From assembly GCA_048213135.1 (NCBI GenBank), contig PS015083.1, positions 1 through 64,000 on the forward strand: a DNA stretch of 64,000 nucleotides, given 5' to 3'. The stretch is from Reclinomonas americana ATCC 50394. Lineage: Eukaryota. Both the position numbers and the translations under genes were made by a program. The notes under the pieces were generated by a model, which made no database searches, had not been told where the DNA came from, and saw only the letters and a program-made list of their open reading frames with translations. Every line of letters begins with the position of its first letter. The first letter of the stretch is position 1. This document shows, piece after piece, positions 1 to 64,000 of the stretch.

Positions 1-45
1 CCAACCACTTTACAAACACGAGGACACACACAGGACCGCACCAAC

Positions 46-1566
46 ATGAAGCGAAGACGAGAGCAGGCAGAGGAGGAGGAAGAAGAGGAGGACGACGAGT
101 ACGAGGCAGAGGAGGAGGACGAGGAGGAGGACGACGACAGCACAGCAAGTGAAGAGGAGGAGGAGGAGGAGGAGGAGGAAGAGGAGCCCGCGCGCAAACG
201 CAGCAAGACACGAGTGGTGTTGCGGACCTCTGCGCCCGCCAAGACAACCACACAGGCAAAGACAACAGCAGCAGCAGCGACAGCAGCAAAGAAGAAGAAG
301 AGCAGCAAGGGCGTAGTGCACGTGGTCAGTGCAAGTGCAGTGGGAGGCGGCTATGTCAAGCCNNNNNNNNNNNNNNNNNNNNNNNNNNNNNNNNNNNNNN
401 NNNNNNNNNNNNNNNNNNNNNNNNNNNNNNNNNNNNNNNNNNNNNNNNNNNNNNNNNNNNNNNNNNNCACTTTGATGAGCGAGAGTCTCGCGCAACAGGT
501 GCGCGAGTCGATTGTGCGCGGGCATGTTGACCGCGCGTTGTGTGAGGCCGCAGTGGCCGCAGCGCGCGCCTCTCTGTCGTCACCAGCAGCAGCAGCCGCG
601 TCGACTTTGACTCCACGCGCGTCTGCGAGCTCATTGATGTTGACTCCGCGCGGTGGAAGTGCGGCCAGTGGTGCAGCCTCTGCTGCAGCAGCGACTGTGT
701 CGTCGTTGGTGTTGGCGCCGGGTGCGTCGGCGGCGATGAGTGGGGCGGCGTGGTGGTCGGCATTGGGCGCCGAATTGCAAGTGCGCATGGGTGTGTTGAG
801 TACGCGGCAGCAGCGTGCGGCGCTGTGTGTGTATGCCGATGCGTTGCGCGTGGCGGGGAGAGAGGCGGCNNNNNNNNNNNNNNNNNNNNNNNNNNNNNNN
901 NNNNNNNNNNNNNNNNNNNNNNNNNNNNNNNNNNNNNNNNNNNNNNNNNNNNNNNNNNNNNNNNNNNNNNNNNNNNNNNNNNNNNNNNNAGTACCGTGCT
1001 TGTTGCCGGTGCTGGTGCGCGAGGCAAGCGATCTGTCATTGTCATCACAAGGGGAGATTGATGTCGCCACTGCTGCTGCTGCTGCTGCTCCTGCTGCTGC
1101 TGGCGAGGAGGAAGAGGATGAGCGTGTGCTGTGGAGCCGCACTGACTCGCTGGATGATCTGCTCAGTGCGAGCGGTGATACGACGGCAGCCGCGCATTCG
1201 CCACAACCACGGCACTCGAGTGGAGCGCTGGCAGGTGCGGCGGCTGCGGCGTTGGCGTCGGCTGCGGCGGCTTCGGTGGCGCCTACAGCGGCGGCGGCAG
1301 TGGCGGCGGCCGCAGCTGCTGGGACGGGAGCGGTGTCGCCCGGTGTCGCGACCTTTATCGCCGACGGTGGTGACTCGCTTGGTCGCTCGCACAGCGCTCC
1401 GTCGTCGGCCACCTCGACGTCCACGTCACCGTCGTCGGCGCGCACCAATCAGCCGCCTGTGACACCGCGCGGACAACAGCAGCAACTACAGCAGCAGCAG
1501 CTACAACAACAACAACAACAACAACAACTGCAAACTCCTCGCGCTCGTCGCGACAGCCAAATACAA

Positions 1567-1598
<32 letters not shown>

Positions 1599-4500
1599 CA
1601 CGCCACATCGTCGCAGCGAGCCGGAGATTGGCATGGCCACTGGCGGCCTGACCGTCTCCAAGGTGTTGGCGAGCCTGGCCGTGTGCACGCCCGAGGCGTT
1701 GGCGCAGGTCGTTTCGGCCTACGTGGCGACTCCGACTCCCTGCCTCTTGCACACGCTGTACCGAGTGTCGGTGTCGGCGCCGGAGACCTTTGCCAATGCC
1801 ATTTGTGTCGCGTTGCGCGACTTGACAAGCTCACTGGCCATGGGCGAGGCGTTGCTGCTCATTGCACATCGATTGGTGAGGTGACTTGTCTGCACCTATT
1901 CCGCGCACTCTCTCACTTGCACGCATTTTTGTGCAGGTGCGCCGGTCGCGTGCCGTGTCTGCGTCGACTTCCTCGTCGGAGGGTCACGACCCAACGTCGC
2001 CGAGCATCGTGAAAGTTGCGTATGGGAGAGAGAGAAACACACACGTTGGAAAAAACAGCCGTCTTACTTTTTCTGTCTCTGATCGGCAACAGACACCGCT
2101 GGCCCTCATGTCGTCGACCCCGCTGATGCGAGTGCTGGTGGATACGCTGATGAGTGCGAGTGCCGCCTCGGACTTGCGCCTCACGTCGGTGTTGCTGTGG
2201 AGTCTGATTGTGATCCTGCCGGAGATGTTGGGCTTTGTCAACCTCAAGCCGCTGGTCTCGGAGCTGTTTATGGTGTTTCGCAGTCTCGCCATGCTGTGCT
2301 ACCCGCGACAGTTTGTGCCGCCGCAGACAGAGGAGGAGGAGAGCGGTGCGGCGGACTTGTCGCGACGGGAACTGCGCGTGGTGACCTCGGTGTTTCTTCG
2401 CCTGTTGTATTCGCTGTTTCCGCACCGAGCACTTGAGTTTGTGCGCATGCACTGTTCGGCGGCCGGCGATGGCAGCCAGGCATTCCGGCAGATTATCGAC
2501 GTGCTCGGCGGTGACTTGTTTTCGCCGTCTCGTCTGTTGGAGGATCCCGATGTGGAGGTCACCGCCGCTTACTGGCAGCAGAAGCGTGTCGGCTGCGGCA
2601 GTCTGCGTGAAGGCGACGTGGTGTTTCCGTACGTGATGACGCCCACGCATGCCAAGGTGCGATGCGCTTGCTACGCTATGTGTCTCTCTATTCGGTACAC
2701 ACTCACCGGTGTGTCGGCAGCAATCGCTGGTCGTGTGCGTGCTGCCGGAGAGTTTCTCGCGGTCGAATTTCGGCGGTGCTGGCGCTCTGGAAGTATTCAC
2801 GATTGCGGTGTGTTTCTCGTATTCTCTCTCTCCCTCTATCTCTCCATCGGTTTGCCTGACCTCGTCGATTGCAGGAACCACGCGAGCCCACCGATCCTGT
2901 GCAATTAGACGAACCCGATGCGGCGACTGTGCTGCTGCACGGCGTCGGCGACGAGCATGATGTGGACGACAGTTGCGTTTATGCGACACACCGATGGCGC
3001 CGTTGATGTTCGTGTTGTATAACTGTGGTCGCACACAGTCGAAAATCGCGTGGCACTACGGAGTGAACTTGTCGACGCCCTTCGCGCCGTGCGGACGGCC
3101 GCCACCAACGCCCCATCCGCGGACGCACCGCGACATGCCCGTGCGATTCCGAGCCGCGAGGCTTTCGCTGATTACGCTCACTGGATTGCGGCGTGCCAGC
3201 TGGAGCTGGAGCGGCACCTGCCAGGCATCTCGGGAGTGAGTGATCAACATTGTTGAGTGACTGTCGTTTCGTTGCTCATCGCTCGTGCAGCTACCGATTG
3301 TCGACTCGGTCTACGCACCGTATCTGTCAACAAATGTGGACCCGCTGAGTGCCTCGACCCTGTCTGTGGGCAATCGACGCGGAAGCGCGGGAAGCAGTGC
3401 GCCAGTGGAGGGCGCCAACGAGGCCGCACTGTTGGCGCTGGTGACGCGTCTGCGTCGCGGTCTGTTGCACATTCGCAATGAGCTGCTATACGAGCGGTAC
3501 CTGCGGTCCGAGCTGGTGGCACACGCCTCGTACTTGCAGGAGCGCAACAAGCGGTTGCAGGAGGTGTCTTCACAAGAGCAATCGGCAGTTGCGTGTCGAT
3601 TGGATATCGCTTGTGACTCGCACTGCCACTCTCTCGCTCATTGCACCTTCTCGTTCACAGCGGCTGCACACACAATGGCTCGCGCAGCAAGTGACGCAGC
3701 TGCGCGCGAGTTTGTTGGAGCTGCGCGGCTCGGAGCGTAAGGTGCGCAGGAAGGCCGGCTTGAATGACGCGATGCAGCGGACACAGTTGACTCGCGCCCT
3801 GGCCGACCGCAACACGCTCAATGCGCGGCTGCACCGCACACTGGACGAGCTGACTGGCACGCAGCGGGAACTCACCGAGTTGCGAGTCGAGTACAGCAAG
3901 ACACGTCAGCGCGCAGAGGTCTCGGCGTTGGAGTTGCGAGCGGCCGAGAATCGCGCGTCGCTGTTCGAGAAGCGATGTGCTGGCCTCGAGGCCGAGCTGG
4001 CACAATGGTGTGTCAGTGCGCTTCTTTATTGCGAAAGTTCTAGCCTAACTGACGACGGTGTGCACAGGCGCGAGCGCGCTGTCGAGTACGAAAAGCTGGC
4101 GGCGGAGGAGCGGGCTCGCCGACGTGCGGACGAAATGCTTCACATGCACTACTCGTCTCCGGCACGCGTCGGTGGTGGTGGCGGTGGCGGTGGTGGCGGT
4201 CGAGCTGCATTGCCGCCGGTGCCTCGTGTCGGCGCCCCCATCTCCTTCCCGAGTGACGTGCCGATTTCCGAAGCCGTGCGCAGCGCCATTGATGACTCGG
4301 CGGCGGAGATTCCACCACCGCCGGCCACCATTCTCAGCTCGCAAGACTTGAGCGCGGTTGTGCGGTTCGTGTATGCTGCTTGCATGTGAGAGTGGAGGGT
4401 ACTCTGAGCACCTCTGACCTCTCGTGATTCGCTGCGCAGAACGCTGGAGCTGCGTGTGTCTCGCCGCAATGCTGCCATTCAGGAGCTGGTGCGTGAACAG

Positions 4501-5985
4501 AGTCGACTGCACGAGTCGATCAAGGAGCTCCGCCACACGCTCGACTACCAGCGGCGTCTGACCGACTCCAAAGTGCGCATGGTGCAAGACAAGTACGACA
4601 CGGTCAAGAACATCAATCAGATGCTGGCGGTGAGTGCTCTTCCGGAGAGGTTGCTGTTGGGTGTTTTTTCCTCACTTCGTGTGTTGTGGTGTGCACAGCG
4701 CAAGGTCCTTCGATTGTCGGCCGATCTCGACAAGCAACGGAGCGAGCCGTCGTCGGGAGAGCGAATCACCGGCAAGTCGTCGCGGACGGTCAGCCCCGTC
4801 TTCTTCCAGTCAACACCACGTACGTACTACCTCTCCCAGATTTCCTTCCTTCCCTTCCCTTCCTTTTGCTCACACACAATCTGTGCAGCGATGGACAGGG
4901 GCGTGTCCATGTCGTCGTCGATTGACGACAGCACGTCGATCTTCTTGATTCATGGTCCACCGGAGGGCGGCGACACTGAGCAGTCAGTAGCGCCGCCGGC
5001 TCATCCTGCTCCCACCGCTGCCGCTGCCTCCTCGACCAACACACCTGTCGGAAGCAGCGTGACGCGTGTGGCCTCGGCGGATCGCTCGTCGTCGTCGCCG
5101 GTGCTGCGAAGCCAGCGGGCAGGGACGCGCGCGGCCGGTATCGTTCAGGATGGTCTGCCCATGCCTATGCGCACTTCGTCGATGAGTCGAGACAGCCCCG
5201 ACTCGTCGGGCACCGGCAGCCCTGTCGGCGTCGGCGTCACCAGCCCGCTGTCTGACTCCGGCCCCGGCATTGGCTCCTTCTCCTTCCGCTCTGTGTTCCT
5301 GCCGCCCGGTGGTCACCGATCGAGTCACAGCACAGGCGCCGCTGGCGACTCACCGCACGATCTTCCCTCGCCCGACGATGGCGGCAGTGGCGGCACAGGA
5401 AACACGGGAAGTGCGACAGGCTCCGGCGGCGGTGGCAAGGCTGCGGCGCCGCGCATGTTGCGGTCGCGAGTCATGGCGGAGAACCTGCGCCATCGCTCCT
5501 CGGTCGACGACCTGCTGGCCATGGCAGACGAAGAGAGCACGGCGGGAGCAGCGCTGGGCACGAGTCCACTGTTCGACGCACCCTCGGGACCACTTCCACC
5601 GCCACGCAGCCGTGCCAGCCTCGGACACGCGATGGAAGCCGCGCAGCCGGGTGCTGGTCAGCGTGATCGCGACGGACCGGCGGCTGCCCGCGCCGGTGAA
5701 GGCAAGGCAGCGTCGGTAGCGCACACCGCCACCGTGGGCCCTCCGTCCTCGGCGGCACCGACGGCCACTTCGGCTGGGCGTGGAACGGCGCACCATCCGC
5801 TGTCGTCGCTGGTCGAACGAGTGCCGCCGCACTCGCTGAGTGGAGCCAGTGGATCGGGATCGGGTTCCGGCTCCGGTTCTGTGCGCAGCTCGTCCGGCAG
5901 CGACGTCGTCAACATGGGCGATCAGCCGCTGGCGCCTGATCCGTCTGCCGCACGCAGGGTGCAGGCGATGCGCAGAAATGAATGA
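46..5985 (+). CDS. TSC1: Hamartin / TSC1-like protein (multi-exon; 5' end uncertain because of N gaps)
   Basis: Spliced exons give LLWSLIVILPEM...LFMVFRSLAM...FLRLLYSLFPHRALEFVR (hamartin N-domain-like) and LLHIRNELLYERYLR...RNKRL, followed by a long coiled coil and an S/G-rich tail. Stop TGA ends at 5985. The acidic segment 46-362 lies beyond a gap and may belong to another gene. Confidence 0.8.
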
Positions 5986-6096
5986 ATTGAATGCATGGGG
6001 TTTCCGTGTAATTCGTTTCGTTTATATGTGAATCCTGTTTTTTATCTTTTTCTGCAGATCGCAATCCTCTGCTTCGCCACCTGCAACAGCACCGGC

Positions 6097-8625
6097 TCAA
6101 TAGTGCTTGACGTTGAGATCGGGTCTCCACTTGACGGGGTGCGATTCGGGTGTCTGCATGGTCAACTCATATGTCAGCATTCCACGGCAATACCGCTCAG
6201 AACGCAAAAATGACACGCACCGCTGTGTCATCCTCGCGCCACATCTTGATTGTCTTGTCGGCCTCGCAGGTGATGAGGCGTGTTCCGGTCTGATCAAACA
6301 CCGCGTCCAGCACGCATGCCTCGCTCTCCAAGCTGGAGGTGCGCATGGGTGAGTTCCACAGTACCCGCCACGACGACGACACGGAGATGCGATGGGAGAC
6401 AAACCTGCCAGGCTGCACCTTGACCGTGTCCTTCTGGAAGTTGTAGCCCGACTTGTAGTCCCAAAAGTACATCGAGCCATTGTCGCCGCCAGAAAACATC
6501 ACGCCGTCCTGATTCACAGCAATGGTGTGCAAAATGGCGTTGTGGCCAGTGATGTTGTGCATGAAGTCGCCATCCGGGCACTTCCACTTCTTGATGTTGT
6601 CGGCGCTGCCGCTCACAAAAGTGTACCTGCACCAACACAACACAAATAAATGCATCAGCAATGGACACGATCGCGCGCGTAGGGAGACGGGCGAGACGAA
6701 ACTCGCGGGGATGAATGGCCAGGCCACGCACGCCCTTCTTGTGATTGGTGAGCACCGTCCGGCACTTGCCCGACGCCAGATCCCACAACCGCACCGTGGT
6801 GTCGGCCGACGACGTGATGACCTGCGCGGCAAGGGGGGAAACGAGTGAGGTCTCTTTTTCAACAGCACACAGAGGGAACGACGTGAGCGGTGAACACACC
6901 TGCGGTTCTGCCGACTGACTGGCGACCTTGTAGACCGTGTTGTTGTGGCCGCCAAGCGCAAAGATCTGTGCCTTGGTGCGCACATCCCACACACGCGCCA
7001 CCGAGTCACGACCGCCAGTGATGAGCAAGTCGAGTGTGGGGTGCAGCGTCAACGTGTACACGCCCGACAAGTGACCGTGATAGCTGCGCACGACCTGTGC
7101 ACGCACATGTCATGCATAATGGAGGAGGAGGACGAGGAGGAGAGACCTCGACGGCGAGTACGCACCTTGTTCTGCTCCAAATCCCAGCAGCGCACCGTCT
7201 TGTCCTCCGAGCACGAAAAGAGGTACGGGTGACGACTGGAGACGGCGAGACCACGCACGGCGGCAATGTGACCCGTCAGCGTCAACTTGAGTGTGCCCGA
7301 GGCGAGATCCCAGATCTTGATGGTGCGATCCTTGGAGCCGGTGACAAACCACTCGTTGCTGACATCCACCGCCGCACAGTGCACGTGACCGAGATGACCA
7401 GAGATCACACGCATCAGCTTCCACGGCGCATGCCACGCCGGCTTCTCCGTCAGATTCTTTGGTCGCTTCAACGATAGCGCCTGGATCGGCTGGTACGCTT
7501 GCACGGCTCTGCGACAACGAGGGAGGGATGAGGAGGTACATGGAAGACGACGAGGTGAGTGAGTGAGTATGCGCAACCTTGACGTCTCGGGCTCCAGGCT
7601 CTCGATCTTGCGCGCCATGGACGACTGCGCGCCAGTCGGTCGCGATGGGCCTGCGGGTGCGGGGGGTGAGAAGGAAGGAGGGGAGGAGGAGAAGGGCGAA
7701 GGAGAAGTGAGGCACACTCACCCGCAGCAGCACTCTTCTCCGACGCCTCCTCCCCATCGTCGCCATCCGCAGCAGCTGGGCCAGCCGTGATGGCCAGCGG
7801 TCGAGGTGCGGCACCGGGGAACGGACGACGCGGCACTTGCTCGTCTTTCACTGCCGCGTACTCGCCAAGCATCTTGACCTTGAGATGAAGTGTTTGGCTG
7901 CGACGAGGAAGGGAGGGAAAGGAGGGAGGGAGAGAGAGGGAGAGAGGGCGGGAGAAGGGGAGAGTGAACGTGTGAGAATGCGAGTGTATGAGAGAGGGAG
8001 AGTGGGTGTAAGAAGAGAACAAGGGCGACATGTCCATGAGTGACCTCCAATCATCGAGACAACACAAAATGCACGCACTGCGTCACAACGTGCCTACGTG
8101 TGTGCACACATACACACGCGCGCCTCACACAAAGAACGAAAGAGAACGAAAGAGACAAGAACACGCATTTCTATCTTTGCCTCTCAGTCTTTTCTGCACA
8201 CACACACACACTTCGCCTCATGCTCCACACAACCTCTCTCACACACACACACGAGTAAGAGAGAGAAGGCAGACGCACATACACACAGAGACAGACAGAG
8301 ACACAATGCACACAAAACATGCATTCTCAGTCTCTCTCACACATACACACACACACACACACAAGAGAGAGACAAGAAGAGTGGCAAGTGCATTGTGCCT
8401 CTCTCTCCCCGTTGTGTGTACGTGTGTGTATGTGCGAGTGAGTGTGCATTGTGTGTGTGTGTCTCTCTCCTCTCTCTCTCACCTCGCCTCATGCTCTGTC
8501 AACCTCGCCGCATGATCATACACAAACAAGTCGCGCGATCGCTTGAGACTGTTGCTCACACGCGCAGCAACTTGCTCTCGCTGCTCAGCACTCCATTCCT
8601 CAGCAGAGGAAGAGGACCCGTTCAT
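6097..8625 (-). CDS. PLRG1: Pleiotropic regulator 1 / Prp46, WD40 spliceosome NTC protein
   Basis: [68 protein letters not shown]. All introns are GT-AG and keep frame. ATG at 8625, TGA at 6097. Confidence 0.95.
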
Positions 8626-8700
8626 GTCACACACACACAAAGAGAGAGACAGAGAGAGAGTGACGTGCAATTGTCTTGTTCTTGTTGATCTTGCACTTTG

Positions 8701-9186
8701 ATGGCGTTGAGAGCGAATAAGCGTCTTCGGCAGCTCATTGGTGTGTGTGTGTGAGAGTGTGTGTGAGAGAGAGAGAGAGAGTGCATGTCTCTTGAGCTCT
8801 CCATCTGTGAGTCTCTTCTCTCTCTTCCCTCTCTCGCACTCTCTCTCTCTCTCTCCCCTCTCTCTCTCGCCCTCTGTTTCTCTCTCTCCCTCACTCTGTC
8901 TCCCTCTCTCTCCCTCTGTGTCTTCTCAACAGTTGCCCTTGCACTTCATCACGTAGTTTCCCTGACATTCGCTCACTGCGTCTCCTGTTCATCCTCCTTC
9001 GCTGTCTCTTCTCTTCTCTCTCGCACTCTCTCTCTCTCTATCTCGCCCTCTCTCTCTCTTCTCCCTCTTACACACACCCTCTCCCCCCTCTCTCTCCCTT
9101 CTTTCTGTCTCTCTTCACCTCACTCTCCTTCCTCCCTCAATGTCAGTTGTTCCTCCCTTCATGACTCTCCTATTCCTCTCTCTCCG

Positions 9187-9219
<33 letters not shown>

Positions 9220-9685
9220 CTTCTCACTCACTTGCCTTTNNNNNNNNNNNNNNNNNNNNNNNNNNNNNNNNNNNNNNNNNNNNNNNNNNNNNNNNNNNNN
9301 NNNNNNNNNNNNNNNNNNNNNNNNNNNNNNNNNNNNNNNNNNNNNNNNNNNNNNNNNNNNNNNNNNNNNNNNNNNNNNNNNNNNNNNNNNNNNNNNNNNN
9401 NNNNNNNNNNNNNNNNNNNNNNNNNNNNNNNNNNNNNNNNNNNNNNNNNNNNNNNNNNNNNNNNNNNNNNNNNNNNNNNNNNNNNNNNNNNNNNNNNNNN
9501 NNNNNNNNNNNNNNNNNNNNNNNNNNNNNNNNNNNNNNNNNNNNNNNNNNNNNNNNNNNNNNNNNNNNNNNNNNNNNNNNNNNNNNNNNNNNNNNNNNNN
9601 NNNNNNNNNNNNNNNNNNNNNNNNNNNNNNNNNNNNNNNNNNNNNNNNNNNNNNNNNNNNNNNNNNNNNNNNNNNNNNNNNNNNN

Positions 9686-9777
<92 letters not shown>

Positions 9778-12700
9778 TGAGCTGATGACCGTGAAGAGAA
9801 GACGAGAGAATGAACAAGTAAGAAGCGCAAGGGCAGTGAGTGAGAAGACGCACAGAGAAAGATACAAGGAGAGCGTGAGCTGATGGGCGAGAGGAGAAGC
9901 GAGAGGCTGCGTTGATCCCTCTCAACATCCCTCATGCTTTGCGTCGCTCACTTAGATCAGTACTCTCACTCTGTCCCCCTTCGCTCTCCCCTTTCTCTCT
10001 CCCTCCCCCTTTCTCCCTCTCCCTTCTTCACTCTCCCTCCCTGTCTCCCTTTCACTCTCCCTCTCTCCCCCTCTTTCCTCACTCCCCCTTCTCTCCCTCT
10101 CCTCCCTCCACGTGCTTGCGTCCTCACTCTTTGCGCATGCCACCACAGTCGCTGCTCACACATGTGAGAGTGATGAACCTCAGTCACAACATGCTGAGTG
10201 TGATCCCGTCCGAGTTCCAGAACCTGCGACACTTGTTGCGTGTGCACGACACAGCGTGCGCTGCACAACAAGTGTCTGACCTCACTCTTTTATTGTGACA
10301 CAGGCACACTCTCAACTTGTCGCAGAACTATCTGCATGAGTTCCCCTATCCTGTGTGCTACCTGCCGACGCTGTTTGTGCTCGACTTGTCGCACAATGGA
10401 CTGCAATTCATCGCGCGTGAGGTGTGTGTGTGTGTGTGTGTGCGTCAGGATTGCATGCCATCGATTGCGTTCCTCAAGCTTGGCGTGATGAATAGATTGA
10501 CAACTTGACACGACTCACGACGCTGATCCTGGAGGAGAACGAGATCCGCGAGGTGCCGGAGACCATTGGCCGACTCGATCTGTTGGTGACGCTGAATCTG
10601 CGACACAATCGGCTGGAGACGCTGCCGGGTGAGTTGTCGCGCCTGCATGCGCTCAAGTCGCTGGATGTGCGTGAGAATCCACTGCATTCGCCCCTGGACG
10701 AGATTCAGGAGGGCGGAGTGCCGGCCGTGTTCGAGTACCTCAAGCTGTCCAATCGAGGTCAGCAGTCTTTGTTTGTCGAGGGTCTCTGACGTGCACTCAT
10801 GCTGGGAGGGGCGAGTGCAGACAAAAAGGACAAGCCACTCGGACAGATGGGTGTGGCGCCCGTCAAGGACTCCGAGTTTGTGGCACTGCAGCGACAGTTG
10901 GCCTCGCAGCACTACCCTGGCGACCGCATCAAGACGTTGGAGACGGCGGTGGTGAATCGCTTTTTCACGTGCGCTCAAGTTCGCCAGTTGATTGGCATGC
11001 TGCAGGTGCGCTCACTTGTCGTGCACCGAGGGAGTGTGTCACATGTACTCATCTCCCGGTGGCGAGCAGTACAGCGAGCATCAGTCGCAGTTCGTCATTG
11101 ATGTGTTCAAGTCCGTGGTGGATCCGCAAAAGTTCTACACTGTGCTGGAAGATATGAGAGTGCGTCAGTTGCGCCCCGCTGCCTGTGTTTGATTTCGCAC
11201 GCCTCACGCGTCGCCGCGGCAGTACACACGCGACCGGCATCGCGCGCGAGAGGCACTGCGCGAGCAGGATTCGGCCTCCAACGTGGTGTTCAACCCGAAA
11301 CTGTTGCGCTTCTCCATTTGTTCTCTTTTTCTCTCTGTTTTTCTCTCATCACCGTACTCGACAGTCCGGCCGGCTTCTACCGACTGGACATGTCGGTGAG
11401 GGCGGAGCGGCAGATTGCCGATTTCCTGCGCCGTCTGGAGATGACGCAAATCAAGGAGAACATTGTGTATGCTCGGCTCGACGGCGTTGATTTTTCACTG
11501 TTCACCACCGACGATATTGTGTTTCGTGACGGCTCCTCCGACTTTCACGCCGAAATCAGTTTCGTTGGGAGCGAGTGCTGTGTTCACATCACAGTAGGGT
11601 GTGATGATTCACCGTGTTCTCTCCTCCGCTTGCCAGTTTGCACGCCCGAGATTGCTGAATACGGCTCCATGTTCACCGTCAAGTGGAACTTTCCGTCGGA
11701 GATTCTGCGCATGGAGTCGCTTGATTACTGGTGCGTTGCCTCTCTCTCTTTTCTGGTTGCTCATCATCTTCATAACACGCGATGCAACAGGCGATACCCG
11801 GCCGGAGGCTCGGTGGATCCACACGATCTGAGAGACAAGTTCTGGGTCGGTCTCTTTCGGCCACACCACGGTCATCGCACACCGCCGGTCGGCAAGTCGT
11901 GGGAAGAGGTGGATCATTTCTTCCCCACCTACCGCATCATGGTGTCGGAGCACAAGGGCAGCGCGGTGCTGGTGCCCATTTACAACAACAGAGAGCCGGC
12001 GAGGTGGGTGTGGACCTCGCTCGAAGCATAGCGCAACGATTTATTTGCCTCACATGCTATCCGCAGTGGCCAGGGCGTGTTCGAGGCGCGCATCATTCGA
12101 GAGGCACCAATGTCGGGCGACATGCGGTGTCTGGCCACCTCCAACACCGTGTTTGTCGGTCCCTACGGTGCACCCGTCACCACCGAGTTGCCAGAGACGG
12201 GCATTCTCGAGATTCTCTACCTCGATTTTGACTCGGAGCTGGTGGAGATGACCGAGGACGAGTTTGCGTTGCTTAAGGTGCACCCGACATGCATTCCATC
12301 TCGCTTGCTTGCTTAGCTGACAAGAAAGCGTGCAGCGTGACATTTTTGCGGATCCCTTCATGAGCGGCAAGCTGTACACGATTCGCAGTGCCATGTCCAC
12401 CGGCTACTTTACGTGTCGGCAGGCGGCCGAGATCGTGTCGATTCTGGAGCACACGTATGTGGCCAATCGTGACGACTTTGAGAACCATTTGGTGTGGACT
12501 GTAGTTGCGTTGGTGGTGGCGAGGGGGAAGGGAAAGGGAGGGAGGGAGGGAGAGAGAGTGAGAAACAGAGGGACATTCAAAGCTTCTCGCATCTTCGCTT
12601 TGCCATTCTCTTGCACTTTCGTGAACTGATTCGTGCATCATCAGGCATGCATGTACACGCGGTTGACGGACTCGGAGGACTTCTCCATTGTGCTTTATTC

Positions 12701-13341
12701 GGTGGGCAACGCGTCTCTGCGTCAGCGGATCTTGACCATTGTGCAAGCCGAGGTTGCTATTGGCGGGAGCGATCGGTGAGTGAAGGGAAGAAGGGAGAGA
12801 GAGAGAGTGAGTGAGAGAAACTTGTTGCACCCCGTGATCTGAACTGTTCCGTGTGCCCAGAGTGCTGGAGGAGGCCGAGTTCGGGCGTCTAATTGCAGAT
12901 GTCGAATTCGAGGTGACAGCCGACCGCAAAGCCTCAGTGGCCGCCGCTCGCACCTCGGACTGCCTGCTGACCAGCGCCATGGTGAAGCGATTGATTGCCA
13001 CTGTGCGAAATCAAGACGTCAAGGTGTGTGTGTGAGAGAGAGAGATAGAGAGTACGTGTATCTTTCTTGGATATTCACCGAGCGTGCAGATCGCCATGAT
13101 TGAGTCGCTGTCGGAGCGCATCACCGACCTGGACAACGCGCGAATGTTTATTGAGGATTTGGACGAGGCCGAGGATCGTGCCGACATGTACGAGCTGGTG
13201 GAGGAGGTGATACATGGAAAGAAGGCGGCGATCGAGGCGTCCGCCGCAGCTGCTGCAGCAGCGGCCGCCGCCGCCGTGCGGGCAACTGCCGTGCCACTGG
13301 TGGCCGCTGTGCCCGCTGGTGTCATTGCACGTCCCAGGTGA
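8701..13341 (+). CDS. Leucine-rich repeat protein with DUF4476-like repeats
   Basis: LRRs (LNLSQNYLHEFP, LDLSHNGL, LILEENEIREVPETIG, LNLRHNRLETLP), then repeated 'FTCAQVRQLI / FTCRQAAEIV / LTSAMVKRLI' units and FNPKLPAGFYRLDMS. The start at 8701 (MALRANKRLRQLI|GT) is inferred, and a gap lies inside the gene. Confidence 0.7.
8760..9775. repeat. (CT)n/(GA)n microsatellite-rich intron around an N gap
   Basis: Long CT and GA dinucleotide runs on either side of the gap at 9240-9685. Similar tracts occur at 28567-28605, 40120-40480 and 59010-59110. Confidence 0.9.
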
Positions 13342-13984
13342 TGCCGGGGGGAGACGACGGAGGCCACATCGACAGGGCCGTCGCATTGAGATGGCCAGGC
13401 CATCCACGAGAGGTGCCAGGCTGCCGACAGGCAAGCGGTGATGACGTGACGACGTGCTGCATCATCGACGCAGCAGGATCGTGTCTGAGAGTGAGTAAAG
13501 GTACTTGCACACGGTCAGCCGCGTCTCAGTACGTGTCAACACGGCATCTCCTGCGTTCTTCCCCTTGTCAGTCTTGCGCCTCAGGTAACGCAACACCCCT
13601 CATCTCTCGCAGTTCAGCCGATATGTTTCCGAGATCGATGGGCAGTGTGTGCTCTCGCTGCTGCCGACGTTTCCTGACAAACGACATGCATGTGATGTAT
13701 CGATATCAGCGTGCATGCAGTGCTCGGCCATGGATTGATATGACGGCATCATTACAATGGCAAGTACAACACACGCGCTCACCTTCTTCCCCGCCTCTCT
13801 TGCCCACAATGATCGCCAACAGACGGGAGTTGGCTCATGCTCTTACGCATTTACAGTGCCATTTCGCTGCCTGGCGAACATGCACGCCTGGCGAGCTCGC
13901 GCTGCTCGCGCCAGATATCCGGAGGGGAGTGCTCTTCGCCACAAATTCTTCTTTTTCTCTCTCCGTGCGCACAGACAAACAGAT

Positions 13985-14629
13985 ATGCGTGTCTCTGTCA
14001 TTATTGCTCTGCTGCTGGCCGTGCTGGCCGTTGCTCTCTTCTCCGCTGCCGAGGTCACTGCTCGCCGCATGACGCGCGAGGAGATGCGTGAGGTGCTGCA
14101 GGATTTGGATGGTGAGCTGGCGCGTGAGAGAGAGCGTGTTGTTCACATGCATATGTGCGTGCATGCTCATCGTACGCGTCGTGTGTGTGTGTGTGTGTGC
14201 ATCACAGCGATGGGCTTCTTCGAGGCTGATGAGGACGAAGCCGCCGACGAGTTCTCTGAGTCGTCGTCTGGCAACTACGTGTACGCCAACACCTACAAGT
14301 GCTCGGCTGCGCTCAACCCCGCCAACTCGCCATGGGGCTCATGCGGTCTGCGCACGGTGACGGTCACCATTGCCGGGCAGATCTCGTTCCCACACTCGTT
14401 CAAGCCTGGCTCGGCCACCATCGACGGCCCCAACAGCAAGTACCTTCTGCTGGCCGACGAGACCTACAATGGTGTCAACTACAAGATGATCCAGGTCTTC
14501 GGCGACAAGAAGTACAAGTTCGGCTTCGCCACCAACAAGGACCGCTGGACGTTTGGCAGGAGGGCGCAGCTGACGCTGGTCGGCATCATCGGCGCTCAGG
14601 CGCTGCCTGATCAGGAGCCCAACAACTAA
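13985..14629 (+). CDS. Secreted prepro-protein, paralog 1 (182 aa; exons 13985-14111, 14208-14629)
   Basis: Signal peptide MRVSVIIALLLAVLAVALFSAAEVTA, acidic linker, beta-rich C-terminal domain with 2 Cys. One GT-AG intron. Closely similar to the adjacent copy, with many third-position differences. Confidence 0.85.
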   Translation: MRVSVIIALLLAVLAVALFSAAEVTARRMTREEMREVLQDLDGELARERERVVHMHMCVHAHRTRRVCVCVCITAMGFFEADEDEAADEFSESSSGNYVYANTYKCSAALNPANSPWGSCGLRTVTVTIAGQISFPHSFKPGSATIDGPNSKYLLLADETYNGVNYKMIQVFGDKKYKFGFATNKDRWTFGRRAQLTLVGIIGAQALPDQEPNN

Positions 14630-15133
14630 TATGATGGGGTTGCTGCGAAGGAAGTTGTGCACAATGAACCTGCAACGATTGCAATCTTCCATGTGTAAAC
14701 TTGTGACCATGCACTCGCTCGCGTCACATGGATGCTTGGAATGACGCGCCATCGCAAGAGCATCCATACTCCGGGCTGCTCGCACATGGATATCTCCTGC
14801 AAACAAGGAAAGCGCAGCGGGCGAACAGCAGGAGCATTTGATATTCATGCCAGCAATAGTTAACTGATTGATTGAGTATTAGTAAACTTGTTGTCTCGGT
14901 TTCTTCCTGGTGCTCTCTGACAATGGAGACCGCCATGCTGCTGCCTTGCTGTTGTCGCTCTTGCGGTACAACGCATCGCGCTTACAGTCAATCCCGAACA
15001 CGTGCGCCTTCTCCTTTACAGCTGCTGCTCGCGACAGATATCCGACAAGGAGTCACTCTTCGCCGCCCTTTCCGCTCATTTCTCTCTGTTCCCGTGCGCT
15101 CAGACAAGCAGACAAACAAACAACAAACAAAAC

Positions 15134-15771
15134 ATGCGCGTTTCAATCATTGTGGCTCTTCTGTTGGCCGTGCTGGCCGTGGCTCTCTTCTCCGCCGCCG
15201 AGGTCAATGCCCGTCGCATGACGCGCGCTGAGATGCGTGAGGTGTTGCAGGATTTGGATGGTGAGCACATGTGGTGTCTTTTCATCACGAACGACGTGCA
15301 CAAGCTCAGCATTGTTGCCTCTGCGTGCGTGCATGTGTGTTCGCGACAGAGATGGGTTTCTTCGAGACTGATGAGGACGATGCTGCCGACGAGTTCAGCG
15401 AGTCGTCCTCCGGCAACTACGTGTACGCCAACACCTACAAGTGCTCGGCTGCGCTCAACCCCGCCAACTCGCCGTGGGGCTCATGCGGTCTGCGCACGGT
15501 GACTGTGACCATTGCTGGAGAGATTTCGTTCCCGCATTCGTTCAAGCCCGGCTCGGCCACCATCAATGGTTCCACCAGTCAGTACCTGCTGTTGGCCGAC
15601 GAGACCTACAACAACGTCAACTACAAGATGATCCAGGTCTTCGCCGACAAGAAATACAAATTCGGCTTCGCCACCAACAAGGATCGCTGGACGTTTGGCA
15701 AGAGGGCACAGCTGACGCTGGTCGGCATCATCGGCGCCCAGGCGCTTCCCGAACAGGAGCCCAACAACTAA
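15134..15771 (+). CDS. Secreted prepro-protein, paralog 2 (exons 15134-15260, 15350-15771)
   Basis: Same exon lengths, intron position and phase as 13985-14629. Ends ...GAQALPEQEPNN-TAA. Confidence 0.85.
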
Positions 15772-15918
15772 TGTGACGAGGTTTGCTAGCTACGAGGCAA
15801 GGAGTGAATCGAATGTGGCTTTGGATATCCCAAGACCCCATGGTGGTACTCGACGCCGTCACTCCGTCAACGGGATTCACCCCTCCCGCAACGACATATC
15901 CCAAGACATTCACTTGGC

Positions 15919-17807
15919 TCACAGCGGTTGCACGGTGACCACTGCGCATCGTCGTCAGGCAGCAGTCGTGACAGGTGAAGAGAGACACGATGCATGGTGT
16001 ACCTTTGACACCGCCGGTTGACGGCGACTGAACGCTGTATGTGAACACCCAGCCGCACGCAGCTCCTGCATACTCGCCAGTGTTGGAGAGCACCACGATT
16101 CCACCCTGCAACAGACAGGTGAGTGGGGGGAAAGAGAGAGAGAGAGACACGTGCTTGGAAGCGAGACCTTGAAGGTGGGAAACCGTTTCTTTATCCTCAG
16201 CACTGCAACGCAATCCTCATCCATGAGTAGATGGTGGTTGACATGGAACAGAGAAGCAGCAGCAAGTAACTGGCGTCAGTGGCAGCACTCGCTGGCGACA
16301 TGCCGAGTCGCAGACTCTCCACCGCTGCGATCGCACAGATGAGATGAGGAGCGCGAAGCGCAGAATCGATGATCACCGCCACCAGCACACCTTGATAGCA
16401 CGGCAAGAACCGCATCATAATGTCACCGTCACCAGTGGCTGCACAGCCTCCCACCTGACTGTCGACATATGCTCCACTCCTGCATGCAGCGATAAGTGAG
16501 AGAGGGGAGTACCTCGTGAATGCCCCCGTGCCGACTCACCCAATGATGGGACTGTCACCGACTCGGCCGGCCAACTTGTGGCTGGCGCCATTGGTTGACG
16601 TGCCCGCCGCCATGTTGCCATTCGGACTGAGGACCACCATGCCGATGGTGTCGTGGTTCGGCTCCTCGCTGGTGCCACTCGGCCGGATGTGCGGATTGGC
16701 GCGCATCGGTGTCGGCTGCAGCAGGGACTGAGATTGGGAGAGAACAACAAGAGCACGAAGAAAAAGGCGAGGCAACTGTTCGTGGTTTGACGGGTTTGTA
16801 GGGGCCACACGAGGTGGTGGGATCCGGAGTGACGTTGCGCCAGTAATTCGGCTGGCATCGGTTGGCCTTCCAGTCCGTGTAGATCTTTTGACTCGCCGGC
16901 GTCGACAGCGTAGTCAGTGGGAACCCTGCGTGCGTCGATCACTGCGTGTATGAGCGTCGAGAGAGATAGAAACGAGGAGCACAAGCACACTCACCCATCT
17001 GCACAGCAAAATCGCTGGCACTGTAGCCGACCAGCAGCTGTCGTAAATGCTGCATGAGACTCTCGGGGCACAGACGCACCCATCACCCCACACTCACCGT
17101 CTCCTGCGTGTGCTCCATCACCGCGCGTGCCACGCCAATCGCATTCTTCACGCTGTGCAAGTCGGCCACGGAACCTGCCGCAGCCACCACCCATTGAGAG
17201 AGGAGAGGCTCACCATCAACATCAGCAACAGGCACGAACCACAGTCCATGGTATCGCCCGACATGATCAGCGCTGCCACGACACCACATGAGCTCGAGCG
17301 CACACAAGAGACAACACAACGAGGCGCACACCATCAAGAGTTGTCTCGCCTGCACAGACTCGAAAATCAGCAACTCACAACCTCAAGGATGATCACTCTG
17401 CTCGCACACACGCGTACCGGTCTCATCGGGACTTCCACCATACCCGACAGTACCATCGCACTGCGCAGTCTCACACGCCGCACAACCCTGCACGCACACG
17501 CACAATGAGCCCCCCCCCCCTCCACTCACGACGCGCGCTCTCTCAGCACCTGCTCCACAGCATCCAGCACAGTAGTCACATTGGCTCGCGGTCCAGCAGC
17601 CATCAGCACGTCCCACGCTCGCTGTACAGATGGAGAGAGCGATCAAGAGCTCATTCAGATCCCCGCCACATATCAACAAAGACAGACCTGAGTGGCCACC
17701 ACAAATGGTCCTCCCCATGTGTTGATCACCACTGGCGTCACAGCCGCGCAGTGTACAACTGCCACGCTGAACAGCAGAAGCGCGAGGAGAAGCACCCTCG
17801 TCCTCAT
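15919..17807 (-). CDS. AGA: N4-(beta-N-acetylglucosaminyl)-L-asparaginase (aspartylglucosaminidase)
   Basis: Signal peptide + [49 protein letters not shown] autoproteolysis site, [28 protein letters not shown]. Confidence 0.95.
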
Positions 17808-17868
17808 GATCGCGCGACAAAGACGAGCGAATTTTCCGAGTCATTCAGAGGAGAGAGAGAGGGCCAGG

Positions 17869-19339
17869 ATGCATCGCTCATCGTCCTCCTCCTCCTCCGC
17901 CGAGTCCTCTTCATCTGCGACTGGCTCCCCGTCGTCGCCAACACTGACCGGCTCCTCCTCTGCAGAGGAAGCACTCTCGCCTTCGTCGCCCGCAAGCTCC
18001 TCATCGACAGCGTCGGATCCTCCGCCTGAATCTGCGTCCTCCTCCTCGTCGTCATCGTCATCGCTGCGACACTCGTCGCCAGGTCTGCAAGCCGACACAC
18101 CACCCGTGGTTGTCCTGTCGCAGCCGGCGCGTGTTCATCTCCACCACCACCATCATCATCATCAACATCTCCTGCATCATCACCACCAGCGACATCACTT
18201 GCCGCTGGCGGCCGCGCGTGCGTATCAGATGCTGAGAGGCGCCGGACACTCGACGACCACGACACCGGCTGCCGCAGCCTCGGGCGCCACCAAGGAGGAC
18301 TATGCGAATGCCAGCTTCTGGGATTGTCGGTATGCCGAGTCGCCGTCGGCATCGTTTGAGTGGTTTGCATGGCTTGTGCGCTTGCTGGTCTGTGATGATG
18401 TGCGTCTCTCACGTGGGTGCATGCATGTACGCAGGCTGCAGTCGTGGTCGTCGTTGCACGATGTGCTGCAAAAGTATATGGTGCCGGGCTCCAAGGTGCT
18501 GGAGATTGGCTGCGGCAACTCCAGTTGCGCATCGATGCATATTCTCCCTGCATATTCTCGCCCTCACCCTCTCCCCCTTGTCTGTGGACGCAGATCTGTG
18601 CTCTGAACTAGCCAAGGCCGGCTTTGCGAGTTTCGTGCTGCGCATGTCTGCTGTTGTTGCTGTTGAAGAACTCAACTTGCTCCCAAATGGCAGATGTCAC
18701 CGGCATCGACTTTAGCGCGGTGGTGATCTCACAAATGCAGGAGCGCTACGCACAGCGGTCGGAGATGCAGTGTTGCGTGGTGTGCGCTCTGCGTAGCATG
18801 TGCGCGTGTCCGGCTCTCATCGTGTCGCCGGTGCGCAGTCACCACCATGAACGCAACGTCGCTGCAATTCGATCCAAACACTTTCAACATGGTGATCGAC
18901 AAGGCCACTCTCGACTCCATCATGTGTACGCGACAGGGCGCCGACACGGCACGCGCAGCAGTGCTGGAGGCGCATCGCGTGCTTCGCGACGGCGGCGTGT
19001 ACGTTGTTATCAGGTCTCGTTTCCCCCCTCATCTTTTGCTGACATCTTCTTTGCTCTTCTCACTTGCCCTTTTCCCCCTCGTCGCAGTCACGCGGTTTGT
19101 GGTCATCGCCAATCCTCGCTCCTTTGATCTCCCGGCTCACTCACTTTTGCATGCAGGGTCCGGCGGAGCGCCTGTCGTTGCTGGAGACCGAGGGCACCTC
19201 TTGGCGCGTCGAGTGGACGACGCTGCCGTCTTCGACCGAAGGTCGTTCGCACTACGTGTATGTGGTCAAAAAGTCGCTGCGGCGTTCGCGCTCCACCAGC
19301 ATCGCCTCGCAGCTGTCTCTAACGGGATACCCAACATGA
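17869..19339 (+). CDS. Class I SAM-dependent methyltransferase, EEF1AKMT4/METTL13-N-like, with a Ser/His-rich N-terminal extension
   Basis: DYANASFWDCRY...FEW, VLEIGCGNS, VTGIDFSAVVI, FNMVIDKATLDSIMC, HRVLRDGGVYVVISH, HYVYVVKK. Requires a 7-nt microexon at 19088-19094. Confidence 0.85.
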
Positions 19340-19387
19340 ATTGTGTTTTACTTTTTTGTGGTACGTCTTCTCATCTATTGTCAATGC

Positions 19388-22300
19388 TCATCGCTTCTTG
19401 AACGAGAAGCCGCTCGCCTCTTCCTCCTCGTCGTCGATGACCATGGATGACGTGGTGGTGGCCGCACGCTGCAACGCACACACGATGGGTTTCTTCCCCT
19501 CACAGCACAGCAAAGCACCACGTACCGACAAAGCCTGCTTGGTGGCATCGCTGATCTTGCCGCCCTTGAACAGCTTCTGCTCCACCATCTCCTTGGCCTT
19601 GGCCTTGGCCGCCGCCTTCTTGGCCTCCTCCGCCTTTTCTGCCGCCTGCCCCACCCACACATGAGTGAGCATTCGATTGACTTCATCATCATCACCAGCG
19701 TCGTAGCGTACCAGTCGTGCCTCTCGTGCCTCCGGAGTCTCTGCGTCGACTGGGGCGCGCTTGGGCGTCGCCGGTGCCGCCGACGGCTCAAACGTCGATG
19801 GCGTCGCAGACTGTGTGCACTTGAGTTACGCAGGGAGCAAGAGAAGGTACGGAAGCGGGGAAAAAAACGCACCGACGCAGCCGTCGAGCCCTTGACCGGC
19901 GTCACGCCAATGACGGCATCGAGTGGTGCCTCGGCCACACCCGTCACCTTGTTGGGCGAGAACTTGACAAACTTGCTCTTGCGCGCACTCGCCGGTGTCT
20001 CGGGGGCCTTGCTCGCAGTGGTGCCCTTCTTGGCCGGCGTGCGAGGAGCGGATCCTCGTCGAATCTTGCCGCCCTCCACCTTGCCGCCGCTGCCAAACAC
20101 CATCTCCTGTTCCTCGTCGTCTTCGTCTTCGGGTTCGTCGACAGCCGACTCCACAGGCGCAGTCGTCTTGGCCGCGGTGCTTGGACCGCGCTTCGATGGC
20201 GAGGGGGCTGAGGGCGAAGGCGCACAGTCAGAATGCAGCAAACAAAATGAAGAGTACGTCTCTCTCGTGCGACGACGACTGACCTGTGTCACTGGACACC
20301 GCCACGTCTTCGTCTTCGTCCTCGGAATCCGAGGCAGCGCCACCCGCAGTGGCCGCACTGCCGTGCACAGGTCGTGCCGAGTTGAATGACTCGCGCTGCG
20401 TCACTTGCATGGACGACGCAGTGGCGGTCACCGTCGTGCTCGTCGCGGAACCAGTGTAGCGTGACGCTGGTGCAGCAGCAGCAGTGGCAACAGCAACAGG
20501 CCGAGAGGCCAGTTCGTCCTGCAAGAGGGCAGCGCATGTGGTCAGCCACGCATAATGACCAACGTGTCGCAGATTCCGTAACACACCAACTTGCGCTGCA
20601 GCGCGGCCACTTGTGCGGAGAGCGTCTTTTCCACATTCTTCTGCGCCACATCAACAGCATTCGTGACAATTGCCTGCGTCTCCGCACTGTTCGTAATGCA
20701 TGTAAGTGTGAGCAGCTGAGAGTGGGAGTCTGGCGGCACACACATACACACACTGACCGTCGCATGTTCTCCTCAAAGTGCGCCAGCTGCGCCTCCACAT
20801 GTCGCTCGGCAAACGCAGTGGTGATGCGCTGCGCCACAGCCGGATAATTCATGTGGTGCACCAGTCGGGCAGCGGTCTCTGCAGGCACGTACACCCCGCA
20901 GCATATCGAGTGAGACACACGAGACTGCGGTCATGAATGTGACAGAAACTGCACGCACCAACAGCCTTGTCGGTGCACATCAACAGCGCCAAATCAAACG
21001 CCTTCGTCACATGTTGCTTCTCAATGGCGCTCTGCGACACGGACGAGGAGGTTGAGTTGTGGCGAATCGGACTCCTGTCACCGACAAACGAGTCACCTTG
21101 ATCATGCGCAGCAGCGTCTTGTCAATGGCATTCTCCAACGCCTGCTTGTCTGGCGGGTTGTGCGGGCGGGCGGCCATACACTCCAGACCGAATTGCTGGT
21201 GAATAATGCTGCACAGCACGTGCGGAGGAAAAGAGAGCGCGCGTCAGCAACTACCAGCGCCATGGGAGAATCAGCTGTCTTGTCTCCTCACCCGGCCTCC
21301 TGTCCAGTGAACGCCATGCCCGGATTCAACAGCGGCAGCGACATGGCCACCGAGTTGACAGACGGCGGTCGAACGACGTCCGGGAACGGACGAGACGCCT
21401 GTGCGGTGTGTGCGTACATGTAAGAAGACGATAGACAATTGGCACAGAGACAGCAAGAGCGTACAAACCGTGCACTCGACGACAAACACATCCTGATTCT
21501 CGTGACCAAACACCCAGAGCGGGCGGGCGCCGTTCTGCGACAGTGGGCTGGAACGCAGCTCGCACATGACGGCCCATTGCAGAGGCGTCTTCAGAGGCAC
21601 ACCCCGGACAACGCCAGTGGAATCGGCAGCGATAAAAAGCTGTGTGGGATGTCAGCAGCAGCACGATGTTGAGTCGCAGGCCGGCATGCAACACGCAACA
21701 TTGGGATCCGACTCGGAGAACCCAAGCCATGTCAATGCCGCTCCCGGCGACACAGGCACCACGCCATGATCGACCTGACACCGTGAGCGCATGGCCACGG
21801 CCAAATACTCGAAACCGCCTGTAATGTGGTGAGCAGCGGATGATAGAGAAGGCAGTAAGAACGTCGCGCGCACCGCAATTGTCGTCAAAGACTAGCACCA
21901 GCATGTCGTTGCTGTTGGCCACCACGCACACGGGTTCGCGGTGCACACTGAAGAGGCCGCATTGCACGCCTCCGCTGGTGAGCACACGCACGAACAGCCG
22001 GTTGGTCACGCAAGCGCAAAAGTGCCGGCCGAGACCAATACCCAGTGGTTCCTACACAATGCAATGGCGTGAGTCGGAACACCTCTCACCGCTGCGTGTT
22101 GTGTGCACGCGCACTAACCTCGCCAGGCGACAAGTGCAGCGACCAATCGGCGTCCGGTGTCCACTTGTCAAAGGCGCGGAACATGACCACTGCGGGGTTG
22201 CCGCCGTTGCTGTGACTGGCAAACAAGGCACCCGTCGCCGCTGCGTTCCGTGGCGGTGTCAGCGAGGAGCAGCAATAACGCGCGATGTCACTCTCAGCTC

Positions 22301-24626
22301 ACCCATGGACGCCATGCGCAGGCCGTGATGCTCGGTGAAACGCACAGTGGGGTGCGACTTGTCGGAGAACTCGATCTCCACCGACCACGACGTGTGAGCA
22401 AATGTCGACTTGATGCGACCCAGCAACGTGTAGGCGAGGAACCGACGACCCTCGACTTCAGGAGTGCTGCCGGGGAAGAGAGGCGGGTGTGCCGCGACAC
22501 TCCGCAACCGACCGACTACACGCCACGACATTGTTGAGGGGAGCAATACTTTTGTGCAGACAATAAAACGTGTGTACGCAACCACCGCCGCGGCGCCTGT
22601 GACCACCCGCCTCTGAATCGTCGTCATCGTCGCTATACGCACGTCGCTGGGAGTGTGTGCTCACGGTGAGCATCTAGGTGATTGCAATTCCCTTGGAAGA
22701 GCACATTAACTCTCACCCGTCGCTTCCGCGGTCCTGCGCCAGACAAACCAACCTGCAGGTCCTCATCCTCCTCCGAGTAGCCCTCACCATCCTGTTATCG
22801 CAACATACATGAGTGTGGAGGCTGGCTAGCAGTCATCGAACAAGCACAGTACCTCGTCGTCGCTGGCTTCCTCGGCCTCGTCATTGCTCCAAGCGTCGTG
22901 GTCGCCACCTGTGCGGCGTCGGCGCTTACGAATGCGTCCTGCAGCAGCAACAATCACTTTGTGAGGCATGGACCCGAGCGAAGAGAGTGGAAGCGCATCA
23001 AACGAAACGCTTCTCGGTGCGCTCGTCGCCCGACGACTCGGCGTCGAAATCAAACATGTCGGTGGCAGGCGCGGCAGGTTTCGCACCCGCTGCCTGCGAG
23101 TCGACAGCAGATGCCGATGAAGCATGAGCAGCAGCAGAAACAGCTGCAGTGGGAGCCGCAGCAGAGACGGGAGTGCGGTCCACATCCATCGAGTCGACCT
23201 GCGTGGCGATGACGACTGTAAGATTGATTCACATGCAAGATGAGTACGTCGGGTGGCGCGACTGACCTTGCGCAGCTCCTCCACAGACACGTGCGGCGGT
23301 GGCATGTAGTCGGGAATGACCTCGGGCCAGTACAGTACACGACCATCGCCGTCGGCGGCCGCCAACGCATTGGACACCAGAGACCACACGACTACGAGCA
23401 CCGGCGAGTCGTGCTTGAAGCGATCGAGGCACTCCTTCTTCGCCACGTCCCACACAGAGACAATGTTGTCCATGCCACAGGCTGCCAAGTAGCGCCCAGT
23501 GCCGGAGAATGACACGGCAGAGATCGACTGCGTGTGCACCGAGCCGACCAGCATGGCCTTCAATTCGAATGACCGCGCATCGTACACCTTGATGTCTGGA
23601 GATGCGGTGAGGAGAAGAGGGGAACGAATGCAGAAAAAGCCATTCGAGAGTCGCAACTCTTGCCATCTGGCACCGCAATCGTCTCGCCACGAGGATGCCA
23701 GTCGAAGCGCAGTGAGTCGAGGTCACTGAGAAGCGGCCAATTGAGCAAACACACAAAAGCATGTCGTGCAAATTGTGCACGAAACTCGGGAAGCACTTTC
23801 TGGATCGGCAACGAATGCACCGCTTCACCGCCATCGACGTTCCACACGCGCAGGAATCCGTCGCAGCCGGCCGTGGCCTGTCGGAAAAACATGAGCACGA
23901 CAACGGTGCAGTGCAGGCGGTGAAGACACGCACCACACGCTTTCCGTCGGGCGCAAAGCGCACATGCTTGACCGCGTTGGTGTGTCCACGCAGCGGCGTC
24001 GACTGGCGATGATCAAACGTGCTCACCAACCGCACCAGCGGTTCACTATCACGAGCGACAAGTATAACATTAGCGACACGGACGAGGGCTGATCGCCGCG
24101 CCCCGCACGCAACTCAGAGGCGCACGCCAGAAGTGCGCCACTCGGCGAGAAGCACACGCTGCGCACGGGCTTGGTGAAGCGCGTGACTGTGCCACCGGCA
24201 GTCGACAAGCCCGGCAACGACAGCAATCGCACTCCATGATCCTCGGAACCAGTCGCCAACTGATCGCCCTACTCACACGCACAGACAATCAGCTCCATGC
24301 ACATGCAACTCACCATCGTCGTCGTGCACTGACCTCGGGCGACACGCTGAGGCACGTCACCGCCGCCTCATGCGCAGTCTCCGATCGCTTCACTTGCTCG
24401 AACTCGGCCACCGAGGAGTCACTCGGCTTCACACGGAACGAGCACACGGCTCCGTCGGCGCCACACGTGAACAGCAGACTGCAGTCGCCGGTCAGTCACG
24501 AGCGAGAGAGAGAGAGAGACTGAGGGAGAAAGAGAAGTGGAGCAAGACGTACTTGGGCTGCAGGGGATGAAAGGCCACATCGCCAAAGCCGGCCACATGC
24601 GCAAAGTGCACGGCGACCTCGGGCAT
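19388..24626 (-). CDS. WDHD1: WD repeat and SepB-domain replisome protein Ctf4/AND-1
   Basis: N-terminal WD40 with TRFTKPVR; FPGSTP..RRFLAYTLLGRI, VEIEFSDK, LTWLGFSE; helical DKTLLRMI...AFDLALLM segment typical of Ctf4/Mcl1/AND-1. About 18 frame-consistent introns. Confidence 0.85.
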
Positions 24627-25656
24627 GGTGAGTGCGCTTGTGTGGAGGAAGAAAGTGTGGTGGAAAACCCCCCNNNNNNNNNNNNNNNNNNNNNNNNNNN
24701 NNNNNNNNNNNNNNNNNNNNNNNNNNNNNNNNNNNNNNNNNNNNNNNNNNNNNNNNNNNNNNNNNNNNNNNNNNNNNNNNNNNNNNNNNNNNNNNNNNNN
24801 NNNNNNNNNNNNNNNNNNNNNNNNNNNNNNNNNNNNNNNNNNNNNNNNNNNNNNNNNNNNNNNNNNNNNNNNNNNNNNNNNNNNNNNNNNNNNNNNNNNN
24901 NNNNNNNNNNNNNNNNNNNNNNNNNNNNNNNNNNNNNNNNNNNNNNNNNNNNNNNNNNNNNNNNNNNNNNNNNNNNNNNNNNNNNNNNNNNNNNNNNNNN
25001 NNNNNNNNNNNNNNNNNNNNNNNNNNNNNNNNNNNNNNNNNNNNNNNNNNNNNNNNNNNNNNNNNNNNNNNNNNNNNNNNNNNNNNNNNNNNNNNNNNNN
25101 NNNNNNNNNNNNNNNNNNNNNNNNNNNNNNNNNNNNNNNNNNNNNNNNNNNNNNNNNNNNNNNNNNNNNNNNNNNNNNNNNNNNNNNNNNNNNNNNNNNN
25201 NNNNNNNNNNNNNNNNNNNNNNNNNNNNNNNNNNNNNNNNNNNNNNNNNNNNNNNNNNNNNNNNNNNNNNNNNNNNNNNNNNNNNNNNNNNNNNNNNNNN
25301 NNNNNNNNNNNNNNNNNNNNNNNNNNNNNNNNNNNNNNNNNNNNNNNNNNNNNNNNNNNNNNNNNNNNNNNNNNNNNNNNNNNNNNNNNNNNNNNNNNNN
25401 NNNNNNNNNNNNNNNNNNNNNNNNNNNNNNNNNNNNNNNNNNNNNNNNNNNNNNNNNNNNNNNNNNNNNNNNNNNNNNNNNNNNNNNNNNNNNNNNNNNN
25501 NNNNNNNNNNNNNNNNNNNNNNNNNNNNNNNNNNNNNNNNNNNNNNNNNNNNNNNNNNNNNNNNNNNNNNNNNNNNNNNNNNNNNNNNNNNNNNNNNNNN
25601 NNNNNNNNNNNNNNNNNNNNNNNNNNNNNNNNNNNNNNNNNNNNNNNNNNNNNNNN

Positions 25657-26357
25657 NGTTGCGTGCCAGTTGTTGTTGTTGTCGATGCATGCGGACGTTC
25701 ATTGAACGACGGGGATGCCACGTGTGCAGTCGGCGGCCGCGCATCTCAGTCTGGATGTGACGGAGCTGGGCGAGTGGCGTGATCTGGTGGTGCGCGCGCG
25801 CGGTGTCGCCCTTTTGTGCCAGCTGCATGCTGATTGTCTCTTTCGGGGTACAGAAACGCACACTGTCGCAGCCTGTGTCGCCAACCGCAGAGCATCGATC
25901 GTTGCGTTTCTTTCCCACATGAGAAGTTGTCAGCAGCAGCAGCAGCAGGCAAGCTCATCATGCGGGGGCACAGGCGACTGCTGGCGGCGGTGCAATCGAC
26001 GCGGCGGACGATGCGCGCCACGTTGGTCGCCTTGACCGAGGCACTGCAGCGAGTTGCACCCGCCGTGGCCAAGCTGCAGACCGCCATGAAGCGTGTTCGC
26101 CGCAAGCCGCCCGCACAGAATCGCTCGACGCAAGTTGTTACGCCGACGCAGCGGTGGTGGGACGCGCAGCTGGACCCCGTGCGACGGCTGCAGCAGTTTC
26201 GCATGTTGCGTTTCGTCGCGTCGTGTATGTGCAGTGGAGTGTCGGAGCTCATGTGCTGTGCTGTAGGGTCAGCACGTGGCTGGCGTGGACAGAGCACACG
26301 CTTGCGGTCGTGTGGCGCGCATGGCAGCAGCTCACTGCGTCGGCATGGTGGAGGTGA
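25657..26357 (+). CDS. Hypothetical protein, 3' part (5' end lost in gap)
   Basis: Protein-like exons (HLSLDVTELGEWRDLV; KLIMRGHRRLL...QQFR; MVSTWLAWTEHTLAVVWRAWQQ...WWR-TGA) joined by plausible GT-AG introns. Confidence 0.45.
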
Positions 26358-26485
26358 TGGATGCACACGGATTTGTTGTTCACCAAAAATCGTCTAAGTA
26401 AAATGTAACAAGAGCAAGAAAAAGGGGGAAAAGCACCTAAACAAAAAGAAGCCGGCATCACCACCAACACCAGCACCACGGCTGT

Positions 26486-28566
26486 TTACCAGCGCTTCTG
26501 GCTGCGCTTGCGGATGGACACCATCACTGGTCGCTGCGGACCGGCCACTGTTTGTCGCCCCAAGCGAGTGAGCAAAAAAATCTTGAAAAAAAGACAGCAA
26601 GCACGCACGCCAACTCACCCATCGACTCGTAGCTGACTTTGGGGAAGTTGCTGACGAGCTCGACATCGTAGGAGCCGAACAGCACAGCCATGATGGTGCG
26701 GATCTGCAGGTACGCAAATGTCTCGCCGAGGCAGCGGTGCACACCGCGGCCGAACGCGATGAACGGGAACTCGCACTTCTTCTCCTCGTCGCGCGGCGGC
26801 AACCAGCGCTCGGGCTCGTAGTTGTCGGGGTTGACGAAGATATCGGGGGCGCGATGCGAGGCGGACTGCAACGGGAGTCAGCAACAAAAGGGGAGATGGA
26901 TGCTGGGGGGAGGGCAGCGACACACTCACCGGCGACACGACGAGGGTGGAGCCGGCGGGCACGATGCGATCGCCAATCGGAATGTCGACCTTGCAGTAGC
27001 GCATGAGCATGATCAGAGGTGGGTACAGGCGCAGGGCCTCCTTGATGCACAGCTGGAGGTACGTCATGCTGGTGACCGAATCGTAGCTGAGCACACCGTC
27101 GTGCTCGCGCAGAACGCTGCCAATCTCGGTCTCGGCCTGCGCAAAGTCACAAGAAGTGTCAATTTTGAGTATTCTGAAGGGGGGGGATGCATGGCATAGG
27201 CATGCATGCACACGCACCTTGGCGAAGCACTCGGGGTGCGTGGCCAGCAGCGCAACCGCCCACGTGGAGGTGATGGACGAGGTGTGCTGGCCGGCAAACA
27301 GCGTGCCAAGCAGCAGGCCGCAGATCTCGTCGTCGTGCAGGTACTCGTGATCGTGGTCCTTGTACTTGGAGTACATCAGCACGTTCAGCAGATCAATGTG
27401 CTGTCGAGAGGGGGATACAAAGGTGAGACGCGATGAATAGTGTGAGCGGCGCCATGGCCACAACGCAACTCCCTCCTCCTTGTTCTCGCGGCGCTTGCGC
27501 ATGACCTCCTTGAAGACGCGGCAAATCTCGAGGCGAGCGGCATCGCGGGCGCGCGCCGACGGCGACGGGATCCACGGCAGGAAGAAAGTGAGCGGGTTCA
27601 GGCCCTCCTCCAGCGTGTGGTACAGCTCGGCGAACTTGTTCTCCTTCAGGTTGTCGCGCACCTCCTTGCCGAGCAGGCAGCGGCTGGCGGTGAGGATCGT
27701 CAACTCGGCCATGCACTCGAAGAGCTCGAACTCGCCGCCCTCGCCGAACCTGCGAAAAGGGAAAGGGGTGAGGAAGGGGAGGGGGGAAAGGAAAGGGAGG
27801 AGAGGGAGGAAGGGAGGGGGTAATGGGAGAGGAGGGAGTGNNNNNNNNNNNNNNNNNNNNNNNNNNNNNNNNNNNNNNNNNNNNNNNNNNNNNNNNNNNN
27901 NNNNNNNNNNNNNNNNNNNNNNNNNNNNNNNNNNNNNNNNNNNNNNNNNNNNNNNNNNNNNNNNNNNNNNNNNNNNNNNNNNNNNNNNNNNNNNNNNNNN
28001 NNNNNNNNNNNNNNNNNNNNNNNNNNNNNNNNNNNNNNNNNNNNNNNNNNNNNNNNNNNNNNNNNNNNNNNNNNNNNNNNNNNNNNNNNNNNNNNNNNNN
28101 NNNNNNNNNNNNNNNNNNNNNNNNNNNNNNNNNNNNNNNNNNNNNNNNNNNNNNNNNNNNNNNNNNNNNNNNNNNNNNNNNNNNNNNNNNNNNNNNNNNN
28201 NNNNNNNNNNNNNNNNNNNNNNNNNNNNNNNNNNNNNNNNNNNNNNNNNNNNNNNNNNNNNNNNNNNNNNNNNNNNNNNNNNNNNNNNNNNNNNNNNNNN
28301 NNNNNNNNNNNNNNNNNNNNNNNNNNNNNNNNNNNNNNNNNNNNNNNNNNNNNNNNNNNNNNNNNNNNNNNNNNNNNNNNNNNNNNNNNNNNNNNNNNNN
28401 NNNNNNNNNNNNNNNNNNNNNNNNNNNNNNNNNNNNNNNNNNNNNNNNNNNNNNNNNNNNNNNNNNNNNNNNNNNNNNNNNNNNNNNNNNNNNNNNNNNN
28501 NNNNNNNNNNNNNNNNNNNNNNNNNNNNNNNNNNNNNNNNNNNNNNNNNNNNNNNNNNNNNNNNNN

Positions 28567-28607
<41 letters not shown>

Positions 28608-30128
28608 AAAGACAGAGGCAGAGCGCGCAACCGAGAGAGACGGAACAAGAAAGATGAGAGACAGCACCAGGAAGAGAAGAGGAACAGGCAGATGTACTGA
28701 AGAATGTGCAGAATCACGGACAGAGAGGCAGAGAAGAGCACGCGAGGAAGAGACGAGAAAGATGAGAGGGACAGTAGGGAACAGAACAGAGAGATGGAGC
28801 ACACACACACACAGAGAAGCAACAGCATCGCAACTTCTGCGCGTAGTAGTTGGTGGCCTCCTGCTCAAAGATGGTCACAAAGGCCTTGTAGCGCTCGACA
28901 ATCAGGGCTGCGCCGACACAGTGAGTTGCTTGCGGTGCACATAAAGGCGTGCATGACTGACTCACCAGTGTTAACAAACTGCAGCTGCTGGCGCATGACC
29001 TTCGGCTCCGCGTCGTACACAATGCCGCGGCCGAACACCGGGATCACAAAGCGATACACCTGCACGAAGGAATGAGTGAGTGGTGTGCGTGAGAATGTTC
29101 GACTTGCGAAAAAACAATGCGTGAAGAATGAGCACCGAGCAATAGATAGCACGACGAGAAGGCAAAGGAGGAGGGGGTGCATGACACACAGATTCCGCAT
29201 CCGAGTGCGTGGGAGGCGTGCATGTGAGAAGAAGGTTCGACTTGCGAAAAATCGCGAAAAATAAGCATTGCCATGACAACATGCACAGGAACACGCAAGA
29301 GAGCAAGGCACACACGCATACACGACAGAGGGAGAGAGAGGATGCACTCGCGCACAGAATCCACGCAGCAAGAGATGCCGTGCATCTCGGTTTCTGCGCA
29401 CCTCACGCGGGCTCAGCTCGTCGTCCTTGCGGTTGAAGAAGATATCGTGACGAATCGGGTGCGTCAGGAACGTCATGCGCTTGCCGAGAATGCTCGCCGT
29501 AAACACATCGCCGTACTGAAAAGGAATCTTTTCAGCGAAAAAAAGTGCGAGAAGCCGCAAAAAAGGAGGGGAGGAGAGAGGGACGCAACACGGCGACGGC
29601 CCTCCAGCAGGAATGCCACGGGGTTCTTGCCAAACGGAATGAGCGTGCCCAGCACCGGCATCCAGCTGATCCACTCCGGCGGTGCATTCGAGTAAATGCG
29701 CTGCGCGGAAAGATGTGAGAACATTTGAATGATCCGGTGCATCTTCTTCTTCTTCTTCGAAAATAAGAACACAGCACATGCGCGTCGACACGTGCACGCA
29801 CGCACACAAAGAGAGAGAGAATGGTGCGGAGGATCACACACTGCAAAGTGTCATGATGATCTCGCGCGCGGATGATCACGCGCATGAAAGAGAACCCGCT
29901 CTTGCATGTGCAGAGAAGCAGAGATCACAAACCGTGGAGAGCAAGATTCAGTGGCAAGGGTCGAAAAACAACAACAACGCGGAAAAGAGTGCGCGCACGT
30001 TTTTCGAAAATGTCGCACCATGTCACACACACAAAAAAACACCCACTCACCGCCTTGATCAGCGACCACAAGTACCGCACCACCAGGAGGCCCACAATCA
30101 CCGCCGCAATGTCAAACGCCAAACCCAT
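26486..30128 (-). CDS. CYP51: Sterol 14-alpha-demethylase (cytochrome P450 51)
   Basis: N-terminal TM anchor, YRFVIPVFGRGIVYD, FAGQHTS (I-helix), KEALRLYPP, PERW, FGRGVHRCLGETFAY heme motif. Stop TAA at 26486. Confidence 0.95.
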
Positions 30129-30202
30129 TGCTCCCACACAAACAAAAAAATGCAATTGTCCAGATTCCGAGAGCGAGCAACAAAACATCTGTCCCCTTTC
30201 AC

Positions 30203-30958
30203 ATGATGCGCGCGCACAGTGCCGCCTTTGTGGTGGCCGTGGCGCTGAGTGTGATGACAGTGACGGTGATGATGATGGCAGAGTCGGCGCATGCCAAGAC
30301 AAAAGTCGTCTTGGAGGCGCCCGGAGGATGATCTTTGGGTCGGGTGAGTGTGCACTCTCACACACACTTGCACACGCTTGCACGCACAGAGAAGGCATAC
30401 ACAGTGCACAGAGTGGAGAGCCGCACTTGTGAACATCTCTCGTCATGTTCGAGAGCAGTTGGGCACTTTTTTCATACTTACTGATTCTCTTTGTGTTGTA
30501 CGCGTGTTTTTATGCGCAGCGCTTTCCCAGTGTAAAGCAGGTGAGCTTATTCTTCACTCACGCGATGTCCATCTCCGCTGATGCTAACAAACGACGATAA
30601 CAACACAGTTCATCACTTCTCATGCTCGGGAATTGTTGCGCCTCCATCATTGTCTCACTGCGTGAGTGTGGGCGCTTACTGATTCTCTGATGTGTGTGTC
30701 TGTCTCGTTAGCCCCGAGGTGGAGGTGTCGCACCGCAGCAGTGTGTCAGCGCGATTGATGTTGGTGGACGACAGCGATGCGTCGGGTGTGCCGTCGGATT
30801 CCGTGACGCTGCATGCCGACACGTCGATTGCCGACCTGTTGAGCATGGTCGGCGACTTTGTCGAGTCGGCTCGTGAGGCCAATGGGCTCGCCCTCACCGC
30901 CCAGCTGAAGGCGCAGGCCGAGCAGAATCCGTTCCGGCCGTCCACGTGTGGCGGGTAA
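30203..30958 (+). CDS. Sep15/SelM-family selenoprotein (Sec at TGA 30329-30331); exons 30203-30343, 30520-30540, 30609-30634, 30712-30958
   Basis: Signal peptide, then KTKVVLEAPGG-U-SLGRRFPSVKQFITSHAREFPEVEVSHRSSVSARLMLVDDS..., which parallels the Sep15 pattern CGU-KLGRFPQVQAF...PVLKLLDD. Three GT-AG introns keep frame past the TGA, and a SECIS-like hairpin follows downstream. Confidence 0.85.
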
Positions 30959-31012
30959 AGCTGCGAGCTTGTCTGCGAGGTGCTTTCTTGCTGCTCTTGT
31001 CCCTTTGCGTGT

Positions 31013-31092
31013 GAAGTCGTGTGAGGCCTCGTCTCCATCAAACCTCGGTGTCTTGTCGCACTGGAGGGGGAGCGTGAGCTGATTTGGATTTC
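31013..31092 (+). promoter_or_regulatory. Candidate eukaryotic SECIS element (type II, GUGA core)
   Basis: Helix I GAAGTC(31013-18)/GATTTC(31087-92); core GTGA(31021-24)...TGAT(31080-83); imperfect helix II with CTCC/GGAG; unpaired AAA 31040-42; apical mini-stem CCTCGGTG/CACTGGAGG. It starts about 55 nt after the selenoprotein stop. Confidence 0.75.
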
Positions 31093-31200
31093 TTCTTCCA
31101 CTTCTACCGCGGAGGGACTTGGGCGGCGAATGAAACGCACGTCGTTATTCTTCTAATGACATTGTTTTGGATTGTAATGGTGTGGGAGACGAGTGGTCAC

Positions 31201-32253
31201 TTAGGGTTCGGCCGCCGTGTGCTTTTGTGCTTTCCGGATGGTGAACGCGGAGCGGCGGGCGGAGCGATCGACAGTGAAGCAGGTGTTCTTGATGTCGGGG
31301 TCGAACGGGGCGCAGTGAGCCAGCTCCCACACGCCGATTGACTTCCTCGGTCCCTCGGGCGTGTTGTGCACACACTGCTCCAGATCGACATCGTCGCGGT
31401 GCTCGAGAACCACTGGCGACAAAAGAAATACAGTGAGCGGAATCAACACCAACAAAAGACAGTTGTTGTTGTTGTTGTGCACACACCATCTAGGAGATCC
31501 TTGATCATGCGACGATGGTGGCGCTCTGCATTTGCCGTGTTGAGGTGCAGGCCGGGGTTGGAGTTCACCTCGATCAGCATCGGTCGCCAGTCGGCGTCGA
31601 TGAGAATGTCAAAACCGAGCGGCTGGAACGCGTTGTCAATGTGACCTGTGGTTGGAGGGTGGTCAGTGGCACGGTGCACTGCAAGAGGAAAGAGAGAGAG
31701 AGAGGCAAACCGTCGCGAGGCCAGGCGGCGAGTGTGCGCTTGATGAGGTCCTTGATGCGCGGACGCAGGGTCTTGTCGTAGTAGCCGGCGCCCTTCACCT
31801 CACTGGAAAGAGGGGAAGGCGGTAAGAGGCGGAAGAGGGAGGCGAGGGAAGGGAAAAGGAGAAGGAGGAAGAGAATAGAATGGGAAGTAAAGAGAGCACG
31901 ATGACTGAGAGCAGCGAGCTGGGTGAGCACGAGATCAGCAAGACTGGCAAATATGAGCAGAGACAGTGGGCACGTGGGGCATCGTCGATACGCCCAGAAT
32001 CAAGGAAAATGTGCAGTAAGACTGGTGAACACGGAAGTAAAGAGACTGGTAATTATGTGAACACAGACAGTGAGCACGCGGGCAGCACAGAATCGTGAAG
32101 GCATGAATAGAGAGACAGACGAACACGTGGGCATAGACAGTCAGTACAGAATCGTGAAAGTATGAGCAGAGAGACAAGCAAGTGCGATAACAGTGAAACA
32201 GTGATACGTGAAGCGAGAGCGAATGAGGCAGCAGCGAGACTATAAGTATGAGA

Positions 32254-32292
<39 letters not shown>

Positions 32293-33843
32293 CGGCCAAC
32301 GTGAGAGCAGAAAGACAGTGGGTACAAGAGCAGCAAGGAAGGAATGAACACGAAAAGTGTGGCAGGCGAGCGCGAGCTGGTGAGCACACGGGCATCGACA
32401 GGGGTGAGCAGTGAGCACGAGCAGTGGCCAGAAGAGCAGAGAGACGAGTGGGCACAAGATCAGGAAAGCAAGAGAGCCGTGAGATGAACAGGAGAACATA
32501 TCGTGCCTCGTCACGCAACTCCACATACTGGATGAACGTGGCAGAGTCCCACTGGTTCTCAGGCACGCCATCCACGGTGCCAAAGTCGTCGGACTGCAAC
32601 TGCACCTGTGCGTTGGTGATGTGCCGGAAACTATGCATCGAGCACAGTGAGAGACTGTAAGCAGAACAGCGTGCCTGGCATCCCACGCAACTTGTCCTTG
32701 ATGGCGACTCCATCAGTGTCGTACTCGGACGACGAGAAGCGGCAGTAGTAGTCGGTCGAGATGTAGAACACCATGGGATTCAGCGAGGTGACCTGTGCGC
32801 GTGCGGATGGTGAGTCGCGAGTGGCGTTTGCGGAGCGCTGAGCCGACGAACCAGCACCCACTGGCGAATGTCAAACTTGTAGCCGCGGATCAGCAGCGGC
32901 GGGTCAATGTACCGCTGCACCACAAACGTGCTTGGAATCGGCCTCGTGTCCACATGATCCACCGCCTCGGCGGCATTGTCGACGAGGAAAATGCCTGGCG
33001 CAAACCAACATCATCAGCGAGAAGTGAGCACACACACACACGGACTGATGACAGTGACGCACCGACACCGCGACCCAGGTTGGCCTGCTTGACGATCCAC
33101 GCCTCGCGCTTCACAGGCGTCAGACTCGCGTCGGCACCCACCTCCACCGCCTCGGTGGCACGCTGCACGAACGCTCTGCGTTCCTCATCGTCGACACCGG
33201 TGGTGAGAATGTAGGTCTCGGGGGAGAACTCGGCCACAGCCGCTTTGCCGTCTGTGCGTGGAGCGGGATCTCTCATCAGTGCTGGAGTGAGATCGCAAGT
33301 GCCACGCAAGGCGCACGCAACAAGCAGACTCGAGTGTGCGGACCATCTCGGCCTTGTTGTCGAGAGTGTGCGCATTGCAAAAGTGATTGACCAGCTGTCG
33401 ATGAGGCGTGATGGGCACCACACGGGCGTAGGTGTAACTCCACTTTAGGTTGGCGGCTTGTCTGCAGTGGGGTGATGAGCACGGTGGATGATGCGTTTGT
33501 GTGAGGACAAAGAGAGAGAGAGAGAGTAAACAAACTTGGTGAGTTGGCGTGCTGGTTTCCATCCGCGCGCGTCCAGCTCATCGCGCAGCACCTTCATGCC
33601 ACTGGTGCTGTCGATCCAGTACAAGTACTGCCAGCCTGTGTGTATGTGTGCGAATGTCAGAGAGAGTGTGGGGAGAGAAAGGAGGCCAAGAAAGAAAGGA
33701 CCTTTGCGATTGAATGCATACGGCGGCTCTGCTTCTTCGTCCTTCTCGCTCGCCGCCGACGACTTGCTGGCGCAGTCGGCGCATGCAATGAGGGCGAAGA
33801 GGAGGATGGAGAGGGAGAGGAGGGCGAGAGTGTGTCGGCGCAT
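31201..33843 (-). CDS. Tubulin-tyrosine-ligase-family (ATP-grasp) protein with N-terminal signal peptide/anchor
   Basis: VNHF..[86 protein letters not shown]. The N-terminus is MRRHTLALLSLSILLFALIACADC. Confidence 0.9.
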
Positions 33844-34570
33844 GAGTGAGAGGCGGTCGGAAAAATAGAGTTTTGGACATTCGGTGGATCGAACGCAAGA
33901 ATTTGAAAGCCCTTTGGCTGCGTGCAGGCCAGCGCCTTGAAGGGGTGATGAACGCATGGAGATGCATCCCAGACTGCGGAGGAGGAAGTAAAGGATGGAA
34001 TTGCAAGGGGAAAGACTGCGCTCCAGAAACTGGCGCATGCAATAAATACCGATATCTATCGCGATTGCAACCTGCTTCCCGAAGGCGATCACCCAGAGCA
34101 ACAACAGAATCAGGGTCGAATGGAAGGGAATTAAGGGGAATGGGTTCATGGAACGGCTTTCGAAGGCGGAACAGAAGTACGAGTCTGTCGACACGCCGTT
34201 GCCAACGACGAGGCTCAGCAAACATAAATGTCGTTTGCATGCAGACGCAGTGCCGGTGAATTTTTTCAAGGAGGACGTTCTCGCAAGTTCCTTTGTAAGA
34301 CTATTGGGCGTGAGGATTACGACGGCCACGAAGCTGGCTCGATCGGTCTGTTATCAATTCTGTGCCGTATCCAAGTGGCGACACCTGCGTCGAGTGCGCG
34401 CGCTGTCATATTTGGTGGACAACATGGTGGCAACGCCGGCGCGTTACAAGCCGTCGCAGCTGCTTGCGGCAGTCGAGGGCGCTGAACAAGCTAGGAATCG
34501 AGAGGCGTGCGTTGGTTAAGGTCACGCACAAAGGTATCGAAAAAAATGTAGTCTATCTAAATGTTGTGGT

Positions 34571-36323
34571 TCATTTTGGTTGCTGACTCGCCAGTCGCAC
34601 CAGTTCTCGCATTGCCTGCGATCACCCAACTCAGCCATCCAACCTGCTCACCCTTGCCCACACACCATGCACTCACCGCCTCTTCCGCACTCTCCAACGC
34701 ATCAGCTCTACCCTCGGCCACCACCTGCTCGGCCGGTGGTCCAGCCGTGACGCGCACCACCACCGAACCGCGTTTCACCACTCCATTCTCCTGCTCCACG
34801 GCACACGCGACTGCCAGTGGCGGCTTCAACTGCGTCGCCGCCTCCAGCAGCTGCACCACTTCAAAATGCACCGGTGCCAGGCGACGCGACGGCAACGGCT
34901 GCACAGGCATCCGTGGCAACGGGACCGACAGAATGCGATGCAGAACAAATCTGTGCGCCGCCTCCAGACCCTGTTCGCACGCTCAGACAACCTATTCTTT
35001 CACTCTTTCCCTCACCTCCGCAGCAGCAGCAGCGCACACCTGATCCATGTAAATCGCACCAACAACTGCCTCCATGACGCCCGACAACACCGCGTTCTCC
35101 TCCTTTTCTCTCAACCCACGTGGTCTCTCACCGGCAGTCTTGGTCTGCGCACATTACACACACACACACCGACAACTCGTCAGTGACGCACACGACACAC
35201 ACACACACACTGGAGAAAGAGGGAGGCAGAGACGAGAGAAAGAGCAGAGACAGCAAGAAAGGGACAGAGGGACAGCGAGAATGGGAAGAGAGACAGAGAC
35301 GAGAGTGGGAGACAGCGAGGCAGGAGAAGAGGCAGAACGACAGAGACGAGAGACAGAGAGACAGCGACAACGGCAGAGACAGCGAGAGACAGCGAGAAAT
35401 GGCAGAGAGACAGCGAGAAATGGCAGAGAGACAGCGAGAAAGAGCACAGAGACAGCGAGAAGTGGCAGAGAGTCAGCGAAAAGGCGAGGTGGGCGCAGAC
35501 CACGAGAAGAAGCAGAGAGGTAGCGACAAGGGCAGAGACATCGAGAAGTGGCAGAGAGACAGCGAGAAATGGCAGAGAGACAGCGAGGAGGGATGGAAGA
35601 GGAAGCGACAATGGCAGGGACTTTGAGAATGGGCAGAGAGGAACAGAAAGACAGCGAGAAGGGCCAGAGAGTCAGCGAGGTGGGGAAGAGCGACAGCAAG
35701 AAGGGACAGAGAGTCAGCGAGAAGGGGCAGAATGTGTCGCTCTCTTTTCCCTCTCTCTCTCTCTGTTCCTTCTTCTGCCCCCTCTCGCCATCTCCCACAG
35801 ACACGCGACTTGCCTGAATCGGGCACCACCGCACATGCGGAAGCACTTGCAGCGCGCGACCGACATGCGTCAGTGCGTGATTCGACGTGAGCTGTTCGCA
35901 CACATTCTGCACCTCCTCCGCCCGCAAATGCACAAAGTGACTCGTCACAATGTTCGTCGTCACAAACGAGAGCACTCGGTCGCCTGTGTCTTGCGTGAGA
36001 AGACAGACAGAGACAGAGAGAGAGAGGCAAAGAGTGTTTGCACCGAGATGCTCCAACTGTGCATTGTTCTTGCAGCGACCACTGGCAAAGGTCGGGTGCG
36101 TCACTGCCACGGCCAGCAGTGACTCATCGCGGAAGGAGCCGGGTGACACGCCCAGTGTCTTGCAGAGAGACACATGCGCCTCTGTGTGGGTGTGTGTGAG
36201 TGAGAGTGACAGAGCGAGTGTGTGTCAGTCCTCCTCACCGCGTGTGAGTGGCTTGAGAAAGCTACTCGGTGCCACACCCCACGTGCTCAACCTGCAACGC
36301 GCTGCTCTCAACAGCGACAGCAT
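34571..36323 (-). CDS. RNase III-domain protein with degenerate dsRBD-like C-terminus, probably mitochondrial (mL44-like)
   Basis: LLAVAVTHPTF, NAQLEHLGDRVL, LTSNHAL, MEAVVGAIYMDQGLEAAHRFV. The Arg/Leu/Ser-rich N-terminus MLSLLRAARCRLST resembles a mitochondrial presequence. Confidence 0.75.
35330..35730. repeat. Degenerate ~21-bp intronic minisatellite (GACAGCGAGAAATGGCAGAGA-like)
   Basis: GACAGCGAGAAATGGCAGAGA and variants recur many times inside the intron of the RNase III gene. Confidence 0.7.
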
Positions 36324-36441
36324 GATGTGGGTGGGTGTGCTGCCTGCCAATTCGTTTTCATTTTTACTTGCTGTTCAGATAGTGGTGAGGAAAAAAAGTA
36401 TCAAGTGGTGGTGCTGCTGTCGTTGTCTGCGCCCCCGCTGC

Positions 36442-40901
<4,460 letters not shown>

Positions 40902-40993
40902 CGTCGTTCTGTTATAACGCTTTCGATGGCCGGTCGACTGGAACGGACGGTGAATCCCACTTTTTTTTTTCACTTTCTTTTCGGAGGCGGCAA

Positions 40994-43900
40994 ATGTTGC
41001 ACACAGTCGCTCGCTCTGTGGGCGCATCGCCGGTGCGCACATGTACCCGTCATTGCATGCAACTTTTCATGTCACTCACATGCGCGTGTGATGCATATAG
41101 AGTGGCGCTCGGTTCTTCAGCAGTGCCAAGCTGGCGGTGAGCACCTCACACACACACACATACACACACAGAGCACACTTTCGCACACTTGCACACACTT
41201 TTACGCACTTTCACGCACTTTCACGCACTTTCACGCACCTGCACACACTTGCACACACACTCATACACACTCTCCCTTCCACTCCCTCTTGTCTCTGTCT
41301 CCCTCTCTCCTTCTCACACTCTCTCCTCCCTCTCTTGTGTTCTGCGCGCAAGAGTGATGTCCATTTCCCCTCTCACTCACACACTCTCCTTTCGTTTTTA
41401 TGTTTGTGTTTTGCGCGCAGCCGATTGTTCCCTCGTTGATCAACGGCAAGTGGCGCGAGTCGCAAACGACCAAATTCTTTGATGTGATCAACCCGGTGAG
41501 AGAGCGAGAGACGACTCCGCGCGCAGATCACTCCGAGATTCGCGGATTCTCATGTGTGNNNNNNNNNNNNNNNNNNNNNNNNNNNNNNNNNNNNNNNNNN
41601 NNNNNNNNNNNNNNNNNNNNNNNNNNNNNNNNNNNNNNNNNNNNNNNNNNNNNNNNNNNNNNNNNNNNNNNNNNNNNNNNNNNNNNNNNNNNNNNNNNNN
41701 NNNNNNNNNNNNNNNNNNNNNNNNNNNNNNNNNNNNNNNNNNNNNNNNNNNNNNNNNNNNNNNNNNNNNNNNNNNNNNNNNNNNNNNNNNNNNNNNNNNN
41801 NNNNNNNNNNNNNNNNNNNNNNNNNNNNNNNNNNNNNNNNNNNNNNNNNNNNNNNNNNNNNNNNNNNNNNNNNNNNNNNNNNNNNNCTCTCTCTCTCTCT
41901 TCCCTCTCTGTCTCTCTCTCCCCCTTCCCTCTGCCTCTCTCTCCCCCTTCCCTATCTTCTCTTTGCCTCACGCATGCATTGCTGATCTCCCTCTCTCCCC
42001 CCTCTGTCTATGGTGACAGGCGCGACACGCCAGTGTCGCAGCGTGCGCGTGTGATGTTCAAGCTGCAGCACTTGATTCGTGAGCGCCAGGTGTGGCAGTC
42101 AGTTGACTGTATTCGGGGGTCTTTTTAGTTTCCTCCGCGTTCTGAAGCTTCGGCGTCGCAGGAGGAGATTGCAAAGATGATCACCCGGGAGCAGGGCAAG
42201 ACGCTGGAGGATGCTCGTGGTGATGTGTTCCGTGGACTCGGTGCGTGGTGCGATTGCTGCGTCCACCACACAGACGAGGGGGAAGCATGCTGATTGACGA
42301 ATGCAGAGGTGGTGGAGCATGCGTGTGGAATTGCGTCGCTGTTGATGGGTGAGACCACGCAGACGGTGGCGCGCAACATGGATACCTACAGGTGAGCGAG
42401 GGAGGGAGCGAGAGCGTGGCACATTGCAGTTGTGCACTGATGCTTTGCACGGGATGACAGCTTCCGCGAGCCGCTCGGTGTCTGTGCTGGCAGTTGCGCA
42501 TCGTCGTTTGGTCGACGTTTGTGGCAGCGGTTGTTGACTGACGAATGCATGTGCAGTCTCGCCGTTCAACTTCCCGGCCATGATTCCTCTGTGGATGTTC
42601 CCCATTGCCACGGCCTGCGGCAACACCTACATCCTGAAGCCGAGCGAGAAGGTTTGGCCTTCTCTCACCTGCTCTGCCCATTTTCCTCCTGCACACTCAC
42701 TGGCGATCTTTCTCTCTCTCTCTCTCTCTCTCTCCCCTTTTCCTTCTCCTTTCCCCTTCTCTCCCTTCCCTTCCCCTTCACACAGGACCCCGGAGCGTCG
42801 GTATACATCTGCCAACTGGCCCAAGAGGCCGGTCTGCCTGACGGTGTGCTCAATGTTGTGCACGGAGGCAAGGTGTGTGTTTTTACCCTGTCGCGCACTC
42901 GCCGTCTCTCGGAGTCCGTTTCCTCTTCGCACTGAACCGCTTCGTTTGTGCATGTAGGATACGGTGGACTACATTCTCGATGCTCCCGAAATCAAGGCCA
43001 TCTCGTTTGTCGGCAGCAACCACGTGGGCACGTACATTCACCAGCGTGGCTCGCACAATGGAAAGCGCGTGCAGGTGGGTGCCGCGTTGCCTCCTTGATG
43101 TGAACAAGGGTAATTGACAAGTCGCTTTCGGTGCAGTCGAACATGGCGGCGAAGAACCACGGCGTGGTGATGCCGGATGCTGATCGCGAGACTGTCGTCA
43201 GTGCCCTCACGGTGAGGACTGTGTGAAGTGTGCGCGTGCCAACATGAAACAATGAGCTGATCGCCGCATTGTTGAAATATTATAGGGTGCTGCGTTCGGT
43301 GCCGCTGGCCAGCGTTGCATGGCTCTGTCGACGGCTGTGTTTGTCGGCGAGTCGAAGAACTGGATCCCCGACATTGTGGAGAAGGCCAGGAACCTGCGTG
43401 TGAATGCCGGTCACGAGCCCAACACCGATGTCGGCCCGCTGATTGACCGCGCCGCCAAGGAGCGTGTGAGCGCCATTATTGATTCGGCGACGAAGCAGGG
43501 CGCCACCATTGCGCTGGACGGCCGCAACACCAAGGTGTGCAGGCGACAGCACACTGACGATGAATGCATGCATGTTGGGTTCCGCTAATTCTTCGTCATG
43601 CAGGTCGCTGGCTACCCGAACGGCAACTTTGTGGGCCCGACTGTCATCACCAACGTCAAGCCCGGCATGCGCTGCTACGACGAGGAGATCTTTGGCCCGG
43701 TGCTCGTTTGCGTCAAGTGAGTGCGAGGAAAGAAAGAAAGAAAGAAAGAAAGAGAGTCCTGAACATCTCTTCCGTTTCCGCGCAGTGTCGAGACTCTCGA
43801 CGATGCCATCAAGCTCGTCAACTCGAACCAGTGGGGCAACGGCACCGCCATCTTTACTCAGTCGGGTGCCGCTGCACGCAAGTACCAGCACGAGACTGAG

Positions 43901-44187
43901 GTGACTCAGGTCGGCATCAACACACCCATTCCAGTGCCGCTGCCCTTCTTCAGCTTCACCGGTGGCAAGGCCTCGATCCGTGGTGACCTCAAGTTTCGTA
44001 ACTGCTTTGGTCTTGCAACGGAGAGGTGAGTTCACGCGCTCACTGTGCGACTCTTTTGTGTGGCAGCTTCTACGGCAAGGCTGGCGTCTACTTCTACTCG
44101 CAGCTGAAGACCATCACCTCGAACTGGCGCGAGCCGAGCGAGGCGACACGCAAGCTGCAGACCGCCATGCCGGTCTACAAGAGCTGA
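40994..44187 (+). CDS. ALDH6A1: Methylmalonate-semialdehyde dehydrogenase (mitochondrial)
   Basis: Presequence [99 protein letters not shown] (catalytic Cys), [18 protein letters not shown]. Confidence 0.96.
41170..41255. repeat. 10-bp tandem repeat (ACTTTCACGC)n with degenerate flanks in an ALDH6A1 intron
   Basis: tacgcactttcacgcactttcacgcactttcacgcac and related flanking units. Confidence 0.6.
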
Positions 44188-44725
44188 AGAAAGCGCAGAG
44201 AGTGAGTTTTTGTGTTGGCCCCTGTCGTCAGAAATGAATACTATTCCACCCCCGGAAAATGCCGTTACGCCGTGCAGCTCGAAAATTCCGTTTTCCGTCG
44301 TCTTTATTAGCAAGTGAGTACGTAACTGACCGGGAGAGCGGGCGACCAACGACCGTAAACAATACAAGGTGAAACATCAACGCTCGCGTCACGCACTTTC
44401 GTTTTACACGCAACACACGCACACACACACTGTGATCGCGAGGTGGTGAGTGACAGAGGCCTGTGTGTGTGTGTGCGCGCACGTGTGTGTTGTCTGTTGT
44501 GTGTGGACGCGTGCCAACTCTACCACAAAACTCACACTAGTGTCTCTGTCTGTGCCTTTCTCTCTCTTGCTCTCTCACTGTGTGTGTATGTGTGCCTGTC
44601 ACTCAGTGAGCGCGCGTGCATTGGTCTCTTGCACGCTCAACTCTTCTCTCACGCGCTCTCTCTTTGTGTGTTCATGTTTGCAGTCACACAAGCAACAAGT
44701 GAGACACTGACTGAGCAAGCGAAGG

Positions 44726-46238
44726 ATGGCGTCATCGTCTGGCATTAAGCGATACGACGGAGCGCGTTTGAATGGAAAGAAGCACGGATTTGGTACTTAT
44801 CACTTCGAGGTATGATCAACCACTCAACTCTTTTGCATCTCTCTCTCTCTCTCTCATGATGTGCGTGCGCGTGTGTGCTGTTAAAAGGATGGTTCTGTGT
44901 ACGAGGGCGAGTGGGTGGAGGGCATGATGGAGGGCAAGGGCAAGTACACGTGGGCGGGCGAGGACCGCAAGGTGTACGAGGGCGAGCTGAAGGCCGGGCA
45001 GCGCGATGGGCGCGGAACGCTGACGTGGGGCGATGGACGCAAGTATGAGGGCCAGTGGGTCAATGGCAAGAAGAGCGTGCATGGCGTGTTCACGTGGCCG
45101 GATGGACGGTGAGTGTTGACTGTGTGTCTGTGTGTGGAAGGAAGGCATGAGGAGACTGATTGGTGGTGAGCAGCAAGTACAATGGCGAGTGGCTCGATGA
45201 CATGAAGCACGGCAGGGGCGTGTACGAGTGGAGCGATGGGTTAGTTGTACGCGTGTGTATCCGTATGCATGCCGTTGTGGCTGACGTTCTCTTGTTGTTG
45301 CAGTTCCAAGTACGAGGGCGACTGGGTGTCTGACAAGAGAACTGGCCGTTGCGTACATGCTTGCTTGGTTTGCTGATCGGTGTGCTCGTGCTCACTGGCT
45401 GTCGTTGTGGTTTGGCTTTGATAGACGGACGCTACACATGGCCCGACGGACGAGTCTACGAGGGAAGCTGGAAGGACGGCAAGATGGACGGCAAGGGCGT
45501 GTTGGTGAGCACAGCTGCACTCGTGTCGGTGTGATGTTCATGCGTGGCTCACGATTCGGGTGGTTGCGCAGACATTCCCCGACGGATCCAAGTACGATGG
45601 CGACTGGGTTGCCGACAAGAAGCACGGCCACGGCATTTACATCTGGAACGACTCGGGCAAGCGCTACGAGGGTCAGTTTGAGAACGATCAGCGCGCAGGC
45701 CAGGGCACGCTGAGGTGAGTGTGCACACGAGCACGCTACGCAATGACTTTTCGTCTCACACGCGCGCAGCTGGAAGGACGGACGCAAGTACGTCGGTTCC
45801 TTTGTGGCCGGCCGCATGAGTGGAACCGGAGTCTTGACTGTTGCGTTGTCTGTCTATTAGCCTGTCCACGGTCGGCCGCCTCGCTCACTTCTCCCTTCCA
45901 GTTCCCGTCTGGTCGCCGCTACGAGGGCGCGATGCTGGACGACGCCATGCACGGCCGCGGCACGTACATTTACGAGAACGGCGCCACCTACGTCGGCGAC
46001 TTTGTCGAGGGCAAGCGCGAAGGCAACGGCACGCTTACCTTCCAGAACGGCAACACATTCGCGGGCACATGGAAGGCCGGCAAGAAGCACGGACAGGGTC
46101 GCCTAACAACACCCGACGGCCGCGTGCAAGAGGGTGAGTGTGTTTGTGTCCGTGTCTGTGTCTTTGTCTGTGGTCTGCTCACCGCATGTATGCATGTGTA
46201 TCGCAGGCTTGTGGGAGGACGACATGTTTGTCGGCTAA
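44726..46238 (+). CDS. MORN-repeat protein
   Basis: About 13 YEGxWxxGxxHGxGxYxWxDG units across 9 exons, all in frame. ATG 44726, TAA 46238. Confidence 0.92.
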
Positions 46239-46607
46239 AGCAGCAGCGTATGCGGCTTGCATTTGTCGCGATTTGTGTGCTCTGGCAGAGTCTTGTTTCA
46301 TTTGCTGTTTTTCATTATTGTTTGTACGAAGGAGGTGGTCGACCCACCTCCATTTTGTGTGTGTCGGTGCTCATGTTTGATGATGATGATGATGATACGA
46401 GTGTGTCTGCGTTTCACACTCATGTTTTTTCTCCCTCTCTTGTCTGTACACCGGAGGAAAAAGAAGAAGAGGATGGGAAAAAGGAGAGTGAACGGTGCGG
46501 AATCAGAAAAACAACAACGTGTGGGATTGATGGCTGTACATGCATGTAACTTTTGAACAACACAACCAAAAAACCAAAACAAAAAAGCCAACACACTCGC
46601 ATAAAAA

Positions 46608-49600
46608 CTACTGCGGGGGAGCGGCGGCAGTCAGCTGCGCCTCCAACTCCCGCACTCTAGCATTCAGCCGCTCGTTTTGCGCCGTCAACGCATCCACTCT
46701 GCTGTTCAGCTGTGAAATCGTCTCCTGCTGATGCTGCAGCAGCTCATCCTTGTGATCGCGTTGTCGCTCCTCCGCCTGCCGAGCCGCGGCATTCATGTCG
46801 CGCACACGCTGGTTCTGCGCGGCGACACTCTTGAGGAAACCCAGCAAGTCGTCGCGGTCAATCACGCTCGTCGGACTCGGTTCGAGATCCAACATGAAGC
46901 ACATGCGCTTGCGACCACGTGAGGTGTCGTCGTCGGGTGGTGGCGCAGCGCCGCCCTGGCGCGTGAGGATCGACATGAGCTTACGCTCCACCGACTCGTC
47001 CATGCCCAGCATGGTGTGGCGGGCCTGCTTGCCACGCGACGCAGGTGCGTTGACCAGCTCGAAGCCCTCCAGTCGATCCAGTACGAACGAACCAAACGGT
47101 GCATCTCGCGCCTGTACACAATCACCATGCCCGTCAGGTTCTTTTTTTTTGTTGACAACAAGTACGTGCTCCCTTTCCATCTGCACACCTGCGCAAGCAC
47201 ATTGCAGAGACCACCAAATACATGGACGCCCCAGTTGCACGTGATGGTGTGGAAACACTTGAGCCAGGCGGGTGAGCCGAGGATGCTCTTGGTGTTGACC
47301 TGCAGATTCAGCGAGCCGGCCTCCATGGCGTTGCGTCCAAACACTTTGTTGATGGCGGTCTTGTAACTGCGGCGGTGATGGTGATGACACAACGTGGGCA
47401 AGGAGGCGGGAAAAGACACACGTCATGGCAGCCGCTCACCGAGGAATAATCACTTGCTCGAGCGCGTAGACGTACTTGGCGCGCAGGACCTCCGATGTGG
47501 CGAGGATCGTGTTCGCCAACTCCTCGCGTGTGGGATACACAATCTGCGCGCAACAGATGAATACATATACGGCACGCATGTTGTTGTTGACGACTGTAAT
47601 ACCTCGCCAGCAGAACGCGTGACAATAAACGCCAACGACTTGATTTCGTCGTCCCACACCAGCAGGTCGGGTCGCTCAAAGAACTCTGTCACCACGTCCG
47701 GTCCGAATCTGCAACGACGCTCGCGTGAGACATGATTGCGCGCATGCTAATCGTGGAGGAGGGTGTGCGAGTTCGCACCGAATAACAACATCACGGATCG
47801 CCTCGTGGAGGAATTCCTGCGCGTGATCGCAGACCTGACGCCAGTCAGCCGCCTGCTCGTCCGCCGTAGTCGGCGCAAACAGGCGCAGGTTCGACGGTGC
47901 GGCAACCTGACAGATGCAATATCAGCGTCACTTACTATCATCTCAACAGAAGAGTGCAGTGCAAAGAGAGACCCTACCGTCGAGTCGGAGATGGGCCTGA
48001 GCACGGCATCCAGCACGCTCTCGACACCACCCGTGATGGTGGCAATCACGTCGCCCGTCAGTGCCGCGTGCGTCAACATCTCAGCGCCGACCGGGTGCTC
48101 GAGGAAGCTGTCGCGATCAAACTGCATCACAAGAATTCCACACGTTTGAGTCACGACATTTCTTCTCTTTCGCACAACAGAGACGAACCGCGAGACGAAT
48201 CGACGAGCCCTTGCGCTGACGAATATCGGTCATGGCCTGATCAATCAACAGCATGATCTCCGACACTCGCTTGTCGTAGTGCAGGGCGTCCAATGAGAGC
48301 CAGCGCCGGAGCACAGCGGTAAGGTTGTCGCGCTGGTGGCGGTAACAGTCAGCCAACAACCATCGACGGGATGAGAGGCAAGAGCAGGAGGGCACACGCA
48401 CGTTCATGAATTCAATCGAGTCGGCCTTCACAGAAATGCAGTCGACCAGGTAGCCACTGGCGGTCACGGCAGACTCCTGGACATTCAAGTTCGGCTCGTT
48501 CCTGCGAGGGGGGGGGGGGGGGATGGATGGTGAGATGCAGAGAGAAAGAATACTAATGAATGAAAGATATCGACGCACTGGAACACCACTCGCTTCAGGC
48601 GAGTAGACAGCGCCTCCTGCGCCACTGGCTCCACGCACATTTCACGAATGACCTGCACATGTTTCGGGGTCAGATGCATGGCGAAACGTCTCGGGCGGGA
48701 GAAACGCATACCTCAAATACACGCTCGAGTCCGTCGGGACCCTGCAGGAACTCAAAGGCCTCCTTCGGTCGCGACGTGGCCATAATGCTGTTGTTGTCGA
48801 CCTCAATGTCGATCTCGTTCTTCAGCAGCTCACGCAGTTGGCGCCGCAGCTTCGGAATCGCCGTGTTCTGCGTGTGCTCCCTCGCGAATGTTTGCAGGCA
48901 CCACTGTGATGAGCGCGTCAGCTACTCGTATCATTCGCCTCGCTTGTCTCTTGCGGGGGAGACGCACCGAAGCCATCAAGTCTGCCACCGCCTCGGCGGT
49001 TGGGAGGAATCCCGCTTCGCCAATGGCTGACGAAAAGTCGATGCGAATAATGTTCTCGTGCGACACGTCCATCTTGCACTCCTCACCGGTTTCGCGGTGT
49101 GTGATTCTGCACGAGGTGAGCGTAAGCACCAGCTACCGCATTATTTCTACAAAGACAACCACGAAACTGAATGCCCTTCAGCCGATTCCTGGTGAGCGCC
49201 ATCGCACCCGGCGGCACGGCTTGCCCTGCGCCACCCTCCACAAACAGCTCAAATCCGGTGCACAGAATCGGCACCAGGGTGTGTGAGAGAACGGCAGCAG
49301 CACGCGTCGGCACCGCCGATTGCACAATCGACGGCTGGTCGACAGTCACAGTGCGCTTGGGGCCTGCAAGGAACCAGCACGATGAGTACACACGAACATG
49401 CACGTACACACACAAACGGAGAACTCACCCGACAGGTCAGCATCGTTGCCGAGCAGCAGACGAGCCGCAGCGGCACCGGCCGACCGAGCACCGGCGACAG
49501 CTGCGAGGGAATGAGAGAGACCAGTAAGTGACTGTAATGCCTTCAAGAGAGTGTGGATGGGCGACGCAACATCCACAGGCTTGCGCCATCGAGTCGAGGG

Positions 49601-52381
49601 CTTCCGTCAGTACCTTGACCGCGTCGGACGACACTCGCTGCAAGCGGAGAAGAAGGGTGAATCATCACGTAGCCGCCTTCCGAAACCCCAGGCGACGAAA
49701 CGTCAAGCNNNNNNNNNNNNNNNNNNNNAGAGGGGTCTTGCGACGCAGCTCGCGCAACAGCGCGCCACGAGTGGTTTTGGTCCACGGGAAAATGTCGATA
49801 ATCATCTGCGATCCCGGGTCGTACGACGTGTGAACCTGTGAACGTGCGTTTGGTCAGCCTCTCCCCACTCGGTCATGCGCCCCCCTCCGCAGCACCACGC
49901 AACGTCGAGTCCAAGCTCACGAGCACGAATGACAATGCCCTTGACGCTGTCGGCAATCATGCGCTTGTCGAACTCGATCTGCGAGTCGGGTGAGTACTAC
50001 CATCACGAATCACGCTACAATTCTCCACCANNNNNNNNNNNNNNNNNNNNNNNNNNNNNNNNNNNNNNNNNNNNNNNNNNNNNNNNNNNNNNNNNNNNNN
50101 NNNNNNNNNNNNNNNNNNNNNNNNNNNNNNNNNNNNNNNNNNNNNNNNNNNNNNNNNNNNNNNNNNNNNNNNNNNNNNNNNNNNNNNNNNNNNNNNNNNN
50201 NNNNNNNNNNNNNNNNNNNNNNNNNNNNNNNNNNNNNNNNNNNNNNNNNNNNNNNNNNNNNNNNNNNNNNNNNNNNNNNNNNNNNNNNNNNNNNNNNNNN
50301 NNNNNNNNNNNNNNNNNNNNNNNNNNNNNNNNNNNNNNNNNNNNNNNNNNNNNNNNNNNNNNNNNNNNNNNNNNNNNNNNNNNNNNNNNNNNNNNNNNNN
50401 NNNNNNNNNNNNNNNNNNNNNNNNNNNNNNNNNNNNNNNNNNNNNNNNNNNNNNNNNNNNNNNNNNNNNNNNNNNNNNNNNNNNNNNNNNNNNNNNNNNN
50501 NNNNNNNNNNNNNNNNNNNNNNNNNNNNNNNNNNNNNNNNNNNNNNNNNNNNNNNNNNNNNNNNNNNNNNNNNNNNNNNNNNNNNNNNNNNNNNNNNNNN
50601 NNNNNNNNNNNNNNNNNNNNNNNNNNNNNNNNNNNNNNNNNNNNNNNNNNNNNNNNNNNNNNNNNNNNNNNNNNNNNNNNNNNNNNNNNNNNNNNNNNNN
50701 NNNNNNNNNNNNNNNNNNNNNNNNNNNNNNNNNNNNNNNNNNNNNNNNNNNNNNNNNNNNNNNNNNNNNNNNNNNNNNNNNNNNNNNNNNNNNNNNNNNN
50801 NNNNNNNNNNNNNNNNNNNNNNNNNNNNNNNNNNNNNNNNNNNNNNNNNNNNNNNNNNNNNNNNNNNNNNNNNNNNNNNNNNNNNNNNNNNNNNNNNNNN
50901 NNNTCTCCACAAACCTGGTCGGGAGTGTTCTCCGGTCCCGGCTGCACACACGCACGCATATTCGAGTAAGCAAAAGAATTACACAGAGTTTCCCAAGGCA
51001 CAACCTCCTTCTCCCCCTCACCTGCAGCATACGCAGCAGCGGCTCGACCAAATGCTGATTGATGTGAATCATGACGAAATCGGCCACAGCCAGCACCTCC
51101 TCGGCCGGCCCCAGCGAGTCCCATTCCACCTGAATCCACATGTTGGGAGAATCAAACGCTTCTGCCAACTTGCGCGCGTACTTGTCGAGCTCTGCATTGC
51201 AGCTCTCGCGCAGCACCGACTCGCGAGCGAGTTCCTGCACACAACGTCAGTGGCTTTGAGAGGCACGACAGGTGTGCAGCCATGCAGAGCGGACCTTCGC
51301 CAGATTCAGCACATCCATCCACTGCTTGCGGGTCTCCTCGGAATTGGCGTGCAGGAAGTAGGTGCGTTTGCGAGCCTCGATCGACCACGAGAACGGCTTG
51401 CCTGCACGCACGGTCGAGGGACGTGAGTGCTGACAGCAGACTGCCTCTCGCTAACACACAGACACACACGAACCAGTCTCCGCCTTGTCGACCGCCGTAA
51501 TCGCCGAGTCAGCGCCCAACTCCATCACACCCTTCAGCTTGATCATGCCCTGCACACGATCACCATGAGCACCCAGCTCCGAGACAAAGAGCGTCTCATC
51601 AAGCTTGATCATGTGAAGGACTGCTCACACAAACACATACACACATACACACTGTCTCTCTCTCTCTCTTTCTCTTCCCCTCTCCCCTCTCTTTCGCCAC
51701 TCAACATCCGGCTTGGACGAGTAGTACGACAGCTGCAATCCGCGCAACACAAAGTACCGCTTCTTCCAGCTGCGATGACGACCTTTATCGGAGAATAGTC
51801 AGTCAAAAAAAACCTCATCTCCGAACATCGATGGCATGCTTGACTGCACACACACACACCTCCGCGCTTTGAAAGGAATCCCTCATAGAGCACATCAGCA
51901 CCACCGCCTCCCTGCAGCAAACAAAACACACACACACGCACCAATGAGAAAGGCAAACACAAAAGTGTGTGCGTGTGACATTGCGATGCTTCACCTGCAG
52001 ACCGGCCGACTGCAGCGAGAAGTTGCCACTTCCACTGCCGCCTCCGCCACTGGAGCCACCAGCGCCGACGAGCACCGAGGAGGCCGACGAGGACAAGGAG
52101 GAGGAAGGGGAGGAGGAGGCGGAGGAGCCGAGTCCTGCAGTGGACACTCGCCGATCGCCGTACGCGATGCCTGGCGGTGAATCAAGTGCGACCGTGCTGA
52201 TCAACACGCAAACGCAAACGAGGAGTGGCACAGTGAGTGTGAGCGATCAAGAAGTGACTGAGCATGAGGAAAATGCAAACAAGTGAAAAAAGGAGAGGAA
52301 AGAGAAGAGAAGAGAGGCAGAGAACGTGGAAGGGATGGAGAAGAAAAAGGAAGGCAGAACGTGAGCTCACCGACGACTCAT
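46608..52381 (-). CDS. Large PH-domain-containing protein with C-terminal coiled coil
   Basis: VLYEGFLSKRGGRHRSWKKRYFVLRGLQLSYY...GMIKLKGVMEL...RTYFLHANSEETRKQW is a canonical PH domain. Many further frame-compatible exons follow, ending at TAG 46608. The start exon is inferred and the gene spans gaps. Confidence 0.65.
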
Positions 52382-52536
52382 TGACACTGACGATGTCGTC
52401 CTCTGATCGTCCTGCAAAATTCTGTCCGTTTGAGCAGCTCTCTCTCGCTCGATCATTCGCTTGCTCTCAACCGAGTGCTTATTCGTCACACACACGCACA
52501 CACTCTCTGTCGCACACACACACACGTCGTTGACAG

Positions 52537-55500
52537 ATGCTATCCAGTGAGCTGCGCCAGCGACTGCGCAGTCGGGTGCTTCCGTCGCAGGTGCTGCGAT
52601 CGCTGAGCAGCGACGAGGATGACGAGAGTGGGAGCGATCCACCACCACCAGCGCACCTGCTGGCGTCGCCACACGAAGAGATGGATGATCTGATCGCTGA
52701 GGCGGAGGCCGAGGTGCGTCGTGCCGAGCAGCACTGGACAGAGGAGGAAGAGGAGGAGGCGATCATCATGGCGTCGTCGTCGCCATCGGTGTTTCCATCA
52801 AATGTGGTGTTGCACGTGGCCGATGCGCGACCGCTCGAGTCGTTCCCGGCGGCACAGCAGGCGCAGCGATGGCGGGAACGCACGCGATCGCGATCGCAGT
52901 CGCCCGTGCCGTTGCCGCAATCGGTCGGCAGCACCGTGTCGCCACCTCGTCGAACGACGCGACCACCGACGCCACCGTCGCAACAACAGAAGCAACAGCA
53001 GCACCAGGGAACGTCGTCATTGTCGTCCATGTCGGGGCCGATCGCATCGGGTGGTGGCGTTGTCGCCGGCAGTGGCCCTCCGTCGTCGGTCTCGTCCGTG
53101 TCATCGTCGACGGCATCGAGTCCCCGTCGAGTCGTCGCGTCGCAGCAACAGCAACAGCAACAGCAGCAGCAGCATTCACCACGGCGACAGCGACGCGCCG
53201 TGTCGCCATCACCACCGACACTCACACCGCGATCGTCGGGATCGCGTCACAGCAATGGGCGCATTGGTCAGCTGATGGCTCGATCGCCGTCGCCGTCGTC
53301 CATGCCCTCCAGTCACGATCGGTGGCACAGTGGTGGTCTGTTGCACTCGCAGGACGGCTACTCGGCGTCGACCGCCGGCAGTGTCGCCATTGGCAAGGCA
53401 CTGAATTCGACGGAGCGATTGCTGGAGACGGCCAGGTTTGTATTGTCGAGGTCCAGCGCTGGCAAGTGCTTCTTTCATTGTCGCTGACTGCTTCCACTGC
53501 GCAGGTTCCATTTGGAGGCCTACACGCGGTATGTGTTGCGCACGGTCGCCAACGAACCGTATCCCTCGGAGAAGCACTTTGCCACGGTGCACGCGTTGTG
53601 TCTCATTCTCGACATTGAGTTCCCGATCAACAACTGGCCTGGTGAGCCGTGCAGTGTGCTGGCCAGTCTTGCCACTATGCACTGGTGACTGACGTGTGCG
53701 TCCGCGTGACAGCGTGTCGGGAAATCTTGTTGGATCCACACCTGCGTGATCGACTGGAGATGGCCCGCCCTGACGATTGGTCGTTGACTCGTGTGGGCAA
53801 GTTTTCCGCGCTGCGGACACGAATGCTCTACTGGATGAGTGATGTTTCTGTTGCGTTTGGATGTGGTGCTGTCGCTGTTGCTGCGCCACACGTCGCTGAC
53901 GAGCACGCGCAGCTGGATCACACCTTTCATCGCATGTTCCACTATCTTGTCACGTTTGGCGATGCACTCGAATACTATGCCAACTTCGCGTGAGTTTCAT
54001 CCCTGCTTTCCACTAGCCTACCAGTGCACTGACTCGACAGCGCAGAAAACGAGCCACATCGTCCAAGGAGCTGAGTCGGTCGTGGAGTCCACATCCGTCA
54101 CGCGGTTCATCGCCGCTACACATCTTGGCGACGGCCGGACGACCAAGTGGCTCACCGACACCACCGTCACCAGCAGGGCCGACAGCGCTGCCCGACGGCG
54201 ATACGCTGGACCTGTCCAGCTCCGATGACGAGCACGACAGGCAGCCGCTGTCCTCCAAGCCGGCAGCACGGCGGCGGAAACTTCAACAACAACAACAGCA
54301 GCAGCAGCAGCAGCAGCAAGAGCAGTCGTTCTCGTCCAGATCCACACCACGCAGCTCGGCATCGGGAGTGTCGAGCCCGCGCATAATTACTGCCTCCTCT
54401 ATCACGAGTGCCACTGGAGCGGCGTTGTCACCGCCCACGCCATCCGCAGCTGCTGCGTCGTCGTCACCGCGCGGTTCTCGGCCACCGCTGGCATTCAGTC
54501 CGCGTGACTCGAAGCGACCACCAAGTCCGGCGATGCGCAACTCTCCGCGTCACACACCGACCTCCAGCGTGAGCTCCAGTGGCACGATGAGTCCACGGCA
54601 CATTGTTCACCCGCGGCACAATGGTGGCGGCCAGTCGAGTGCGCTGGACAGCTCGCCGCGCCACACTCCACGCTCGTCGGCCAGTCCCACTGTGAGTTTC
54701 GTCAGCGTCAATAGCCAGTCGCCACGCCAGTCGGCCACCCACAGCCCGAGGAGGAGTTCAGTGCCAAACACGGCAGCGACCGGCACCCCTGCCGGTAGCA
54801 GCACCGGCTCGCTGACGCCACGTGCTCAGTCGCAACATACGCATCATGGGCGCGCTCAGAATCGCCCGTCACCTTCCTCCACTCCACGATCTCCTGGCAC
54901 CGGCAGCAGCGCCTCGTCTCCCGATTCGGGTCCACCGGTATGTGTGCATGTGTCTGTGTGTGCCTTGTTGCGCCTTCTGACTTACCTCTCTCTCTCTCTC
55001 GCTCTCTTCGACGCAGCTCATGCGACTGCCCGTCGCCTCCGGAGTGCAAGCCAGTCGATCCGATGTGTCACTCATCAGCTCGTTGGCGCCCTCCGACCGC
55101 TCAATGTACAGCGAAGTGCCGTCGGCACACGGCGCCGTCGCCGGCTCGTTGACCACGATGGAAACCGAGGCGGCTGTCACACTGCCGGAGAAGCCCGGGC
55201 GGTTACACGGCGGCCGCGACGAAGAGGACGATGTGGACCTTATGCGCGCGCTGGTGGGCTCCTACCAAGCTGCAATCAGTGCCTGCGAAGCGCAAGCCAT
55301 ACCACCAGCGGCAGCCACACAACTACCGTTTGCTCAGTACTCTGTTGCGTCGACTGTGTGCTCGCGAGTGAGTGCGAGATATACGGACTCACCTTCTGTG
55401 CAGATCAAGACGCGCGTGGCACCCGATCGTATTGGTCCACACACGCCAGTGCCGCGAGTCGCGTCACTGGAGTTTGCGTTGGAGGCCATGCGTGTGGGCA

Positions 55501-55786
55501 ACCAGACCATGGCCAGGGCGCTCGATGCGTTGCGTGCCGATGCGTGGCCGGCACAGCTGCAGGCGGCCGACGTGGAATCCCATCGGCGAGACAGCGACGC
55601 GGTGGGTCGCGACAATGACAATCTGGTGCGGTTACAGCAGGAACATCGGCAGCTAATTTCCGAGTTCCGCAAAATGGTGCGTGCATCCCTGGCGCGGAAG
55701 GAATAGGCCATGGTTGTGTCTCACTCTACTGCGTCTGTGTGCAGCTGGAGGAAGCAACTCTCCTCCAACGGGCCATGCGTACATGA
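52537..55786 (+). CDS. Hypothetical Ser/Pro/Gln-rich protein with a central globular segment and C-terminal coiled coil
   Basis: Long open exons joined by GT-AG introns (for example 53989 GC|GTGAGT...CAG|A restores the 54125 frame). Ends ...LLQRAMRT-TGA at 55786. Confidence 0.6.
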
Positions 55787-55989
55787 CATGGGGCGGTGGA
55801 CGCTAGCGTGATTCACCCAACTTTCTCTGACACATATCACAACAACAACAACAATAACGAACAACTTTTTACGCGTCACGTGTACAGCTGCTGAGGCACG
55901 CATGCGTGTGTGTCTGTGCATGTTATAAAAAATGACATTTTTTTCTGCTTGCTTTCTTTACTTGCTTGTTTGTCACGTGTTCTCCACGG

Positions 55990-64000: not shown

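Follow-up and report, generated by a model that had tools for sequence, protein, structure and literature searches.

The window analysed here, a 64,000-nucleotide stretch of DNA from the jakobid Reclinomonas americana ATCC 50394, contains a transcribed member of the Sep15/SelM family (PF08806) in which proline has taken the place of the partner cysteine of the SelM CxxU motif, and whose third and fourth exons are spliced together. We put at roughly 0.6 the probability that this is a functional spliced selenoprotein gene whose product would work as a single-selenol enzyme, resolved by an outside thiol or by mixed Se-S bonds with its clients. The probable selenoprotein is a variant of a known family and overturns no principle. 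Its parts are as follows.

30203-30343, plus strand: exon 1, with an ATG at 30203 or 30206, the signal peptide, the first redox-domain strand and the PGGU site
30203-30292, plus strand: predicted signal peptide, residues 1-30, with an A-H-A cleavage motif, called by rule; 11-residue hydropathy peak of 2.7 near residues 7-18
30320-30322, plus strand: Pro codon in the partner-Cys column of the SelM CxxU, placed by hhalign and hmmsearch alignments
30329-30331, plus strand: in-frame TGA, candidate selenocysteine 43, aligned to the family's Sec column
30520-30540, plus strand: exon 2, 21 nt, bearing the conserved P-x-V-K motif, placed by profile score
30609-30634, plus strand: exon 3, 26 nt, phase 2, with a GTTGCG donor at its end; 3' junction spanned by an EST ORF
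30635-30711, plus strand: intron 3, 77 nt, GTTGCG...TAG, holding an in-frame rival donor, GTGAGT, at 30662
30712-30958, plus strand: coding part of exon 4, 247 nt, with the remaining domain strands and helix, a helical extension, the tail STCGG and TAA
31013-31092, plus strand: candidate type 2 SECIS, from scanner and fold, with helix I at 31013-18/31087-92
31022-25 and 31080-83, plus strand: candidate SECIS core, UGAG and UGAU, with a G before
31026-36/31069-79, 31037-42 and 31043-51/31058-67, plus strand: upper half of the candidate SECIS, comprising helix II, the AUCAAA loop and the apical helix

The TGA, which comes after a hydrophobic leader and LEAPGG, is codon 43 of a 144-codon frame and is followed, 12 nt downstream, by a GTGAGT donor at 30344. 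When the four exons (141, 21, 26 and 247 nt) are joined by script, the frame stays open to a TAA stop at 30956-30958, and the positions and lengths agree with those given in an earlier note on this DNA. All three introns (176, 68 and 77 nt) are GT-AG, the gene region contains no N, and GC3 is 0.75, compared with 0.47-0.52 in the introns.

That same note assigned the protein to the Sep15/SelM family, and profile comparison confirms the assignment. Reference loci were collected from metagenomes, where a scan for a degenerate form of the SelM and Sep15 Sec-helix motif gave 92 stretches; all eight of the locus translations tested belong to Pfam PF08806. Against a main profile of 38 distinct full-domain members, chosen by eye among the motif-scan loci, the joined four-exon model scored 32.9 bits, while the best of 5,000 shuffles scored 9.2. 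Members of this profile were selected by motif; a second, independent profile, made from 120 listed database matches (the named ones mostly Selenoprotein F), gave a weaker but concordant 9.9 bits, with shuffles reaching at most 6.5. In the hhalign comparison of the joined model with the family, which gave 96.8% across 83 columns, the TGA falls in the Sec column and Pro in that of the Cys; in the helix that follows Sec, L, P, V and F are retained. Omission of exon 2 lowered the main profile score to 12.8 bits, and other exon choices reached 19.5 bits at most. When the window was scanned unspliced in six frames with the profile, no score exceeded 3.9 bits; hence, the gene is invisible without splicing. 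Pfam searches with single-exon pieces and with the EST ORF returned no match, a search of solved-structure (PDB) sequences with single-exon pieces returned one chance match only, and the ESM Atlas returned scores of 0.81 or less and no relevant family. Folded from the single sequence, the C-terminal half had a pLDDT of 61 and a strand-strand-helix order that fits a thioredoxin-like fold; fold searches with this low-confidence half model gave a best Z of 4.6 and no Foldseek match at E < 0.001. A single motif match on a viral contig was dismissed as chance.

The partner-Cys column holds Cys in 38 of 38 profile sequences and Pro in the window protein, so that the PGGU reading of the active site, proposed in the earlier note, is upheld by the profile alignments. 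The motif scan gave 93 matches, 54 of which had downstream domain support of at least 15 bits; these comprised 34 CxxU forms, 19 CxU forms and one cut off by a contig end. Of the domain-supported Sec relatives, 53 have their upstream sequence visible and every one of these keeps the partner Cys, a count biased to canonical members since the pattern would miss the window gene itself (one extra residue). Among the other 39 matches, Cys is present at -2 or -3 in 16 and not in 23, which we took as chance matches or, for one locus (L040), as unreadable for a probable intron. The window protein also lacks a near-invariant Gly (35 of 38 profile members) and Pro (37 of 38) ahead of the third strand, a loss that was absent from the earlier account. 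SELENOF homologues of algae and plants with altered motifs (CMR, DQW; PMC7539508) indicate that loss of the redox Cys can be tolerated in the family. In those homologues Sec is lost too, whereas the window protein keeps Sec and a SECIS candidate; the main text of that algal survey, supplements aside, mentions no SELENOF form retaining Sec without Cys in the parts available to us (PMC7539508). From the sequence, UGA43 probably codes for Sec, and the gene is probably a real, fast-evolving, Cys-less SelM-type selenoprotein gene.

Evidence from RNA comes from a phmmer search in which the exon 4 peptide was compared with 1.84 billion representative sequences and which gave two matches. One of these, P0003, is 98% identical to the exon 4 peptide and is labelled in EukProt as an ORF of the R. 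americana EST EC786382.1; the other, P0004, was rejected as a repeat artefact. P0003 reads EF|PE over the exon 3-4 junction, the product of the GTTGCG donor at 30635, which shows transcription of the gene and removal of intron 3 at the sites that had been proposed. The ORF starts past the UGA and covers only the exon 3-4 junction of the three, and RNA support for the four-exon model extends to that junction and not to the others. It also bears out the prediction that standard gene callers would truncate or miss this gene, the N-terminus having been missed here. P0003 starts MLG, a reading for which the G run at 30627-30629 would have to be one base longer than it is in the window, and two other residues, encoded at 30764 and 30797, also differ. 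Single-pass ESTs often slip in G runs. Because the frame of the window fits the family before and after this spot, we regard these discrepancies as probably EST errors or strain differences; if the extra base were real, that allele would be frameshifted. An antisense-frame search for further ORFs of the same EST found nothing, a word-indexed search with P0003 returned P0003 alone, and a metagenome scan for related loci gave 595 candidates of which none was confirmed. No orthologue of the selenoprotein was found by phmmer, the metagenome scan or the word-indexed search.

Recoding of UGA43 to Sec would depend on the hairpin at 31013-31092, which we infer to act as a SECIS. The helix I, core, AAA and apical stem described in the earlier note are all present, with 6 bp in helix I, 9 bp in helix II and 9 bp in the apical helix, and the core has the UGAN/KGAW form as it is given in PMC3753652. 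The emphasis on a "GUGA-type" element as a special feature is not sustained: the default SECISearch pattern accepts RTGAN, the oversized upper half is the unusual trait, and a literature search for GUGA-type SECIS elements found nothing relevant. The hairpin lies 55-64 nt past the stop, and 369 spliced nt separate its core from the UGA, a distance that exceeds the minimum of 51-111 nt stated in PMC3316567. On neither strand of the window did the scanner find another match as good as the hairpin, and 672 kb of local shuffles contained none as good either; the scanner recovers 15 of 39 control loci. Shuffles of the UTR were as good as the hairpin in 0 of 3,000 cases at a strict cut-off, 7 of 3,000 at a looser one and 66 of 3,000 at the loosest; as the strict cut-off is the candidate's own score, the middle figure is the fairer. 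Plain folding energy is ordinary (z -0.44). Rfam, with a sensitivity of 2 in 20 control loci, gave no match on the hairpin. The spacing departs from that of the control matches, with 14-15 nt from RTGA to AA and 39 nt from AA to GA (11-13 and 16-34 nt, respectively, in the controls). In a by-hand comparison with the patterns as set out in the supplement of PMC3753652, the hairpin failed all four SECISearch1 patterns, for which the RTGA-to-AA limit is 13 nt, and was borderline for the apical-loop limit of SECISearch3, passing only with helix II drawn long. Oversized apices are not confined to the window gene among protist-like members: the SECIS candidates at L027:416-498 and L053:1268-1351, two SelM-type loci whose products have long C-terminal extensions, also have long apical parts, with 34 nt from AA to GA.

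Other arrangements of this region were considered. On visual inspection, a SECIS with CC in its loop and its core placed at 31011 was discarded as having no GA partner on the 3' side. The 3' core of the candidate could instead lie at 31075, a placement that violates KGAW, and the runner-up hairpin of the window (47732-47781) is antisense within another gene, outside a 3' UTR, and is a false positive. At 30944-31024 the protein ends TCGG and then TAA, mirroring the SelM CGGU motif, and the frame past the TAA runs for 21 further codons, six of them Cys, ending at the UGA of the hairpin core. This Cys-containing frame is probably a chance product of a TG-rich UTR. No tRNA genes were found in the 64-kb window.

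The architecture of the predicted protein favours SelM. The Cys-rich domain of Sep15 is absent, as the earlier note maintained, and Sec lies only ~12 residues past the predicted cleavage site. Also SelM-like are the signal peptide directly ahead of the domain, the xxGU spacing of the redox site after the first strand and the L-x-R-x-P-x-V-K-x-F helix, and the SelM sub-profile scored slightly higher than the Sep15 sub-profile (27.5 versus 25.1 bits). Counted from the conserved Phe, the codon that intron 3 interrupts, in phase 2, is the ninth; in 6 of 14 inspected SelM genomic loci (L003, L012, L016, L024, L043 and L086) a GT stands at this position and similarity stops there, these two signs being what defines the introns in the six loci. 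The position of intron 3 thus also appears to favour SelM over Sep15. The window protein differs from SelM in having Pro for Cys, in one extra residue after Leu-Gly, in the missing Gly and Pro before strand 3 and in lacking an -EL or -DL ending, which 11 of 25 SelM-type controls have. In a tree of only 88 columns its branch, of length 5.5, lies between the SelM and Sep15 groups and is not nested among SelM. With Sep15 it has in common the domain and the LGR-FP wording after Sec, and Sep15, too, is described as having no retrieval peptide (PMC6266307). It is, however, without the CxU and the N-terminal cysteine-rich domain of Sep15.

A likeness to Fep15 (SELENOE), compared here by description only, had also been suggested. 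Fep15 is said, after Novoselov in 2006, to have Sec with neither a nearby Cys nor a UGGT-binding domain, and it ends in RDEL, a tail that the window protein does not have. Fep15 is reported to have arisen at the root of jawed vertebrates (PMC13134290) and is described as confined to vertebrates (PMC3316567). With such an origin the jakobid gene cannot be a Fep15 orthologue, and its loss of Cys would be independent. The suggestion would therefore hold as an analogy, but not as orthology given the published range of Fep15, and the likeness is at most convergence. A functional analogy only can be drawn with ERp44 and CxxS-type PDI proteins, which likewise have one catalytic residue without a partner; ERp44 belongs to a different family and has Cys rather than Sec, plus an RDEL tail. 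ERp44 is listed with CRFS in a table of PMC12781119.

The signal peptide would take the protein into the ER lumen, and the predicted mature form is ~114 residues long and contains a single Sec and, in the tail, a single Cys. A KDEL-like tail is absent, the protein ending STCGG, and 14 of 25 SelM-type controls are also without -EL or -DL. Sep15 is described as ER-resident because UGGT binds its cysteine-rich domain (PMC6266307). The designation "ER selenoprotein" in the earlier note is doubtful: entry into the secretory pathway is predicted, but ER retention is unsupported for a protein with neither a KDEL-like tail nor a UGGT-binding domain. As the partner Cys is missing, an internal selenenylsulfide would not close in the usual way. 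Most likely, Sec would instead attack a client disulfide, or become oxidised, with formation of a mixed Se-S bond that glutathione, a PDI or another external thiol would release. Alternatively, Sec may retain the client in a long-lived Se-S bond in the manner of ERp44, a CxxS protein that holds its client. Lacking a retrieval signal, the protein would be kept by such partners or travel on along the secretory route. Against this explanation stand the EST and hairpin discrepancies described above, and the lost Gly and Pro and the very long branch also fit relaxed selection.

Relaxed selection is the basis of one rival account, in which the gene is a decaying SelM paralogue or transcribed pseudogene, the UGA is mostly a stop, and the Cys, Gly, Pro and retrieval tail have been lost as a result. 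Such decay would match the very long branch and the disappearance of several conserved residues, the apparent one-base shift in the sole transcript record, the off-pattern SECIS, the weaker codon bias than in the neighbouring CYP51-like gene (GC3 of 0.75 versus 0.89) and the lack of relatives in database and metagenome searches. However, the 144 codons, three introns, signal peptide and hairpin are all intact, an unlikely outcome of long neutral drift, and the L, P, V and F of the post-Sec helix are preserved in a gene that is both transcribed and spliced; the one-base shift is of a kind common in single-pass ESTs at G runs. We consider decay improbable. Misreading of the UGA itself, either by an assembly error for TGY or TGG or through assignment to another residue under a changed nuclear code, is hardly credible: the assembly is gappy (12 N runs), but an error falling exactly on the family's Sec column and accompanied by a SECIS-like hairpin is unlikely, and nothing was seen that points to an altered code.

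Other readings accept Sec43 and find it a partner within the protein. Cys142 in the tail STCGG may be a relocated resolving residue, with the flexible end returning to Sec43 to form an intramolecular Se-S bond. It is the sole Cys in the EST-supported isoform, the single-sequence model has a low-confidence coil there after a long helix, with small residues on either side, and in the oxidising ER a single Cys is usually found with a partner. That model spans the C-terminal half only and does not give the reach of the Cys to Sec43, the tail Cys could equally dimerise or anchor the protein to a partner, and 12 of 25 SelM-type controls have a downstream Cys alongside a retained CxxU, so that a tail Cys need not resolve anything; we judge this bond unlikely. 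Also doubtful is the larger proposal that the active site of SelM has been remodelled in a jakobid lineage, by dropping of the CxxU Cys and the conserved Gly-Pro loop, with a Cys on a flexible C-terminal arm as the resolving residue and the protein leaving the ER. If true, the family would have a redox mechanism new to it, and the partner Cys would have been lost a second time, independently, with decoding by an oversized SECIS that standard patterns miss. A partner could also come from alternative splicing, and the earlier claim of an only Cys, which holds in the EST-supported isoform, is conditional on the donor at 30662 being unused. This donor, which the earlier note does not mention, is a perfect GTGAGT, the commonest consensus, keeps the frame and would add nine residues with a Cys in the loop after the first helix. 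The sole EST uses 30635 instead, the leftover intron of 50 nt would be below all nine other modelled introns (at least 58 nt), the profile score is 19.5 bits versus 32.9 with the 30635 donor, and the shared intron position is lost. A partner Cys from this source is very unlikely, and a single-selenol enzyme remains our preferred reading.

The donor that the EST does use is itself unusual. GTTGCG 5' splice sites, at 30635 on the plus strand and at 28834 and 27469 on the minus strand, open three of the nine modelled introns, following exons that do not end in G; P0003 provides transcript-level support for one of them (30635). The two minus-strand sites account for two of the six modelled introns of a cytochrome P450 gene (26486-30128, minus strand; Pfam p450 on one exon) that lies head-to-head with the selenoprotein gene and that, by its motifs, resembles the sterol 14-demethylase CYP51. 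Its joined frame is open for 381 codons, and only 74 nt separate its likely ATG, at 30128, from the ATG at 30203, which implies a very small bidirectional promoter that may be common to two ER-targeted genes. On the other side, a tubulin-tyrosine ligase family gene (Pfam TTL, ~31201-34350, minus strand) converges on the selenoprotein gene, and the two have in common a ~240-nt 3' region containing the hairpin. The apparent SelM intron at the intron 3 position begins GTATCC or GTATCT in five of the six loci (L003, L012, L016, L024 and L086), a sequence that resembles a minor-spliceosome (U12) donor. It is possible that the GTTGCG intron of the window is an old U12-to-U2 conversion.

Sec machinery is described in other Discoba, namely kinetoplastids and Naegleria (PMC4561486), and a literature search of titles and abstracts found no description of jakobid selenoproteins or of a jakobid selenoproteome. 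The selenoprotein proposed here, from a gene missed by sequence searches, Rfam and SECISearch1 patterns alike, would extend the Sep15/SelM family to jakobids. The accepted oxidoreductase model for SelM and Sep15 is built on the CxxU or CxU pair. Fep15, the known exception, is still called functionally uncharacterised (PMC13134290). A second and very distant lineage that keeps Sec without the Cys would be a natural test of whether Sec is sufficient and of what the Cys is for.
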